NCBI GenBank assembly: GCA_965215195.1
Contig: CBDCDC010000002.1
Span: 3,616,001 to 3,680,000, forward strand
DNA length: 64,000 nt
Origin: Candidatus Latescibacterota bacterium
GTDB lineage: Bacteria; Latescibacterota; UBA2968; UBA8231
Reading direction: 5' to 3'
Part shown: positions 1 through 64,000 of the stretch, piece after piece
Numbering within the stretch: the first letter of the stretch is position 1
Layout: each line of letters starts with the position of its first letter
The notes under the pieces: model-generated
The model's input: only the letters and a program-made list of their open reading frames with translations
The model's database searches: none
Told to the model about the DNA's origin: nothing
Position numbers and translations under genes: made by a program

Positions 1-1096
1 CTAGATAGCCCCCGATACCCGAGTTGGCTCGGGGCACCGCCACCAGCCGCCCCTTGACGAACAAGCCCTTCACCACATTCCAATAGTACGGGTCGTCAAA
101 ACGCGAAGCACCCTGTGCGACGCCGTCCCCCAAGTCAAAATAGGCCGTGAATATCGGATGGTCTTCCCGCAGGCGTTCGGTGTAGAAATCGCGCCCTTTG
201 ATCAGCCCCCCGTATTTTTCTAGGGCCTCGGTCCAGAATCCGTCGAAGTCGAATTGCTCGGCCATGACAAAGCCCCCGGCCAGCAGGTAGTGCGCCAGAT
301 TCTCCAACTCGTTTTCGTTGGGTTCGCCTTGGGGGATGATGATCGGCACCGTTAGAAAGCGGTTGTCATCAAAGGTAAAGCTGCCGACGAACTCGGCTCG
401 CAAGCCGGTCCACTCGTTGAGCACATCGCGCAGAATGTCGATTTCCCGATTGTTGAGCCCACCATCGACGACATTGGTCTGGGTTTCGGCCATATACGTG
501 GCCGAAACCACGCGGGCGAATTTGACAAAGCCCTTGAGTCCCTGCTTGTCGTTGGGATCCTGTATCACCAAGGCGCGGTAGCGGCCGGTGTCCATGGCAT
601 CGACATCCAGCATCTCCAAGCCCATGTCGATTTTATGCTCGGGCATGCGGCTGATCCTCACGTTCGCTGTTACCCTCACGACCGGTTCCAGCGTCGCCCG
701 GAACGCCTGTGAGTTGTCCTGTCCGATTTGGAGCATATTCGCTATGCCGGTCGAACGAGCGATGATGGCGCGCGTGGAGAACGCTGCGGTAGCTTGCACC
801 TGATCCATGCGGGCGGCAGCAGCGCGCACTTGGCGGCGGATCATCGGGCGTTTGCGTTGGGGAATTTTGCGCAGCTCCAGCGCCTTGGTCAGGCGCGGTT
901 GGCGTTTGACGAATTTGGTGGTTAGCGGCCGGGGCGCTTTTTCCGCCTGCTGCTGGAAGGGGTTGAGCAAGACCAAGATCGCGTTCAGCAGCACGGCGAG
1001 CCCCAAGGACAGCCAAAAAAATTTGCGCAGCGGGCTGAGCAGAGCATTGAGGTCCAAGTTAGCGGTGATGCGCACAAAACGCGACGGTCGGTTCAT
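1..1096 (-). CDS. DUF4159-like domain protein, 3' end beyond window edge
   Basis: Open frame read manually from ATG at 1096 (MNRPSRFVRITANLDL...) to the window edge; N-terminal TM segment, then ...ELENLAHYLLAGGFV...DHPIFTAYFD...GLFVKGRLVA typical of DUF4159. Not in the ORF track because it has no stop in the window. Confidence 0.7.
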   Translation of the reverse strand, partial: MNRPSRFVRITANLDLNALLSPLRKFFWLSLGLAVLLNAILVLLNPFQQQAEKAPRPLTTKFVKRQPRLTKALELRKIPQRKRPMIRRQVRAAAARMDQVQATAAFSTRAIIARSTGIANMLQIGQDNSQAFRATLEPVVRVTANVRISRMPEHKIDMGLEMLDVDAMDTGRYRALVIQDPNDKQGLKGFVKFARVVSATYMAETQTNVVDGGLNNREIDILRDVLNEWTGLRAEFVGSFTFDDNRFLTVPIIIPQGEPNENELENLAHYLLAGGFVMAEQFDFDGFWTEALEKYGGLIKGRDFYTERLREDHPIFTAYFDLGDGVAQGASRFDDPYYWNVVKGLFVKGRLVAVPRANSGIGGYL

Positions 1097-1187
1097 AGGT
1101 CGTTATCCGGCCTGCTCATCCGCACGAGGCAGCCCTGCGGTTGGGGCTGCCCGTTGAGTCGCTCTGCCAGCGGGGTTTTCCTAATAA

Positions 1188-1392
1188 CTAAGTACACGAC
1201 ACCTCCTGTGGGTACGTTCGTGCTTGATGGTAGGACGCCCTTGAATGCGAATGAGGTATTAATTTTTTTAATTATAGTATTAATTTTATTGAATTATATG
1301 GCCGTAAAAATTGATAAATTTGATAAACAATCGCCCCTGTTGGCGGGCAGGCTGTCCGCGCACCCGGCGGAACCTTAGCGTCGTGTACTAAG
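1188..1392. mobile_element. MITE-like element, copy 1 (AT-rich interior)
   Basis: Terminal inverted repeats CTAAGTACACGAC...GTCGTGTACTAAG; 8-bp direct repeat CCTAATAA on both flanks (1180-1187, 1393-1400). Confidence 0.8.
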
Positions 1393-1552
1393 CCTAATAA
1401 TAAAGTTCTCAACGAGGTACTGATAGATGAATACCGGGAAGCACTTGTTGGTAGGTGATCACATCGTGCGGCGCGAAATCGTGCGGCTGGCCAAGTACAT
1501 GCCGTGGCGAGACGGGCCGGAAGAGCCAGTGCGCTGGGACTAGATGTCGAGG

Positions 1553-2047
1553 CTACCCAAGGGCTTCCACGAACCGCTGAATCACGCGCTCGTTGATGTG
1601 GAGTGGATTCGACGCTTGGATCTGACGTGCGACAGCCATGGCTCGCCGCCGCGTGAGGGCACCGCCAGCGACCAGATCCACCATGAGGCCAAGTCCGAAT
1701 CGCGTTGCCACGCCGTGGCGTTCGCAGAGTCGTCGGAGCGCACCATCGTTTGTGACGCATGTCCAGCCCTCCTCGCGACATGCAACCAAGCAGAGGCGAT
1801 CATTGAAGGACACGCGGGACTCGACCTCCGTAGCCCGTACCAACTGCTCTGTCTCGACCTCGACAACCTCAATGCCGAGTTGTGCGCATTGCGTTGGCGT
1901 TACGCCCTGCACCTCATCAAGTACGGGTGCCAAGACGACCACTCGCCCTATATGCTGCACCACGAGTTCAAGGATCTTGATCTCCGAATCGCGGTAGTCA
2001 ATGAGCACATCGGCGTCGGCGAGAAGCACGGTCTGGGCCATCGCCAT
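1553..2047 (-). CDS. PIN-domain protein (putative RNase toxin)
   Basis: N-terminal LLADADVLID and later SFND...VTNDGALR acidic PIN motifs; abuts the XRE-peptidase gene. Confidence 0.75.
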   Translation of the reverse strand: MAMAQTVLLADADVLIDYRDSEIKILELVVQHIGRVVVLAPVLDEVQGVTPTQCAQLGIEVVEVETEQLVRATEVESRVSFNDRLCLVACREEGWTCVTNDGALRRLCERHGVATRFGLGLMVDLVAGGALTRRRAMAVARQIQASNPLHINERVIQRFVEALG

Positions 2048-3181
2048 CTACCCCACCCACTCACGTGCCTGCCTCCTCATCTCCTCCCGAGGCAGCCCCA
2101 GAATCTCGGCGGCGCGCCCGAGTGAGATGTGCTCCTGTTCGAGTGCCTGTCTCACGAGCCGCGAGAGGCGATCCTCGACAAAGTCGTGCCGGGAGAGGCC
2201 CTCTGGCTCACCGGAGCGACTCCAGTTCCAAGCAAACTCGCTTCTTTTAAGTGCTTCGGGTTCTTCAGTTCTGCGAAGTGTCTTGCCGAAGTAACTGCGA
2301 TGCTGGCGCTGGAATGCACGCCAAATATCCGAGGTTGCACGGCCCGACTCGACTAGCCGATAGAGCACGGTTTTGTAACTCACTCGGAAGATGCGCTTGA
2401 CCTTGAGGACGCGGACGAGGAGCGGGAGTCCTCGGGTCTCGTCCCACTCGGACGCAAACGCGGCTTCTGGCATTAGGAAATGGCTTGCAAAGGCGTCGGC
2501 CTCGCGCTCTGTCTGCACGGGGAGTTCGGTGGCGTCGCGCCGATACTCAGCGGGGTGGAGCAACAGATGGCCGAGTTCGTGTACCGCGGTGAAGATCCAG
2601 CGCTCCACCGAGATACGATCCCAAGTATTGACCACCACGGCAGGGCCGCCGTCCCCTGCACCGACGCTCAACCCGAAGAAGGAGTCGCTCTTCTTGTCGA
2701 GCAGCAGGAGCTTCACTCCGTTGCTTTCGAGCAACCCGCAGATGTCGCGCACTGGCTCTTCTGGCCCGAGCCCGATGGCTTTGCGTGCGGCCTGTGCGGT
2801 TTTCATAGGGCTCCCGTGCCGAATGCGAACAGCCTTGAACCGGAAGGGACACGACTGGCCGAGATCGGCTTCGACTTGGGTATAGGCGTCAATCCACTTT
2901 GCGATCTCGGCCAAGATCTGCGCCCGAGCGTGGACCCGTGCCTGGGCGCGGAATCGCACGGTTTCAAGGGGCCGAACAGGCGTCACGAGATCGCCGAGTG
3001 GAACGCCTAGCGCGTCCCCTAGAGCGACGAGGGTCCGGGCGCGTGGGACGACGATGCCTCGCTCGATCTTTCCGAGCGCGACCCGCGAGAGTCCCGCCCT
3101 GCGGGCGAGTTCCTCTTGGGTCAACTGCCGGTCCAGCCGCAGCCGGGCGATATTCGCGGCAATGTGCTCTTCACCAGCCAT
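2048..3181 (-). CDS. XRE-family HTH fused to ImmA/IrrE (M78) metallopeptidase
   Basis: HTH LTQEELARRAGLSRVALGKIERG; HExxH motif AVHELGH followed by EREADAFA; start moved to ATG 3181, preceded by GAGGAG RBS. Confidence 0.9.
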   Translation of the reverse strand: MAGEEHIAANIARLRLDRQLTQEELARRAGLSRVALGKIERGIVVPRARTLVALGDALGVPLGDLVTPVRPLETVRFRAQARVHARAQILAEIAKWIDAYTQVEADLGQSCPFRFKAVRIRHGSPMKTAQAARKAIGLGPEEPVRDICGLLESNGVKLLLLDKKSDSFFGLSVGAGDGGPAVVVNTWDRISVERWIFTAVHELGHLLLHPAEYRRDATELPVQTEREADAFASHFLMPEAAFASEWDETRGLPLLVRVLKVKRIFRVSYKTVLYRLVESGRATSDIWRAFQRQHRSYFGKTLRRTEEPEALKRSEFAWNWSRSGEPEGLSRHDFVEDRLSRLVRQALEQEHISLGRAAEILGLPREEMRRQAREWVG

Positions 3182-3212
3182 TGTTTCTCCTCGTAGGGTA
3201 TTTGAGCAACTC

Positions 3213-3241
3213 TTGACAAAATTATCATCTTTTCTCATTTT
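3213..3241 (+). promoter_or_regulatory. Candidate sigma70 promoter / operator region of the MBL operon
   Basis: Perfect TTGACA at 3213-3218 and a weak -10 (CATTTT) 17 bp later, in an AT-rich divergent intergenic region. Confidence 0.4.
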
Positions 3242-3344
3242 TAACAAATGATACTTTATTGGTCAGTCCTGGAGAGACTAGGATTGAGGCCAGTAGAGTT
3301 CCGCCGATGAACAAAGAATCAAATATGATAAGGGAGAACAAGAG

Positions 3345-4451
3345 ATGACACCAAAATTAACATCTTATCCGCTCGGTAATGCCGACTGCTGTCTAGTCAA
3401 ACTAACCGACGGCCGCGTTATCGTTATGGATTTCGCGGCAACCAGAGGAGATGAGGAAAATGATCTCCGTATCGACCTTCCGAAAGCCCTTCGCGAAGAC
3501 CTTGGCACACGTGATGATGTCGACGTGCTGGCCATTTCGCACCTCGATGAAGATCATTATAAGGGGGTCAGCGACGTTTTCTTTCTAAACCATGCCACCA
3601 AGTATCAGAGCGATGACCGCATCAAGATCGGAGAACTTTGGGTCCCCGCCGCCGTTATCGTAGAGGAGTCGCTCGAAGCGAAGGAGGCCAAGATCATCCG
3701 GGCCGAGGCACGTCACAGGCTCAAGGAGGGTAAGGGTATCCGCGTCTTTTCACGTCCTGAAGCCCTTGAGGAATGGCTCAACCAGCAGGGCTTGAGGCTC
3801 AGGGATCGAGCGCACCTCATCACCGACGCAGGGTGCCTCGTACCGGGGTTCTCGTTCGCATCCGGTGGAGTAGAGCTCTTTGTTCACTCGCCGTTTGCGG
3901 AGTCGGCCTCTGACGGCCGCGAGATCGTGAGAAATTCTACTTCGCTTGCGCTGCAAGCAATGTTCAAGGTTGGCGGGCGATTGACCCGTGTCTTCTTTGG
4001 TGCCGACCTAGACCACGAAGCTCTCGCTGGAATCGTCACCGTGACCAAAGCACGCGGAAACGAGAGCCGCCTAGAATACGATGTCGTGAAGTTGCCCCAT
4101 CATTGCAGCTATCTCTCACTCGGACCTGAGAAGGGAAAGACCTCGACGGAGCCTGTTCCAGAGGTCGAATGGCTCTACGAGAACCAAGGTCAATCTAGAG
4201 CAATCTTGGTGTCGTCCAGCGACCCCATTCCGCCCACGGAGACGAATGATCCTCCTCACCGACAGGCAGCCAATTACTATAAAAAAGTCGCCGACAATCT
4301 CCGGGGAGAGTTTGTCGTGACGATGGAGCACCCCAAAAAGAGCGTCCCAGAGCGACTGATCATTGAGATCGGGAGTTCGGGCGCGTCCCTAAAGAAGAAA
4401 GTCATGGTGGGTGCTCCGCTCGTAAACCGCCCAGCACGGCGAGCGGGCTGA
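3345..4451 (+). CDS. Metallo-beta-lactamase-fold hydrolase (ComEC/Rec2-like) with C-terminal Gly
   Basis: GNADC, SHLDEDHYKG (HxDxDH), GADLD and KLPHHCS motifs; ends ...RPARRAG; GGGAG RBS; stop overlaps the next start (TGATG). Confidence 0.85.
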   Translation: MTPKLTSYPLGNADCCLVKLTDGRVIVMDFAATRGDEENDLRIDLPKALREDLGTRDDVDVLAISHLDEDHYKGVSDVFFLNHATKYQSDDRIKIGELWVPAAVIVEESLEAKEAKIIRAEARHRLKEGKGIRVFSRPEALEEWLNQQGLRLRDRAHLITDAGCLVPGFSFASGGVELFVHSPFAESASDGREIVRNSTSLALQAMFKVGGRLTRVFFGADLDHEALAGIVTVTKARGNESRLEYDVVKLPHHCSYLSLGPEKGKTSTEPVPEVEWLYENQGQSRAILVSSSDPIPPTETNDPPHRQAANYYKKVADNLRGEFVVTMEHPKKSVPERLIIEIGSSGASLKKKVMVGAPLVNRPARRAG

Positions 4452-6664
4452 TGAAGGGGGATAGCTGGGTCGTGGCAAGAGGCGAGCCGTGCGACGACAG
4501 CACCTCGTTTGCTCCCCGTGCTCGCAAGTTGGCCGAACTTCTGCGAGCAAGCGAGATTCCTTTTGCCCGTCTCGTATCCCTCTCCAAGACCGAAGATACA
4601 GATATCGTTACGCTTGAGGTCGACGTTGAGCTTGCCCAAGATCGCATTCACGATATCCGTCTGCAAGAGCGGATAGCGGCCGAATTCCCGCATGATGACG
4701 CACGAGCACCGGAGGTACTTGCCCTACGCCGTTCCTTCCCTCTTGTACCGCATCTGAATTTATGCGATGCGGAAATCCCTCGTAGTCTTTGTCTCTTTGA
4801 AGATTCTTGGCATGAAACCCAGCTCTGGTGGACGCCTGGACGCTTCGTAGAAGCCCTTCGCAATTGGCTCGCCGCAACTGCGCGAGATGAGTTGCATGCC
4901 GACGATCAGCCCTTGGAGCCACTGCTGCTGGGTACAGGTATTCCGCTTATCGTGCCAGCGAATATCGGGGAGGAAAACGGACCTGTCCGTCTCGACGTGA
5001 TCCACATCCAAACGCCTGAGATGAAACGGCCCGTTCTGGTGGCTCGGCGTCCGGAGGACATCGAGGATATTGGGCAAGAGCACGTCATATACTCCGTAGC
5101 GACGGTCCTCGTCGGTAAAGAGCAAAAGCATGGCATCATCTCACGTACGCCACGTACGCTCGCAGACCTCCGCGATCTGCTTTCGGCCGCAGAAATCGAC
5201 CTCGTTACAGAACTTGTATCTCGACTCGAGAAGTGGAGAGAGAACAAGGAACTCCTGGGCCGAAAACCGATCCTAATCACGGTTCTGCCCAAGCTCCGAA
5301 AGAGCGGCGGAGCCGTAGAGGCGACGGACATTTTTGCGTTCTCTATCGACGAGACAGTCGCGACACTTGGAGAAAAGCTCGGTCTATGGCAAATGAGAGA
5401 GGGACACGCCTGCATTCTGATTCCTCAAGAAAATCCAAACCCTGACGCAGTCAGGCTAGTATGCCTTCACCCGGTATCTGAGCTCTCGATGCGAATAGCA
5501 GCCCGTGCTGCTGGACGAGATCCAGATCTGCGTAAGGCAGTGGCAGTTGGACAAGGGGCCCTCGGTTCGCAAGTTGTGTCCAACCTGAAACGGACGGGGT
5601 TTGGTTTATGGACGCTTATTGATCACGATGTGCTTTTGCCTCATAATCTCGCACGACACGCGTTGTTCGGTTGGAAGCGGGGCTTCCCGAAGGCCCAGTG
5701 TATGGCAGCGGAGCTAGCGGCCACGGTCCAAGACTCGAAGGTACAGGCCCTCGTCTGCGATGTGCTCAAGCCAGGAGATAAGGAGACAGATCTCGCCGTG
5801 GCTCTTAATGAGGCGGAGATTGTCTTCGATTTCTCCGCGTCCACCGCAGTGGCGCGGTATCTCGCAGATGATACTTTCTCGAAGGCACGGCGAATATCGG
5901 TTTTTTTGAGTCCAAGCGGCAGATACCTCGTGATGCTTGTCGAAGATACCGCCCGAGCAGTCACGATTTATGAACTGGAAGCTCAGTTCCATCGGCTTCT
6001 TATTCGAACGAAAGACCTCCAAGAGTTCTACCAAGAAAATCCCGCATCACTTCGATACGGCGGCTCGTGCGCCGATATCTCGATGCACATACCCCAAGAT
6101 CGCGTGGCGCTCCATGCGGCAATCACGGCAGGCGCAGTGCAGCGACTCACAGCAGGAGCGCTCGTCTCAGTTTGGCATTTGACGGACGAGCTCACAGTAG
6201 AGCACCACTGCTCACAGGGGGCAGCCTGCCGGTGGTTCGAAGGATCGGGATGGAAGGTGGGCATTGATGCACATCTTGTGACCGACCTTATCGCTCGTCG
6301 ATCTCAAGGTTCGCCATCTGAGACGGGTGGCGTCCTCGTCGGTACGGTGGACGCACATCGCAAGAGTATTCTTCTTGTGGATGCGTTACCGGCTCCCCCC
6401 GATAGCGAAAAATGGCCAACGGCATTCATCCGAGGCTCAGTGGGACTTTGCAAGGACGTAGAGAAAATCGAAAAATGGACAGGTCAAGCCGTACACTACA
6501 TAGGGGAATGGCACTCACATCCTTCAGGTATATCGTTGGAAATGAGTTCTGACGATAAGCAGGTTCTAGAGTTCGTCGCCAAGCACATGCGGTCGGAGGG
6601 ACTTCCGGGAATTGTACTGATCGTTGGGGAGACAGAGATTCAGTGTCACATCAAAGCTCATTAA
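4451..6664 (+). CDS. E2-E1(ThiF)-JAB fusion protein (Cap2/Cap3-like)
   Basis: E2-like PHLN...SLCL; ThiF GQGALGS and DHDVLLPHNLARH, with GGSC as candidate E1 Cys; JAB ETGGVLVG...YIGEWHSHP...SSDD. Confidence 0.9.
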   Translation: MKGDSWVVARGEPCDDSTSFAPRARKLAELLRASEIPFARLVSLSKTEDTDIVTLEVDVELAQDRIHDIRLQERIAAEFPHDDARAPEVLALRRSFPLVPHLNLCDAEIPRSLCLFEDSWHETQLWWTPGRFVEALRNWLAATARDELHADDQPLEPLLLGTGIPLIVPANIGEENGPVRLDVIHIQTPEMKRPVLVARRPEDIEDIGQEHVIYSVATVLVGKEQKHGIISRTPRTLADLRDLLSAAEIDLVTELVSRLEKWRENKELLGRKPILITVLPKLRKSGGAVEATDIFAFSIDETVATLGEKLGLWQMREGHACILIPQENPNPDAVRLVCLHPVSELSMRIAARAAGRDPDLRKAVAVGQGALGSQVVSNLKRTGFGLWTLIDHDVLLPHNLARHALFGWKRGFPKAQCMAAELAATVQDSKVQALVCDVLKPGDKETDLAVALNEAEIVFDFSASTAVARYLADDTFSKARRISVFLSPSGRYLVMLVEDTARAVTIYELEAQFHRLLIRTKDLQEFYQENPASLRYGGSCADISMHIPQDRVALHAAITAGAVQRLTAGALVSVWHLTDELTVEHHCSQGAACRWFEGSGWKVGIDAHLVTDLIARRSQGSPSETGGVLVGTVDAHRKSILLVDALPAPPDSEKWPTAFIRGSVGLCKDVEKIEKWTGQAVHYIGEWHSHPSGISLEMSSDDKQVLEFVAKHMRSEGLPGIVLIVGETEIQCHIKAH

Positions 6665-6679
6665 AGGGTCCATCGGTAA

Positions 6680-8020
6680 GTGCTCATGTACGATCTCGGA
6701 CTTGCGTTGTCTGGAGGTGGGTCTCGCGCCGCAGCATTTCATTGTGGAACGATCTCTGCGCTTTCGGAACTGCATCTAATTGACAAGATAGATGTTGTTT
6801 CTACGGTATCTGGCGGATCGCTCTTTGGTGCTGCTTGGGTGGCAGCAAAGGTAGATGGACAGAGTGTAAGAGAGTTCACTGATAGTATTCAGGAAGAACT
6901 TTCGTGCGGGTTCATTGCTAGGTCGCTCAGGCCGTCTCTGCTCCGCGTGCTGATTCCTAAAGCACCGTACTCGCGAACTCATTTGCTCGCGGATACCTTT
7001 GCTCGCGTTTTGTTACAGGGACTTACGCTAGGGCATCTGCCCGAACGCCCGGCTTTGTGTATAAACACGACGGTATTGAACAACGGCCAGATAGCTAAGT
7101 TTTCACGGGACGGATTCTCGGCCTGGGGAATTACTGTCCCCGGAGCCAAACCATCCCATGTAGTGCCTTGGAGCAACTTTTCCTTAGCGCGTGCTGTCGC
7201 TGCCTCCGCTGCGTTCCCAATCGGCCTTCCACCGCTAACTTTGCGGCTGAGAGACTTCCCACCCGGAACGCAATTTAGTGGCTCATTGGCTGGGGTGAAG
7301 AAAATTTACCTTACTGACGGTGGTGTGCTTGAGAACCTCGGCATTCAGACTCTTTTGAAGAGCCGACGCTATGCCTCATGGAACCTTGTTGTGAGCGATG
7401 CGGGTGTCCATGACCGACCTTGGCAGAATCGAGGGCTTGTTGGTTCGGTCAAGGGTTTCTGCATGTGGCTCTTAAGCGGACGGACCCTTGATCGGCTCAT
7501 GCTAGTGATGAACGACAAGCAGAACCGCTGGGCAAGACAGGAGATTCACGATCAATTGATTCACTCTTGGCTCGCCGAAGAGTTGCGACATGGCTCAACC
7601 GTGCCGAACAAGGGGATAGCGAGCTATTTGGACCAAGAGCCGAAACGCAGACGGCGTGCACTCTTGTTTGTTCGCGTGGCACAGAGTTGGAACTCCTTCT
7701 TTCGTTCAATCCCAAGATGGAGGCTCGTAGAGCTCGGCGGGCATGCTGGGGAGTCCGAAGCCGCGATACCTTCGAATGACGATCCCGCACGTATCGTCGC
7801 CTACTTGGAAGGAGTTGGTTGCGACCTCACTACTGCAAAAGAGTACCACGCGCAACTAGGAGGAGATAATGCTGCTCACAGGATGAACACAGTGAAGACT
7901 GGATTCACTGCCTTATCCCCGGAGACTGTGCAGCGTCTTGCAGCACATGCAGCTTGGCAAGTTCACGCTGCGCACTCCATCTACATGCCCCTCCAAGACG
8001 GCAAGATTATGTTTACCTGA
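6680..8020 (+). CDS. Patatin-like phospholipase
   Basis: LALSGGGSRAA oxyanion motif, TVSGGS nucleophile elbow, ASAAFP, and DGGVLENLG catalytic Asp. Confidence 0.9.
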   Translation: MLMYDLGLALSGGGSRAAAFHCGTISALSELHLIDKIDVVSTVSGGSLFGAAWVAAKVDGQSVREFTDSIQEELSCGFIARSLRPSLLRVLIPKAPYSRTHLLADTFARVLLQGLTLGHLPERPALCINTTVLNNGQIAKFSRDGFSAWGITVPGAKPSHVVPWSNFSLARAVAASAAFPIGLPPLTLRLRDFPPGTQFSGSLAGVKKIYLTDGGVLENLGIQTLLKSRRYASWNLVVSDAGVHDRPWQNRGLVGSVKGFCMWLLSGRTLDRLMLVMNDKQNRWARQEIHDQLIHSWLAEELRHGSTVPNKGIASYLDQEPKRRRRALLFVRVAQSWNSFFRSIPRWRLVELGGHAGESEAAIPSNDDPARIVAYLEGVGCDLTTAKEYHAQLGGDNAAHRMNTVKTGFTALSPETVQRLAAHAAWQVHAAHSIYMPLQDGKIMFT

Positions 8021-8123
8021 GACAGTACCATTCGACAATTGGACGCTCCTTTAACCGACAATCGGACGCTGGACGCTCCCTGTTTCCCCGCTCGCTGGCA
8101 CCCGTCCTACGGGAGGCTTTAGT

Positions 8124-8336
8124 GTAGTCCTTACCCAAGGCCGAAAGACTTAGGGTATTGAGGTCAAAGTCGCCAGTGCGCTCACCTCCAAAGACGGGCA
8201 AGGACTTGTGCGGCTGGCCGATCGCTGCGGCGAGGATTTTGAGCTTGGAGTGCTGCTCTACGCCGGCCGCGACCGGCTCCCGTTGGCCGACGAGCGCATA
8301 CTCTCCGTGCCGCTGAGCGAATTGTGGGAGCGGTAG
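8124..8336 (+). pseudogene. C-terminal fragment of an AAA ATPase/DUF4143 protein
   Basis: Manual translation VVLTQGRKT*GIEVKVASALTSKDGQGLVRLADRCGEDFELGVLLYAG...PLSELWER*; internal TAG, no start. Confidence 0.65.
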
Positions 8337-8448
8337 GGTGTGCGGCTCTCCCAAAGGGGCCGTTGACTGGGAGAAGACTCTAGGCGTAACTAAACACGGT
8401 CGGCTGATCGATGGCCGCCATGCATACCAGATTGTGAACCGAGGAGAC

Positions 8449-10398
8449 GTGAAAAAACTCATCGCCAACGCCCCAGAGACGCGCTCGGCCGATGTCATCG
8501 CCGGGAACATCGAACATCTGAAGGCCCTGTTCCCCGAAGCGTTCACCGAGGGCAAGATCGACTTCGAGGTGCTCAAGCAGCTTCTCGGCGGCGTGGTTGA
8601 CGAGCGCGAGGAGAAGTACGGTCTCAACTGGCACGGCAAGCGCCAAGCGCGGCAGCTTGCCCTGACGCCGAGCACCGGAACTTTGCGCCCGTGCCCCGAG
8701 GAGAGCGTCGACTGGGATACGACTCAAAACCTGATGATTGAGGGCGATAACCTAGAGGTGCTCAAGCTCTTGCAGAAGAGCTACGCCGGGAAGGTGAAGC
8801 TGATTTATATTGATCCGCCGTACAACACGGGAAAGGACTTCGTCTATCCCGACGACTACCGGGACAACATGCAGAATTATCTGGAGTTGACGAGACAGAC
8901 TGACGGCGAGAACCAAAAGCTGTCGTCGAATACAGAGGCATCGGGGCGATTCCACACAGACTGGTTGAACATGATGTATCCACGGTTGAAGGTCTCAAGG
9001 AATTTGCTGGCAGGTGACGGTGTAATACTCATTTCCATAGGTGACGAGGAAATACATAATCTGAGAGTAGTATGTGACGACATTTTCGGCTACGAAAATT
9101 TCTGCGGTATCTTCATATGGGAGAAGAAAAAGAAGCCTTCTTTCCTTGATCGAAACATGGGCACCGTCACAGATTACATCGTCTCCTATGCAAAAGACCG
9201 CTCACAATCTCCCGCCTTCACAACCGGATCAGTGGAAGAAGAAAAAAAGTATCCCTTTAACAATGCGGGAAACAACATGGCAGTACTGGAGTTTCCAGCA
9301 GGAAGCGCGACCTTCGGCCTAAGTGATCAAACCATTACAGCTCAGGACATGTCGGAAGGGAACATCAAGACAGAATTGCTCGATGATGTTCGCATTGTGA
9401 AAGGAAGGAACAGCGACGCGTTTCGACTGCGTGGGGAATGGCGGTACTCGCAGTCCAAACTCAACGAGTTCGTAGCCTCCGGTGCGGATATTATGATCAG
9501 CAAAGTTCCTTTCCGTCCCAACTACGTGAACCGATCGGGTGAACAGAAGAAGACAGCGAACCTTCTTTCCTACAGAATCAACGCCATGCAGACCAATGAA
9601 GATGCCACGCAGCAGGCACGAAAAATCTTCGGCGAGGATGTCGTCTCCTATCCTAAGCCCGAGGGCTTGCTCAAGTATCTGATAGGAGCCGTATCACGAG
9701 AAAACGACATTATTTTGGATTTTTTCTCCGGATCAGGCACCACGGCTTCAGGCGTCTGGCGGCAAAATGCCGAGGATTCATGCTCTCGACGATTCATCCT
9801 AGTGCAGTTGCCCCAATCGCTCGACACGAAAAACAAGACTCATCGGGCTGCGGCCGACTTTTGCGATCAAATTGGAAGACCTCGCAATTTGGTGGAGTTG
9901 ACGAAAGAGTGGCTGCGTAGATCCGCGGAACAGATCAGGCAGGAAACACCGCTCTTCACGGGCGATTTTGGTTTCTTGGTTCTCAAGCTCGACACTTCGA
10001 ACATTCGATCTTGGATCGCGAAACCTGACAATCTTGAGCAATCTATCCTTGAACATGTTGAAAACATCAAGGAAGATCGTACCGATCAGGACATTCTTTT
10101 TGAGCTCATGTTGAAGATGGGCTTTGATCTCTGCATGTCCTTCGAATCGCGAATGATCGCAGGCAGAGTTGTGTACTCAGTCGGCACTGGGACGCTGTTT
10201 GCATGTCTCGACCAGCATATCGTCCGGGAGAAGGTCGATTCGCTGGCCCTCGGTATTGCCGAGTGGCACAAGCAACTCGAATCCGAGGGCGACGCCACGG
10301 TGATTTTTCGAGATAGTGCCTTTGAGGATGACATGGCTAAGACGAACATGGCAGCCATTTTGGAGCAACACGAACTCGGGAATGTGCGGAGCTTGTAG
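8449..10398 (+). CDS. mod: Type III R-M methyltransferase (Mod)
   Basis: IEGDNLEVLK, IYIDPPYNTG, YPKP and DFFSGSGTT motifs; GTG start at 8449 after GAGGAG. Confidence 0.93.
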   Translation: MKKLIANAPETRSADVIAGNIEHLKALFPEAFTEGKIDFEVLKQLLGGVVDEREEKYGLNWHGKRQARQLALTPSTGTLRPCPEESVDWDTTQNLMIEGDNLEVLKLLQKSYAGKVKLIYIDPPYNTGKDFVYPDDYRDNMQNYLELTRQTDGENQKLSSNTEASGRFHTDWLNMMYPRLKVSRNLLAGDGVILISIGDEEIHNLRVVCDDIFGYENFCGIFIWEKKKKPSFLDRNMGTVTDYIVSYAKDRSQSPAFTTGSVEEEKKYPFNNAGNNMAVLEFPAGSATFGLSDQTITAQDMSEGNIKTELLDDVRIVKGRNSDAFRLRGEWRYSQSKLNEFVASGADIMISKVPFRPNYVNRSGEQKKTANLLSYRINAMQTNEDATQQARKIFGEDVVSYPKPEGLLKYLIGAVSRENDIILDFFSGSGTTASGVWRQNAEDSCSRRFILVQLPQSLDTKNKTHRAAADFCDQIGRPRNLVELTKEWLRRSAEQIRQETPLFTGDFGFLVLKLDTSNIRSWIAKPDNLEQSILEHVENIKEDRTDQDILFELMLKMGFDLCMSFESRMIAGRVVYSVGTGTLFACLDQHIVREKVDSLALGIAEWHKQLESEGDATVIFRDSAFEDDMAKTNMAAILEQHELGNVRSL

Positions 10399-10425
10399 GC
10401 ACGACGGGTTGGACGGAGCTTACGT

Positions 10426-10680
10426 ATGAGCCAACATAAGAAGCTTCTGCAAAAAATTCTCAGCGGTCGCTCGGATGCGAATATCCGCTTCGGCGACTTG
10501 CGTGGTCTGCTCCGGAATCTGGGCTTCGCCGAGCGAGTGCAGGGAAGCCACCATATATTCAGAAAGAATGGCGTTGCGGAGAGAATCAATCTATAGCGCG
10601 ACGACGGCCATGCTAAGCCCTATCAGGTACAGCAGGTCCGTAAAGTGATCCTGAAGTACGAACTAGGAGTAGAAGACTGA
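10426..10680 (+). pseudogene. hicA: HicA toxin with premature stop
   Basis: MSQHKKLLQKILSGRSDANIRFGDL...GSHHIFRK...INL*RDDGHAKPYQVQQVR; TAG at 10594-10596; stop overlaps hicB ATG. Confidence 0.85.
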
Positions 10681-10892
10681 TGTACAAATACGAGATTATC
10701 CTCTATTGGAGTAACGACGACGACGCTTTCGTGGCTGAAGTGCCTGAGCTTCCTGGATGCATGGCTCATGGTGACACGCAAGAAGCCGCTCTCAGACACG
10801 TCAATCAAGCGATGGCTCTCTGGATTGATACAGCGAAAGAGTTCGGCGATCCAATACCAGAACCCAAAGGTGAGCGGCTGATGCTGGCGTAA
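10680..10892 (+). CDS. hicB: HicB-family antitoxin
   Basis: AFVAEVPELPGCMAHGDTQEAAL...IPEPKG signature. Confidence 0.92.
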   Translation: MYKYEIILYWSNDDDAFVAEVPELPGCMAHGDTQEAALRHVNQAMALWIDTAKEFGDPIPEPKGERLMLA

Positions 10893-10947
10893 CGAAGGTG
10901 TTCCGACTCAAGAGCATCTACGAATTGAACGGTTTTCTGAGTACCAC

Positions 10948-13911
10948 ATGAAATTCCACTTTGAACCCAACCTCGACTACCAACTCCAAGCCATCGAAAC
11001 AGTCTGCGACCTGTTTCGCGGCCAAGAGATCTGCCGTACTGAATTCACGGTCACGCGCAATGCGGCGAATGCTCAGGCTGGCCTCGGCTTTGCGGAAAGC
11101 GATCTGGGCACCGGCAATCGGCTGAGCCTGCCCGACGATGAGGTGCTCGCAAACCTAAACGATGTCCAACTCCGCAACGGCTTGCCTCCCTCGGCGGCCT
11201 TGAACTCGGGCGATTTCACCGTGGAGATGGAGACTGGCACCGGCAAGACCTATGTGTACCTGCGCACCATCTTCGAGCTAAACAAACGTTACGGCTTCAC
11301 CAAGTTCGTCATCGTCGTGCCGTCGGTCGCCATCAAGGAAGGCGTGTACAAGTCGCTCCAGATCACCGACGACCACTTCCGCGCACTCTACTCGGGTACG
11401 CCTTTCGAGTACTTTCTCTACGACTCGGCCAAGCTCGGCCAAGTGCGAAACTTTGCCACCAGCCCGCAGATTCAGATCATGGTGGTGACGGTTGGTGCTA
11501 TTAACAAAAGGGACGTCAACAACCTCTATAAGGACAGCGAGAAGACGGGCGGCGAAAAGCCGATTGATCTGATCCGAGCCACGCGGCCCATCCTCGTCGT
11601 TGATGAGCCACAAAGCGTGGATGGCGGTTTGCGGGGGCGCGGCAAAGAAGCCCTCGCCTCCATGAATCCTCTCTGCACGCTGCGCTACTCGGCGACACAC
11701 GCAGACCAGCACCACATGGTCTATCGGCTTGATGCGGTAGATGCTTACGAGCGCAAGCTAGTCAAGCAGATCGAAGTAGCATCGGCGACGGTCAAGGACG
11801 CCCACAACAAGCCCTACGTCCGCTTGGTCTCAACGCGCAACCAGCGCGGCACGATCAGTGCCAAGATCGAACTTGACGTCGAAATAGCGACTGGAGTACG
11901 ACGGCGAGAGATCAATGTCCAAGATGGCGACGATCTCGAACAAACCACCGGACGTGCGACTTACCGCGACTGCCGCATTGGCGAAATCCGCGTCGAAAAA
12001 GGCAACGAATTCGTCGAGTTGCGCGTACCCGGCGGTGAGCACTTTCTCCGGTTGGGAGAAGCCTACGGCGACGTAGATCATCTCGCTGTCCAGCGCGAGA
12101 TGATCCGCTGCACCATCCACGAGCATCTCGACAAAGAGAAACGCCTGCGCCCACAGGGGATCAAAGTGCTCAGCCTGTTTTTCGTCGATGCGGTAGAACA
12201 CTATCGGCAGTACGACGACGAGGGCAATTCTGCTAAAGGGGAATATGCCCGAATTTTTGAGGAGGAGTATCGGCGTCTGGCGAGGCATCCAGACTTTGGT
12301 GACGTGGCTCTCGACGTGCCCGCAGAAGATGTCCACAACGGCTACTTCTCCATCGACAAAAAGGGCGGCTGGACAGATACCGCCGAGAACAATCAGTCCA
12401 ACCGCGACAACGCCGAACGAGCCTACAACCTGATCATGCGAGACAAGGAGAGACTCCTGAGCCTAGAGACGCCGCTCAAGTTCATTTTTTCGCACTCGGC
12501 CTTGCGCGAAGGCTGGGACAATCCCAACGTCTTTCAGATCTGCACCCTGCGCGACATTCGCACCGAGCGCGAGCGACGGCAGACCATTGGGCGCGGCCTG
12601 CGCTTGTGCGTCAATCAAGAGGGCCAGCGTCTGCGCGGCTTCGAGGTCAACACGCTCACGGTCGTTGCCACGGAGAGCTACGAGGAATTTGCCGAGAACC
12701 TCCAGCGGGAAATCGAGACCGACACCGGCATCCGCTTCGGCGTCGTGGAGGCGCATCAGTTTGCGGCCATTCCGGTCGTTGGCACAGACGAACAGACGAT
12801 GGCTCTCGGTTCCGAAGCGTCGCAGCATTTGTGGGAACATCTGCAAGCAGAGGGGTATATAGACGCGGCAGGGAAAATCCAAGACTCCCTCCGAGTGGCA
12901 CTCGAGACCGACACCCTCATCTTGCCCGATAAATTCGCCGATCAGTGCGAAGACATCGGCAAGGTGCTACGCAAGTTCGCCGGGCGTCTAACAATCAAAA
13001 ACGCCGACGAGCGCCGCCCAATCCGCCCGCGCCGAGCCGTCCTCCAAAGCCCGGAGTTCAAGGCACTGTGGGACCGCATCAAGCACAAGACCACGTACCG
13101 CGTCGAGTTCGACAACGAGGCGCTGCTCGCACACTGCATCCAAGCACTTGGCGATGCGCCGCCGATCCCAAAGGCCCGGCTCCAGTGGCGCAAAGCCGAC
13201 ATCGCCATCGGCCAAGCAGGAGTCGGGGCGACCGAACGCGAGGGGACGGCAACCGTGGTGCTGGACGAGGCCGATGTAGAGCTACCCGACGTGCTTACCG
13301 AGCTTCAGGACCGCACGCAACTCACGCGCCGCAGCATCCACCGCATCCTCTCGGAGAGCGGACGCCTCGCCGACTTCAAGCGCAATCCACAGCAATTCAT
13401 CGCTCTCGCCGCGCAAGCCATCAACCGCTGCAAGTGCCTCGCCTTGGTGGACGGCGTCAAGTACCAGCGCCTCGGAGACGAGTACTACTATGCACAGGAA
13501 CTCTTTGAGAACGAAGAATTAACCGGCTATCTGAAGAACATGCGTCCGGGAACCGAGAAATCGGTGTACGATCAGGTCGTGTACGACTCCGAAATTGAGA
13601 AATCCTTTGCCGGCCAGTTGGAGAAAAACACTGCGGTCAAGGTGTACGCCAAGCTGCCGGGATGGTTCACGGTGTCGACGCCGCTTGGAAGTTATAACCC
13701 GGACTGGGCCGTGCTGATTGAGCGCGACGAAGACGAGCAGCTATACTTTGTGATTGAAACGAAGGCCAGCCTGTTCGCCAGCGATCTGCGCGATGCCGAA
13801 AGCGCCAAGATCAAATGCGGTGAGGCGCACTTCGCCGCGCTCAAAGTGAGCGAATCGCCGGCGGAGTACCGAACGGCTCGCTCCCTAGACGACGTATTGG
13901 CTAGCAGCTAA
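10948..13911 (+). CDS. res: Type III R-M restriction endonuclease/helicase (Res)
   Basis: METGTGKT, DEPQ, LREGWDNPNVFQIC, QTIGRGLR and C-terminal NPDW...ETK nuclease motif. Confidence 0.93.
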   Translation: MKFHFEPNLDYQLQAIETVCDLFRGQEICRTEFTVTRNAANAQAGLGFAESDLGTGNRLSLPDDEVLANLNDVQLRNGLPPSAALNSGDFTVEMETGTGKTYVYLRTIFELNKRYGFTKFVIVVPSVAIKEGVYKSLQITDDHFRALYSGTPFEYFLYDSAKLGQVRNFATSPQIQIMVVTVGAINKRDVNNLYKDSEKTGGEKPIDLIRATRPILVVDEPQSVDGGLRGRGKEALASMNPLCTLRYSATHADQHHMVYRLDAVDAYERKLVKQIEVASATVKDAHNKPYVRLVSTRNQRGTISAKIELDVEIATGVRRREINVQDGDDLEQTTGRATYRDCRIGEIRVEKGNEFVELRVPGGEHFLRLGEAYGDVDHLAVQREMIRCTIHEHLDKEKRLRPQGIKVLSLFFVDAVEHYRQYDDEGNSAKGEYARIFEEEYRRLARHPDFGDVALDVPAEDVHNGYFSIDKKGGWTDTAENNQSNRDNAERAYNLIMRDKERLLSLETPLKFIFSHSALREGWDNPNVFQICTLRDIRTERERRQTIGRGLRLCVNQEGQRLRGFEVNTLTVVATESYEEFAENLQREIETDTGIRFGVVEAHQFAAIPVVGTDEQTMALGSEASQHLWEHLQAEGYIDAAGKIQDSLRVALETDTLILPDKFADQCEDIGKVLRKFAGRLTIKNADERRPIRPRRAVLQSPEFKALWDRIKHKTTYRVEFDNEALLAHCIQALGDAPPIPKARLQWRKADIAIGQAGVGATEREGTATVVLDEADVELPDVLTELQDRTQLTRRSIHRILSESGRLADFKRNPQQFIALAAQAINRCKCLALVDGVKYQRLGDEYYYAQELFENEELTGYLKNMRPGTEKSVYDQVVYDSEIEKSFAGQLEKNTAVKVYAKLPGWFTVSTPLGSYNPDWAVLIERDEDEQLYFVIETKASLFASDLRDAESAKIKCGEAHFAALKVSESPAEYRTARSLDDVLASS

Positions 13912-14155
13912 GTACACGACAGTAGGGCCTTACCCTCGGATTGAGGGCATCTTACCCTCGCCGAGGGCGATCTTTTACTGCGACCGCTTCTCGCCGAACC
14001 AAGTGACCTTGCTGCGGGATACGTGTATCCACTCGTCGAGGGCGATCTTTTACTGCGGCCGCTTCTCGGGTCGTTGCCTACCCTCGGCGAGGGCGGGACG
14101 CCCTCGATCCCGGGATCATCGCCATCAACGACATTTATTGGTGTCGTGTACTTAG
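13908..14155. mobile_element. MITE-like element, copy 2
   Basis: TIRs CTAAGTACACGAC / GTCGTGTACTTAG; 9-bp target duplication GGCTAGCAG (13899-13907, 14156-14164); internal 32-bp direct repeat (13962-13993, 14037-14068). Confidence 0.88.
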
Positions 14156-14210
14156 GGCTAGCAGTTAAGCCTGTTGCCTAATGCACGCACCTTGTACAAA
14201 GGAACCCACC

Positions 14211-15701
14211 ATGACCGACCGCCCCAACATCCTCGTCATAATGACCGACCAGCAGCGCGCCACGGCCAGCCACCTCTACGGCAACACCTTTTGCCAAACC
14301 CCGGCCATGGAACGCCTAGCCGCCGACGGAGTGCTCTTTGAGAACGCAATCACCCCGCACCCGCTCTGCGTGCCGGCGCGCATCTCGTTTTGGACCTCCC
14401 AGTTTCCCCACTCGCACGGCGGCCGCCGCAACCAGACCTTGATGCCGGCCGGTGCCACGCACACTTGGCAGCTTTGGAAAAAGGCCGGCTACGCCACGGG
14501 TCTGATCGGCAAAAACCACTGCTTCGAGCGGGAAGAGGATTTGGCGCTTTTCGACGTGTGGAACGCCTTTACCCACGGCGGGCGCGACGAGGGGCCACAG
14601 ACGCGGGGCATGGACTGGTTCCGGCCGGAAGAAGGTCGCCGCAAGGTCGCGGCCGAGCATCGCCAACTCACCCATCAGAACCCCCGCTTTAGCTACGGCA
14701 CCTCCGAGTTGCCGTTAGAGGACCACTCCACCGGGCTAATCGCCGGGCAGACGACGCGCTTTCTCGAAAAGTACCAAGACCAGCCCTTTGCCCTGTGGGT
14801 TTCCTTTCCCGATCCGCACGAGCCGTGGCTGTGCCCAGCCGAGTACGCGGCCTTGTTCCCGCCCACGGCCATTGACCTGCCTCCTTGGCGCGATGGCGAG
14901 TTCGACGATGAGCGCGCCCCCGAGCGCAATCGGGTGCTCTACCAAATGCTGGGGGTGCGCCGCGATCCGTCCGAAGACCTCTACGGCGTCATGGCCTCGT
15001 ACTTTGGCATGGTGCGCTTTATCGACGACGCGCTCGGCCAAATACTCGACAAGCTCGACGAACTGGGGCTGCGGGAGCAGACGATTGTGGTATTTTGTTC
15101 GGACCACGGCGACTTCATGGGCGAACACGCCATGCAGTGCAAAGGCGGCGTTTTCTACGACAGCCTGACGCGGGTGCCGCTGATCGTCTCTTGGCCCGGA
15201 CAGGTCGCCGCTGGCGTCCGCGACCAGAGCATGGCCAATCTAATTGACGTGGTGCCGACGCTGTTGCACTTGCAGGGGCTGGCGCAGCCGCGCTCAATGC
15301 ACGGAGCACCGCTACCCACCGCGACCGAGGCCGCACCTCGGGAGGCGACCTTTTCCGAATACGGCAGCGGGGGGCCGCTCTTTACCATGGCCGATCTGGA
15401 AAAACTGCCGCAACCTTGGGGCCGCAAGACCCTGATCGACACCTTGCAGTGGCGCGAGGCGGCTGGCCGGTGCAAGATGGTCCGCACCCGTCAGTGGAAG
15501 TACGTCCACGACCCCATGGGCGACCGCGACGAACTCTACGACCTCGTCGCCGATCCCGGCGAGTTGGTCAATGTGATCGACGAGGAGCAACATTGCGACG
15601 CCCTCGCCGCCATGCGCCTGCGGTTAGCCGACTGGAGCATCAACACCGAGGACGCCCGGCCAGTGCCCCTGCCTGACCGCGCCCACTACGAGCTGGCCTG
15701 A
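14211..15701 (+). CDS. Sulfatase-like hydrolase
   Basis: RPNILVIMTDQQR, CVPAR (CxPxR), GKNH, SDHGD; start set at ATG 14211 after AAGGA. Confidence 0.92.
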   Translation: MTDRPNILVIMTDQQRATASHLYGNTFCQTPAMERLAADGVLFENAITPHPLCVPARISFWTSQFPHSHGGRRNQTLMPAGATHTWQLWKKAGYATGLIGKNHCFEREEDLALFDVWNAFTHGGRDEGPQTRGMDWFRPEEGRRKVAAEHRQLTHQNPRFSYGTSELPLEDHSTGLIAGQTTRFLEKYQDQPFALWVSFPDPHEPWLCPAEYAALFPPTAIDLPPWRDGEFDDERAPERNRVLYQMLGVRRDPSEDLYGVMASYFGMVRFIDDALGQILDKLDELGLREQTIVVFCSDHGDFMGEHAMQCKGGVFYDSLTRVPLIVSWPGQVAAGVRDQSMANLIDVVPTLLHLQGLAQPRSMHGAPLPTATEAAPREATFSEYGSGGPLFTMADLEKLPQPWGRKTLIDTLQWREAAGRCKMVRTRQWKYVHDPMGDRDELYDLVADPGELVNVIDEEQHCDALAAMRLRLADWSINTEDARPVPLPDRAHYELA

Positions 15702-15758
15702 ATTTGACACTAGGGCAACGTTGGCCAATCGTTTGTAGGTCAGCGAAAGGATAAAGTG

Positions 15759-15976
15759 ATGACATCAATTCAAGGATTGCCAACTCCCCAAAGTGTAGAA
15801 ACCGAACGCGAAGACGATGGTTGATGGATTGCTGAAATCGTCGAGATTCCCGGTGCTATGACCTATGGCTTGACCGTTGAGGAGGCCACCGCAAAGGTGC
15901 AAGCACTTGCCCTGCGCGTCTTGGCCGAACGCCTTGAACATGGAGAAATTGGGCCGGAATGTTTCAGGCAGCATGA
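15759..15976 (+). pseudogene. hicB: HicB-family antitoxin, degraded
   Basis: ETEREDDG*WIAEIVEIPGAMTYGLTVEEATAKVQALALRVLAERLEHGE; TGA at 15822-15824; 3' end out of frame with the expected overlapping stop. Confidence 0.75.
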
Positions 15977-16185
15977 ACAGGTGGCCTAGCACTCGTGCCA
16001 GAAGGGTTCTGGCGGCTCTGCTGCGTTCGGGATGGAGCGTGAAAAGCCAATCAGGCTCTCACAGGACTTTGGCAAAAGAAGGCTGGCCCGACTAAACTTT
16101 TGCTTTCCATGACTACCAAGAAATTGGTCCTCGAATGTTGGCGCGTCTTGCCAAGCGCACCGGACTTAGACCGGAACATTTGTAG
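15973..16185 (+). pseudogene. hicA: HicA toxin with premature stop
   Basis: MNRWPSTRARRVLAALLRSGW...SGSHRTLAKEGWPD*TFAFHD.QEIGPRMLARLAKRTGL; TAA at 16093-16095. Confidence 0.82.
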
Positions 16186-16192
16186 CTGACGC

Positions 16193-16222
16193 TTGACACA
16201 ATCGGCGCTCTGCCGGTATCTT
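16193..16222 (+). promoter_or_regulatory. sigma70-type promoter for thrS leader
   Basis: TTGACA (16193-16198), 18-bp spacer, TATCTT (16217-16222); predicted +1 falls near the ATG at 16230. Confidence 0.7.
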
Positions 16223-16229
16223 ATGCGGC

Positions 16230-16334
16230 ATGATTTCTGCTCTGCTTACAGTCGCGTCCGCATCGTGCCCCAGCCGTTTCCCGTCGGGGCTGACCCCTAC
16301 CACCACTACGACTACGACTATATGCGCCGGATAG
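16230..16334 (+). CDS. Thr-rich attenuator leader peptide (34 aa)
   Basis: MISALLTVASASCPSRFPSGLTPTTTTTTTICAG*; seven consecutive Thr codons (16299-16319) using ACC/ACT/ACG, directly upstream of thrS. Confidence 0.85.
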   Translation: MISALLTVASASCPSRFPSGLTPTTTTTTTICAG

Positions 16335-16365
16335 CGACGGACTAAAGCTCATTTTGCAACCTCTC

Positions 16366-16398
16366 CCCGCTGTCGGCTACGATGACAGCGGGTTTTTT
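16366..16398 (+). terminator. Intrinsic terminator (attenuator) before thrS
   Basis: 9-bp stem CCCGCTGTC/GACAGCGGG followed by TTTTTT. Confidence 0.88.
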
Positions 16399-16416
16399 CA
16401 TGCCAAGGAGCACGTC

Positions 16417-18330
16417 ATGCTGATCAAGGTCCCCCAAGGACAGGCCATCGAATACCCCGGCGAGGGTACGCTCAAGGAGATCCTCGCCCAAGAGAACAAG
16501 GCACTTTTGAAGCAATACATTGCCGCCCGCGCCGGCGACGAGCGCATCGACTTTCACACCCGGCTCGGCAGCGAGGCGGAAGTCGAGCTCATTCCCTGGG
16601 ATGCGGACGAAGCGGCTTGGATCTACCGCCACAGCATGTCGCACGTGTTGGCGCAGGCCGTGCTGCGCCTCTTCCCGGACGCACAACTGGCGATCGGCCC
16701 GGCCATTGACGATGGCTTCTACTACGACTTCGACGTGGCCGCGCCTTTTACGCCCTCGGACTTGCAGAAGATCGAGCGCGAGATGAAGCGGGTCGTCAAG
16801 CAAAACCACCGGTTCGAGCGCATTGATGTCGAGCGCCAAGAAGCGGAAGAGATGGTCGCCAACGCTCCCTACAAACAGGAGATCCTCGCCGACTTGGAAG
16901 AAGGCCAGCCCTTGTCCTTTTACAAAGACGGCGAGTTCATCGACTTGTGCCGGGGGCCGCACATGCTCGGCACCGGGCAAATCAGGCACTTCAAGCTCCT
17001 GAGCGTAGCCGGGGCCTATTGGCGCGGCGACGAGAGCCGCAAGATGTTGCAGCGCATCTACGGCACAGCCTTTGCCACCCGCGAGGAGCTCAACCACCAT
17101 CTGGCCATGCTGGAGGAGGCCAAAAAGCGCGACCATCGCACGCTGGGCAAGCAACTGGAGTTGTTCACCTTTGACGACGAAGTGGGGCCGGGTTTGCCGC
17201 TGTGGCTCCCCAAGGGGGCGGTGCTCATCGACGAGCTGGAGGACTTAGCCCGCAAGACCGAGCGCGAGGCCGGCTATCGGCGGGTGCGTACGCCGCACAT
17301 CTGCAAGGAATCCATGTACAAGCGCAGCGGTCACTTGCCCTACTATGCCGCGTCCATGTTCCCGCCCATGGAGTTGGAGGGGGTCAAGTACTACCTCAAG
17401 CCCATGAACTGTCCCCACCACCACAAAATTTTTGCCGCTGCCCGGCACTCGTACCGCGACCTACCTCTGCGCTTGGCCGAATATGGCACGTGCTATCGCT
17501 ACGAGCAGTCGGGCGAGTTGTTCGGCTTGATGCGGGTGCGCTCGTTGCAGATGAACGACGCGCACATCTACTGCACCCTCGACCAGTTCGAGGAGGAATT
17601 CCTCGCCGTCTGCCAGATGTACTTGCGCTATTTTGAGCTGTTCGGCTTGGAGAATTACCTGATGCGCTTGAGCACCCACGCGCCCTCGGGGCTGGGCGCA
17701 AAGTACGTGGATGACCGCGAGAAGTGGCTCCGCACTGAGGACATGGTGCGCGGTGCCATGGCGAGGGGAGGAATCAACTACGAAGAGGTGCCCGACGAAG
17801 CCGCCTTCTACGGCCCCAAGATCGACGTCGAGGTCTGGAGCGCCATCGGGCGGCAGTTTACAATCGCCACCAACCAAGTCGATTTCGCCCAGCCCGGCCG
17901 CTTCGGCTTGACGTACACCAACGCGGCCGGCCAAGAGGAGACCCCCATCTGCATCCACCGTGCGCCGCTGGGTACGCACGAGCGCTTCATCGGCTTCTTG
18001 ATCGAACACTACGCCGGGGCTTTCCCGGTGTGGCTAGCACCCGTGCAAGCGGTCGTTTTGCCCATTGCCGAGCGCCACGCCAAGTACGGGAGCCAGCTCC
18101 ACCAGCAGCTTCTCGCCGCCGGGATCCGCGCCGAACTCGACGCGGCCAGCGAGACCCTCAACAAGCGCATCCGCCAAGCGCAGACGCAGAAGGTGCCCTA
18201 TATGCTAATCGCCGGGGACCGCGAAGTTGAAGAGGGCAAGGTGGCGATCCGGCAGCGATCCGGCGAACAGCTCGACCCGCTCTCTGTAGCCGAGGCCGTC
18301 GCCCTGATCGGTGCTGAGATTAGTAGCTAG
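16417..18330 (+). CDS. thrS: Threonine--tRNA ligase
   Basis: RHSMSH, GFYYDF, DLCRGPH, RDHRTLG, KPMNCPHH, AAFYGPKID, IHRAPLGTHERF; start ATG 16417 after AAGGAG. Confidence 0.98.
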   Translation: MLIKVPQGQAIEYPGEGTLKEILAQENKALLKQYIAARAGDERIDFHTRLGSEAEVELIPWDADEAAWIYRHSMSHVLAQAVLRLFPDAQLAIGPAIDDGFYYDFDVAAPFTPSDLQKIEREMKRVVKQNHRFERIDVERQEAEEMVANAPYKQEILADLEEGQPLSFYKDGEFIDLCRGPHMLGTGQIRHFKLLSVAGAYWRGDESRKMLQRIYGTAFATREELNHHLAMLEEAKKRDHRTLGKQLELFTFDDEVGPGLPLWLPKGAVLIDELEDLARKTEREAGYRRVRTPHICKESMYKRSGHLPYYAASMFPPMELEGVKYYLKPMNCPHHHKIFAAARHSYRDLPLRLAEYGTCYRYEQSGELFGLMRVRSLQMNDAHIYCTLDQFEEEFLAVCQMYLRYFELFGLENYLMRLSTHAPSGLGAKYVDDREKWLRTEDMVRGAMARGGINYEEVPDEAAFYGPKIDVEVWSAIGRQFTIATNQVDFAQPGRFGLTYTNAAGQEETPICIHRAPLGTHERFIGFLIEHYAGAFPVWLAPVQAVVLPIAERHAKYGSQLHQQLLAAGIRAELDAASETLNKRIRQAQTQKVPYMLIAGDREVEEGKVAIRQRSGEQLDPLSVAEAVALIGAEISS

Positions 18331-18336
18331 TGCGCT

Positions 18337-19038
18337 ATGTTCCGCCGCACCCGCTACATCGCCGGAATCTTCTGGCAATTCCGCTACTATCTCCTTTGCA
18401 CTGGGCTGGCGCTGGCCTTTTGGGACACCGCCCTGATCAAGCCGTTCCGCATCTTTGTGGTGCTGGTGCACGAGGTCAATCACGCAGCCGCAGCCCTGCT
18501 CACCGGCGGCGAGGTCCTCGAAATCCGCACCCATTGGAACGAGTCCGGGCACACCCTGACCAAGGGGGGCTTCTTCCCGCTGATTAGTGCGGCCGGCTAC
18601 GTAGGGTCGGCGCTGTGGGGGGCGTTGCTGATGTACACCGCGCTTTATCCGCAGGCGCAGCGGTTGGTGTTGCTGTGCATTGGCGCGACCTGCGCGGGGA
18701 TGACCCTGATCTACACGCCGCTAGAGGCGGGGGGGATTGACTTCGCATTGGGGATCGGCGGCGGGCTGATCTTGTGCGTCATGGCCTGCAAGTCGCGGCG
18801 GATGGCGAGCATCGGTGCGGTGTGGATGGGGATAATGCTGTGCCTGTACAGTCTCTACGACTTCCGCACGGACCTGTGGTACTATCCAGAGCGGACGGAC
18901 GCCGGGATATTGTCGGCCTATTGGGGGCTGGATCCGTTGCAGGTGCCCTATCTGGCGTATCTGATTGCCTTCAGTTGGGTGCTGGTGTCGCTGGTGTGCA
19001 TGTATCGGGCGATGCGCGCCGTGGTTGTCAAGCGATGA
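18337..19038 (+). CDS. M50-family (M50B-like) membrane metallopeptidase
   Basis: VLVHEVNHAAAALLTGG HExxH, AGY and TDA motifs; multiple TM segments. Confidence 0.85.
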   Translation: MFRRTRYIAGIFWQFRYYLLCTGLALAFWDTALIKPFRIFVVLVHEVNHAAAALLTGGEVLEIRTHWNESGHTLTKGGFFPLISAAGYVGSALWGALLMYTALYPQAQRLVLLCIGATCAGMTLIYTPLEAGGIDFALGIGGGLILCVMACKSRRMASIGAVWMGIMLCLYSLYDFRTDLWYYPERTDAGILSAYWGLDPLQVPYLAYLIAFSWVLVSLVCMYRAMRAVVVKR

Positions 19039-19129
19039 CAATACCACCCTGCTGGCGGCGGATTTCTTATTGCGAACAGCTTGCAATTGAGTGCAACGGC
19101 CCGATATCGACAGAGAGGAATGTAAAATC

Positions 19130-20899
19130 ATGCGAATGAGTCGGCTTTTCAGTCAGACCTTGCGCGACGTTACCGCCGACGCGGAGGTCGCTAGTCATCA
19201 ACTTTTGCTACGAGCGGGCTTTATCCGCCCGTTGGCCAGCGGCATCTTCAGCTATTTGCCCCTCGCACAGCGGGCGATGCGCAAGATTGAGGACATTATC
19301 CGCCGCGAGATGGACGCCATCGGCGGGCAGGAGATCACCATGCCAGTGGTGCATCCGGCCGAGCTCTGGCAGCGGAGCGGGCGTTGGTACGCGGTCGGCG
19401 CGGAGATGGGTCGCTTTAAGGACAAAAACGACCGCGACATGGTGCTGGCCATGACCCACGAAGAAGTCGTAGCCGACTTGGTCAGCCGCGAGATCAAGTC
19501 CTACAGGCAACTGCCCCAGTTAGTCTATCAGATCCAGACCAAGTGGCGCGACGATCCCCGCCCCCGCTCGGGCCTCATCCGGGTCCGCGAGTTCACCATG
19601 AAGGACTCCTACAGCCTCGACGCCGACTGGGAGGGCCTCGACAGGCAGTACCGCGCCCATTACCAGCGCTATTTCAACATCTTCCATTGCTGCGGCCTCG
19701 ACGTGCTCGCGGTGCGCTCGGACACCGGGATGATGGGCGGCGAACTGGCCCACGAATACATGTACCTGACGCCGATCGGCGAAGACACCCTGCTCTTGTG
19801 CGACGGCTGCGGGTACGCGGCCAATCGCCAGATCGCCACCTTTGCCAAACAGGCCAATCCCGCCGAAGCGCCCGCCGCACCCGAGAAGATCGCCACGCCC
19901 AATACCAAGACCATTGAGGAGCTGACCGCGCTGCTCGACATCCCCGCGCACAAGACCGCTAAGGCGCTCTTTGCGATGGCCACGGTCGGCGACGGTCCAG
20001 ACAAGGAGGATGCGTTTGTGCTGGCGGTCGTGCGCGGCGACATGGAAGTCAACGAGACCAAGCTGGCCAACGCGGTCGGCGCGCTCGAGATGTGGCCGGC
20101 GCGGGACGAGGAAATACGCGCCATCGGCGCGGAGCCAGGCTATGGATCGCCCATTGGCGTCGAGGGAGCGCTGGTCGTCGTCGATGACGCAGTGGCGTCT
20201 TCGCCCAATTTGGTGGCCGGTGCCAACGAGCCGGGCTACCACCTCGCCAATGTAAACCACGGCCGCGACTACAAGGCCGACGTGGTCGCCGATATCGCCG
20301 CCGCCCGGCAGGGCGATGGCTGCTCTAACTGCGGCGCAGTGCTGCGCGAATCGCGCGGGGTGGAAGTGGGCAACATCTTCCAGCTAGGCACCAAGTTCAC
20401 CGAGGCTCTGGGCGGTGATTTCCTCGACGCCGAGGGCCGGGCGCAGCCGGTCGTCATGGGGTCTTACGGGATCGGCGTGGGGCGGTTGCTGGCCTGTATC
20501 GCCGAGGAGCACCGCGACGAAAACGGCTTGATGTGGCCCATTGCCGTTGCGCCCTATCAGGTACACATCGTCCTCCTCGCCAAAGGCGCAGGCGCAGCGC
20601 AAGACGCGGCCGAGCAGCTCTACGCCGATCTGGCGGAGCGCGGTATTGAAGTTCTCCTCGACGACCGCCGAGAAAGCGCCGGGGTCAAGTTCAACGACGC
20701 CGACTTGATTGGCCTACCGGTGCGGGTGACGGTAGGGGATCGCGGTTTGCAGCGGGGAATTGTCGAGGTCAAGTTGCGGCGCGAAAAAGATCGACGAGAA
20801 ACGCCGGTGGATCAGGTGGTAGAGTACGTGGTAGAACAGGTGGAGAAGTTGCAACGCGAGTTGGACGAGCGGGTGGTAGAAGTGGAGTACCAAGAGTAG
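19130..20899 (+). CDS. proS: Proline--tRNA ligase
   Basis: MRMSRLF, SHQLLLRAGFI, THEE, RVREFTMKDSYS, EVGNIFQLG, GSYGIGVGR, with editing insertion domain. Confidence 0.98.
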   Translation: MRMSRLFSQTLRDVTADAEVASHQLLLRAGFIRPLASGIFSYLPLAQRAMRKIEDIIRREMDAIGGQEITMPVVHPAELWQRSGRWYAVGAEMGRFKDKNDRDMVLAMTHEEVVADLVSREIKSYRQLPQLVYQIQTKWRDDPRPRSGLIRVREFTMKDSYSLDADWEGLDRQYRAHYQRYFNIFHCCGLDVLAVRSDTGMMGGELAHEYMYLTPIGEDTLLLCDGCGYAANRQIATFAKQANPAEAPAAPEKIATPNTKTIEELTALLDIPAHKTAKALFAMATVGDGPDKEDAFVLAVVRGDMEVNETKLANAVGALEMWPARDEEIRAIGAEPGYGSPIGVEGALVVVDDAVASSPNLVAGANEPGYHLANVNHGRDYKADVVADIAAARQGDGCSNCGAVLRESRGVEVGNIFQLGTKFTEALGGDFLDAEGRAQPVVMGSYGIGVGRLLACIAEEHRDENGLMWPIAVAPYQVHIVLLAKGAGAAQDAAEQLYADLAERGIEVLLDDRRESAGVKFNDADLIGLPVRVTVGDRGLQRGIVEVKLRREKDRRETPVDQVVEYVVEQVEKLQRELDERVVEVEYQE

Positions 20900-20906
20900 T
20901 AAGGGG

Positions 20907-20978
20907 CTAACTACACGACACCAATAATTTGTCGTTGATGGGCGATCCGAGGTTTAGGCCCTACGGTCGTGTACTTAG
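20907..20978. mobile_element. MITE-like element, copy 3 (72 bp, inverted, minimal form)
   Basis: CTAACTACACGAC...GTCGTGTACTTAG; reverse complement aligns to copy 5 minus a 52-bp internal segment; no target duplication seen. Confidence 0.8.
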
Positions 20979-21767
20979 GTCGGGTGGATACGCCCTCGGT
21001 TGGGAGTTGTTGACCTCAAGCGACATAAACTCTACTCTTTGGCATGGGTAGGGTCCCTTTTTTGTTTCTATCTCTGCCTTTTTCCATCACACATTATCTA
21101 GGGGACGAATAGCCGCCAACGCCGCACCGGAGGTTTTTGCTATGCCTACGCTGGATTTCAAGGGAAAGCAGCATATCTATGCCCATCACCTCACCGTGCC
21201 TTACCGCCCGCTGATACCCGACGCAGGCCGGTCGGTGAACGCAGCGGACGCTGACGGCAACCTCATCATTCACGGCGATAACCTAAAGGCACTGAAAGCA
21301 CTGCTGCCCCGCTACGCCGGCCGCGTCAAGTGCATCTACATCGACCCGCCTTACAACACTGGCAACGAGGGTTGGGTCTATAACGACAAAGTCAACAGCC
21401 CGTTGATGCGCCAATGGCTGAAAGACAACGGCCCGGTTGACAACGAAGATTTGGAGCGACACGACAAATGGCTGTGCATGATGTGGCCGCGGTTGCAGCT
21501 ATTGCGGGAGTTGCTTTCAGACGACGGCGTGATCTTTGTGTCCATTGACGATAACGAACAGCATCACCTGCGGATGCTGATGGATGAGATTTTTGGCGAG
21601 AAGAATTTTATCGCACAAATAATTGCACAGACAAATCCCCGTGGTCGTTCTCTAAGGCAAGATGTCGCGCAAACTCACGAATATATACTGATGTACGCTA
21701 AAGACAGCACATTGTCAGCGATTCATAAAATCGCAAAACCTAAGCGATCTACTGATGAATATAGTAA

Positions 21768-22710
21768 GAGCCTATACGGAAATCATGTCAACCGTTCGAC
21801 GATTTGAAAAATGATAAGCACCGAAGCGACCTGAATGAATGCTTCGTAATGGGTACTCTTTTTCTCCCATCGGACCAACAGACGACGGAATCGATTATGC
21901 CAAGCATGGGTTCGTTCAACCACCCATCGACGAGCCGGATGTTTCTTTTGCGCGGGTATAGAGGCCTTGTCGGCTTGACTTTTCGCCAAGTGTAGGTGAT
22001 AGTCGCGTTCCTCGACTCCTTCAATAACCTCGGCGTAGTCATAGCCTTTGTCCAGACACAGATGGTGCAGCCGATAGACGACTTTCTTGGGTCTTTCCAC
22101 GACGAGGCCATCCAACGTCGCCAGTGCTACCGTTTTGTCATGCGTATTGGCTGCGGTTACTTCCACGGCCAGCGGTGCGCCTCGCTGGTCGGTCAACACC
22201 GACCGTTTAGTGCCCTTTTTACCCCGATCGACCGGCGACGGACCGGTCGCTTCGCCGCCCAACGGCGCTTTGGTGATCACCCCATCGAGGGCTTGCCATT
22301 TCCAAGCAATGCCCACTTGCTTATCATAGTAGTGTAGCAGCGTCTGCCAAGCTCGGAGAAACACGCCTTGTTTCACCCACTGGCGGAACCGACCGTGGAC
22401 GGTCGAGCCGGGTGCATAGGCTGCCCGCGGAATGGCCTGCCATTGGCAGCCGCTGCGCAACACAAAGATCATGGCGTCAAAAAGGACACGGTGGGGTGTG
22501 GGCGGACGTCCGACGGTGCCGGGTTGTTTTTCCGGACCCAGAATCGGGGCGATTAGATTCCACAAGGCATCCGGGGTATGCCAGATCGTGTCCGGCGAAT
22601 CGGTCTTGGTGGCCATGGCTTTCTTCCTCTTGGTTGAGGGTCAAATGGTACGGAAAGCGTAGGTCGCCAAGACCTTTGTATCAACAAAAAATCAATTTTC
22701 GTATAGGCTC
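21768..22710 (-). mobile_element. IS5-family insertion sequence (943 bp)
   Basis: TIRs GAGCCTATACGGAAAT / ATTTTCGTATAGGCTC; TAA target duplication (21765-21767, 22711-22713). Confidence 0.93.
21783..22616 (-). CDS. IS5-family transposase
   Basis: LRSGCQW, STVHGRFRQW, DG...DKGYD...RWVVERTHAW...RRLLVRWE DDE motifs; single intact frame. Confidence 0.95.
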   Translation of the reverse strand: MATKTDSPDTIWHTPDALWNLIAPILGPEKQPGTVGRPPTPHRVLFDAMIFVLRSGCQWQAIPRAAYAPGSTVHGRFRQWVKQGVFLRAWQTLLHYYDKQVGIAWKWQALDGVITKAPLGGEATGPSPVDRGKKGTKRSVLTDQRGAPLAVEVTAANTHDKTVALATLDGLVVERPKKVVYRLHHLCLDKGYDYAEVIEGVEERDYHLHLAKSQADKASIPAQKKHPARRWVVERTHAWHNRFRRLLVRWEKKSTHYEAFIQVASVLIIFQIVERLT

Positions 22711-23788
22711 TAAGATTGATAAAGGCGGTTCTTACCGTCTTTTGCGTTTGAGAAACACGGGGATCCAAGAATTTAATCGGGAGACTCGTCCCAACTTGTT
22801 CTTCCCGATTTATGTCGATCCAGAGAATGGGACTATTTCTCTTTCTTCAAGCACAAGTTTTTCTGTTGAAGTTCTACCGATAAATGGGGACGGAGTAGAG
22901 GGATGCTGGACTTGGAGTAGAGAAAAGATCCAAAAAAATCCTGAATTGGTTGTAGGACAAAGTGTCCGTGGTGGTGAATGGCGTATTTATCGTAAGGACT
23001 ATCTGGAAGGCGAAAGTTTGCTTACGCTACCAAAGTCTATTTGGATAGAAAAAGAAATAAACCACGAAGTCGGTAAGGAAACACTAACAAAGTTATTCTC
23101 TAGTGCTCCTTTCAATCACCCAAAGTCGCCCGCACTCGTGACAAATTTGATTAGACTTGTCGGTCAGAACGGAGACATCATCCTCGACTCCTTCGCCGGC
23201 AGCGGCACCACTGCCCACGCTGTCCTTGCGCTCAATAGAGAGGACGGCGGCAACCGCAAGTTCATTCTCGTTGAGTGCGAAGATTACGCCGACACCACTA
23301 CCGCCGAGCGAGTGCGCCGTGTCATCAACGGCGTTCCCGACGCCAAAGATGACGCCTTGCGCGAAGGACTGGGCGGCTCTTTCACCTACTGCACACTAGG
23401 TCCGCCTATTGAACTGGAGGGAATGCTGACGGGCGATGCTTTGCCGGATTACGCCACACTGGCGGCTTATCTGTTGTACACAGCCTCTGGTATCTCCGCT
23501 GGCGCAGGTGCCTTGTTGCCCCTGAATAATGACGGTCTGTTCCACAGCAACCATATCACCGATTACTATCTGTTGTACGAACCCAACTTGGATTATCTGC
23601 GCGGTGATGCGGCGATACTGAACTTAGAGCGAGCGCGGCGCATCAGCACCGCTAGCCAGCAAAACAGTAGAAAAGCCCTCGTTTTTGGGCCGGGTAAGTA
23701 CATAGGCCAATCGGAACTTACGAGAATAGGCATCACATTTTGCCAGTTGCCCTACGAACTACACCGGGGACTGTAAAAGGGCGATGGA

Positions 23789-26323
23789 ATGGAACTGAAA
23801 GAGTATCAATCTGTCGCTTTAGACACCTTTGTCCGCTGGTGGAATGAACTGGCAGCGGCGCGGGCGCAATCGGAAACTGCCATCGCCGCGTTGCGGGAAG
23901 CTGGCGTTGGTATTCCCGCTGATCTCCACAACTATCCCAAGACAGCTTGGCAGCAACTGGCCCAATCGGGCGGCGTAGCCGACGGCAATGTCCCCTACGT
24001 CGATCGCACAGACGACACCGGACGACCCATCCCACATATCTGTTTCAAAGTCCCGACCGGCGGAGGCAAGACACTGCTTGCCGCTGCCGCACTGCAACGG
24101 CTCAACCGCCAAACCGGCCTAACGCTGTGGGTAATCCCAACCCGCGCCATTTACCAGCAGACCAAAGCCGCCCTCCGCAGCCGAGAGCATCCCTACCGGC
24201 AAATGCTGGAAATCGGCAGCGGCGGACGGGTCAAGTTGCTGGAAAAGGACGACCTGTTCACGGCGGCGGATGTGGCGAACTATCTGTGCGTGATGCTATT
24301 GATGCTGCCGGCTGCTAATCGGCGAAGGGGGCGAGACTTTCTGCGGATGTTCCGCGATTCCGGACGCTATCCCACGCTTTTTCCGGATAGCGACGATGCG
24401 CGGGGCGATGCTAAATTGCTGGCTGACTATCCCGATTTGGAACGCAACGAGGACAACGGACCGGTCAAGCATAGTCTGTTCAACGTGTTCAAGATGCTGC
24501 GTCCGGTAGTGGTACTGGACGAGGCGCACAAGGCTTATGGGGCCAAGAAGCGGGAATCTAACGAAGAGTTCGCACGCTCGGTCAACCGCCTCGACCCCAG
24601 CCTCGTGATTGAATTGTCGGCAACGCCCAACCAAGGCATCAGCAACCTGCTGGTGGACATCACCGGCGTTGAACTAAAAAAAGAGGAGATGATAAAGCTG
24701 CCGGTGCAGATCACGTCGTTCACCAACGCCGATTGGCATTATACTTTGTCGCAGGCGCATGACGCACTAGAGCGACTGGACGCCGAAGCGCAGTCCTTGC
24801 AAATGAGCGAGGACCGCTATATCCGCCCCATCGCAGTGGTTCGGGTGGAGCGCACGGGCAAAGACCAGCGCGATGGCGAGCGCGTCCACGCCGAGGATGT
24901 GCGGGAATATCTGACGCAGAAGCTGGGGGTGCCGGCGAATGCCGTCGCCGTCAAGTCATCGGAAAAAGACGAACTAGCCGGTATCGACCTGTTGTCCGAG
25001 TTTTCGCCGCTGCGCTGGATAATCACCAAGGCGGCACTGATGGAGGGCTGGGATTGCCCCTTCGCATATCTGTTGGTGATGCTGGACAATACCAGCGCAC
25101 AGCGAGCCATCACCCAGTTGGTGGGGCGAGTAATGCGGCAGCCCCACGCACGGCGCACAGGGAGGGAGGCACTGGACCAGTGCTACGTCTATTGCTGGAA
25201 TACAAACGTGGGTCAGGCGGTAAGCCAAGTCAAAAATGGGCTGGAGTGCGAAGGGCTAAGCGGCCTAAGCGACGAGGTGCTAGGGTCGGGGGCGGATTTG
25301 CGGAGGGTTGCGGTGGAGCGGCGCGAGCCGTTTCGGAGCAAGGCCATCTTTTTGCCGCTGGTGTTACACAAAGACAGCGATGGCTGGCGCGAATTGGATT
25401 ACCAGCAGCACATTCTGCCCGGCATTGATTGGGCGGCCATTGACGCCCCCGACCCGCAGAGCAGTCTTCCCGACCACGCCAGAATGCAGTCGGCGTCTGT
25501 TGACCTTGGCGACGCACTGCCCGTGTTTCGCGCCGACCGGGAGTTGTTCATCGACAAGACGCTCAGAATATCTTACTTCGCCCGCCGCCTATCCGACATT
25601 GTGCCAAACACGTGGCAATCGGCCCGCATTGTGCAGCAGCTAGTGGAGAAGCTGCAAGCGAGCGATGACAGCGACGACGAAATCTATGATCGTCGATCCT
25701 ATCTGGCGTTTGCCTTGCGGGAACATGTGGCCAATGTGGTGGAAGAGCAGGCCGAAAGCGTCTTTCGCCATAAGTTGCTGGCCGGCAAAATCCGCTTTGA
25801 CTTAGAGGCCGGGCAGCCCAACTTTCGCCTACGGGACTCCTATGAAATTCCCATCACCGACAACTACGGGCTGCTGGCGGGCAATGACGGGCGGCCGGTG
25901 CAACTCAGCCTGTTTGAACCGGTGTACACTCAGCAGTTCGATTCCGCGCTAGAGCGCAGTTTCGCCCGCTACCTCGACGAGCAGAAAGCACTGAGCTGGT
26001 GGCATAGGGTGGCCGTGCAGCAAAGCAGCGAGTACTACCTACGGGGCTGGAAACAAGAACGCATCTGGCCCGATTTTGTCGCAATGGCCGGAGAAACTAT
26101 AGGTAAGCCGCACGTGCTGGTTTTCGAGACCAAGGGGGAACACCTGCGCGGCAACCCAGATACGGACTACAAACAACGCGTACTGGAAACCCTACAGAAT
26201 GCCTTCAACTGCGGAACGATGACCATCCGCGACGGACCGATGCAAGGAACATTTCGGCTTGTATTCACTGAGATGGAGTTCCCGGCGGCACTAGCCGAGG
26301 TGAACAAAACGCAACACGCCTGA
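23789..26323 (+). CDS. res: Type III R-M Res subunit (DEAD/DEAH helicase + nuclease)
   Basis: KVPTGGGKT, DEAH, EGWDCPFAY, QLVGRVMRQP, WPDFV...FETKG. Confidence 0.9.
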   Translation: MELKEYQSVALDTFVRWWNELAAARAQSETAIAALREAGVGIPADLHNYPKTAWQQLAQSGGVADGNVPYVDRTDDTGRPIPHICFKVPTGGGKTLLAAAALQRLNRQTGLTLWVIPTRAIYQQTKAALRSREHPYRQMLEIGSGGRVKLLEKDDLFTAADVANYLCVMLLMLPAANRRRGRDFLRMFRDSGRYPTLFPDSDDARGDAKLLADYPDLERNEDNGPVKHSLFNVFKMLRPVVVLDEAHKAYGAKKRESNEEFARSVNRLDPSLVIELSATPNQGISNLLVDITGVELKKEEMIKLPVQITSFTNADWHYTLSQAHDALERLDAEAQSLQMSEDRYIRPIAVVRVERTGKDQRDGERVHAEDVREYLTQKLGVPANAVAVKSSEKDELAGIDLLSEFSPLRWIITKAALMEGWDCPFAYLLVMLDNTSAQRAITQLVGRVMRQPHARRTGREALDQCYVYCWNTNVGQAVSQVKNGLECEGLSGLSDEVLGSGADLRRVAVERREPFRSKAIFLPLVLHKDSDGWRELDYQQHILPGIDWAAIDAPDPQSSLPDHARMQSASVDLGDALPVFRADRELFIDKTLRISYFARRLSDIVPNTWQSARIVQQLVEKLQASDDSDDEIYDRRSYLAFALREHVANVVEEQAESVFRHKLLAGKIRFDLEAGQPNFRLRDSYEIPITDNYGLLAGNDGRPVQLSLFEPVYTQQFDSALERSFARYLDEQKALSWWHRVAVQQSSEYYLRGWKQERIWPDFVAMAGETIGKPHVLVFETKGEHLRGNPDTDYKQRVLETLQNAFNCGTMTIRDGPMQGTFRLVFTEMEFPAALAEVNKTQHA

Positions 26324-26355
26324 CAAACAGGGGTAGAAGTGGAGTACTTAGGATA

Positions 26356-27684
26356 ATGTTCGTCGAAGGCTACACCGATCAGCTCAGCTACCGAGCCGGC
26401 GAACAAGTGCGTTTTCACGTAGCCACCAGCGCGGACGAGTACTCTTTAGAAGTGGCGCGGATCGGTGCCGAGCGCGCAGTCGTGTGGCGGCAAGATCAAC
26501 TGCCCGGGGCGACCCATCCGGTGCCAGAAGACGCTTCGTCCAATGGCTGCGGCTGGCCAGTTTCCTGCGAGTTGGAAGTGCCGACCGACTGGCGCAGTGG
26601 GTACTACGAGTTTGCGCTGCGCATCGAGGACCAAGGCGGCAAGTTCGTACGGCGGGGGCGGCGCACGGCCGAGAGCCGGGGCTTCTTCATCGTCCGCCCC
26701 GCAGGCCCCACGGACGCCCGCATCCTCCTCCAGTTAGCCACCAATACCTACAACGCCTACAACAACTGGGGCGGCTACAGTCTCTACGGCTATCACGGCC
26801 GCGGCGGCTTGCAGGGGCATCGCGTCTCCTTCGACCGTCCACTGGCCGGGCTGTTCGACCGCTGGGAACGCGACTTTGTCGAGTGGGCGGAGGCCGCTGG
26901 ATACGCGCTCTCCTACTGCGCCAATTCCGACCTCGAATGGCATCCCGAACTGTTGGACGACTACCGGCTCGTGCTGAGCGTGGGGCACGATGAATACTGG
27001 TCGGGTCCCATGCGCGACCACCTCGAAGCCTACATCGCTGCTGGGGGCAATGCCGCGTTTTTCAGCGGCAACTCGGTGTGCTGGCGAGTGCGCAGCGAGG
27101 ACGAGGGCCGGGCGCTGGTGTGCTGGAAGCAACAGTTCAACATGGACCCGGCCTACGCGGCCGGAGACTACGCAAACCTTTCGACCTTGTGGAGCCACCA
27201 CCTCGTAGATCGGCCGGAAAACGAGCTGACCGGCGTCGGTTTCCTCTATGGGGGCTATCACCTAAGTCACGGGCAATACATGGATGGGTCCGGGGCGTTT
27301 GCAGTCCATCGCCCGGAGCACTGGGTTTTTGCCGGGACGGGCTTGCAGCGCGGCGACAGCTTCGGGGGCGAGCACACCATCGTCGGCTATGAGTGCGACG
27401 GCTGCGAGTACGCGCTGGAAAATGGGCTGCCAGTAGCCAAGGGGAGCTATGGCACCCCGAAGGATTTTACCATCTTGTGTACCGCTCCGGCGCGATGGCA
27501 CCCAGACGACAGCGAGTGGTATGAGCGCTGGGAAAAAGGGCGGGAGGGCGCGGCCGTCATGGGTCTCTATACTCGCGGCGGCACGGTGTTCACGGCCGGG
27601 ACAACCGACTGGTCGCACGGGCTTAAAGGAGACCCAGCCGTCGCCCAGATCACCCGCAATGTCCTCGACCGCCTGAGCCAATAA
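26356..27684 (+). CDS. N,N-dimethylformamidase beta-subunit family protein
   Basis: TNTYNAYNNWGGYSLY, VSFDRP, SVGHDEYWS, FFSGN, VGYECDG, VFTAGTTDW. Confidence 0.85.
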   Translation: MFVEGYTDQLSYRAGEQVRFHVATSADEYSLEVARIGAERAVVWRQDQLPGATHPVPEDASSNGCGWPVSCELEVPTDWRSGYYEFALRIEDQGGKFVRRGRRTAESRGFFIVRPAGPTDARILLQLATNTYNAYNNWGGYSLYGYHGRGGLQGHRVSFDRPLAGLFDRWERDFVEWAEAAGYALSYCANSDLEWHPELLDDYRLVLSVGHDEYWSGPMRDHLEAYIAAGGNAAFFSGNSVCWRVRSEDEGRALVCWKQQFNMDPAYAAGDYANLSTLWSHHLVDRPENELTGVGFLYGGYHLSHGQYMDGSGAFAVHRPEHWVFAGTGLQRGDSFGGEHTIVGYECDGCEYALENGLPVAKGSYGTPKDFTILCTAPARWHPDDSEWYERWEKGREGAAVMGLYTRGGTVFTAGTTDWSHGLKGDPAVAQITRNVLDRLSQ

Positions 27685-28557
27685 TCAGCCGTCCGGCACG
27701 TCCCACTTTTTCCGTTCCCACTGCTTTTGCCCAATCCGCTCGACGTATTCCTTCCCCTTGTGCGCGGTCAGCCAGCCCTTGAGCGGAACGTCCTCAGCGG
27801 TCGGCTGCCACCAGCCTTTGACATCCACCCCATCGCCGAGCAACTGCCGGCGTATGGGACTGCACTGGGCGAGGATTTCAGCGGGCATCAGGTTGTAGTC
27901 GAGGCCGCGCAGCCAGCGATAGCTGTACCCCAAAAACAGCACTTTCCGGGTCGTCTCCGAGGTATTAATTCCGCGTGCGTGCCACATCCGTCGGTCAAAC
28001 AGCACGGCCGTTCCCGCCTTCACCTGAACCTGCATGGCATCGGCAAAATCGGGCGGCTGGTCCCGCTTGTGGCTTTCGGGGACAATCCTAATCCCCCCCC
28101 TCTCCGGCTCGCTGATGTCGGTCAGCCAGAATCCGACCTTTAGCGACAATCTCGGTTGGGGACGCTCCATTTCGGGGACCGGCCGGCCGCCATCTTGGTG
28201 CCATCCTCCGGGCTTCAGATTGACGCTACTTGGGGATTCGGGCGGGTAGTAGATCAAATGCGAGATGTAGTGCTGGACGTTCCAGCCGAGAATATCCCAG
28301 ATCAGCGGAAACGTCTTGGGCCAATCGAGCAGTTCGAGAAAAACATCATCCTCGACAATAGTCCTGAACTTTGCCATCAAAGCATTGGGGGCTAAGCCAC
28401 GCGCTGCCCTTTCTTGGGCATCGACGCGGTCGCCAGCCTCCAGCAGCCTACCTAGCATGCCATCGTCGAGCGCATCCTCGACGATCAAGTATCCCTGCTG
28501 TTCAAAATGGTCGCGCTGTGCATCGGTCATGCAGTACTGCAAGCAGCTTGGGTCCAT
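27685..28557 (-). CDS. Phytanoyl-CoA dioxygenase (PhyH) family protein
   Basis: FEQQGYLIVEDAL, WHQD, VPESHK, FDRRMWHAR; start trimmed to ATG 28557 after GAGGT RBS. Confidence 0.88.
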   Translation of the reverse strand: MDPSCLQYCMTDAQRDHFEQQGYLIVEDALDDGMLGRLLEAGDRVDAQERAARGLAPNALMAKFRTIVEDDVFLELLDWPKTFPLIWDILGWNVQHYISHLIYYPPESPSSVNLKPGGWHQDGGRPVPEMERPQPRLSLKVGFWLTDISEPERGGIRIVPESHKRDQPPDFADAMQVQVKAGTAVLFDRRMWHARGINTSETTRKVLFLGYSYRWLRGLDYNLMPAEILAQCSPIRRQLLGDGVDVKGWWQPTAEDVPLKGWLTAHKGKEYVERIGQKQWERKKWDVPDG

Positions 28558-28595
28558 GGGTATCACCTCTCTGAAGTACCGCCGATGTAGGAATC

Positions 28596-28790
28596 TCATG
28601 CCGCCATACCGAATTGCCGCCGCACCTCGCCGGTACCGACGAATTGCGACAGCAGGCGATGGTTCTGCCGTTCGTATCGGACCGTACCCGCAATGATCGC
28701 CGGATGCACCTGCAACACGTTCGCTAGATTCATCACCGCCATGGAGGTCGGACGATCGCGAACCGCGCTCGAGTGCCTCCTCTGCCCATT
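28596..28790 (-). pseudogene. C-terminal fragment of a HigA/ImmA-type antitoxin-peptidase
   Basis: ...VMNLANVLQVHPAIIAGTVRYERQNHRLLSQFVGTGEVRRQF resembles C-termini of HTH-M78 antitoxins; no N-terminal part present; boundary approximate. Confidence 0.5.
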
Positions 28791-28825
28791 CATCGGCCTG
28801 CGTCTCTTTCGGTCGTCCCGCGGCT

Positions 28826-29524
28826 CTACCGCCCCCACTCCTCTTCCGGCACCTCCGAATAATCCTGCGGCTCGTACCCAATCGCCCTTTTGCCGTGTTC
28901 GACGTCGTAGAGCGGCCAGTTGCTGCCCGACACGCCAAAGACGATTTCAAACTTTACGCCCGGATGGATCAGCGCCTGCTCAAAGACTCGTACGCAATCG
29001 CCGTGGCTGAGATGGTGCGGGTGTTGGGGCTGGTCGCGCTCGAGGTTGAAGTTGCCGATGCGCACGCAGACAAATTCCATGTCGTGCTGGTGGGCAAAAG
29101 AGTGGGCGAGGGCCTCGCCGAAAACCTTGCTGACCGTGTAGATGCCCACCGGCGTGGTAGTCATCTCGACCGTGCGGGGGATGCTGCGCGGATAGAGGGT
29201 CAAAACCCCGGCGCGGCTGGCATAGGCGACGCGCTTGACGCCGTTTTGGCGAGCGGCCTCAAAGACGTTGTACGTGCCGATGAAGTTGCCCTGCAACATG
29301 GTTTCCCACTCGTGGCCGCCGGGCAGGCCCCCAATGTGAGCAACTGCATCGACGCCACGAGTGGCCTCTAACATAGAGTCGAAGTCGGCGAGGTCGGAGA
29401 CGACGGTATCGGCGAGGTCGGGCATGGGTACGCGGTCGTGGCCGCGCACTTGGTGGCGCACTTGCAGGCCGCGGGCCACGGTGGAGCCGACGCGACCGGC
29501 CGCGCCGGTTACGAGAATGTGCAT
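28826..29524 (-). CDS. NAD-dependent epimerase/dehydratase (uronate dehydrogenase-like)
   Basis: ILVTGAAGRVG Rossmann motif, YTVSKVFGE (YxxxK), CVRIG. Confidence 0.88.
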   Translation of the reverse strand: MHILVTGAAGRVGSTVARGLQVRHQVRGHDRVPMPDLADTVVSDLADFDSMLEATRGVDAVAHIGGLPGGHEWETMLQGNFIGTYNVFEAARQNGVKRVAYASRAGVLTLYPRSIPRTVEMTTTPVGIYTVSKVFGEALAHSFAHQHDMEFVCVRIGNFNLERDQPQHPHHLSHGDCVRVFEQALIHPGVKFEIVFGVSGSNWPLYDVEHGKRAIGYEPQDYSEVPEEEWGR

Positions 29525-29700
29525 GGTAGGTTCCTTTCTTTAAGCTCGGGGCTTCGGGCGGGCAGCCTAAACAGAAGGGCTGCCAGTAGAGCAGGCGGCA
29601 CCGCAGCGACCAAGGCCAGCGTTGTAAAATAGAGGGATGTGGCGACGATGAAGTTGCGCGGAATCCACGCCACTAGGTGCTCAGAAATAAGCTCCATCAT
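29509..29700 (-). CDS. Possible small membrane protein
   Basis: ATG at 29700 just after the CPBP stop, hydrophobic stretch, fills the gap to the epimerase; no recognisable family. Confidence 0.3.
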   Translation of the reverse strand: MMELISEHLVAWIPRNFIVATSLYFTTLALVAAVPPALLAALLFRLPARSPELKERNLPCTFS

Positions 29701-29707
29701 CCGCGTC

Positions 29708-32700
29708 TTAGGACGCCTCGCGCTGGGTGCCCAAGCGCCACCACAGGCAAAAGACGAGCACGAGAGCCAGCAGCAACAGGAGGCCGGCTTGCAACTGATA
29801 GGCCGGGGCGGACAGTGCGCCGAGGCTCTTGACCGCCGAGAGCACTGAGGCAAACCCCAATAGCGCGTACGCGAGGAGGTTGTTCCGCAAGACCAAGACG
29901 ATTGCGGCTACGGCGAAGCCAATGCTGGAGACAAACGTCAACAGTTCAAAGAGGAACTCGTCGAAGTGGACGGCGTTGCTGCCGGACATAATCAATCCCA
30001 CCGCCAAGCCCGCCACGATTGCGTAGAGCCTCTTTTTCACCACGACGCGGCTGTAGTAGAGCACCAAGCCCGCGAGAATCGGGACGAAGATGGCCCCCAT
30101 TACGCCTTCGGACAGGGAATTCCAAAAGGGCAGATACTGGTCCAATCCAGAAGGTAGCCCAAAGCCAAGGCTCGGGTCGGAGGCAATGAATCGGCTCTCT
30201 ACGTAGCCGCGCAAGTGCTGCCACGACTCTAGGGCGACGAGGACCAGCGCGACCCCGACGACAGCGTCGCGGAATTCGGGTACGCGCCGTGCGGCTCGCA
30301 GGCGCGCCGGCCAGTCTGGATAGAGGCTAGTGGCCAAGCCGAGGGCCGCGAGGATCAGCAAGCCGACCCCCAAGCTGCCCAAGACGACGCTGAGTATCTG
30401 AGTGATGGTAAAGATCGACAGCGTGAGGCGAGTGTCGTAGGAGCGTTCGACGACCGCTAGGCCATTGAGCTGGCTGAGGAGGAGGAAGGCCACGACCACC
30501 GCGGCGATTTTGACCAGCGGTGCCCAAGCGATGCCCTCGTCCCGCACGCGGCGCACCAGCAGCCACAGGCCGTGCAGCACCACGGCGGCAATTAAGACAA
30601 TGAGCAGGCCGAAAAGCGCGGTTTTGAGCGTGGTGCTCTCTTGGCGCGCACGCCGCCAATCCTCGGGCACTTTGAGGAAGCGATAGATAGAAACCGGCTC
30701 GTCGCCGGCCACTTCGACCCGCACTCGATAGCGCAGCTCATCGACGTTGCGCTCGTCGCCCTCCGCGGCCTCAAAGACGAAGCGGTGATCGCGGCGGTTG
30801 GGGAGCTTTTCCGACGAGGCTTCCTTGAGTTCGAGGTGATCGACGTCAAAACCGTAAGTACGCAGGTGTTCGACAGCTATTGCCTCGGCTCGTGCCTCTT
30901 CGAGGTCCGCGCCCTCGGCCTCTTCGGCCAGCAGGTGGTTTATGCTGTAGAGGGAACCATCTGCTGGATGGACGGCGACTCTGTATTCCTCCTTTTCTCC
31001 GTAGCGGAAAAATCGCGTCACCCACAAGCTGGCCAAAAGATCTTCTTGGTATAGGCGATTGACCACGGCCACTGAGTCGCGCTCCAAGATGTACCGGATC
31101 GCCATAGTATTCGGTTGGTTTTGATAGTAAGTGACCACTTCATACGTTGAGGCATCTGCGCCGGTCGCCGCTAGATGCTCAATGGCCTTGGCCTCGGCCT
31201 CGGCCCGGGTCAGGTGGACGTCGACAAAGTCGAGCGGCTTGTCGTAGGAGAGGGCGAAAAAGCCCAGCGAAGCCACGACCACCGCGGCAGCCCAACCCAT
31301 GCGCCGCTTAGACAGCGGAGTATAGGCAAACGCGGGGGCCGGGGCGGCGGGCGGTTGCGCTGTGAGCTCGTCCGCGCTGGCTTCTGAGGCGGCGGGCGCA
31401 GCGCTTTTGTTGAGCAAGGGAGTTGGGTCGGCGAAGCGGCGCTGCCGCAAGTAAAGGACGAGAGCCACCGCCAAGGGCAGGAGCATCAGGCCCGCGGACA
31501 AGGCCGCTGAAACTACGAAGTAGCTGTTGGACGAGCGGAAGAGGATTAGGGACGTGTACAGGGCGTCGATTGTGTAGTGCCATACGAGGGGGGCGAGTAT
31601 GCCAAAGCGGAGGAAAATATAGCCGACGACAATACCGCCGATGCCCACCTCAATGCCGCGGATGTAAAAGGGCTGTTGCGGGTAGCCGGCGTGGGCGAAC
31701 CCCCATATAAGGGCTGCGATAAAGACTGCGGCCCAGCGCGACTTGAGGTATTTGTGGAGGAAGGGAATCGAAAATGCCCGGGATATGAACTCCTCGGAGA
31801 CCGCGGGCATAAAGCCGATCAACAGCACCATGATCCACGGGATATACGTGTTGACCATCTCGCTGTAGGGAATGTCCGCCGGGCTCCAAGCACCGAACTG
31901 CTCGGCTGTGATGTAAAAGAGAACTTGGTAGGCCAAGAAGGCCGGGGTCATGGCCAAGCCGAGAATAGTGCCGAGGAGAAAGCGCTTCGTGCGCAGGCCC
32001 GCTGGCGTAAACTGGCCCCCGATCTGGATTTGGTTCGCGTAGTACCTTCGGTACAAAGGCTCGGCCGCCGCTGTGAGAAAGAAGATGAGGATGCCTTGGA
32101 CAACAGCGGCGAACAGACTGTTGAGCAACTGACCCGTCAGAAAAGACCCGTATGTATCGGTCGTGTCGTACCCAAACGCGGTCAGCGGCAGGTTGTTGAG
32201 TTGGGCTAGCAGCGTCAGGACCGCGGCGATAGCCCCGAAGATCGCCGCGGTCTTATAGCGGATGTCTCGGGCGCGAACGCCGCCAAAGAACGAGACCAGC
32301 ATCGCCAGTATGGTTAGGATGAGTAAAGTCCCGGCCACCAAACCCGTGGTCTCATTGCGCGACCGCAGCTCGGCGTAGTCGCGCTGCCAAGCTTCGGGGA
32401 CTTTGAGATACTCGCCAAAGCCGCCGATCTGGTCGCCTTGCAGGCGCACGTACAAGCGGTAGTGAGCCTCGCCAACGGCGAAGTCGCGCAGCTTATAGCT
32501 AAAGGTGTAGTCGATGCGGTTGGGTCGCTCCTCGGCCTGCGCTTCTACAAAGTCGAGCGCGGCGAGGTCGCGGCCGAGCTCGCCGGTGAGAAAGGCCTCG
32601 GCCGAGCGGCGGGCCTCGGCTTCTTCGAGGCTGGCGCCGGGCGCTTCTTCCTCAATGAGATGGCTAAAACTGACGAGCTCGCCAGAGGTCGTAACCGCGA

Positions 32701-33058
32701 CTTGGAATTCCTCCTTTTCCAGCTCTCGCACCCAGCGGTTGCTCCAGCGCCACAACTGCACGGGATCGCCGATGACCTGCGTGGCCTCCTCGAGACCCAA
32801 CTCGCGCTCGAGGAAGGTCTTGGTCTGGTCATCGTAGCGGAAAATGGCGCTGTGGCGGTAGGAGGCGAGGTCAAAGCCGCGGGCGGCGAGAAAATCGGCC
32901 GCCTGCACCGCAGCCTCGTCGCGGGTGACGCGGAAGTCGATGGAGGCTTCGGGAAAGGCCCGGTAGAAGTAGTGGACACCAACGGCCAAACTAACGGCGG
33001 CGACGAGCAAGCAGCCGCCGATGAAGGCTAGGTCTTTTCTCGTTAGTCTTGTTTCCAT
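29708..33058 (-). CDS. Large CPBP-family (CAAX/Abi) intramembrane glutamic protease with internal duplication
   Basis: SEEFISR, FAH and WHYTID CPBP motifs; many TM helices; two homologous halves. Confidence 0.85.
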   Translation of the reverse strand: METRLTRKDLAFIGGCLLVAAVSLAVGVHYFYRAFPEASIDFRVTRDEAAVQAADFLAARGFDLASYRHSAIFRYDDQTKTFLERELGLEEATQVIGDPVQLWRWSNRWVRELEKEEFQVAVTTSGELVSFSHLIEEEAPGASLEEAEARRSAEAFLTGELGRDLAALDFVEAQAEERPNRIDYTFSYKLRDFAVGEAHYRLYVRLQGDQIGGFGEYLKVPEAWQRDYAELRSRNETTGLVAGTLLILTILAMLVSFFGGVRARDIRYKTAAIFGAIAAVLTLLAQLNNLPLTAFGYDTTDTYGSFLTGQLLNSLFAAVVQGILIFFLTAAAEPLYRRYYANQIQIGGQFTPAGLRTKRFLLGTILGLAMTPAFLAYQVLFYITAEQFGAWSPADIPYSEMVNTYIPWIMVLLIGFMPAVSEEFISRAFSIPFLHKYLKSRWAAVFIAALIWGFAHAGYPQQPFYIRGIEVGIGGIVVGYIFLRFGILAPLVWHYTIDALYTSLILFRSSNSYFVVSAALSAGLMLLPLAVALVLYLRQRRFADPTPLLNKSAAPAASEASADELTAQPPAAPAPAFAYTPLSKRRMGWAAAVVVASLGFFALSYDKPLDFVDVHLTRAEAEAKAIEHLAATGADASTYEVVTYYQNQPNTMAIRYILERDSVAVVNRLYQEDLLASLWVTRFFRYGEKEEYRVAVHPADGSLYSINHLLAEEAEGADLEEARAEAIAVEHLRTYGFDVDHLELKEASSEKLPNRRDHRFVFEAAEGDERNVDELRYRVRVEVAGDEPVSIYRFLKVPEDWRRARQESTTLKTALFGLLIVLIAAVVLHGLWLLVRRVRDEGIAWAPLVKIAAVVVAFLLLSQLNGLAVVERSYDTRLTLSIFTITQILSVVLGSLGVGLLILAALGLATSLYPDWPARLRAARRVPEFRDAVVGVALVLVALESWQHLRGYVESRFIASDPSLGFGLPSGLDQYLPFWNSLSEGVMGAIFVPILAGLVLYYSRVVVKKRLYAIVAGLAVGLIMSGSNAVHFDEFLFELLTFVSSIGFAVAAIVLVLRNNLLAYALLGFASVLSAVKSLGALSAPAYQLQAGLLLLLALVLVFCLWWRLGTQREAS

Positions 33059-33220
33059 TTGTCGGGAGATTTATTGGGGAGAGGGACAATTTTGTCGCGT
33101 TCAACATAGCAAAAGATGGGGACGCGGACAAACCAGCCGCATTGACGCGCAACAGGACCCAAGGCACGGCACAGCTATCGGTAGGCGGCTCGCAACGACA
33201 GCCGAGGCGTTGAGCGAGTG

Positions 33221-33375
33221 CAGCCCAACGCGCCCAATCCGTTCAACAGCTAAACGGTGATCGCCTACGTCCTGCCGGAACCGGGTCCGGCGCGGGTGGA
33301 GGTCTTCGCGCTGACCGGGCAATGGGTAGCCCTCTTGCACCATTGAGACGACCGGGACGACCAAGGCGCGCGAGG
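33221..33375 (+). pseudogene. Fragment of a PNPFN-type C-terminal (FlgD-Ig / secretion-system sorting) domain
   Basis: QPNAPNPFNS*TVIAYVLPEPGPARVEVFALTGQWVALLH; in-frame TAA, no start. Confidence 0.65.
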
Positions 33376-33643
33376 TACAGATCGGCTTGCGCTATGTTTT
33401 TGACCGCTTGCAATCAAACTTCTTGACAATATCTAAAAATTCGGCTATGTAGTAATCGCTCGTGCCAAAAATGAGCCAGTTAGCGAGGCCAACCCGAATG
33501 TAATGCCGGAGACAATCTGAAATCTAGGTCTATGGTCTTTGGAGCCGTCACAAGTGCGCGGAAAGGAAGGGAAGTGCAACTAACTGTCAGAAAGGGTCTG
33601 TGAGGTTCTTGAACTGACGTCAAAACAGATTGCACAATCTCGA

Positions 33644-33835
33644 GTGATCGCCAAAGGCAACCGCATTCGCGATGTTCAACGTTTGGTTCACACTTATGGT
33701 GGTCGCGCATCGAGATGGGTCAAAAAGAGCAGTCCTCGCTTTGAAATTGCCGGGCATCAATACGAAATTCACTGGTATGAACATCCCGATATCGGTCGCA
33801 TTGAGTTGAAGCAAAAACGAGTGAATCCGCTGTGA
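33644..33835 (+). CDS. Small basic hypothetical protein (EIHWYE motif), possibly 5'-truncated
   Basis: IAKGNRIRDVQRLVHTYGG...W.K...EIHWYEHPDIGRIELK; stop overlaps the next start (GTGA). Confidence 0.6.
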   Translation: MIAKGNRIRDVQRLVHTYGGRASRWVKKSSPRFEIAGHQYEIHWYEHPDIGRIELKQKRVNPL

Positions 33836-34167
33836 TTGTCCAATTTAGAGAACAGAATATCGCACATCCCGATCTCACGCCCAATCAACATTATGTTGTA
33901 ATTGGGATAGAAGCCGATGACTTTAGAATTTTGAACGACGCGGGCAGGCCCTTTCTCTATGATGCTTCGTTGTTTGAGGTGGTCGATTCCACAGAACCTG
34001 ACGATTGGGTCACAGAGATTGGCCAAGATGGCGAGCGTTATGCCTATCCATTGCCGTTAAATGCAGTTGGTTTTTTTGAGGATTTTTTTCACGGAGAGAA
34101 AAGATCGATTGTCACATTCTGGCAGGTTGTCAATCACCAACTTGCTGCTGCGTCGGAAACCGTTTGA
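33832..34167 (+). CDS. Small acidic hypothetical protein (putative immunity/antitoxin partner)
   Basis: FRILNDAGRPFLYDASLFEVVD motif; translationally coupled to the upstream ORF; lower GC. Confidence 0.65.
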   Translation: MIVQFREQNIAHPDLTPNQHYVVIGIEADDFRILNDAGRPFLYDASLFEVVDSTEPDDWVTEIGQDGERYAYPLPLNAVGFFEDFFHGEKRSIVTFWQVVNHQLAAASETV

Positions 34168-34232
34168 AATAAAAAGCGCGGATCTCGGCTAGTGGTCGCC
34201 GCGCAAGCGGCCGCAAGCGGCATTCCCGCCAT

Positions 34233-34260
34233 CCCGGTACTCCGGTATCCGGGCTTTTTT
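34233..34260 (+). terminator. Probable intrinsic terminator
   Basis: CCCGG...CCGGG stem followed by CTTTTT downstream of the two small genes. Confidence 0.5.
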
Positions 34261-34431
34261 GTGCGCTCTGGGGGCGTAGGGCTTCCGAATCTGGCCAGTA
34301 AACCAGCCGCATTGACGCGCACGGCGGCATTTTGCAGATTCGCGGCCTCAGAGTTCGTAGTTAGACCGGCCCCCGGGAGTGGCGCTGGGGAACTAACCAC
34401 TAACCACCAATTTTTAACAGAGGAGCACACT

Positions 34432-35451
34432 GTGGCGGCGAAAAAACAGGAGCACTTCCGCGTAGGTGTCATAGGGTACGGCGGCGCGTTCAACATGGGT
34501 CAGTTGCACTTGACCTCCATGGCCAAGAACGAGGGCGTGGAAGTGGCCGCGGTCTGCGAGCTGGATGCCGAGCGGCGTCAAGTGGCGGAAGAGGACTTTC
34601 CCGGCATCAAGACCTACGGCCGCGTCGGCACCATGCTGCGGAGCGCGAACTTGGACTTGGTGACAATCATCACCCCGCACAACACGCACGCCAAGCTAGC
34701 GGTGCAGTGCCTCAACGCTGGGGTCCACGTAGTCTGCGAGAAGCCCCTCGCCATTACCAGCGCCGAAGTCAAGCGCATGCAGGCGGCAGCCAAAAAAAAC
34801 AAGGTCCTCATCTCGACGTTTCACAACCGGCGCTGGGACGGCGACTTTGTGGTGCTGCGCGATCTGATTCTCAAAGAGCAAATCATTGGCCGCGTCTTCC
34901 GCATTGAGGCTGGATTCTACGGCTACGGCGAGCAGGGAACTTGGTGGCGCTCCAATCGCAAAATTTCCGGCGGTGCCATCTACGACTGGGGCGCGCATTT
35001 TACGGATTGGATTTTGAATATCGTCCCAGAAAAAATCGCCGCGGTCAGCGGCTATCAAGTCAAAAATCCCGCGTGGAAAAAATACGACAACGAGGATCAC
35101 TCCGAGTACACGCTGCGCTTCCAAAGCGGCTGCACAGTCACCCTTACTATGTCCAACCTGTCGATGAGTCCGCGGCCGCGCTGGCGGGTGCTGGGCACTA
35201 AGGGCGCGATCGAGGATGCGGGCGGCAAGTTTCTCGTCAAGGCACTGATCAACGGCCGCCAGATGAGCACTGAGGTGCCCTTCGCCGAGTCCAACTGGGA
35301 CGCGTACTACGAAAACGTTTTCGCGCACCTGCGGGGCTGCGCCGATCTCGTCATTACCCCGGAATCCGCGGGCCGGGTAATCGGCGTACTCGAAGCAGCC
35401 AACATTTCGGCGGCGCGCGGGTCGGAGCCCATTGCGCCGGCCTTTGTCTGA
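34432..35451 (+). CDS. Gfo/Idh/MocA family oxidoreductase
   Basis: VGVIGYG, HVVCEKPLA, FHNRRWDGDF, GGAIYDWGAH; GTG start after GAGGAG. Confidence 0.93.
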   Translation: MAAKKQEHFRVGVIGYGGAFNMGQLHLTSMAKNEGVEVAAVCELDAERRQVAEEDFPGIKTYGRVGTMLRSANLDLVTIITPHNTHAKLAVQCLNAGVHVVCEKPLAITSAEVKRMQAAAKKNKVLISTFHNRRWDGDFVVLRDLILKEQIIGRVFRIEAGFYGYGEQGTWWRSNRKISGGAIYDWGAHFTDWILNIVPEKIAAVSGYQVKNPAWKKYDNEDHSEYTLRFQSGCTVTLTMSNLSMSPRPRWRVLGTKGAIEDAGGKFLVKALINGRQMSTEVPFAESNWDAYYENVFAHLRGCADLVITPESAGRVIGVLEAANISAARGSEPIAPAFV

Positions 35452-35773
35452 GCAAGTGCTGCCCCGCCTCAACCCATCGGCGCAACTGTCCGCGCTCTTG
35501 GGAATCGGCTGCCGCTCTGGGGCCACGGTCGTCGGCCTGTCGGCCGTGCGTCGCGCCAAGGCACTGGCCTTTGTATTTGCCAGCAGCGACCTAGCGCAGC
35601 GGACTCAGCGCGAACTGGCTCGCTTGGAACGCGGGGGGACGCGCGTCTTTCAAGTACAGGCAATGGAAGTGCTGACTCAGGGCTTTGGCCGCGAGGACGC
35701 CCGAGTGATCGGCGTTTTGCGCGGCGACTTAGCTCGCGGGTTGGCCAAGCACTTAAAGGAGCACACGCCATGA
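35432..35773 (+). CDS. L7Ae/L30e-like RNA-binding protein
   Basis: LLGIGCRSGATVVGLSAVRR...FASSDLAQRT...LTQGFGR...VIGV resembles YlxQ/L7Ae; start uncertain. Confidence 0.65.
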   Translation: MRRPLSEQVLPRLNPSAQLSALLGIGCRSGATVVGLSAVRRAKALAFVFASSDLAQRTQRELARLERGGTRVFQVQAMEVLTQGFGREDARVIGVLRGDLARGLAKHLKEHTP

Positions 35774-37053
35774 CTATATCGGTAGTATGTGGGACGAATT
35801 GGGGAGACGAAGGAAAGGGCCGGATGATCGACTATCTGGCTCGGGACGCGGATGTCGTCGTCCGTTTCCAAGGGGGGGCCAACGCCGGCCACACCGTAGT
35901 AAACGAATGCGGCACCTTTAAGATGCACTTGGTGCCCTCCGGGATATTCAACCCGGCCGTGGTCAACGTGTTGGGGCCGGGCGTGGTCGTCGACCTCGAG
36001 GTCTTAGCAGAAGAGCTAAACGACCTGTCCGCAGCCGGGATTGCAACCGGCTCGGTGCGGGTGTCTGACCGGGCGACGATTTGCTTCCCCTTCCACCGGA
36101 TGGAAGACGAATGGGAAGAAGAGCGGTTGGGCCAACACGCCTTTGGCTCGACGCGGCGCGGCGTTGCACCCGCGTACGGCGATCGCTTCCTCAAGAAGGG
36201 CATCCAAGTCGGCGAATTGCTGTACCCAAGCCGCCTCAAGGAGCGGCTCAGGCCCCTCGTGGAGTGGAAGAACTTGATTGCCGCTGGCTTGTACGGCCGC
36301 CAAGCCGCCATCCAATACAGCGAGGTGCTGGATTACGTCTTTTCCTATGGCGAGCAAATCAAGGACCTAATCTGCGACACCGCGGTCCTGCTCGAAGAAG
36401 CCGCCCAACGCGGGAAAAACATTTTGTTCGAGGCCCAATTGGGCGCATTGCGCGACGTCGTGTACGGCATCTATCCCTACACCTCGTCTTCGTGTTGTCT
36501 GGCGTCTTTTGCCCCCATCGGCGGGGGCCTAGTCGGCCACTTCCCGGATCGAGTTATCGGCGTGATGAAGGCTTTTTCCACTTGCGTTGGGGCCGGTAGT
36601 TTTGCCACCGAAATGGTAGGCGAACAAGCTGGCCATCTCCGCGAAACGGCGTACGAATACGGTGCGACCACGGGCCGGCCCCGCCGAATTGGCCACTTCG
36701 ACGGGCTCGCCTCGCGCTACGGTGCCCAAGTGCAAGGGGCCACGGAAATCGCCCTGACCAAGCTCGACAGCTTATCCGGGCTCGATCCTTTGCTCATCTG
36801 CACGCACTACGAGTGCAATGGACGGCGCGTAGATCAGTTCCCCTTGAATCCGGTTTTGGACAAAGCGCGGCCCGTTTATAAAGAAATGCAAGGTTGGCAA
36901 GAAGACATCAGTTCATGTCGGCACTTTGGCGATTTGCCCCCAGCGGCGCGCGCGTACGTGCTGGAAATCGAGCGGCTCGTCGGCTGCCGCATTCGCTACG
37001 TCTCGGTGGGGCCAGAGCGGCACAGTCTCATTGACCGCGCCGCTTCCGCCTAA
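35770..37053 (+). CDS. purA: Adenylosuccinate synthetase
   Basis: NWGDEGKG, FQGGANAGHT, HLVPSG, EYGATTGRPRRIG, TKLD, SVGPER. Confidence 0.97.
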   Translation: MTISVVCGTNWGDEGKGRMIDYLARDADVVVRFQGGANAGHTVVNECGTFKMHLVPSGIFNPAVVNVLGPGVVVDLEVLAEELNDLSAAGIATGSVRVSDRATICFPFHRMEDEWEEERLGQHAFGSTRRGVAPAYGDRFLKKGIQVGELLYPSRLKERLRPLVEWKNLIAAGLYGRQAAIQYSEVLDYVFSYGEQIKDLICDTAVLLEEAAQRGKNILFEAQLGALRDVVYGIYPYTSSSCCLASFAPIGGGLVGHFPDRVIGVMKAFSTCVGAGSFATEMVGEQAGHLRETAYEYGATTGRPRRIGHFDGLASRYGAQVQGATEIALTKLDSLSGLDPLLICTHYECNGRRVDQFPLNPVLDKARPVYKEMQGWQEDISSCRHFGDLPPAARAYVLEIERLVGCRIRYVSVGPERHSLIDRAASA

Positions 37054-37056
37054 GCG

Positions 37057-37530
37057 ATGTCTTGGGAAATTGAGCGCAAGTACCTCGTGGCCGACCGCTC
37101 TTGCCTCGGCCAGCTAGCGGGCGTCGCCTTTCGGCAGGGCTATATTCCCACCCAAGACGGCGGCGCGGTGCGCGTGCGGATCGAGGGCGAGCGAGCAGTG
37201 CTCACGCTCAAGGGGGCGACTAGCGGCATCGCGCGCCGCGAGTACGAGTACGAAATTCCGCGCCAAGACGCCGAGAGCATCCTCGCAACCCTGTGCCCGC
37301 GGCCCCACATCGAAAAGACGCGCTACAGTTTGCCTTGGGCGGGCAAGGTGTGGACCATCGACGTATTTTCTGGCGAAAACGAGGGGTTGGTGCTCGCCGA
37401 AGTCGAGCTGAGCAGCGCGGACGAAGCCGTGGAGAAACCGCCTTGGGCCGGCGTCGAAGTATCGGGCGATCCACGCTATTACAACGCCAACCTCGTGTGC
37501 AATCCCTATTGCAAATGGCGGGGCGGTTAG
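37057..37530 (+). CDS. CYTH domain protein
   Basis: EIERKYLV, RVRI, REYEYEIP, EKTRY, LAEVEL, RYYN. Confidence 0.92.
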   Translation: MSWEIERKYLVADRSCLGQLAGVAFRQGYIPTQDGGAVRVRIEGERAVLTLKGATSGIARREYEYEIPRQDAESILATLCPRPHIEKTRYSLPWAGKVWTIDVFSGENEGLVLAEVELSSADEAVEKPPWAGVEVSGDPRYYNANLVCNPYCKWRGG

Positions 37531-37536
37531 ACGCTT

Positions 37537-38400
37537 CTAGCGCTCAAAAAGCATGCTCAGGTCCAACGCCGGTGCCGAATGCGTCAGGGCACCAATTGAC
37601 GCGAAGTCCACACCAGCGGCCGCGGCCTCGCGCACGGTCGCCAAGGTATAACCGCCGGTGGCCTCAATCTCAACGGCGGGATTGGCGGCGCGGATGAGTG
37701 CTACGGCTTGGCGCAGAGTCGGCGCATCCATGTTGTCGAGCAGGATGCGGTCCGGGCCGCCCGCGAGGGCCTCCTCAACCTCCCCTAAATTTTCGGTCTC
37801 CACGTAAATCGGCCCTGCTTGGCCCCGCGCCGCGCGGATGGCAGCGCGGACGCCGCCCGCGGCCGCGGCGTGGTTTTCCTTGATCAGCACGGCGTCGTAC
37901 AGGCCCATGCGGTGATTGACGCCGCCGCCCAAGCGCACGGCCCACTTCTGTAAGTGCCGCCAGCCCGGGGTGGTTTTGCGGGTGTCGGTGATGCGCGTGG
38001 CCGTGCCGGTTAGGGCCTCCACATAGCGCCGGGTCAGGGTGGCCACGCCCGAAAGCTGCTGTAGAAAATTGAGCGCAGTGCGCTCCCCGGCCAAGAGCGC
38101 CCGAGCGCGGCCCTGCAAGCGGACGAGGGTCTGACCTTCTGCGACCTCGTCCCCGTCGGCGACCTCGGCGCACGTAGAAATGCCCTCGTCGAGACGGGCG
38201 AAGACCGCGCGGGCGACCTCAATGCCAGCGACGACGCCGGCTTGGCGGGCGATGATGCGAGCGCGAGCTTCGGCACAGCTCGCCACGGTCCAAGCAGCAG
38301 TCAGATCGGCTTCTACCTCTACGGCACCGAGGTCTTCCCGCAAAGCTAGCTCGATGAGCTGGTCATACGCGGCGGGGGGGAGGGAAGTGCTAAGAGGCAT
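37537..38400 (-). CDS. nadC: Nicotinate-nucleotide diphosphorylase (carboxylating)
   Basis: ERTALNFLQ, DTRKTTPG, NHRMGLYD, IKENH, LLDNM, GALTHSA. Confidence 0.97.
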   Translation of the reverse strand: MPLSTSLPPAAYDQLIELALREDLGAVEVEADLTAAWTVASCAEARARIIARQAGVVAGIEVARAVFARLDEGISTCAEVADGDEVAEGQTLVRLQGRARALLAGERTALNFLQQLSGVATLTRRYVEALTGTATRITDTRKTTPGWRHLQKWAVRLGGGVNHRMGLYDAVLIKENHAAAAGGVRAAIRAARGQAGPIYVETENLGEVEEALAGGPDRILLDNMDAPTLRQAVALIRAANPAVEIEATGGYTLATVREAAAAGVDFASIGALTHSAPALDLSMLFER

Positions 38401-38464
38401 GATTCCTCGCTGGAAAGTAGGTTGTGGGCATGGGCGAGAAAGAGGACGAATCTAACCACACGAC

Positions 38465-38568
38465 CTAAGTACACGACAGTAGGGCATCTTGCCCTCGTCG
38501 AGGGCGGGACGCCCTCGATCCCGGACTCATTTCCCATCAACGACAAGTTATTGGTGCCGCGTAGTTAG
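38465..38568. mobile_element. MITE-like element, copy 4
   Basis: CTAAGTACACGAC...GCCGCGTAGTTAG; 9-bp target duplication CCACACGAC (38456-38464, 38569-38577). Confidence 0.85.
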
Positions 38569-38699
38569 CCACACGACACTAAGGGTGTTTTGGGAAGCGC
38601 AGGTGAATCTGTGAGATGCTTTGGCTTCCTTGTCGAGGCTTAGGCGGCAATCTATGTTTGTCAGAGACTACCATTCGTAGTCAACACAAGGAGGTATGA

Positions 38700-39026
38700 A
38701 TGCCAATATCCAACGAATATATTAATAACTTACCCGATATCTATCGCGATATCCTCGCCGCCTTCCCGCAGTTCAATCCGACGCGCAAGGTTGGCTATGG
38801 CTTGTCGTGCCAATCCCTGTATTCGGCTTTGGATGGGAAATACACGCTCGGCCAGATTATAAAGGCGTGTGGAAACATGGCTGAAGGCGGTGTTATGGAG
38901 ATCAAGCACGAGATATTCGCTTGTCCGACCCCCCTCGGCGAGGAACTGATTACGGCAATTACGGGTACCGCTACACCTACGCTGGAAGTGGAACCCTTCC
39001 CTTCGCCGTACGAATGGGCTACTTGA
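38700..39026 (+). CDS. Hypothetical protein (possible winged-helix fold)
   Basis: AGGAGG RBS; 108 aa; abuts the TIR gene; ends with ...ACPTPLGEELI, reminiscent of wHTH wings. Confidence 0.7.
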   Translation: MPISNEYINNLPDIYRDILAAFPQFNPTRKVGYGLSCQSLYSALDGKYTLGQIIKACGNMAEGGVMEIKHEIFACPTPLGEELITAITGTATPTLEVEPFPSPYEWAT

Positions 39027-39617
39027 ATGATCGGCGATTGGAAGGTCGAGCGTCTGCCGCCTTGTACCCATCACGTGTTCCTCTCTCATTGTGCTGAGGA
39101 TCGAGTGCGCTTAGTGCAGCCCGTGTTTGATGCGCTAGAAGACAACGCGTACGGGCCGTGGCTCGACCGTCATCACTACCCTAGAGGCCAAGGAGCATTT
39201 GCCGCGCTTCGAGAGGGCATTATACACTGCCGACACGTTGTGTATTTTGTTACGGCAAGGTTTCTCACGCAGGGGCGTGGATGGGGCAGCGTCGAACTTG
39301 CTTACTCAAATCTGCATTTCCGGTTAGAATTGTGTCACATCCATTTTCCCTTGTTCTTCGTGCCCCAAGGCAAGGTGAGCCTGCTGAGATCAGCATGGAG
39401 ACCCCTCGTTGAACGCGGACGATTTTACCCACCCGGACGAGTAGATAGCCGAGCGGTGCATTGGGCAACCCAAGAAATCATGACCTTCATTAGGCAGGAA
39501 GAAAGGCGCGGGGCTTTTCTCGCAGATCAGGTTCAGAACGACCCCAGTTTCCAGTCTTTCCTCGAAGAAGAACCGCACTTATTACAAAGGATCACGTGCG
39601 GCGATCCAGTGCGATGA
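39027..39617 (+). CDS. TIR-domain protein
   Basis: HVFLSHCAEDR, WLD, REGIIHCRHVVYFVT.RFL and WGSVELAY (TIR catalytic Glu position). Confidence 0.78.
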   Translation: MIGDWKVERLPPCTHHVFLSHCAEDRVRLVQPVFDALEDNAYGPWLDRHHYPRGQGAFAALREGIIHCRHVVYFVTARFLTQGRGWGSVELAYSNLHFRLELCHIHFPLFFVPQGKVSLLRSAWRPLVERGRFYPPGRVDSRAVHWATQEIMTFIRQEERRGAFLADQVQNDPSFQSFLEEEPHLLQRITCGDPVR

Positions 39618-41320
39618 CCACCCTCGTCCACGTCACGCACGAAGCCGTGCAGCAAGCCGGTGGAATCGGCGCGGTCCTGTGCGGCCTGATTACGACCCGC
39701 AGCTACCAAAGCCATTGCCAGCGCACCATCCTGCTCGGCCCCCTAGCCGACCCACACAGTGCCCAACCGCTCGGCCCGGACGGCGAGGTCCTCTACGACG
39801 CCAGCCGCAGCATCCGCGCCGCGCAAGTCGCCGACCGGCTCAGCGCGGTCGAGCGGGAGTTTGGCGTGCGGCTGGTCTATGGCCGGCGCTTGTTGACCCA
39901 AGACGGACGCCGAGCCTCGCCGGAGGTGCTGCTGGTTGATGTGAGCCATCCCCCCCGGCGGCTAAACGAATTCAAGCGCAACCTATTCCTCCACTTTGGC
40001 CTCGAATCGCAGCGCTACGAACAGCATTGGGAATACGAGCAATACATGCGCTTGGCCGAGCCGGGTTTCGCGGCCGTGCGCTCCCTAATCGGGGCCGAGC
40101 CCTTCTTGCTGTTGGCGCATGAATTCATGGGGCTAGGTACTGCCTTCAAGGCCCTGCTGAGCGATGCGGCGTGCAAGACCCTGTTCTACGCGCACGAAGT
40201 GGCCACTGTGCGGCCCTTGGTGGAGGAGCGGCCCGGGCGCGACATTGCCTTTTACAATGCGCTGCGCCAAGCGCGAGCAAACGGCCAGTACATCGACGAG
40301 CTATTCGGCCCGCAAGACGGCTATTTCAAACACGCCCTCGTCAGCCAAGCCCATCGTCTCGACGCAGTCCTCGCGGTCGGCGATTGGGTGGTGGAGGAAT
40401 TGCGCTTTCTCGGGCCGGAATTCGCCGCTCGTCCCATCGACCTCGTGTATAACGGGGTGCCGGCCGTCGAGTTGTCCGCGGCCGAGCGGGAGGCGGCGCG
40501 GGAAAAAGTGCAGGCCAGCGGGGCCGCGCTCTTGGGTTGGACCCCGGATCTGGTCTTCACGCACGTGGCTCGCCTAGTGGAGAGCAAGGGCTTGTGGCGC
40601 GATTTGCTGGTGCTCGCACACCTCGATCGCCCCCTGTGGGAGCGAGGGCAACGGGGGCTTTTTATCGCATTGGCGACCGAGACCGGTCGCCGCGATCCCG
40701 AGGACGTCCAGCGCATGGCTGCGTACGGTTGGCCGCTGGTCCACCGCGAGGGAGGGAGCGACCTCAGCAGCGGCGAGCTAAAATTCGACCTTTTAGTCCG
40801 CGCCTTCAATGCGCGGACGCGCGCCGTCAAGGTGCTTTTCGTCAACCAATTCGGGTGGAACCAACAAAGCTGCGCGTTCCTGCCAGCCAATGCGGAATTT
40901 GCCGATTTGCGCCGAGGTAGCGACGCGGAGTTTGGGCAGTCGATTTACGAGCCCTTCGGCATCTCCCAAGTCGAGTGCTTGAGTGCTGGCACCATCAGCG
41001 TGGTCAGCGATGTGTGCGGTTGCCGCGGCTTTGTGCGCCAAGCAGCCGGCGCGGCGGGATTGGGCGGCTTTATCGAAGGGGCCTATACCCAGCTCGACGA
41101 GACCGGCCGCGCCGGTCAGCCGATTGGAGCGCGGGAGTGCGCCCGGGCCGAAGCATTGCAAAGTCAGGTGGTAGCCAGCGCCTTGGCCAGCGAGTTGTCC
41201 GCGGGTGCGCCCGGCCGCAAACGGCTGCTTGACGAAGGCTATGCAGCGGCCCAGAAGATGAGCTGGGAGCGCGTGGCCGGGGATATGCTGTTGCCCGTTT
41301 TGCGGCGGCTGGAGCAGTGA
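39614..41320 (+). CDS. GT-B glycosyltransferase, glycogen-synthase-like
   Basis: HEAVQQAGGIGAV, AHEFMG, YNGV, SKGLWRD, SIYEPFG. Confidence 0.75.
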   Translation: MTTLVHVTHEAVQQAGGIGAVLCGLITTRSYQSHCQRTILLGPLADPHSAQPLGPDGEVLYDASRSIRAAQVADRLSAVEREFGVRLVYGRRLLTQDGRRASPEVLLVDVSHPPRRLNEFKRNLFLHFGLESQRYEQHWEYEQYMRLAEPGFAAVRSLIGAEPFLLLAHEFMGLGTAFKALLSDAACKTLFYAHEVATVRPLVEERPGRDIAFYNALRQARANGQYIDELFGPQDGYFKHALVSQAHRLDAVLAVGDWVVEELRFLGPEFAARPIDLVYNGVPAVELSAAEREAAREKVQASGAALLGWTPDLVFTHVARLVESKGLWRDLLVLAHLDRPLWERGQRGLFIALATETGRRDPEDVQRMAAYGWPLVHREGGSDLSSGELKFDLLVRAFNARTRAVKVLFVNQFGWNQQSCAFLPANAEFADLRRGSDAEFGQSIYEPFGISQVECLSAGTISVVSDVCGCRGFVRQAAGAAGLGGFIEGAYTQLDETGRAGQPIGARECARAEALQSQVVASALASELSAGAPGRKRLLDEGYAAAQKMSWERVAGDMLLPVLRRLEQ

Positions 41321-41321
41321 C

Positions 41322-42386
41322 ATGGCTGGGCTGGTGATTGCACTCGTCCTCGCGCTTGGCGGCTGTGTGCCCTTTATCGGCGGGCGCGAGCAAAGCCGTC
41401 AACTGGCGGCAGTGGCCCAAGACCTCGTGGGGATCGTCGAGGCCCGGGAGGGCGAGCTCGACTGGCTGGGCCTGCGCGACCCCGCTGGCGTGCAGACCGA
41501 GGAAACCAAGGTACTCAACGACTACTTGCTGTCTGCGCTGCTGAGGGCCGAGGTCGCGGTGGGGCTGGCAGACACGACCGGGAAGCGGTGGCGCAACGAG
41601 GAGTTGGTCGGCCTAAAGCAAGGGGGGCGCGCCGCGCTCGCGTTGGGCGGGCGGCTCGAAGCAGACGCCCCGTGGATGTACGTGCGGATGTTCTTAGTCG
41701 AGCGGGCCAGCGGCGAACTCGTGGCGGCTCGCACCGCTCGCATCTTGGAGCGCGACGTGCGCCACGAGCTCGCCTCGCGCCAGCTTGGAACCGGCGCGAG
41801 CGATGAGCCAATTGAAGTGGATTTGCACCTGATTGCCAAGCGCGAAGAAGGAGGCGTCGCCAGCGCTGTCGAGCTAGCCGAGGGCGTGCAATTGCAGCAA
41901 GGCGACCAGCTACAACTGCGCTTCAAGCTAAGCCGAGACGCCGAGGTCCACGCCTTTTTGTGCAGTTCTGATGGTGCGTTAGAGACCTTGTTTGACGAAC
42001 AATTCGTCTATTCAGACATCGTCCAATACGGCCCCGGCGAGAACAATTGGATCACCTTCAACGAGATTGATCAGGTCTATACCCTGTACTTCCTCGCCGG
42101 CCCGCAGCTATTGGCCGAAAACGCCGATCCTTTTTACGAGCAATTCGCCACCCTTGTCCACGAGGGGCAAATCGACCGCTTTCTCGGGCTAGAACAGCTC
42201 GATCAGGCATTAATCGAATTTCTCCAACGCCCCGAACCCATCGAGGTTTTGCGCGGCGACGAGGGCATTTCCCGCGGCCGGCCACAGACCTTCGCGTACG
42301 ACGACGGCAACACCCTGTCGAGCCAAGCGGAAATCCTCACCGGCACTCCGGTGCTGGTGCGCGCCCTGAGTTTTTCCGTGCAGTAG
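41322..42386 (+). CDS. Putative lipoprotein (DUF4384-like C-terminal region)
   Basis: Lipobox LALGGC; LQQGDQLQLRF...VHAFLCSSDG pattern. Confidence 0.6.
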   Translation: MAGLVIALVLALGGCVPFIGGREQSRQLAAVAQDLVGIVEAREGELDWLGLRDPAGVQTEETKVLNDYLLSALLRAEVAVGLADTTGKRWRNEELVGLKQGGRAALALGGRLEADAPWMYVRMFLVERASGELVAARTARILERDVRHELASRQLGTGASDEPIEVDLHLIAKREEGGVASAVELAEGVQLQQGDQLQLRFKLSRDAEVHAFLCSSDGALETLFDEQFVYSDIVQYGPGENNWITFNEIDQVYTLYFLAGPQLLAENADPFYEQFATLVHEGQIDRFLGLEQLDQALIEFLQRPEPIEVLRGDEGISRGRPQTFAYDDGNTLSSQAEILTGTPVLVRALSFSVQ

Positions 42387-42437
42387 GGGTGACCGCCCGG
42401 TCGCCCGCCCGTAGGGGCGATTCGCGCATCGCCCTAC
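42383..42437. repeat. Two tandem GTAG-type REP-like palindromes between convergent genes
   Basis: GTAG-GGGTGACCG-CC-CGGTCGCCC and GTAG-GGGCGAT-TCGCGC-ATCGCCC-TAC; they overlap both stop codons. Confidence 0.7.
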
Positions 42438-43618
42438 AAGACAGCAGCCACCGCTCCGCAGAAGTAATCGAGATTGTCCTCGGTCAGGCCGGCGACGTTG
42501 ATGCGCCCCCCCGCTACGATGTAGATCGCGTACTGTTCCCGCAGCACTTCGACCTGCGCGGCGTTCAAGCCCGAGAACGAGAACATCCCCCGCTGCCGCC
42601 CGATAAACGAAAAGTCGCGCTCCACGCCCTGCTCGCCGAGCCGAGCGACGAGCCGTTGGCGTACGCGGTTGATCCGCTCGCGCATCTGCGCCAATTCGCC
42701 CTCCCATTGGCGGCGGAGCACTGCGTCGCCGAGGATTTCGCGGACCATGGCCGCGCCGTGGGCCGGGGGATTGGAATAACTGGTGCGCGCTGCGATTTTG
42801 AGGTGACTCAAGGCCCTTTCCGCGGCCTCGGCGTCCGCGGCGATCAAAGTCAGGGCGCCGACGCGCTCGTTGTACAGGCCGAAGTTTTTGGAAAAGGAAC
42901 TGGCCACGAGCAGTGCGCAGCCCGTGTCGCAGAGTGTCCGCAGGCCCGTCGCGTCCTCCTGCAACCCGTCGCCGAACCCCTGATAGGCAAAATCGACTAA
43001 GGGCAACAGGCCGCGCTCGGCCACGACCTCAGCAATCTGCCGCCAAGTGTCCGGGGTAGGGTCGCAGCCGGTGGGGTTGTGGCAACAGCCGTGCAGCAGC
43101 ACCACATGGCCGGCGGGGATCTGCCCGAGCGCAGAGAGCAAGGCGTCGGCGTCAAGCCTGTTGGCGCGGGCGTCGAAGTAGGGATAGGTCTCGACCTGTA
43201 GGCCGGCCGCGACAAAGATCTTGGGGTGATTGGCCCAAGTCGGCTCGCTTATCCACACGGGCTGGTCGCCTAGGTGCTGGGCGAGGAAATCGCCGGCTAG
43301 GCGCAAGGCACCGGTGCCGCCGGGGCTTTGCACGGTGACGGCGCGCTCGGCCGCCTCGTGCCCGACGCCCAACATGAGCTCCCGCACGGCAGCACCGTAT
43401 TCCGAGCTGCCCTCAATGCTCAAATAGCTCTTGGTCTTTTCCGCGGCCAAGACGCGCTCTTGCGCCGTTTGCACCGCAGCCAAAACCGGCGTCTGGCCGC
43501 TCGCGTCCTGATAAACGCCGACGCTGAGGTTGATTTTGTTGGGATTCGCGTCGCTCTTGAACGCCGCGCTCAGCCCCATGATGGGGTCGGCCGGTGCCAT
43601 CGTTAGCTGTCTGAACAT
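42434..43618 (-). CDS. aspC: Aspartate/aromatic amino acid aminotransferase
   Basis: DPIMGL, KINLSVGVY, GGTGALR, HGCCHNPTG, DFAYQGFG, SFSKNFGLYNERVG, GMFSFSGL. Confidence 0.95.
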   Translation of the reverse strand: MFRQLTMAPADPIMGLSAAFKSDANPNKINLSVGVYQDASGQTPVLAAVQTAQERVLAAEKTKSYLSIEGSSEYGAAVRELMLGVGHEAAERAVTVQSPGGTGALRLAGDFLAQHLGDQPVWISEPTWANHPKIFVAAGLQVETYPYFDARANRLDADALLSALGQIPAGHVVLLHGCCHNPTGCDPTPDTWRQIAEVVAERGLLPLVDFAYQGFGDGLQEDATGLRTLCDTGCALLVASSFSKNFGLYNERVGALTLIAADAEAAERALSHLKIAARTSYSNPPAHGAAMVREILGDAVLRRQWEGELAQMRERINRVRQRLVARLGEQGVERDFSFIGRQRGMFSFSGLNAAQVEVLREQYAIYIVAGGRINVAGLTEDNLDYFCGAVAAVL

Positions 43619-43624
43619 GCGTTG

Positions 43625-44374
43625 CTACCAGCCGGCTTTTAGGCTTCCCCAACTGATGGGGGCCACGGCCGTGGGACCGGGAACGCGGATGAGCTCGAAG
43701 GTGGCGACAGAGCCGTCTGTATCTGGGAAAGAGACGACGAGATTGCCGCTGTCGCTTGATAAAGTAGCGGCGATAGTCCATCCCCGTTCAGGCGTACCGC
43801 CGAAGATGGAAGTAATCCTTTCCACTAAATCGTCGGCGAGCTCGTCTGATCCGAGGACCTCAGCAAAGAAATTGATAAAGAACTCAACGGCCTCAGTATC
43901 ACCCAAGTACAGGGCAGCTTCGTCAAGAGCCATCCGCAAACTGTCACCCTCACTACTGTAGGTACCCATAAAGGCAAAAGTCATCGAATCCGCATGTAGC
44001 CTTGCAAGTCCATCATCAACTCGCTGACGCCAAGTGCTTAGCTGGTCGTTAGGCACCGAATCTACTGCGGTGGCGATTTCTACTAAACGCACTAAATTGG
44101 CCTCGTCGGCTCCGCCGCCGAAGAGCACTTCCGACCAAGCGACATCGTCGAAGCGCATCTTAATGTCAAGTTGGCAGGAGCTGTCTTCTGCAAAGGTGGC
44201 TCGGAGAGAAATTTCGCCCTCTAGCATTTCGCGATGGAGGGTGCCGTCTTCTTCGACGAACCCGAACTCAACTCCTTCTTCAATAGCTTTCCAAGTACCC
44301 AGCAGGGCTTCTTGACCAGCGGCGGGCAAGGCCCACAGGACTAGGGCGTAAAAAAGAGAAAGGCTGCGTTGCAT
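43625..44374 (-). CDS. Secreted hypothetical protein with C-terminal TAV..SWG..K motif
   Basis: Signal peptide; acidic body; ends TAVAPISWGSLKAGW; AGGAGG RBS. Confidence 0.75.
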   Translation of the reverse strand: MQRSLSLFYALVLWALPAAGQEALLGTWKAIEEGVEFGFVEEDGTLHREMLEGEISLRATFAEDSSCQLDIKMRFDDVAWSEVLFGGGADEANLVRLVEIATAVDSVPNDQLSTWRQRVDDGLARLHADSMTFAFMGTYSSEGDSLRMALDEAALYLGDTEAVEFFINFFAEVLGSDELADDLVERITSIFGGTPERGWTIAATLSSDSGNLVVSFPDTDGSVATFELIRVPGPTAVAPISWGSLKAGW

Positions 44375-44407
44375 AATAGTTTCCCTCCTGATGAGGTAAG
44401 AGATGGG

Positions 44408-44531
44408 CTAAGTACACGACAGTGGGGCCTTAACCTCGGATCGAGGGCATCTTGCCCTCGTCGAGGGCGGGACGCCCGCGATCCCGGACTCATCGCCCAT
44501 CAACGACAAGTTATTGGTGTCGTGTAGTTAG
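44408..44531. mobile_element. MITE-like element, copy 5
   Basis: CTAAGTACACGAC...GTCGTGTAGTTAG with interior homologous to copies 2-4; no target duplication seen. Confidence 0.82.
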
Positions 44532-44642
44532 GGCGCGTACCATCAGTTAGGTAGCATTGAAGACCGGCTGATTTGTTGGTCGCCGTTTATGGCGGCCAAT
44601 TTTTACGCTCTCGGCTTGCGCTTTTTTTTCGGCATCGCCTGC

Positions 44643-45632
44643 TCACGCCCGCTCGCCGCGTAAGAATTCCTCCAGCGTGGCTACGTCGTCTCGGCTGCCG
44701 ATGAACAGGGGCGTCCGTTGGTGTAGATCGATCGCCTGCAAGTCCATGATGGGCTGGGTTCCGTCGGAAGCGGCACCGCCGGCTTGTTCGACGACAAAGG
44801 CCAAGGGCGCGGCTTCGTACAAGAGCCGCAGCTTGCCGCTGGGCGACGTGATGTCGCCGGGGTAGAGGAAGATGCCGCCCTTGAGCAGGTTGCGGTGGCA
44901 GTCGGCCACCAGCGAGCCAATGTAGCGCGCCGAGTAGGATCGCCAGCCTTCTTTGAGTTGATGGATGTAGCGGCACACCGGCGCGGCCCATTTGAGATAG
45001 TTGCCCTCGTTGACGCTGTAGTACTGGCCGCGCTCCGGGATCTGGATGTGCTCGTGCGAGAGCAGGAATTCGCCGAGACTTGGGTCGAGGGTGAAGCCGT
45101 GGGTGCCGCTGCCAGTGGTATAGACCAGCATGGTGCTGGAGCCGTAGATGATGTAGCCGGCGCAGACTTGCTCACGGCCGCAGCGGAGAAAGTCTGCGAG
45201 GGTAACACCGTCGGTGCTTTTCTTGCGGTAGATGGAGAAGATGGTGCCGATGGAGACGTTCACGTCTATATTGGACGAGCCGTCAACCGGATCGAAGACG
45301 AGGATGTAGTTACCGCGCGGGTGTTTTTCCGGGATGGGGTAAATGTCGTCCATCTCTTCGGAAGCCATGCCGGCCAGCCGCCCGGTGTGGTCGGTGGTGC
45401 GGACGATGAGCGCATTGGCGAACTCGTCGAGTTTTTGCACCTCTTCGCCGTGGACGTTGGTGCGGCCGGTGATGCCCATTACCTCGGCTAGGCCGGCCTT
45501 GTTGACTTCGCGGGCGATGATTTTGGCGGCGATGCTCAGGTCGGTGAGCAAGCCGGTGAATTCGCCGGTGGCCTCGGGGTGCTGCCGCTCTTCTTCAATG
45601 ATGAAGCGAGTGAGGGTAGTGCCGATTTGCAT
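44643..45632 (-). CDS. fbp: Class 1 fructose-1,6-bisphosphatase
   Basis: NVHGEEVQKLD, ASEE, DPVDGSSNID, RYIGSLVADCHR, GKLRLLYE; start trimmed to ATG 45632. Confidence 0.97.
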   Translation of the reverse strand: MQIGTTLTRFIIEEERQHPEATGEFTGLLTDLSIAAKIIAREVNKAGLAEVMGITGRTNVHGEEVQKLDEFANALIVRTTDHTGRLAGMASEEMDDIYPIPEKHPRGNYILVFDPVDGSSNIDVNVSIGTIFSIYRKKSTDGVTLADFLRCGREQVCAGYIIYGSSTMLVYTTGSGTHGFTLDPSLGEFLLSHEHIQIPERGQYYSVNEGNYLKWAAPVCRYIHQLKEGWRSYSARYIGSLVADCHRNLLKGGIFLYPGDITSPSGKLRLLYEAAPLAFVVEQAGGAASDGTQPIMDLQAIDLHQRTPLFIGSRDDVATLEEFLRGERA

Positions 45633-45746
45633 GAGGGACCTTGCATCAATTGATGTTTGACACGGGATGAGATAAAACAATACAATCCCGTCTATCCTGT
45701 CCATGTTAGGAACTGATGGTACGCGCCTTAAGGTTGTTTGGTCTAG

Positions 45747-46571
45747 TCAGTTAGTTACAAAAAACAGCCGCATGGCTGTCCCCCCCAATACCTGCTTCTG
45801 CTCGGCCGCGCTCAGCCCCAATTCCTCGGTGAACACTGCCAAGTGCTGGGCATAAGTCGATTTTTTTAACCAGTGCTCGCACGGGAAATCCGATCCCCAA
45901 ATACAGCGCTCGGGACCAAAGGCGGCGAGCAGGTGGCGCAGTTGCGGGTGCGTATCGGCGAAGGGGTACTCCTGCTGCGAGCTGGTCACCGCAAAAGTGA
46001 GCTTGGCGTAGAGCTGGTCAAAGCGCGCCAAATCCACTGCTTGGCGCACGGCCGCGTCCTCGATCCCGTTGGCCGCCACCGGATAGGCGCAGTGGTCCAG
46101 CACCACCGGGACGTGGGGGAATCGCTCTAACAAGGTCGCCAACTCGCCGAGTTGTTCCTGGCGCAAATGGGCGCAGATTACCGCGCCGACTTCGCCGGCC
46201 CGACGCCAGAGCCGCTCCGCTCCGGGCTGGTCGTACCCCGCAGGTGCGGATTCGACGCGGACCCCCTTGACGTTGTATCCGGTCACCAGCCGCTCCAGCT
46301 CGGCCGGGCTATCGTCTCCTGCTGGATCCAACGTGCAGACTCCGACCGTCCAGTCGGCATTGGCCCGGGCTGTATCGGCCAACAACCGATTGTCCCAGCG
46401 ATAGGCCGACCCGGTCTGGATCAGCACCACGCGCCCGACGCCATTGGCCTCGGCTTCGCGCCGCAAGTGTTCGATGGTCCCCACGCCTCGCTGCGGGCGA
46501 AAGGGGTCCTCTTGCATGGGGTATTGCGTCTCATCTGCGTGGTAAATATGTGCGTGCGTATCGACGATCAT
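45747..46571 (-). CDS. Amidohydrolase family protein
   Basis: IVDTHAH, VVLDHC, FGPERCIWGSDFP. Confidence 0.9.
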   Translation of the reverse strand: MIVDTHAHIYHADETQYPMQEDPFRPQRGVGTIEHLRREAEANGVGRVVLIQTGSAYRWDNRLLADTARANADWTVGVCTLDPAGDDSPAELERLVTGYNVKGVRVESAPAGYDQPGAERLWRRAGEVGAVICAHLRQEQLGELATLLERFPHVPVVLDHCAYPVAANGIEDAAVRQAVDLARFDQLYAKLTFAVTSSQQEYPFADTHPQLRHLLAAFGPERCIWGSDFPCEHWLKKSTYAQHLAVFTEELGLSAAEQKQVLGGTAMRLFFVTN

Positions 46572-46668
46572 GGCCAGCTCCTTTCCATTGTCCTATGCAG
46601 CGGTGGAACATAAAGAAGAAATGGACAGTTCAAAACTTGCCCGAATCCATTCACTAGGTACACTTATG

Positions 46669-46733
46669 GTTAGTGGTCAGTAGCCAGTTCTACCCCCGCC
46701 CCATAAGTGCGGTGCGGGAAACTGACCACTAAC
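46669..46733. repeat. Inverted heptamer-repeat palindrome
   Basis: GTTAGTGGTCAGT...ACTGACCACTAAC 13-bp inverted repeat built from 7-nt units; related units near 34354-34410. Confidence 0.55.
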
Positions 46734-46765
46734 TACTGATCACTTGCCACTATCCTACATAATCC

Positions 46766-47677
46766 ATGCGTCTATACCTCAAGCGGGCCTTGATCGCCTT
46801 GCTGCTTTTGGCACCGGTGTTGTACGGTGCCTTCGCCCTGACATCGCATCCTTTAGCGCCGCATCCCTACTTTGCCTCAGGAGATGTCTTGGTCATCGCC
46901 CACCGGGGCGGCAAGGGGCTGGCACCGGAAAACACGCTGGCGGCCTTTGCCCGCTCGGCCGCATTGGGGGTTGATGTGCTAGAAATGGACTTGCGCCAAA
47001 GCAGCGACGGCGCACTCGTCGTCCTGCACGACCGGCGCGTGGACCGCACGACCAACGGCCAAGGCCCGGTCGATAGCTTGCGCCTAGCCCAATTGAAACA
47101 GCTAGACGCCGGCTACCACTTCAGCTTAGACGGCCAAACCTTTCCCTATCGCGGCCAAGGGATTGCAATCCCCACCCTAGACGAGGTATTTACGGCCTTT
47201 CCCAACATGCGCTTTCTCATCGAAATCAAAGACGACTCCCCGGTGCTAGTACGCGACTTCTGCCGCGCGATCCAGCGCTTCGAGCTAAGCGAGCGCGTCA
47301 TCGCCGCCTCGTTCCGCAGCGGTCCCTTAGCCAGCTTGCGCCAAGCGTGCCCGGCCGTGGCGACTTCGGCTTCTTCATCCACAGGACTGTCCTTTGTCTT
47401 TCTCCACTGGCTGCGGCTCGACGCGGCTTACCACCCCACTAGCCAAGCCTTTCAGTTCCCGACCCGCTTCGGCGCGATCGACCTGATAGACCGGCGCTTC
47501 GTCGCCCGCGCCCACGCCCACAACATCCAAGTTCACGTCTGGACCATCAACGATCCCGACGCCATGCAGCACTACCTAGATCTAGGCGTCGATGGCCTAA
47601 TTACCGACTATCCCGACCGCCTGCTACGCATCCTGAACCGCCAACCCGCAGAGGAGGCACCATGGGCGACCCAGTAG
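46766..47677 (+). CDS. Glycerophosphodiester phosphodiesterase
   Basis: IAHRGG, PENT, LEMD, HD, IEIK, HVWTIND, GLITDYPD. Confidence 0.95.
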   Translation: MRLYLKRALIALLLLAPVLYGAFALTSHPLAPHPYFASGDVLVIAHRGGKGLAPENTLAAFARSAALGVDVLEMDLRQSSDGALVVLHDRRVDRTTNGQGPVDSLRLAQLKQLDAGYHFSLDGQTFPYRGQGIAIPTLDEVFTAFPNMRFLIEIKDDSPVLVRDFCRAIQRFELSERVIAASFRSGPLASLRQACPAVATSASSSTGLSFVFLHWLRLDAAYHPTSQAFQFPTRFGAIDLIDRRFVARAHAHNIQVHVWTINDPDAMQHYLDLGVDGLITDYPDRLLRILNRQPAEEAPWATQ

Positions 47678-48351
47678 CCCTGAACGTACAGCACCTTACC
47701 AAAACCTACGTCAGCGGGGCAAACGCCCTGACGGTCCTCGACGATGTGAGCTTTGCCCTAGCGGCCGGTGCCACTTGCGCGGTCGTCGGCCCTTCGGGCA
47801 GCGGCAAAACTACGCTGCTCGGATTGTGCGCCGGACTGGATCGCGCCAGCTCGGGCTCAGTCGCGCTCAACGGCGTGGATTTGGGCGATCTCGACGAAGA
47901 TCAGCGCGCCCACCTCCGCAGCGAAAAGGTCGGCTTCGTCTTCCAAAACTTCCAGCTCATCCCCACTCTCAGCGCCCTCGAAAACGCCATGGTGCCGCTC
48001 GAATTGCGCCGCGAGCCCAACGCTCGCGAGCGCGCCGCCGACCTCCTCGACCGGGTCGGCTTGGGCGACCGGCTGCACCACTACCCAGCGCAGCTTTCCG
48101 GGGGCGAGCAGCAGCGCGTGGCCCTTGCGCGGGCCTTTACCAACCGCCCCGCCCTCCTCTTTGCCGATGAGCCTACCGGCAACCTCGACGACGGCACCAG
48201 CGGCAAAGTGCGGGACCTGCTCTTCAGCCTCAACGAAGAATCCGGTGCCACCCTAATTTTGGTCACCCACGATCTAGCGCTGGCCCGCCTCACCCAGCGC
48301 ATCATCCGCCTCCAAGGCGGCCGGGTGGCCGACGATCAGCTAATCCCATGA
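47662..48351 (+). CDS. ybbA: ABC transporter ATP-binding protein (YbbA-like)
   Basis: GPSGSGKT, LSGGEQQR, FADEPTGNLD. Confidence 0.93.
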   Translation: MGDPVALNVQHLTKTYVSGANALTVLDDVSFALAAGATCAVVGPSGSGKTTLLGLCAGLDRASSGSVALNGVDLGDLDEDQRAHLRSEKVGFVFQNFQLIPTLSALENAMVPLELRREPNARERAADLLDRVGLGDRLHHYPAQLSGGEQQRVALARAFTNRPALLFADEPTGNLDDGTSGKVRDLLFSLNEESGATLILVTHDLALARLTQRIIRLQGGRVADDQLIP

Positions 48352-50873
48352 TGGTCTGGCTCGGCAAAATGGCGTGGCGCGACAGCCGCAGCCACCGCCG
48401 CAAACTGCTGCTTTTTACCTCTTCGATCTCCATCGGCATTGGTGCGCTCGTCGGCTTGGGCAGCCTCAGCGCCACGTTGCAAGGGGCCATGGACCAACAA
48501 GCGGCCGCGCTCTTAGGGGCCGATATGGCCCTGACGAGCCGCCAGCCCTTCACGCCAGCCTCCGAGGCGCTCATCGACTCGCTCGGCGGAGTTCAGGCGC
48601 GCCAAGTCGCCTTCAATTCCATGATTTACCTGCCCAAGAGCCAGAGCACCCGCCTCGCCCAGATCCGCGCCCTCTCTGGCCCTTTTCCCTTTTACGGCGA
48701 GCTAAAAACAGAGCCTGCCACGGCCGCGCACAGCTTCCGCACCCAGCCCCAAGCCCTCGTTGACGAGGCCCTCATGCTCCAGTTTGGCGCGGCGGTCGGC
48801 GACTCAATTGAGATCGGCGACGCGGTCTTCCGCATTGGTGGGCGGCTCCTGCGCATTCCCGGCGAGAACGCCCTCTTTAGCGACATCCAGCCGCGCGTCT
48901 ATATCTCCATGTCGTACCTCGACCGCACCCACCTGATCCAACGAGGTAGCCGCGTCACCTACACCGCCTTCTTCCGCTTTGCCGAGCGGGACGTCCAAGC
49001 CCTAGCCAAATCCATCCGGCCGCGCATGCGCGCCGACCGCCTCCGGCTCGAAACCATCGCCAGCCGCAAGGCCCGCCTCGGCCGCACCCTCAACAATCTC
49101 TACCGCTTCTTAAACCTCGGCAGCTTTATCGCCCTGCTGCTCGGCGGCTTGGGCGTGGCCAGCGCCATCCACACCTATACGAAGCAGAAACTGTCCACCG
49201 TTGCCGTGCTGCGCAGCCTCGGTGCCACAGCCCGTCAGACCGTCTCGATCTATCTAATCCAAGCCGGGGGCATGGGTTTGGTCGGCTCGCTCGCCGGTGC
49301 CCTGCTCGGGGTTGGGGTCCTCTACCTGCTCCCCGATGTCCTCGCCGACGTGCTGCCCCTCCAAGTTGAGCCGCGCTTTGATCTTCCCGCTGTCTTGGAG
49401 GGGCTCGGGCTCGGCGTCGGCCTTTCGCTGCTGTTTGCCGCCCGGCCCCTGCTGGCCATTCGCAAGACCTCGCCGCTTTTGACCCTGCGGGCCTCCTTTG
49501 AAGAGGCCCAACCAGCCGACAGCGGCCTGCTGCGCTGGGCTTTGTACGTGGGGATCCTCCTGACGACCGCGCTCTTTGCCTACCGGCTCACCGGCGACTG
49601 GCCGCTATCCCTCGGCTTTGTCGGCGGGGTTGGCGCCGCCTTTGCCCTCTTGATCCTTACGGCCCGCGCAATCACCTATGGCACTCGGCGCTTCTTTCCC
49701 GCCTCTTGGAGCTATATCTGGCGTCAGGGGCTGGCCAACCTCTACCGACCCAACAACCAGACCACGCTGCTGATGTTGGGCCTCGGCTTGGGGACTTTTC
49801 TGCTCAGCACCCTGTTTCTGACCCAAACCAACCTGCTGTCCCACATCAAAAGCGTCGGCTCGGACCAAAATCCCAACGTCGTGCTCTTCGACATCCAAAC
49901 CGACCAGCGCCAAGAGCTAAACGAACTCGTCGCCGGGATGGACCTGCCGCTGTTGCAACAGATGCCCATCGTCACCATGCACATCCACAGCGTCAAAGGC
50001 CAACTCGCCCGCGCCATGCGCCGCGATACCACCGCTGGCAACCGGCGCGGCAATTGGGCCTTGCGGCACGAGTACCGCGCGACGTACCGCGATTTCCTCA
50101 CCGAGACCGAAGAGATCGCCGCCGGCACTTGGCGCAGCCAGCCCGCGGGCGATACCCTCTACGTCTCCTTGGAAACAGGCGTCGCCTCTTCCTTGGGCGT
50201 GGGCGTGGGCGACTCCCTGACCTTTGACGTCCAAGGGGTCCCCATCGAAGTGGTCGTCGGCAGTTTGCGCCGCGTCAACTGGCAGCGGATCATGCCCAAT
50301 TTTCTCGTGGTCTTCCCTCCCGGCATTCTCGAACCCGCACCGCAATCCCACGTCCTCGTCACCCGCGCCGCCACTGCGGAGCAAATGGCCGCCTTACAGC
50401 GGGCCACCGTGCGCCGGTTCCCCAATGTCTCGGTCATCGATCTCGGCAGCATCCTCAGCACGGTCGATACCATCCTCGACAAGGTCTCATTGGTGGTCCG
50501 CTTTATGGCCCTTTTCAGCGTCTCGGTTGGCCTGATCGTGCTCGTCGGCGTGATTGCCAGCAGCCGCTACCAACGCATTGAGGAAAGCGTCTTGCTCAAG
50601 ACCTTGGGGGCCAGTCGCCGCCAAGTGGCCGCGATCATGGCGCTCGAATACCTGTTTTTGGGAGCTTTTGCGGCCGCGACCGGGGTGATTTTGTCGCTAG
50701 GGGGCGTCTGGGCCTTGAGCCGCTATCTGTTCGCGATCGGCTTCGCGCCCAACTACCTGCCCGTGCTCTTCGCCTTTGCGGCGGTCTGTCTGCTGACAGT
50801 TGCCGTCGGCATGCTCTCCAGCCGCGGCGTCCACACCAAACCACCGCTCGAAGTCCTGCGCTCGCTCGGCTAG
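48348..50873 (+). CDS. ybbP: ABC transporter permease (YbbP/FtsX-like)
   Basis: AWRDSR, LLGAD, FPFYG, two FtsX-type membrane halves, LFDIQ. Confidence 0.9.
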   Translation: MMVWLGKMAWRDSRSHRRKLLLFTSSISIGIGALVGLGSLSATLQGAMDQQAAALLGADMALTSRQPFTPASEALIDSLGGVQARQVAFNSMIYLPKSQSTRLAQIRALSGPFPFYGELKTEPATAAHSFRTQPQALVDEALMLQFGAAVGDSIEIGDAVFRIGGRLLRIPGENALFSDIQPRVYISMSYLDRTHLIQRGSRVTYTAFFRFAERDVQALAKSIRPRMRADRLRLETIASRKARLGRTLNNLYRFLNLGSFIALLLGGLGVASAIHTYTKQKLSTVAVLRSLGATARQTVSIYLIQAGGMGLVGSLAGALLGVGVLYLLPDVLADVLPLQVEPRFDLPAVLEGLGLGVGLSLLFAARPLLAIRKTSPLLTLRASFEEAQPADSGLLRWALYVGILLTTALFAYRLTGDWPLSLGFVGGVGAAFALLILTARAITYGTRRFFPASWSYIWRQGLANLYRPNNQTTLLMLGLGLGTFLLSTLFLTQTNLLSHIKSVGSDQNPNVVLFDIQTDQRQELNELVAGMDLPLLQQMPIVTMHIHSVKGQLARAMRRDTTAGNRRGNWALRHEYRATYRDFLTETEEIAAGTWRSQPAGDTLYVSLETGVASSLGVGVGDSLTFDVQGVPIEVVVGSLRRVNWQRIMPNFLVVFPPGILEPAPQSHVLVTRAATAEQMAALQRATVRRFPNVSVIDLGSILSTVDTILDKVSLVVRFMALFSVSVGLIVLVGVIASSRYQRIEESVLLKTLGASRRQVAAIMALEYLFLGAFAAATGVILSLGGVWALSRYLFAIGFAPNYLPVLFAFAAVCLLTVAVGMLSSRGVHTKPPLEVLRSLG

Positions 50874-51532
50874 CGGCGCAGCTTCTCCAGCACCGGCCCT
50901 AGCGTCGTCCACACGGTTTCGGCGACGATCCGGTGGCCTGCGGCGTTGGGATGATTGCCGTCGGGCAGGTTCAGGGCCGGTTGGTCGCCCACGCCTTCTA
51001 GGAGGAAGGGGATCAAGGCCGCGTCGTTTTTGGCCGCCAACGCCGGGAAGACGGCGGCAAACGCCCCTGCGTACTCCGCGCCCAAATTGGGCGGCATCTG
51101 CATCCCGGCGATGACCAAGGCTACTGCGGGATTTTTCGCTTTTACCCGCTCGACGATTTGTTGCAAGTTGGCGTGGGTGTCTTTGGGATCTATTCCGCGC
51201 AGGCCGTCGTTGGCCCCCAATTCGAGCACGAACACGTCGACGGGGCGGCGCAAGAGCCAGTCAATGCGGCGCAACCCCCCGGCCGAGGTTTCGCCGCCAA
51301 GCCCGGCATTAAATACTTCAAAGTTCCAGCCGAGCGAATCGATCCGCGCCTGCACCAAGGCCGGAAAGGCCTGTTCGCGGTCGAGGCCATAGCCAGCGGT
51401 CAGGCTATCGCCAAAAAAGAGAATGACGCGGCTGGAGTCCGCCTCTTCGGCAGAGACGCTGCCGCCGAGTAACGCTAGGGCCAACGCAATGTATTTCACC
51501 TTGTGCGTGATTTTGAAAAATACGAGTGCCAA
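50870..51532 (-). CDS. tesA: Arylesterase / acyl-CoA thioesterase I (SGNH)
   Basis: FGDSLTAGYG, ELGANDGLRG, DGNHPN; signal peptide. Confidence 0.93.
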   Translation of the reverse strand: MALVFFKITHKVKYIALALALLGGSVSAEEADSSRVILFFGDSLTAGYGLDREQAFPALVQARIDSLGWNFEVFNAGLGGETSAGGLRRIDWLLRRPVDVFVLELGANDGLRGIDPKDTHANLQQIVERVKAKNPAVALVIAGMQMPPNLGAEYAGAFAAVFPALAAKNDAALIPFLLEGVGDQPALNLPDGNHPNAAGHRIVAETVWTTLGPVLEKLRR

Positions 51533-51604
51533 AATAGAGTACGCCTTCCTTCCTGTCGTGGTCTGAGTTTACTCCTATATTAAGCGCCGACCCCCGGAGC
51601 ATGC

Positions 51605-52534
51605 ATGCAAACCACCATCTTAGGCCGCACCAACCTAACCGTCTCGCGCATGGGCTTGGGCGCGGGCGGCCACAGCCGACTTGGACGCCACGCCGGCCTA
51701 ACCGACGCCCAATCCGCCGACCTCGTCCGCCGCGCCTTAGACTGCGGCGTCAACTTTGTCGATACGGCCGAAGGCTATGGCACTGAATCCATCGTCGGCC
51801 GAGCCCTACAGGGCCGCGACCGCACCGCCGTCGTCCTCTCGACCAAAAAATCCACCCGCCACCAGCACGTCACTCCCAACGCCTTGCGAGCAAGTCTCGA
51901 CCAGAGCCTAAAGCACCTGCACACCGACTACATCGACCTCTACAACCTCCACGGCATCGTGCCCCAAGACTACGCCTATCTCGTCAACGACATCTATCCC
52001 GCGCTGCAAAGGGCGCAAGAGCAGGGCAAAATACGCTTTGTCGGCCTCAGCGAGATGTTCAACGAAGACCTCGAACACACCATGCTCCAGCAGGCCCTTG
52101 CCGACGACCTGTGGGATGTCCTGATGGTCGGCTTCAATCTGCTCAACCAGACCGCCCGCGCCAACGTCTTCGCGCCGGCCATCGCGCAAAACGTCGGCAT
52201 CCTGATCATGTTCGCCGTTAGAAAGGCGCTTGGCCACCCCGACAGCCTACGTGCATTCACGGCCGCGCTCGTCGAAAAGGGGCAACTCGACCCGGCTGAC
52301 CTCAACGCCTTCCCCGATTTCCTGTTGGCAGAAGCCCCATCCCTACCCGACGCGGCCTACCGCTTCTGCCGCGACGAGCCCGGCGTCCACGTGGTCCTCT
52401 CCGGCACGGGCAACGCCGACCACCTCGCCGCCAATCTCGCGTCTTTCGCCCGGCCGCCGCTGACGCAAGAGACGCGCAACCGCCTCATCCACATTTTCCG
52501 CCGCGTCAATTCTACCACCGGGCAAGCCGTGTAG
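51605..52534 (+). CDS. Aldo/keto reductase
   Basis: LGRTNLTVS, NFVDTAEGYG, SLKHLHTDYIDLYNLH, GKIRFVGLS. Confidence 0.93.
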   Translation: MQTTILGRTNLTVSRMGLGAGGHSRLGRHAGLTDAQSADLVRRALDCGVNFVDTAEGYGTESIVGRALQGRDRTAVVLSTKKSTRHQHVTPNALRASLDQSLKHLHTDYIDLYNLHGIVPQDYAYLVNDIYPALQRAQEQGKIRFVGLSEMFNEDLEHTMLQQALADDLWDVLMVGFNLLNQTARANVFAPAIAQNVGILIMFAVRKALGHPDSLRAFTAALVEKGQLDPADLNAFPDFLLAEAPSLPDAAYRFCRDEPGVHVVLSGTGNADHLAANLASFARPPLTQETRNRLIHIFRRVNSTTGQAV

Positions 52535-52567
52535 GGAGCTAGCTTCGACCATAACGCGACGAATTCA

Positions 52568-52972
52568 TCAGGCACACCAGAGCTGAAGCGGCGTCCACTT
52601 TGTCATCTGGCTGAAATCGCGGTCGGTCGCCAACATAACCAATTGGTGGCGAATGCAGAGCTGGGCGAGTAGCGCGTCGATGGTGCCAATCTGAATGCCG
52701 CGGCGGCGACACTCGTTGCGCAACTCGGCTGCGTCAATATAGTCGTCGCGCACGGGCGCAATCATGGCGAGTGCCCCGAACCGTGCGACGATCCGCGTTT
52801 TGGCTCTCGGCCCTCGAAAGCCCTGCAACAACTCCTGCAAGACGATTCCGGTCGCGTAAATTGATTCGCCACCACCGAGCGCCTCCCGCAGGCGCTGGAC
52901 CTCGGGTCCTTCGGGTGCTGTATCCCGTCGCAAGGCCAGCGACCAGACGCTCGTATCTACAAACAACGTCAC
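52568..52972 (-). CDS. vapC: VapC PIN toxin
   Basis: VDTSVW, QELLQG, IDALLA, TDRDF; overlaps vapB. Confidence 0.92.
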   Translation of the reverse strand: MTLFVDTSVWSLALRRDTAPEGPEVQRLREALGGGESIYATGIVLQELLQGFRGPRAKTRIVARFGALAMIAPVRDDYIDAAELRNECRRRGIQIGTIDALLAQLCIRHQLVMLATDRDFSQMTKWTPLQLWCA

Positions 52973-53169
52973 TCGCGGCTCCGTTCGCGTTTGTAGTCAA
53001 AGCTGTCGTCCCAGTCGAATTTACCAAAAAGCTCTAAGAGCCGTTCCTGCTCTCGGCGCGCAATGAACTCCTGCAAGGCGCGGTTGACGGTCGCCTTCTT
53101 CGTCTTCTCGCCGCCGACTTTTAGTGCCTTGTCGAGCAGCTCTGGGTCTATCGCCAAGTTTGTCGCCAT
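52969..53169 (-). CDS. vapB: VapB antitoxin
   Basis: MATNLAIDPELL...TKKATVNRALQEFI ribbon-helix-helix type. Confidence 0.92.
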   Translation of the reverse strand: MATNLAIDPELLDKALKVGGEKTKKATVNRALQEFIARREQERLLELFGKFDWDDSFDYKRERSRE

Positions 53170-53277
53170 TGTGTTACCTCCAACACATATAGTTACACAT
53201 AAACTAGTCGCAAACAGAGGACGCGGGCAAGTTCCTCATCATCGGTGCTGGCGACAACAAGCTCTGACGCGCCAAGA

Positions 53278-53667
53278 TCAAGGGTTCGTTTCGGGGCTAA
53301 AAGACGGGCCAGCTAACTCGTCCAGCGCCACATTGAGTACGCCCGCGAGTCGGCGGAACAGATCGAGCGTCCCAGGCTTCTGTCCGTTCTCAATTTGCGA
53401 CAGATACCCTTTTGAGACCCCTACTCGCTCGGCCAGCGCATCCAATGTGAGTTCGCGGTGCTTCCGCCACACGCGCAAGGGCGATTCGCCCGCGAGAATG
53501 GCCTTTACGACTTCGCCCGGAATCGTCTCGCTGGCCGCGTCTTCGGCCCATGCCCGTTCGGCCGCGTCCTCAAGTGCGGCGACCATGCGGCGGTACGCCT
53601 CAAATGGGACGACGGCGTATTCTGGCTCGCCGTCCTTCTCAATAATCTGCACATCCCGTTCGTTCAT
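53278..53667 (-). CDS. XRE-family HTH antitoxin-like regulator
   Basis: VQIIEKDGEPEYAVVP N-terminus; LRVWRKHRELTLDALAERVGVSKGYLSQIENG HTH. Confidence 0.85.
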   Translation of the reverse strand: MNERDVQIIEKDGEPEYAVVPFEAYRRMVAALEDAAERAWAEDAASETIPGEVVKAILAGESPLRVWRKHRELTLDALAERVGVSKGYLSQIENGQKPGTLDLFRRLAGVLNVALDELAGPSFSPETNP

Positions 53668-53896
53668 CGGTACGCTCGTCCTCTCTGGTCAATTTTCGCC
53701 ACCTCGTGGATGCTGCGTCGTCTGTGAGTATCCATGACCATCCATGCCCGTCTCGCTCGAATCAAAGAGGTCGTCGGGGCCTTGGGCATTGACGACTAAA
53801 TGCAGCAGTTGAAGAGCAGGAATACGTCGCGTCCCCGAGCGCATTGGTCCCCAGAGTTGGAAGGATAGCCCCCCAATCAAGCAGGGGCAAGCGCGA

Positions 53897-53925
53897 TTGA
53901 CGGCTTCCGGTCGCCGCGCTATCCT
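53897..53925 (+). promoter_or_regulatory. Candidate sigma70 promoter
   Basis: TTGACG-17 bp-TATCCT upstream of the MNT gene. Confidence 0.5.
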
Positions 53926-53955
53926 CTAAAAAACGTAGGACTTGAGAGGTTTCCG

Positions 53956-54282
53956 ATGAATAAAATTGGAGAGCAAGAGATACGGCGCGTCGCCGAGCGC
54001 ATTGGTCGCCAAGCAGACGCCGAGCAGGTCATCCTATTCGGCTCCTATGCCCGAGGCGAGGCTACCGAGCACAGTGACGTCGATTTACTCGTGATCGCCC
54101 CAAGCGACCTACCTCGCTTCAAGCGCAGCCGCGCCCTATATAAATCGCTACGCCCGTATCCATTCGGCATGGACTTGCTGGTATATACCCCGGACGAGGT
54201 AGAAAAAGGCCAACAGTCGCCCCTTTCTTTTATTTCTACTGCGCTACGCGAGGGCAAAACCGTCTACGTCCGCCGAGACTGA
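53956..54282 (+). CDS. Minimal nucleotidyltransferase (MntA-like antitoxin)
   Basis: ILFGSYARG...SDVDLLVI...DLLVYTPDE. Confidence 0.9.
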   Translation: MNKIGEQEIRRVAERIGRQADAEQVILFGSYARGEATEHSDVDLLVIAPSDLPRFKRSRALYKSLRPYPFGMDLLVYTPDEVEKGQQSPLSFISTALREGKTVYVRRD

Positions 54283-54353
54283 ACTATCCCGCCAGTGGCT
54301 GATGCCCCAAGCTACGCTCTCAAGCATTGTCAGTGTCGTCCAACGAAATTCCC

Positions 54354-55211
54354 CTACCCCTTAAGCGCCCCAACGGTAATCCCCTTCGTCAGGTATTGCT
54401 GCAAGAAAGCGTACACCAGCATCGTCGGGGCCATGATCAGCACCAACCCGGCAAAGGCCATGCCCCAATCGCTGCGATACTGGCTGACGATGGTGATGTT
54501 GGCCAGCCCCAACGGCAGGGTGCGCAACGCCTGCGACCCCTCCCCGGACAGGAACATAAAGGCCATGAAAAACTCGTTCCAAGTTCCCAAAAAGGCGAAG
54601 ATGCCCACCGTAATAAGCCCGGGCCGCGCCAACGGCAGCATAATCGACCAAAACGCCCGAAACTCCCCGGCCCCATCGATCAGCGCCGACTCGTGCAGCC
54701 CAGAAGGCAAAGACTTGAAAAACCCCGTGAGGATAAAGATGGCAAACGGCATCCCAAAGGCCACATAGACCATCAGGATGCCCAGCCGCGAGTTGAGCAG
54801 TCCAAAGTCCTTCATCTGAAAAAAGAGCGGCACAATAGACAGTTGCAACGGAATCATCAGCCCGGCCAAGAAGTAGAAAAACATCGGCCGCACCCCAAAG
54901 AAGCTAAAGCGCGCCAGCGCGTAGGCCGCCATGGCCGCCAGCAGCATGGAGACCGCCACGGTCGAGATGGTCAAAAAGACGCTGTTGAAGAAGTAGTCGC
55001 CAAAGTGCCCCTTAGTCCAAGCGTTGGCAAAGTTGATCCACTGCAAGGCATCGAACTCGGGCAGGCTGAAGGGGTTGAGGAAAATTTCGCGGTCCGTCTT
55101 CAGGGAAGTGTACAACAGCCACAGCATCGGATAGACCACAACCGTCAGATAGCCGCATAGCACCAGATAGACGAAGGGTTTGGCGAGAGAAAATTTGCCC
55201 TGCTCGGCCAC
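54354..55211 (-). CDS. Carbohydrate ABC transporter permease
   Basis: ESALIDGA EAA motif, TWNEF, TLPLGL; start trimmed to GTG 55211. Confidence 0.92.
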   Translation of the reverse strand: MAEQGKFSLAKPFVYLVLCGYLTVVVYPMLWLLYTSLKTDREIFLNPFSLPEFDALQWINFANAWTKGHFGDYFFNSVFLTISTVAVSMLLAAMAAYALARFSFFGVRPMFFYFLAGLMIPLQLSIVPLFFQMKDFGLLNSRLGILMVYVAFGMPFAIFILTGFFKSLPSGLHESALIDGAGEFRAFWSIMLPLARPGLITVGIFAFLGTWNEFFMAFMFLSGEGSQALRTLPLGLANITIVSQYRSDWGMAFAGLVLIMAPTMLVYAFLQQYLTKGITVGALKG

Positions 55212-55213
55212 GT

Positions 55214-57544
55214 TCAAAACTCCACAGCTTCGCGCTTCATGGCGCGCAAGGTCGCAGTAGTGCCAAAGAAGACGATCAAAAAGAGCAGCACTGCAATGGC
55301 CGTGGCCTCCCCCACCTTGAACTCGGTAAACATGGCCTGCACCATCCGCGTGCCGATCACGTGGTTGTCGGTCGTCGGCCGCTGATTGGTCAGCAGCCAA
55401 ATCACCTCAAACGCCTTCATGCCGCCGATGATCATAAACACAATCGCTATCGACAGCACCTCCCAAATCAGCGGCACGGTAATCGACCAAAACTGCCGCC
55501 AAGCCGAGGCCCCGTCGATGTCGGCCGCCTCGTACATGCTCTGCGGGATGCTCTCCATCGCCGCCAAAAACAGCACCATGTTGAACCCGGCCGCGCCCCA
55601 GATCGACATGGGTATCAGCGCCCAGTAGAGGTTGTCCTGCGCCAGCCAAGCAAAGCCATCAAACCCCTCCAAGCCCAAGGCCACCAACACCGTGTTGATC
55701 GGCCCGCCCTGTGGATTGTACAAATGCATCCACAGCAGGGTCGCCGCGACTCCGCCGAGGATGTTGGGAAAGAAGAAGACGATGCGGAAGAGCTTGGCTC
55801 CGACGAGCTCGCGGCTGATGCACACCGCCAAGAAAAGTGCCAGCGGCAACACGCAGAGCGGGATGACGAACATGATGAAGAGATTGTTCGACAGCGCGAT
55901 CCAGAACTCATCGCTCTCAAAGAGCAGCCGCTGGAAATGCAACAGTCCGACGAAGACCATCTCGGTCAGTCCGTCCCAGCGCATCGCGCTCCAGACGAAG
56001 GACTTGACGCTGGGTACGACCACAAAGAGCGTATAAAACGCCGCGGCCGGCCCCACGAAGAACACCACCCCAGCCCAGTTCAAGCGCACGGTGCTGGTAG
56101 GTCGGGGGGCTTGGCTGCGCCACTGCCGCACGGTCGTGTACAACCAATAGCCCATCGCCAGCGCCAAAAGCCCCAACAGCAGCGCGGGTTTCCACAGATG
56201 GCGGATGGTAATTTGGTCGGGACGCTGGCTGCGGTTGCGCACGGCCTCGGCGGCCGACTCCAACTCTCTGGCCCCCGCCTCCGGCGTTAGCTGCCCATTG
56301 ACGATCTTGAAGCGCACGTCGTTGAGGAACTGGTCCATCTCCGGGAAGCCCTCGCCCGGGGCCGTGCCATAGGTCGTCGTCGCTCGTTGCGCCAAGTTCA
56401 CCAAGTCCTGCATGTCCTCGGTCGTCCGCCCCTCCATCGCCCCATCGACAGCCACCAAAATGTCGCGCATCTCGGCGAAGGTGCCGGCCATCTCCCGCGA
56501 GGTCATAAAGCGCAAAAAATCCACGCCCAACTCGGGGTGGGCGCTGTTTTTGAAGACAAAGTAATACCCGGCACCTGTGTAGATGGCACCGGGTTCGCCG
56601 ACTCCGCCCTCAACCACGGGCAAATTAAACGCCCCCAAGCGGAAGCCGTCGGGGATTTTGCCCATCATCTCGCTTTTGAGCCAAGAGCCGCAAAAGACCA
56701 TGGCGGTGTGGCCCAAGAAAAACTCGAGCTGGGCCTCGGTGTGGCTCATGCCGAGGGCCCCGGGCTGGAAGTACTCCTGCGCCGTGCGCTGAATAAGCCC
56801 GAGTGCCGCCTCGTATTCGGGGTTGGCGAAACTGCCCGGCACCAGATCTTTCTGTTCGTAGAACCGGGTGCGGCCAGCGAGGTGATAATAGGCGTTGTCG
56901 GTAACGCCGCCGATATAGCCTGGATAGCGCCCCTGAAAGGCCAGCGGCCAGATCCCTGCTGCGCGGATTTGCTCGCAGAGGGCGAAAAACTCGTCCCAAG
57001 TGCGCGGCGGTCCCCAGCCGTGCTCCTCGAACATGTTCTTGTTGTACCACACGGCATAGACCGAATAGAGGAAGGGGATGCCGTAGACCTTGCCCTCGTA
57101 CTCATAGCGATCGAGACTGCCGGGCAGGAAGGACGTGCGCCAAGTCCGGTCCCCGTCCCAACTCGGCCCGTCCAAATAATCGTCGAGGGGCAGGATTTCG
57201 CCGTTGCGGATCAGCGCCCAGTAGTTGAGACCCGCGTTGCTAACTTCCGGGAACGTCCCTTCGAGAATCCGCACCCGCACCTTGTCGGCAATGCGCGGAT
57301 CGCCGTAGAGATCGACCTGCACCTCGGGACGGGCCTTTTCGTATTCGCGGGCGGCAAAAAAGAAAAAGTCCAAGCCGGCACCGCCCTCAAAAATGGGCAC
57401 TTCAACGCGAGTCGCCGCCTGCGCTGGCACCGGGCCGCAAAGCAGCCCCAGCACAACGGCCGTCCAGCCGAGGGCCTTATTGGGTGTTGTTATTTGCAAG
57501 CTGGTCACGAGTACCTTTGGGGCCTTGATCGTGGAGTTGTCCAC
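55214..57544 (-). CDS. Fused extracellular solute-binding protein and carbohydrate ABC permease
   Basis: SBP motifs (GKVYGIP, WYNKNMFEEHG, PRTWDEF) followed by permease with EAADIDGA. Confidence 0.88.
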   Translation of the reverse strand: MDNSTIKAPKVLVTSLQITTPNKALGWTAVVLGLLCGPVPAQAATRVEVPIFEGGAGLDFFFFAAREYEKARPEVQVDLYGDPRIADKVRVRILEGTFPEVSNAGLNYWALIRNGEILPLDDYLDGPSWDGDRTWRTSFLPGSLDRYEYEGKVYGIPFLYSVYAVWYNKNMFEEHGWGPPRTWDEFFALCEQIRAAGIWPLAFQGRYPGYIGGVTDNAYYHLAGRTRFYEQKDLVPGSFANPEYEAALGLIQRTAQEYFQPGALGMSHTEAQLEFFLGHTAMVFCGSWLKSEMMGKIPDGFRLGAFNLPVVEGGVGEPGAIYTGAGYYFVFKNSAHPELGVDFLRFMTSREMAGTFAEMRDILVAVDGAMEGRTTEDMQDLVNLAQRATTTYGTAPGEGFPEMDQFLNDVRFKIVNGQLTPEAGARELESAAEAVRNRSQRPDQITIRHLWKPALLLGLLALAMGYWLYTTVRQWRSQAPRPTSTVRLNWAGVVFFVGPAAAFYTLFVVVPSVKSFVWSAMRWDGLTEMVFVGLLHFQRLLFESDEFWIALSNNLFIMFVIPLCVLPLALFLAVCISRELVGAKLFRIVFFFPNILGGVAATLLWMHLYNPQGGPINTVLVALGLEGFDGFAWLAQDNLYWALIPMSIWGAAGFNMVLFLAAMESIPQSMYEAADIDGASAWRQFWSITVPLIWEVLSIAIVFMIIGGMKAFEVIWLLTNQRPTTDNHVIGTRMVQAMFTEFKVGEATAIAVLLFLIVFFGTTATLRAMKREAVEF

Positions 57545-57561
57545 TGATCTCGTAAAACTAT

Positions 57562-57833
57562 TTATCCTGAAAGAAGACGGTCATATTCGGCATGTGAGCC
57601 AATCCAAAACCAGATCATTGTATTTTCATCGGCTTTATAGCCTAAAGCCCGCCAACTGCGTCCGATCCGCACAGAGTAGATAGGCACGGTTTCCCTTTTG
57701 ACCTGCTTAAAAAAAGCCCTCTTTGTTGAGGGTTTCTTCACCATCTCCGATAAGCAATGACGGCCTGGGCTTGAACGGACCGGGGAAGACGATAGAATGC
57801 CGCCCAGAAATCTGCGGTTGCTCTGGAGTTCAT
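57562..57833 (-). pseudogene. ParE/RelE-like toxin with nonsense codon and frameshift
   Basis: MNSRATADFWAAFYRLP..VQ.QA..AYRRW*RNP, then a -1 shift in a T7 run to FKQV...YSVRIGRSWRALG...WFWIGSHAEYD. Confidence 0.8.
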
Positions 57834-58087
57834 TGAGCCATATTGCCGGGATCAAAATTACTAACGTCCCCTCGTTCCACAGCTTTTTGTGCCTTTTTTA
57901 CCATCTTTTCGAGCAGAGCGTGGGAGCGGGCTGAGCCTACTAAGGTGTCCCATTCCGCCTCATCCGCCTCATCTTCTGGTCCCAGAGTGTTATCTACCAC
58001 TACCAAGAGGGCCGCGGCAATATCGTCCTGCTCTTCTGCGCTTAGACGCGAAGCCTTTTCAAAGGCGTCTTGAAGTTGGTTTGTCAT
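57830..58087 (-). CDS. Putative antitoxin
   Basis: MTNQLQDAFEKASRLSAEEQDDIA...DEAEWD; stop overlaps the toxin start (ATGA). Confidence 0.75.
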   Translation of the reverse strand: MTNQLQDAFEKASRLSAEEQDDIAAALLVVVDNTLGPEDEADEAEWDTLVGSARSHALLEKMVKKAQKAVERGDVSNFDPGNMAQ

Positions 58088-58279
58088 AGCAACCTTTCGC
58101 AAAGAATCAATACGGTCTGAAAAATCTATTCATCTAGGTGTCATAATAATATCTACTTCTCTAGGCTTCTCCGAGATATCGCCATACAAGGCGGTCTGAG
58201 TCTGTTTTTCGATAGGACGCGGTTCTTCGCGCAGAGGGCGGCGACGTGACAGCTTCTTAGTCTTTAAGGATGAAAGTAT

Positions 58280-58314
58280 CCCATGCAGGAGAGATAGCAC
58301 CTCTCTCGCATGGG
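58280..58314 (-). terminator. Stem-loop after secreted protein gene
   Basis: CCCATGC...GCATGGG extended hairpin 16 nt past the stop. Confidence 0.5.
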
Positions 58315-58330
58315 CTAAAAAGCTGAGGAC

Positions 58331-59227
58331 CTACTCGCCAAAACTCGCCTTGATCCGCGCCCAAGACAGATCGGCAACCGCAGTGGCGTCGTTAGCACCG
58401 ACTAGCCGGGCATCGACGAAGCGGTCGGCAAAGCGGAAGGTCGCCGCTTGACCGGAGAGCGTGTGGTAGCCGCGGTACTCTTGGGGGGCGGTGTCAAAGT
58501 CCGGCATGGCGATCTGTAAGCCGATGATGTTGCCGGCCTCCAAGTCCGTGGCCACGCTGCCCGCTTGGTCGCTGAAGACGATATCGTCATAGGGCGTGAC
58601 GTAGATTTCGAGAATCGACGTGGTTGGCCCGCCGCCGACCGACCCGCCGCCGCCATCGCTCAGCGGTGTTGAGTTGAGCCACTCGGCGCGGCCCGGATAG
58701 CCCAGAATGCGCCCGTCGGGCGCGTCGAAGATAGCGTTCCACTTCTGGGCTTGGCGGTTCTGGTTGAGTGCCTTCTCCGCGTCGGTCATGGTCTCGTCGT
58801 TATTGAAATTGTACTGACCTCCAGAGTGATCGCCGTCCACCATGAACTCGACCGAGTCGTATTGCCACACCGAGGCGGGTGCGCCGCCGCTGTACTCATT
58901 GATATAGACGTCGTCGATGCGCTCGGCCGCTAAATAGAGCCGATTGTTGGTCTCGTTCCAGCCCAGCCAGAGCCGGTAATCCATATCGGCTGGGTTGTAC
59001 TGGGCACCGTCGCCAACGGTCGGGTCGGCGAAAAAGTCCTCAGGCGTGAGCGAAGCGTCGCCGACCACGTCCTCCCAGTCGGAGATATCCGCGTCGAAGA
59101 GGTTGATATCCTCCAAATCGGCATCCGGGATCTCGAAGATCAGATAGATCTTGTCGCCGATGTGGGCATGGGCACTGCCGGCCAGCACAAAGGCCAGCAT
59201 GAAGCAAAACGTACTGATGAGTCGCAT
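58331..59227 (-). CDS. Secreted protein, possible CBM9/DOMON-like sugar-binding domain, C-terminal TAV..SWA..K motif
   Basis: Signal peptide ...AGSAHA; LYLAAERIDD, WQYDSVEFMVDGD; ends TAVADLSWARIKASFGE; AGGAGG RBS. Confidence 0.75.
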   Translation of the reverse strand: MRLISTFCFMLAFVLAGSAHAHIGDKIYLIFEIPDADLEDINLFDADISDWEDVVGDASLTPEDFFADPTVGDGAQYNPADMDYRLWLGWNETNNRLYLAAERIDDVYINEYSGGAPASVWQYDSVEFMVDGDHSGGQYNFNNDETMTDAEKALNQNRQAQKWNAIFDAPDGRILGYPGRAEWLNSTPLSDGGGGSVGGGPTTSILEIYVTPYDDIVFSDQAGSVATDLEAGNIIGLQIAMPDFDTAPQEYRGYHTLSGQAATFRFADRFVDARLVGANDATAVADLSWARIKASFGE

Positions 59228-59289
59228 AAAAGCACCTCCTTTGGGTTTGCTTTTAAGTGTGCGAGTCGCCTGTACATAGGCGCTCTTGG

Positions 59290-60042
59290 TTAGTGTTCCC
59301 CAATCACATCCCCACTCTCTACGCTGGGGCACCAGAACTTTTCGATAAACTCAACTACTAAGCCCGTGCCCTCGTCGTGGCTGACGTAGGGCGGCATGGC
59401 CGGATTGTACATCGCGTCAGTCAAGTCGCGGATCAGCGCCACATCCACCCCCCAACGCACCATCTGCTTGATGGCAAAGGTGCGGTGCAAAACGCACATA
59501 TTGGTGTGGACGCCCATAATTAGCAGATGTGCAATCCCTTGGTGTTGTAAATAGCTATACACCTCCGTCCCCTTATCCGAAATAATATCCCGCTCTTGGT
59601 CGATTCCAATCCCCGGATGCTGCCGATTCCAAGCCTTGAAGGTTTCGGTCTCGCCCGTGTCCGCCCCGTGATCAGAGGCATCCACCGGCAGCGGCGGATC
59701 CGGGTGCTCGGCCTCGGGCGGCGGCGCAACCTCGGGTGCTGCGAACGCACGCTGACGCGCTGGCGCATCGGCGTAAAAATCCATGGTATCCGAAGGCGAG
59801 TGAACGATCAGGCCACCGGCCGCACGCATCGCCCGGACCACCGCGTCCATCCGCTCGACCATAGCGTCGAGACGCTCGACCGCACCGCGGCACCAGTGGC
59901 TGTTCCACACGTCGCACAGCAAGAGCGCGGTTTGGTCCGCCGCCCATTCTTGGGTGCTGATTTGCACCTGCCAGATAGCGTGGCCGCCCTCGTCCTGTGC
60001 AAGGCGCTGAGAACGCAAATTGAGTCGCAAAAAGTTGCTCAT
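59290..60042 (-). CDS. Isochorismatase/nicotinamidase family protein
   Basis: TALLLCDVW, MGVHTNMCVL, RDLTDAMY. Confidence 0.88.
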   Translation of the reverse strand: MSNFLRLNLRSQRLAQDEGGHAIWQVQISTQEWAADQTALLLCDVWNSHWCRGAVERLDAMVERMDAVVRAMRAAGGLIVHSPSDTMDFYADAPARQRAFAAPEVAPPPEAEHPDPPLPVDASDHGADTGETETFKAWNRQHPGIGIDQERDIISDKGTEVYSYLQHQGIAHLLIMGVHTNMCVLHRTFAIKQMVRWGVDVALIRDLTDAMYNPAMPPYVSHDEGTGLVVEFIEKFWCPSVESGDVIGEH

Positions 60043-60064
60043 ATTGCCCTCATTTTAAGGAGTT

Positions 60065-60652
60065 CTAACGCTCGATCGTCCAAGGCATAGAATCGGTTTC
60101 AATGGCTCGCCAGACATTGCCCAGCCAAATTGGCCAAAACCACGCCGTATTTTGCCCATCAGGAAGAAGCGTCCCTGCAATGGGGTATCTTTCCTCGTAG
60201 TTGACCGGGCCTTTTAAGTATTTGTCGAGTTCTGAGTACGGAATCCAAGCGTATGGCCCTCTTTCCATGTAGGATTTGTCGTCATTTGGGAGCGGGTTGT
60301 TGGTCACACGTTGCGCTGGAACAAATGGGATTTCCGCGAAGTACAGGGCAAAGCCATTGCGATCTATCACTGGTTGCTGTCCTTGGATCATAGCCAGCAA
60401 ATCATCGCGCAGAAAGTATCCCCGCGTCTCTTCCTCGGTTTCTCGCGCCGCCGTTTCCGCGGTGCTTTCGCCCTCGTGGGAACCTCCTCCGTACGCGGCC
60501 CAACCTCGGTCACTGGCGCGGTGATCGGCGAGCAGCAGAAATACATCGTCGCCAGACTTGAAATAGAGCACCATTCCGGCCGGACGTTCCGCTTGGCATC
60601 CGGCACATAAGCCGACGACAAGTGCGCATACGACAAAAAGTTTGCTGAGCAA
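60065..60652 (-). CDS. NUDIX-domain protein with lipoprotein-like signal
   Basis: GGGSHEGESTAETAARETEEET Nudix box; LCAGC lipobox. Confidence 0.8.
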   Translation of the reverse strand: MLSKLFVVCALVVGLCAGCQAERPAGMVLYFKSGDDVFLLLADHRASDRGWAAYGGGSHEGESTAETAARETEEETRGYFLRDDLLAMIQGQQPVIDRNGFALYFAEIPFVPAQRVTNNPLPNDDKSYMERGPYAWIPYSELDKYLKGPVNYEERYPIAGTLLPDGQNTAWFWPIWLGNVWRAIETDSMPWTIER

Positions 60653-60816
60653 CGGCTTTCTCCTTTAGCGTTATGAACTAGCTTCCGCGCATACAACGCG
60701 AACTCAAAGCAATTTCAGCTAACGGTACAGAAATTCTTGCTGCTTCCATAAGTGAGTGAACGAAGAGCCTCATTTACCGACTCGTCCGCGGGCAATGCCT
60801 TCCACCTCTTTTCGCC

Positions 60817-61968
60817 TTAAAACGTCCCCTGCACATCCATTACCTGCCCGCCCCCCTCCTTCACCTTGGAGGTGGCCACCCGCTTTTGCAGCTCTTCGCA
60901 GTACAAATCCTCATCCACCGGAATAGGTACCCAATCTTCCGTCCACGTCGAAAGCAACATGGCATTGGCCAACTCCACGCCGTTGATCCCCTCGGTCCCC
61001 GCGGCCAACAGCGGCGACCCAGTGCGGATGGCCTGCACCCAGTTTTGGGTAATGCCCTTGTGCTCTTCGCCGCCGCCGCTTGGTATCTCGCATTTCCAAA
61101 TCTCCGGGCTGCCAAACCCATGCGGCCACTCCACGAGGAATTTGCTCGCCGACTCGGTCGTGCGCCAAAAGGTGATTTTGCCGCCTTCCAACACCACCTT
61201 GCCGCGATCCGCTGAAATCTCCAGCCGATTGGTCCCCGGGGCCTCGCCCGTAGAAGTGATAAAGACGCCCGTGGCGCCGTTCTCGTATTCGACGTAGGCC
61301 GTTACGTCGTCTTCGACCTCAATGTCGTGGTATTGCCCAAAGCGACAAAAGGCCCGCACTCGCTGCGGCATTCCGCAAATCCACTGCCACAGGTCGAGAT
61401 TGTGCGGGCACTGATTGGCCAACACGCCGCCGCCTTCGCCAGCCCAAGTCGCCCGCCAGCCGCCCGAATCGTAGTAGCTCTGGGCGCGAAACCAATTGTT
61501 GATGATGTAAATCGTGCGCCGGATCTGCCCCAATTCGCCGGAGGCGACGAGCGACTTGAGCTTCTGGTGCTCGCCGCGCGCGCGCTGGTTGAACATCACG
61601 CCAAAAACCCGGTCGCTTTTGGCCGCAGCCTCGTTCATCTCGCGGACTTGGCGCGTATAGACCCCAGCCGGCTTCTCGCTCATGGCGTGCAGGCCGTTTT
61701 CCAGCGCGGCGATCACCAGCGGGGGGTGGAAGTAGTGGGGGGTGGCGACGATCACGGCGTCCACGCATTGGGCCGCCAACAGGGCATCGGCTGCGGCGAA
61801 GGCTTGTACGCCCGCGCCGTATTGGTCCTGCACATCCGCGAGCCGAGCCGGATCGATGTCGGCTACGGCCGCGAGTTCCGCACCGGCAATTTGACCTTGG
61901 GAAAGATAGGTGGCGTGGCTGCTGCCCATGCCGCCGAGGCCGATAATGCCAATTCGCACCTTGTCCAT
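60817..61968 (-). CDS. Gfo/Idh/MocA family oxidoreductase
   Basis: IGIIGLGGMG, SEKPAG, WRATWAGEGGGVLANQCPHNLD; start trimmed to ATG 61968. Confidence 0.93.
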   Translation of the reverse strand: MDKVRIGIIGLGGMGSSHATYLSQGQIAGAELAAVADIDPARLADVQDQYGAGVQAFAAADALLAAQCVDAVIVATPHYFHPPLVIAALENGLHAMSEKPAGVYTRQVREMNEAAAKSDRVFGVMFNQRARGEHQKLKSLVASGELGQIRRTIYIINNWFRAQSYYDSGGWRATWAGEGGGVLANQCPHNLDLWQWICGMPQRVRAFCRFGQYHDIEVEDDVTAYVEYENGATGVFITSTGEAPGTNRLEISADRGKVVLEGGKITFWRTTESASKFLVEWPHGFGSPEIWKCEIPSGGGEEHKGITQNWVQAIRTGSPLLAAGTEGINGVELANAMLLSTWTEDWVPIPVDEDLYCEELQKRVATSKVKEGGGQVMDVQGTF

Positions 61969-62226
61969 TTCGCGCTCCTTGTCGTTATCTAGCTCTGAGG
62001 AATTTGCAAAAAAAGGAAATGAGTCGCCGGCCGCGCCGACGGAAGATCGCCGCGATTGCCGCAGCAGGTTTGTCCCGTGCGCAGCCTGTTGCGCCGCTGC
62101 TCCGCACGTTGGCCGAGAAAGGATCAGCGATTGTCTCGATGCTGATGAGCACACCTAGGCCGCAATATACCTCGAAATCCGCCGAGCGGTCAAACTCGTC
62201 GGGATCGGACAGGCTGCGGCGGTCGT

Positions 62227-63447
62227 TCAGCGATCATGCGATTCCTCCGCGTGCTGTAGTATCTGTGCGGATCTGAGGTTGTCGGCGAACGTTTGGTTCG
62301 CGGAGTCCAATTCGACTGCGCGCTCAAAGGCCTCCATAGCCCCTATCCTATTCCCCGCGAGCAGCCTGACGGTGCCGATCCCATTGTGGGCGAAGGCGTA
62401 GGTAGAGTCGGCGCGCAACGCAGCTCGATAGGCTCGGGCCGCCTCTTTGGGTCGATTCTGCTGCAGCAGGAGGTTTCCCAAGTTGTTGTGGGCGGCGGCA
62501 AGTTCGGCATCTCGTGAGATAGCCTGTCGATAGAACTGAATCGCTCTGTCCGTCTCACCCCGTCGCGAGTATAGGCGAGCCAGCGCCTGATAGAGAGCCG
62601 GATCGGTGGGATCGTGGCGGATCGCCTCGCGGTACTTGGCGATGTCCGCGTCGATTGCTCTCAGCATCTCGAACCGACGCAACATCTTTCGCCCGCTCTC
62701 CTTGTGATCCAGCCGCATCAGGCAGTTGGCCAGATCGAAGTGCGCCTTCGCGTGGTACGCATTGAGCTGAATGGCTTTCTCGAGCTGCTGGCGGGCACTC
62801 GCGAAGTCCTTGGCGGCGAGCTGTAGCGCACCCAAGTGCGCCCAAGTGTCTGCATGGGTCGAGTCGATCCGCAGCGTTCTCTGCAAAACCGCTTCGGCCG
62901 CGTCCGGTCGCCCCTGCTTCCCCAGCAGGTAGCTTAGCTGGTTGCGCGCCTCCACATCGTCGGGACGGATTCCCACTGCAATCTCCAGCGATTCGATGGC
63001 TCCGTCGTAGTCGCCTCGCCGTTCCCGTAGCTGCGCCAAAGCCTTGTGGGCGGGCTGATAACCGCTGTCGGCCTCGATCGCGCGCGCCATCAGTTCTTCC
63101 GCCTCTTCGTGCCATCCCGCCGCAGAGCGCACGGAGGCCAAGTTGTAATGGGCGGCCGCGTATTCGGGCTCGAGGGATAGCGCCCGTTGGTACGATGCAG
63201 CGGCTTGGTCGAGACGCCCCTGCCGCGCCAGATTGTTGCCGAGATCGTAGTGGATGACTGGATCCCGTGGATCCAGCTGCGCCGCACGGCGCAGCAGCAG
63301 GATCGCTGCGGCGGATTCACCGCGAGCCGAGTGCTCGAACGCACTGTCGAGGAGGGCTCGTGCGGCTTCTCCCTGCCGAACCGCCTGTTTTTCGGGCCTA
63401 GGCCCTTCGCAGGCGCTCAGTAGGAAGAAGACGAGAACGGCAGGCAT
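62227..63447 (-). CDS. TPR-repeat lipoprotein
   Basis: LLSAC lipobox; repeated HYDLG/HYNLA/HNNLG TPR units. Confidence 0.88.
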   Translation of the reverse strand: MPAVLVFFLLSACEGPRPEKQAVRQGEAARALLDSAFEHSARGESAAAILLLRRAAQLDPRDPVIHYDLGNNLARQGRLDQAAASYQRALSLEPEYAAAHYNLASVRSAAGWHEEAEELMARAIEADSGYQPAHKALAQLRERRGDYDGAIESLEIAVGIRPDDVEARNQLSYLLGKQGRPDAAEAVLQRTLRIDSTHADTWAHLGALQLAAKDFASARQQLEKAIQLNAYHAKAHFDLANCLMRLDHKESGRKMLRRFEMLRAIDADIAKYREAIRHDPTDPALYQALARLYSRRGETDRAIQFYRQAISRDAELAAAHNNLGNLLLQQNRPKEAARAYRAALRADSTYAFAHNGIGTVRLLAGNRIGAMEAFERAVELDSANQTFADNLRSAQILQHAEESHDR

Positions 63448-63455
63448 GACACTCT

Positions 63456-64000
63456 TCAATTCCGGGCATCCTCTTCGCCATCCCCCCAATCGGTCAGTAC
63501 GGATCCCAGCGCGTCTTCGCGGACCACGATCTCGTCGGCAAAGTCCACGCGGAGTTGGACGAGCAACGAGTCCATCTTCTGATGCTCGGCGCGCAGACGG
63601 AGGATTACTTCAATGTTTCGCTTCACTGCCTCATAGGGTCGCGCCGGCGTCTGACTCTTTTCGGCGATGCGCAAAACGGAATATCCGCCAGGTACTTCGA
63701 GGGGTCCTAAGAGCGCACCCACTTCCGAGTCGAGGGCGCGAGGCGCGAGGGGCCCCAAGAGCGGGTTGTCTCTGGTGACGAGCCACATTGACCCGCCTCT
63801 CTTCTTCGTCACCTCGCGAATGCTGTGTACCCGCGCCAAGGAGTCGATGGGAGCACCCGCTTCTGCTTGGCCTCGAAGCCGTTGCGCCAGCGTGCGGTCC
63901 GCGACGAGCACCTCATCGACGCGAACCGTTGGACGTGGACCATACAACTCAGGATGTTCGGCGTAGTACGCCCGTTTCTCGGCATCCGAGACCTCGACGC
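63456..64000 (-). CDS. PpiC-type peptidylprolyl isomerase domain protein, 5' end beyond window
   Basis: LARVHS...KRGG...GPLEVPGGYSVLRI...PYEAVK parvulin-like pattern. Confidence 0.7.
   Translation of the reverse strand, partial: VEVSDAEKRAYYAEHPELYGPRPTVRVDEVLVADRTLAQRLRGQAEAGAPIDSLARVHSIREVTKKRGGSMWLVTRDNPLLGPLAPRALDSEVGALLGPLEVPGGYSVLRIAEKSQTPARPYEAVKRNIEVILRLRAEHQKMDSLLVQLRVDFADEIVVREDALGSVLTDWGDGEEDARN

Follow-up and report, generated by a model that had tools for sequence, protein, structure and literature searches.

Gene organization of the cluster

The analyzed window, a stretch of 64,000 nucleotides from the genome of a Candidatus Latescibacterota bacterium (contig CBDCDC010000002.1, positions 3,616,001 to 3,680,000), contains a compact cluster (~4.7 kb) of three genes encoding an MBL-fold hydrolase, a single-chain E2-E1-JAB protein and a patatin (Table 1). 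A preliminary description had reported these three linked genes, and the open reading frames are found exactly where it placed them, with gaps of -1 and 15 nt. The TGA of the MBL gene and the ATG of the E2-E1-JAB gene have one base in common (TGATG, a 1-nt overlap; gggcTGATGaag), and the GTG start codon of the patatin gene lies 15 nt past the TAA of the E2-E1-JAB gene (note that an alternative ATG is present two codons downstream).

Table 1. Genes and other features of the 6A-MBL locus (positions in the window).
Feature	Position	Strand	Remarks
Divergent regulator	2048..3247	-	399-aa ORF; XRE-type HTH fused to M78 (ImmA/IrrE-like) peptidase
Imperfect inverted repeat	3219..3257		15-nt arms, 80% complementary, 9 nt spacing; divergent promoter region
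MBL gene	3345-4451	+	368 aa; C-terminus ...LVNRPARRAG
Codons of flexible MBL tail	4392..4448	+	residues ~350-368, R366-A-G368 end; predicted adenylation/conjugation site
E2-E1-JAB gene	4451-6664	+	737 aa
Patatin gene	6680-8020	+	446 aa; GTG start

In an NCBIfam search, the MBL protein was assigned to 6A-MBL_enzyme (NF058524; 373 bits, cut-off 220) and the E2-E1-JAB protein to 6A-MBL cap2_3 (NF058523; 609 bits, cut-off 320). As both are equivalogs of the anti-phage 6A-MBL system, the core pair is already known, and the earlier assignment of these two genes to 6A-MBL was right; the designation "6a" corresponds to a row of Table 1 in Iyer, Burroughs & Aravind (2006), where an E2-E1-JAB protein and a specialized MBL are listed as occurring "usually with two genes". 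The absence of CD-NTase and ubiquitin-like genes noted before was borne out as well: no CD-NTase was detected with Pfam or PADLOC among nine ORFs spanning 1-15.7 kb, and no beta-grasp or Ubl family was matched with Pfam among the ORFs in or beside the operon. The sole SMODS match in the genome is ~1.2 Mb distant (C2:4826026-4826499). Judged from its sequence, the region 2048-8020 is a complete three-gene 6A-MBL anti-phage system, present in one copy in this genome. For the anti-phage activity of 6A-MBL, the citing literature refers to a 2024 study by van den Berg et al.

The divergently encoded regulator contains HTH_3 (residues 33-87) and Peptidase_M78 (residues 212-298) domains, and its true start may be an internal Met at ~3181. 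It was matched by the PADLOC models RmrA (9.6e-38), capP (1.7e-15) and capH (5.3e-5). Regulators of the HTH-M78 type are also present upstream of the related loci L002, L023, L024 and L025; the HTH and M78 parts form one chain here and are separate in L025. The inverted repeat between the regulator and the MBL gene is a candidate operator. A scan for promoters and terminators returned sites no commoner than in shuffled sequence. Directly after the trio, 318 nt past the patatin gene, type III Mod and Res genes follow; the trio is located in a defense island adjoining this restriction-modification pair. The idea that 8157-8336 is a remnant of a DUF4143-type ATPase was dropped, as Pfam gave no match at E <= 0.1.

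The system is present in 5 of 61 related genomes, a patchy, island-like distribution. The relative L002 has an identical gene order (86-94% identity). This repetition, together with the occurrence of the arrangement in many distant loci (see below), shows that the trio is more than a chance neighborhood. Weak additional support comes from RNA-library contigs of a single study, which span portions of all three genes at 95-99% identity; they are possibly DNA-derived and come from a relative rather than from this strain. One of the four runs yielded no contig, and uncovered stretches of the operon are uninformative.

The MBL protein and its C-terminal tail

The MBL protein had no match in Pfam. 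It carries the metal motif H66-x-D68-x-D70-H71, and in an alignment of 44 sequences D29, H66, D70, H71, H252 and H253 are invariant and D68, H181 and D221 near-invariant. The AlphaFold2 model has a pLDDT of 91.8. Its top fold match in the PDB is the beta-lactamase-like domain of ComEC (9ic4; E 8.3e-14, TM 0.69 on the target, 18% identity), whereas a phmmer search of the PDB sequences found nothing, the similarity to ComEC being too low for sequence detection. The ComEC domain, in contrast, belongs to a DNA-uptake channel and possesses no conjugation tail. With PADLOC, matches were obtained to RTasMBL (6.2e-13), LmuA (2.1e-11) and Avs1a (2.9e-5), which represent MBL-type effector domains in DRT, Lamassu and Avs1. 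Given this likeness to effector-type MBL domains and to ComEC, the protein is explained no less well as a nuclease effector than as a signal generator.

The basic tail with a terminal Gly that had been noticed before is indeed present, and it is predicted to be disordered (pLDDT 45-47 across the final two 10-residue blocks). In the alignment of 44 MBL sequences, G368 is invariant and R366 near-invariant. The preliminary description had made conservation of the terminal Gly a test of its proposal, and conservation was found at two levels. A C-terminal G is present in 93 of 121 close MBL homologues, mostly as ...PRAG. In the metagenomes, an MBL ORF is located upstream of the E2-E1-JAB gene in 75 of 80 loci (the best 80 of 455 relatives), and all 75 of these MBL partners from the best 80 possess xRxG within the final 30 residues. 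The strict tail pattern is found in 73 of the 75 (40 stop at the Gly, 33 extend beyond it), and the remaining two from these best 80 of 455 loci have C-terminal YRVG or VRAG. Some loci encode a second, tail-less MBL paralogue, in which xRxG is absent (0 of 13).

According to Jenson et al. (2023; PMC10097602), the C-terminal Gly is needed for Cap2-mediated conjugation of cGAS. Similarly, a preprint from the Corbett laboratory (PMC11601596) counts "MBL pathways", like type II CBASS and Pycsar, among the systems that conjugate "their respective signaling enzymes". By analogy, the MBL protein is probably conjugated through Gly368. A complex prediction with residues 1-600 of the E2-E1-JAB protein and the MBL protein gave a score of 0.02, which points neither way on binding.

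The E2-E1-JAB protein

Pfam domains of this protein are Prok-E2_A (residues 50-172), ThiF (364-473) and Prok-JAB (607-705). Its layout comprises the E2 domain (~50-172), a linker, the E1 adenylation domain (~354-487) with the catalytic Cys540 beyond it, and a JAB/JAMM peptidase (~599-735). In an alignment of 17 sequences, C114 (SLCL), C540 (GGSC), E624, H688, H690, S699 and D702 as well as the glycine loop of E1 are invariant; the Cys and His motifs earlier described as intact-looking thus all fall on invariant columns. PADLOC models for E1-E2 matched with E values down to 1.2e-28 and those for JAB down to 7.8e-22. In the PDB, the E1 part has its counterparts in the Cap2 chains 7tsq, 7tsx and 7to3, with E values from 1.6e-8 to 7.8e-8, and the E1 is of the Cap2/ATG7-like type.

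The patatin protein

The third protein contains the Pfam domain Patatin at residues 8-225 (E 4.3e-22), followed by a helical region of ~200 aa beyond the catalytic core. The characteristic motifs of PF01734 are the oxyanion motif GGGxR/K, the nucleophilic Ser in a GxSxG-type motif, and the Asp in DG[GA]. In an alignment of 17 patatin sequences, G12-G13-G14-S-R16 and S44 are invariant and D213-G-G is near-invariant; S44 is located in T-V-S-G-G (TVSGGS), where Thr replaces the first Gly of the GxSxG-type motif. The structural model (pLDDT 74.8) has CapV (9kej, 5.3e-9), PlpD (5fya, 9.2e-9) and CapE (9ion, 2.3e-8) as its top fold matches in the PDB. CapV and CapE are nucleotide-gated CBASS lipases; note, though, that PlpD and plant patatin score on par with CapV in this search. 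A sequence search of the PDB with the patatin gave no match, no PADLOC model (the CBASS phospholipase effector models included) was matched at E <= 0.01, and NCBIfam made no system assignment.

Third genes in related loci

A scan of genome contigs with a single protein as query gave one close relative, and therefore the broad survey was built on metagenome contigs and plasmids. The metagenome set consists of the best 80 of 455 relatives and is not a random sample, and the locus counts given here refer to these best 80. A patatin gene is present within 3.5 kb of the pair in 24 of the 80 loci. This amounts to 6.3 patatins per 100 kb near the pair vs. 0.56 per 100 kb in the farther flanks of these best 80 loci, an 11-fold difference. 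Of these 24 patatins, 15 are encoded on the strand of the pair and immediately follow it, and all of these 15 belong to Pfam Patatin. Many distant loci show an overlap of the patatin gene with the preceding one (gaps of -4 to -56 nt). A re-check with tblastn contributed nine patatins (convergent, upstream or with a wider gap) and four TM_A genes in the set of the best 80. In two loci, E2-E1-JAB and patatin are fused in one ORF (L025, with four Pfam domains, and L079, in the same frame).

Apart from patatins, a protein of ~250 aa with four TM helices occupies the third-gene position in 23 of the best 80 loci, and other TM proteins are found there in 10 of them. The TM partners span at least five families (note that TM helices were called by a simple home-made hydropathy window). 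Taken together, the pair is accompanied by a patatin or a TM gene in 57 of the 80 loci (best 80 of 455). The patatin had been regarded in the preliminary description as an extra on a two-gene system; this does not hold, as most of the loci surveyed possess a patatin or TM gene as their third gene. In 12 of the best 80 loci, no third gene is present despite at least 900 nt of downstream DNA, and two-gene versions can also be found on Klebsiella plasmids and in Hymenobacter. The existence of these two-gene versions implies that the MBL apparently can suffice.

Plasmids of Gluconobacter, Bradyrhizobium, Agrobacterium, Roseomonas and Magnetospirillum likewise carry an annotated patatin gene next to the pair. 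Gluconobacter oxydans, whose plasmid pGOX1 carries the trio, was already named in the 2006 description. The trio recurs on plasmids of Alphaproteobacteria and in a relative titled Latescibacterota. The question raised earlier, whether other genomes conserve the patatin together with the pair, can be answered positively from metagenome loci, plasmids and the two fusions to E2-E1-JAB. Viral contigs contained nine relatives, and none of them was accompanied by a patatin at E <= 1e-4.

On a tree of E2-E1-JAB proteins (FastTree, with some long branches), the third-gene type changes at least seven times for the patatin label and at least five times for TM_A, on well-supported branches. The "none" labels in this tree are partly wrong, since the tblastn re-check revealed additional patatins and TM_A genes (L068 and L099 have patatins). 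In summary, a patatin as third gene is a common and apparently undescribed component of 6A-MBL systems, and in the system studied here it is very probably an integral effector.

Comparison with known systems

With the 6A-MBL system of Iyer, Burroughs & Aravind, the locus shares the triple-module E2-E1-JAB protein beside a specialized MBL, in the same order and with the same translational coupling as in the 2006 description. However, 6A-MBL usually comprises two genes in that description and is represented by two component models in NCBIfam, whereas here a translationally linked patatin gene is the third. A review cites 6A-MBL as validated in P. aeruginosa. In the literature searched, which lay outside the primary experimental 6A-MBL paper, we found no description of a three-gene form with patatin and no mechanism for 6A-MBL, though the system is listed there as validated.

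The similarities to the patatin-bearing form of type II CBASS (CD-NTase, Cap2, Cap3 and CapV; Ledvina et al. 2022, preprint; Jenson et al. 2023) are manifold: a ligase with E1 and E2 domains together with a JAB peptidase (fused here), a partner enzyme with a flexible tail ending in Gly, a patatin-fold effector (with CapV and CapE among its top PDB matches), modular effectors, and a CapH/CapP-like regulator, for which PADLOC nevertheless scores RmrA models higher. In contrast to type II CBASS, the operon has an MBL-fold hydrolase instead of a CD-NTase, and its patatin matches no phospholipase effector model of PADLOC at E <= 0.01.

Bil and Bub systems (Chambers 2024; Hor 2024; Ye et al., PMC11601596) possess similar E1/E2/JAB chemistry and occur in anti-phage or island settings. 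Their JAB proteins trim precursors, baring the C-terminal Gly (PMC11601596). However, they conjugate a dedicated beta-grasp Ubl, whereas no Ubl gene is present here and a 368-aa enzyme would be conjugated instead.

Finally, in some relatives of the system, rather than in this window, a gene directly after the E2-E1-JAB gene resembles a component of PDC-M48 (PDC-M48A, a small TM protein, and PDC-M48B, an MBL-fold protein): the tail-less second MBL of L076 matches PDC-M48B (1.3e-68), and a TM protein of L056 matches PDC-M48A (1.9e-64). The pairing of an MBL with a membrane protein is thus a shared trait, but PDC-M48 has neither an E2-E1-JAB protein nor the xRxG tail. PDC-M48 is a candidate system of PADLOC, and we know of no validation of it.

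Proposed function of the system

We propose that the HTH-M78 regulator would keep operon expression at a low level until stress or infection provides a cue. The E1 domain would then adenylate Gly368 at the tip of the disordered MBL tail, and the MBL would be passed via thioesters at Cys540 of E1 and Cys114 of E2 and be ligated to a target. This ligation may prime the MBL in the way that the CD-NTase of type II CBASS is primed by Cap2. The JAB domain would undo the linkage and, in systems where the MBL extends past the Gly, would also trim the extension. The patatin would act downstream of the primed MBL as a cell-killing, membrane-degrading abortive-infection effector, switched on either by a small-molecule product of the MBL, the variant we prefer, or by direct protein contact or ligation. 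Other lineages swap the patatin for TM proteins, which suggests that the MBL holds the position of the CD-NTase. By this analogy, we consider it fairly likely that the MBL is a conjugated counterpart of the CD-NTase and the patatin an abortive-infection effector. More tentative is the idea that the patatin is gated by a diffusible product of the MBL, for which we would give somewhat less than even chances.

The evidence on the MBL itself has to be weighed against this proposal. The main effector could be the MBL, acting as a nuclease or phosphodiesterase of the ComEC kind whose activity or targeting is set by E2-E1-JAB-mediated conjugation, with the patatin as a parallel second effector or amplifier that is not gated by any MBL product. 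The PADLOC matches to MBL effector domains, the ComEC fold and the existence of two-gene systems are in line with this possibility, as is the validation cited for P. aeruginosa in a review alongside the curation of only two components in NCBIfam. It does not explain, however, why a self-sufficient nuclease should regularly need a patatin or TM gene (57 of the best 80 of 455 loci), nor why the third-gene partners are swapped in the manner of signal-gated effectors, and we regard it as unlikely. If a patatin or TM effector is a regular third component, the MBL looks like a CD-NTase counterpart and less like a lone nuclease.

A further possibility is protein-level control of the patatin, with the MBL ligated to or docked on the patatin, or the E2-E1-JAB protein keeping the patatin inactive, and with no diffusible signal involved. 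Lipase and ligase are tethered to each other in the two independent fusions of E2-E1-JAB and patatin, and no known signal-synthesizing domain was found in the operon with Pfam, PADLOC or NCBIfam. Nevertheless, an invariant Lys, as would be expected of a conjugation site, is absent from both the patatin and the TM_A alignments, and one MBL and ligase would have to recognize unrelated effectors (patatin and at least five TM families), which makes such control rather improbable. The least credible explanation is that the patatin is an unrelated neighbor, either a separate defense gene or a housekeeping lipase of the same island. Defense islands do crowd unrelated systems, as exemplified by the type III restriction-modification genes next to the trio, and the patatin is assigned to no system by PADLOC or NCBIfam. 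But the short gap here and the overlaps in many distant loci, the 11-fold enrichment near the pair in the best 80 of 455 loci, the fusions in two lineages and the recurrence of the trio on alphaproteobacterial plasmids and in a relative titled Latescibacterota all contradict it, and we strongly disfavor it.

As a membrane-acting third gene is common, 6A-MBL resembles a CBASS-type immunity centered on a metallo-hydrolase rather than on a nucleotide cyclase. It might even be the "type II" form of an unrecognized signaling immunity, in which a conjugation-primed MBL makes or unmasks a small-molecule signal gating interchangeable patatin or TM effectors, with PDC-M48-like pairs of MBL and TM protein as its "type I" form; this generalization is speculative, and we rather doubt it. 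If our reading of the three-gene system is true, the priming of an enzyme used like ubiquitin, via its C-terminal Gly, would reach past nucleotide cyclases, and two-component definitions of 6A-MBL, as in the NCBIfam release searched, would miss the effector. Such a system would involve a new second messenger or a novel route to switch on a lipase. If the signaling reading is true, the trio would make a good starting point for the discovery of the signal, because the patatin offers an in vitro read-out.

A 6A-MBL pair with a patatin gene inside a defence island

Open reading frame (ORF) calls placed the three genes of the operon exactly where the preliminary description had them. The TGA of the MBL-fold protein gene and the ATG of the E2-E1-JAB gene overlap by one base (gggcTGATGaag), and the patatin ORF starts 15 nt downstream of the E2-E1-JAB TAA. 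The MBL protein has no Pfam match; it is assigned to the NCBIfam equivalog '6A-MBL_enzyme' (373 bits, cut-off 220). The second protein, with Prok-E2_A, ThiF and Prok-JAB in N-to-C order (Pfam), is assigned to '6A-MBL_cap2_3' (609 bits, cut-off 320), and the third has a Pfam Patatin domain. As both equivalog scores exceed their cut-offs, the pair is 6A-MBL, the assignment proposed previously.

Features of the operon and its surroundings, in window positions
Feature	Position	Strand	Evidence or remark
DUF4159-like protein, flank	2-1096	-	
XRE-HTH and M78 peptidase fusion, divergent, upstream	2048-3247	-	Pfam; PADLOC RmrA, capP, capH models
Imperfect inverted repeat, 15 nt, between regulator and MBL gene	3219-3257		80% complementary
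MBL-fold protein, 368 aa, C-terminus ...LVNRPARRAG	3345-4451	+	ORF, NCBIfam
E2-E1-JAB protein, 737 aa	4451-6664	+	ORF, Pfam, NCBIfam
Patatin, 446 aa	6680-8020	+	ORF, Pfam
In-frame stops	within 8022-8150		
Open stretch, 60 codons	8157-8336		ends 1 nt ahead of Mod ORF
Type III Mod, downstream	8338-10398		PADLOC MTase_III, 3e-206
Type III Res, downstream	10948-13911		PADLOC REase_III, E 0
Sulfatase, flank	14181-15701		PF00884, 1.4e-47

Since type III Mod and Res genes lie directly 3' of the patatin gene, the region is a defence island; its flanking sulfatase and DUF4159-like protein look like ordinary chromosomal genes. The listed Mod ORF begins ~43 codons ahead of its profile match, so that the true start is probably later. 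The inverted repeat may be an operator. Pfam found nothing in the 60-codon stretch at E <= 0.1; it may be what remains of a gene.

The system is single-copy in the source genome. The only SMODS/CD-NTase match of this genome (G000:C2:4826026-4826499, locus L115; 1.8e-29) lies ~1.2 Mb from the window and is presumably part of a separate CBASS-like locus. Distribution among related genomes is patchy (cap2_3 above cut-off in 5 of 61). Two related genomes (G001:C1:6228921-6229966 and G003:C77:44680-46057) have an E1-like match adjoining a separate JAB-like one, both below the 6A-MBL cut-off; these may be split Cap2/Cap3-type systems.

In three of four runs of one marine study, RNA-library contigs 95-99% identical to the window cover the MBL gene in parts, the E2-E1-JAB gene at its start and a portion of the patatin gene; such contigs are no proof of transcription, and no record spans a gene junction by 31 nt.

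Conservation of the MBL tail and of the catalytic residues

The MBL family is large (4029 matches among the candidates scored). A C-terminal Gly, nearly always in ...PRAG, is present in 93 of 121 MBLs (the query and its 120 best matches), and the remaining tails, as printed and uncounted, mostly have the same motif with a short extension. An MBL ORF precedes E2-E1-JAB in 75 of 80 metagenome loci (the best 80 of 455 relatives), and all 75 proteins carry xRxG within their last 30 residues. The strict tail pattern is found in 73 (Gly terminal in 40, followed by a few residues in 33), and the last residues of the other two are YRVG and VRAG. Alignment of 44 sequences showed G368 to be invariant, R366 nearly so, and the metal ligands D29, H66-x-D68-x-D70-H71, H181, D221 and H252/H253 to be conserved. 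The terminal Gly, earlier proposed as the site of conjugation, is thus a conserved feature.

The AlphaFold2 model of the MBL (pLDDT 91.8, pTM 0.90) has its last ~18 residues disordered. Of the PDB folds, the ComEC beta-lactamase-like nuclease domain (9ic4, E 8.3e-14) fits it best, followed by phosphodiesterases and CPSF/RNase J-type nucleases, with the anti-Pycsar enzyme Apyc1 at rank 33; the relatives of the protein in PADLOC are MBL effector domains of DRT, Lamassu and Avs1. With conserved ligands and a conserved tail that is disordered in a confident model, the MBL is an intact enzyme whose flexible tail ends in Gly. In type II CBASS, CD-NTases need such a tail if Cap2 is to conjugate them (Jenson et al. 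2023).

The Cys/His motifs of E2-E1-JAB, described before as intact-looking, are indeed so: the E2 Cys (C114), the E1 Cys (C540), the E1 glycine loop (G367/G369/G372) and the JAMM residues E624, H688, H690, S699 and D702 are all invariant in a 17-sequence alignment. Solved structures related to it by sequence are Cap2 chains only. The patatin has an invariant oxyanion motif and Ser44, with Asp213-Gly-Gly near-invariant; its model (pLDDT 74.8) matches CapV, PlpD and CapE about equally, and it has no PADLOC family match.

A variable third gene

In the same 80 metagenome loci (E2-E1-JAB 31-43% identical) a patatin gene lies within 3.5 kb of the pair in 24. TM_A, a family of ~250 aa with four predicted TM helices and no Pfam or PADLOC match, occurs in 23, and further small TM proteins, in five sequence clusters, in 10; TM helices were predicted by our own simple hydropathy window. 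Neither patatin nor TM gene was found in 23 loci, 11 of which have <900 nt of downstream DNA. Fifteen of the 24 patatins follow directly on the same strand (gaps -56 to +76 nt; 15/15 Pfam Patatin), five converge on the E2-E1-JAB stop and abut it, two have the same strand but larger gaps, one is just upstream of the MBL gene and one is fused to E2-E1-JAB; an additional patatin outside the 24 lies at ~3.6 kb. Up to 3.5 kb from the pair there are 6.3 patatins per 100 kb, versus 0.56 per 100 kb beyond, and the co-occurrence on which the added-effector proposal depended extends to plasmids.

E2-E1-JAB-patatin single polypeptides (~1170-1185 aa) adjoin an MBL gene in a genome of the same genus (L025:8868-12419, G021; four Pfam domains) and in a metagenome (L079:3960-7514; one reading frame). 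The MBL of the former ends in ...ERVGFGKYL, so that its Gly is internal. Two of the linked patatins, ~525 aa long, have a predicted TM helix at the end (L046:3845-5425, L053:4259-5830); in others, TM segments are predicted around residues 80-130.

Third-gene labels cluster on a FastTree phylogeny of 81 E2-E1-JAB sequences but require at least 7 changes for patatin and at least 5 for TM_A on well-supported branches. The window falls in a supported 15-row clade, 13 of which have patatin after re-check. TM_A genes overlap the E2-E1-JAB stop codon; the family (L023:7852-8604(-), L024:7953-8717(-) and 19 metagenome loci, alignment A3) has a conserved soluble middle with invariant W82, P87, N159, Y162, G163, R166 and N167.

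A second, tail-less MBL gene often follows the effector gene (e.g., L076:9209-10099, L097:7455-8294, L040:10033-10851, L030:4653-5645, L023:7091-7777(-), L108:5602-6465). It matches PADLOC PDC-M48B (1.3e-68 for L076), with the same HxDxDH-type motif in many copies, and the TM gene of L056 matches PDC-M48A (1.9e-64). Such loci may represent a form with four genes; alternatively, an MBL and TM module that lacks the ligase may have docked beside 6A-MBL.

Among 286 annotated plasmid records matching E2-E1-JAB (168 from Klebsiella), nine were inspected. Patatin is annotated beside the pair on plasmids of Gluconobacter oxydans 621H (pGOX1), Bradyrhizobium, Agrobacterium, Roseomonas and Magnetospirillum. 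A Deinococcus plasmid has a 225-aa hypothetical protein and then patatin, a Polaromonas plasmid a second MBL and a TM protein, and the inspected Klebsiella and Hymenobacter plasmids no comparable third gene. In Klebsiella pneumoniae NZ_CP092405.1 (L107) the pair has a divergent WYL regulator, a truncated Y-family polymerase ORF comes after it, and there is no patatin or TM gene.

Possible mechanism

The patatin belongs to the 6A-MBL system. In their behaviour, patatin and TM proteins resemble the interchangeable membrane effectors known from CBASS and Pycsar, and for this reason we read the MBL as holding the CD-NTase position. We consider it fairly probable that the E1 and E2 domains would conjugate the MBL through Gly368, that the JAB domain would release or trim it, and that the patatin would execute abortive infection.

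The patatin could be switched on in more than one way. A diffusible MBL product would fit the variety of unrelated effectors, and direct protein control of the patatin would fit the E2-E1-JAB-patatin fusions. The MBL could also be a nuclease effector itself, as would suit its ComEC-like fold, its relatives of the Lamassu/Avs type and the occurrence of two-gene systems.

The 6A-MBL core is a known system. The name '6a' goes back to row 6a in Table 1 of Iyer, Burroughs & Aravind (2006; PMC1779556), an operon 'usually with two genes' that encodes the triple-module E2-E1-JAB protein along with a specialised MBL; Gluconobacter oxydans is among the organisms of that list. A review (PMC13276650) credits its anti-phage activity in Pseudomonas aeruginosa to van den Berg et al. 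(2024), and a preprint counts it among jumbo-phage defences. In the literature searched, to which van den Berg et al. (2024) did not belong, neither a patatin nor a TM component of 6A-MBL was found described. The architecture of three genes is real and widespread and, as far as this literature goes, undescribed; the third gene is the new part of the system.
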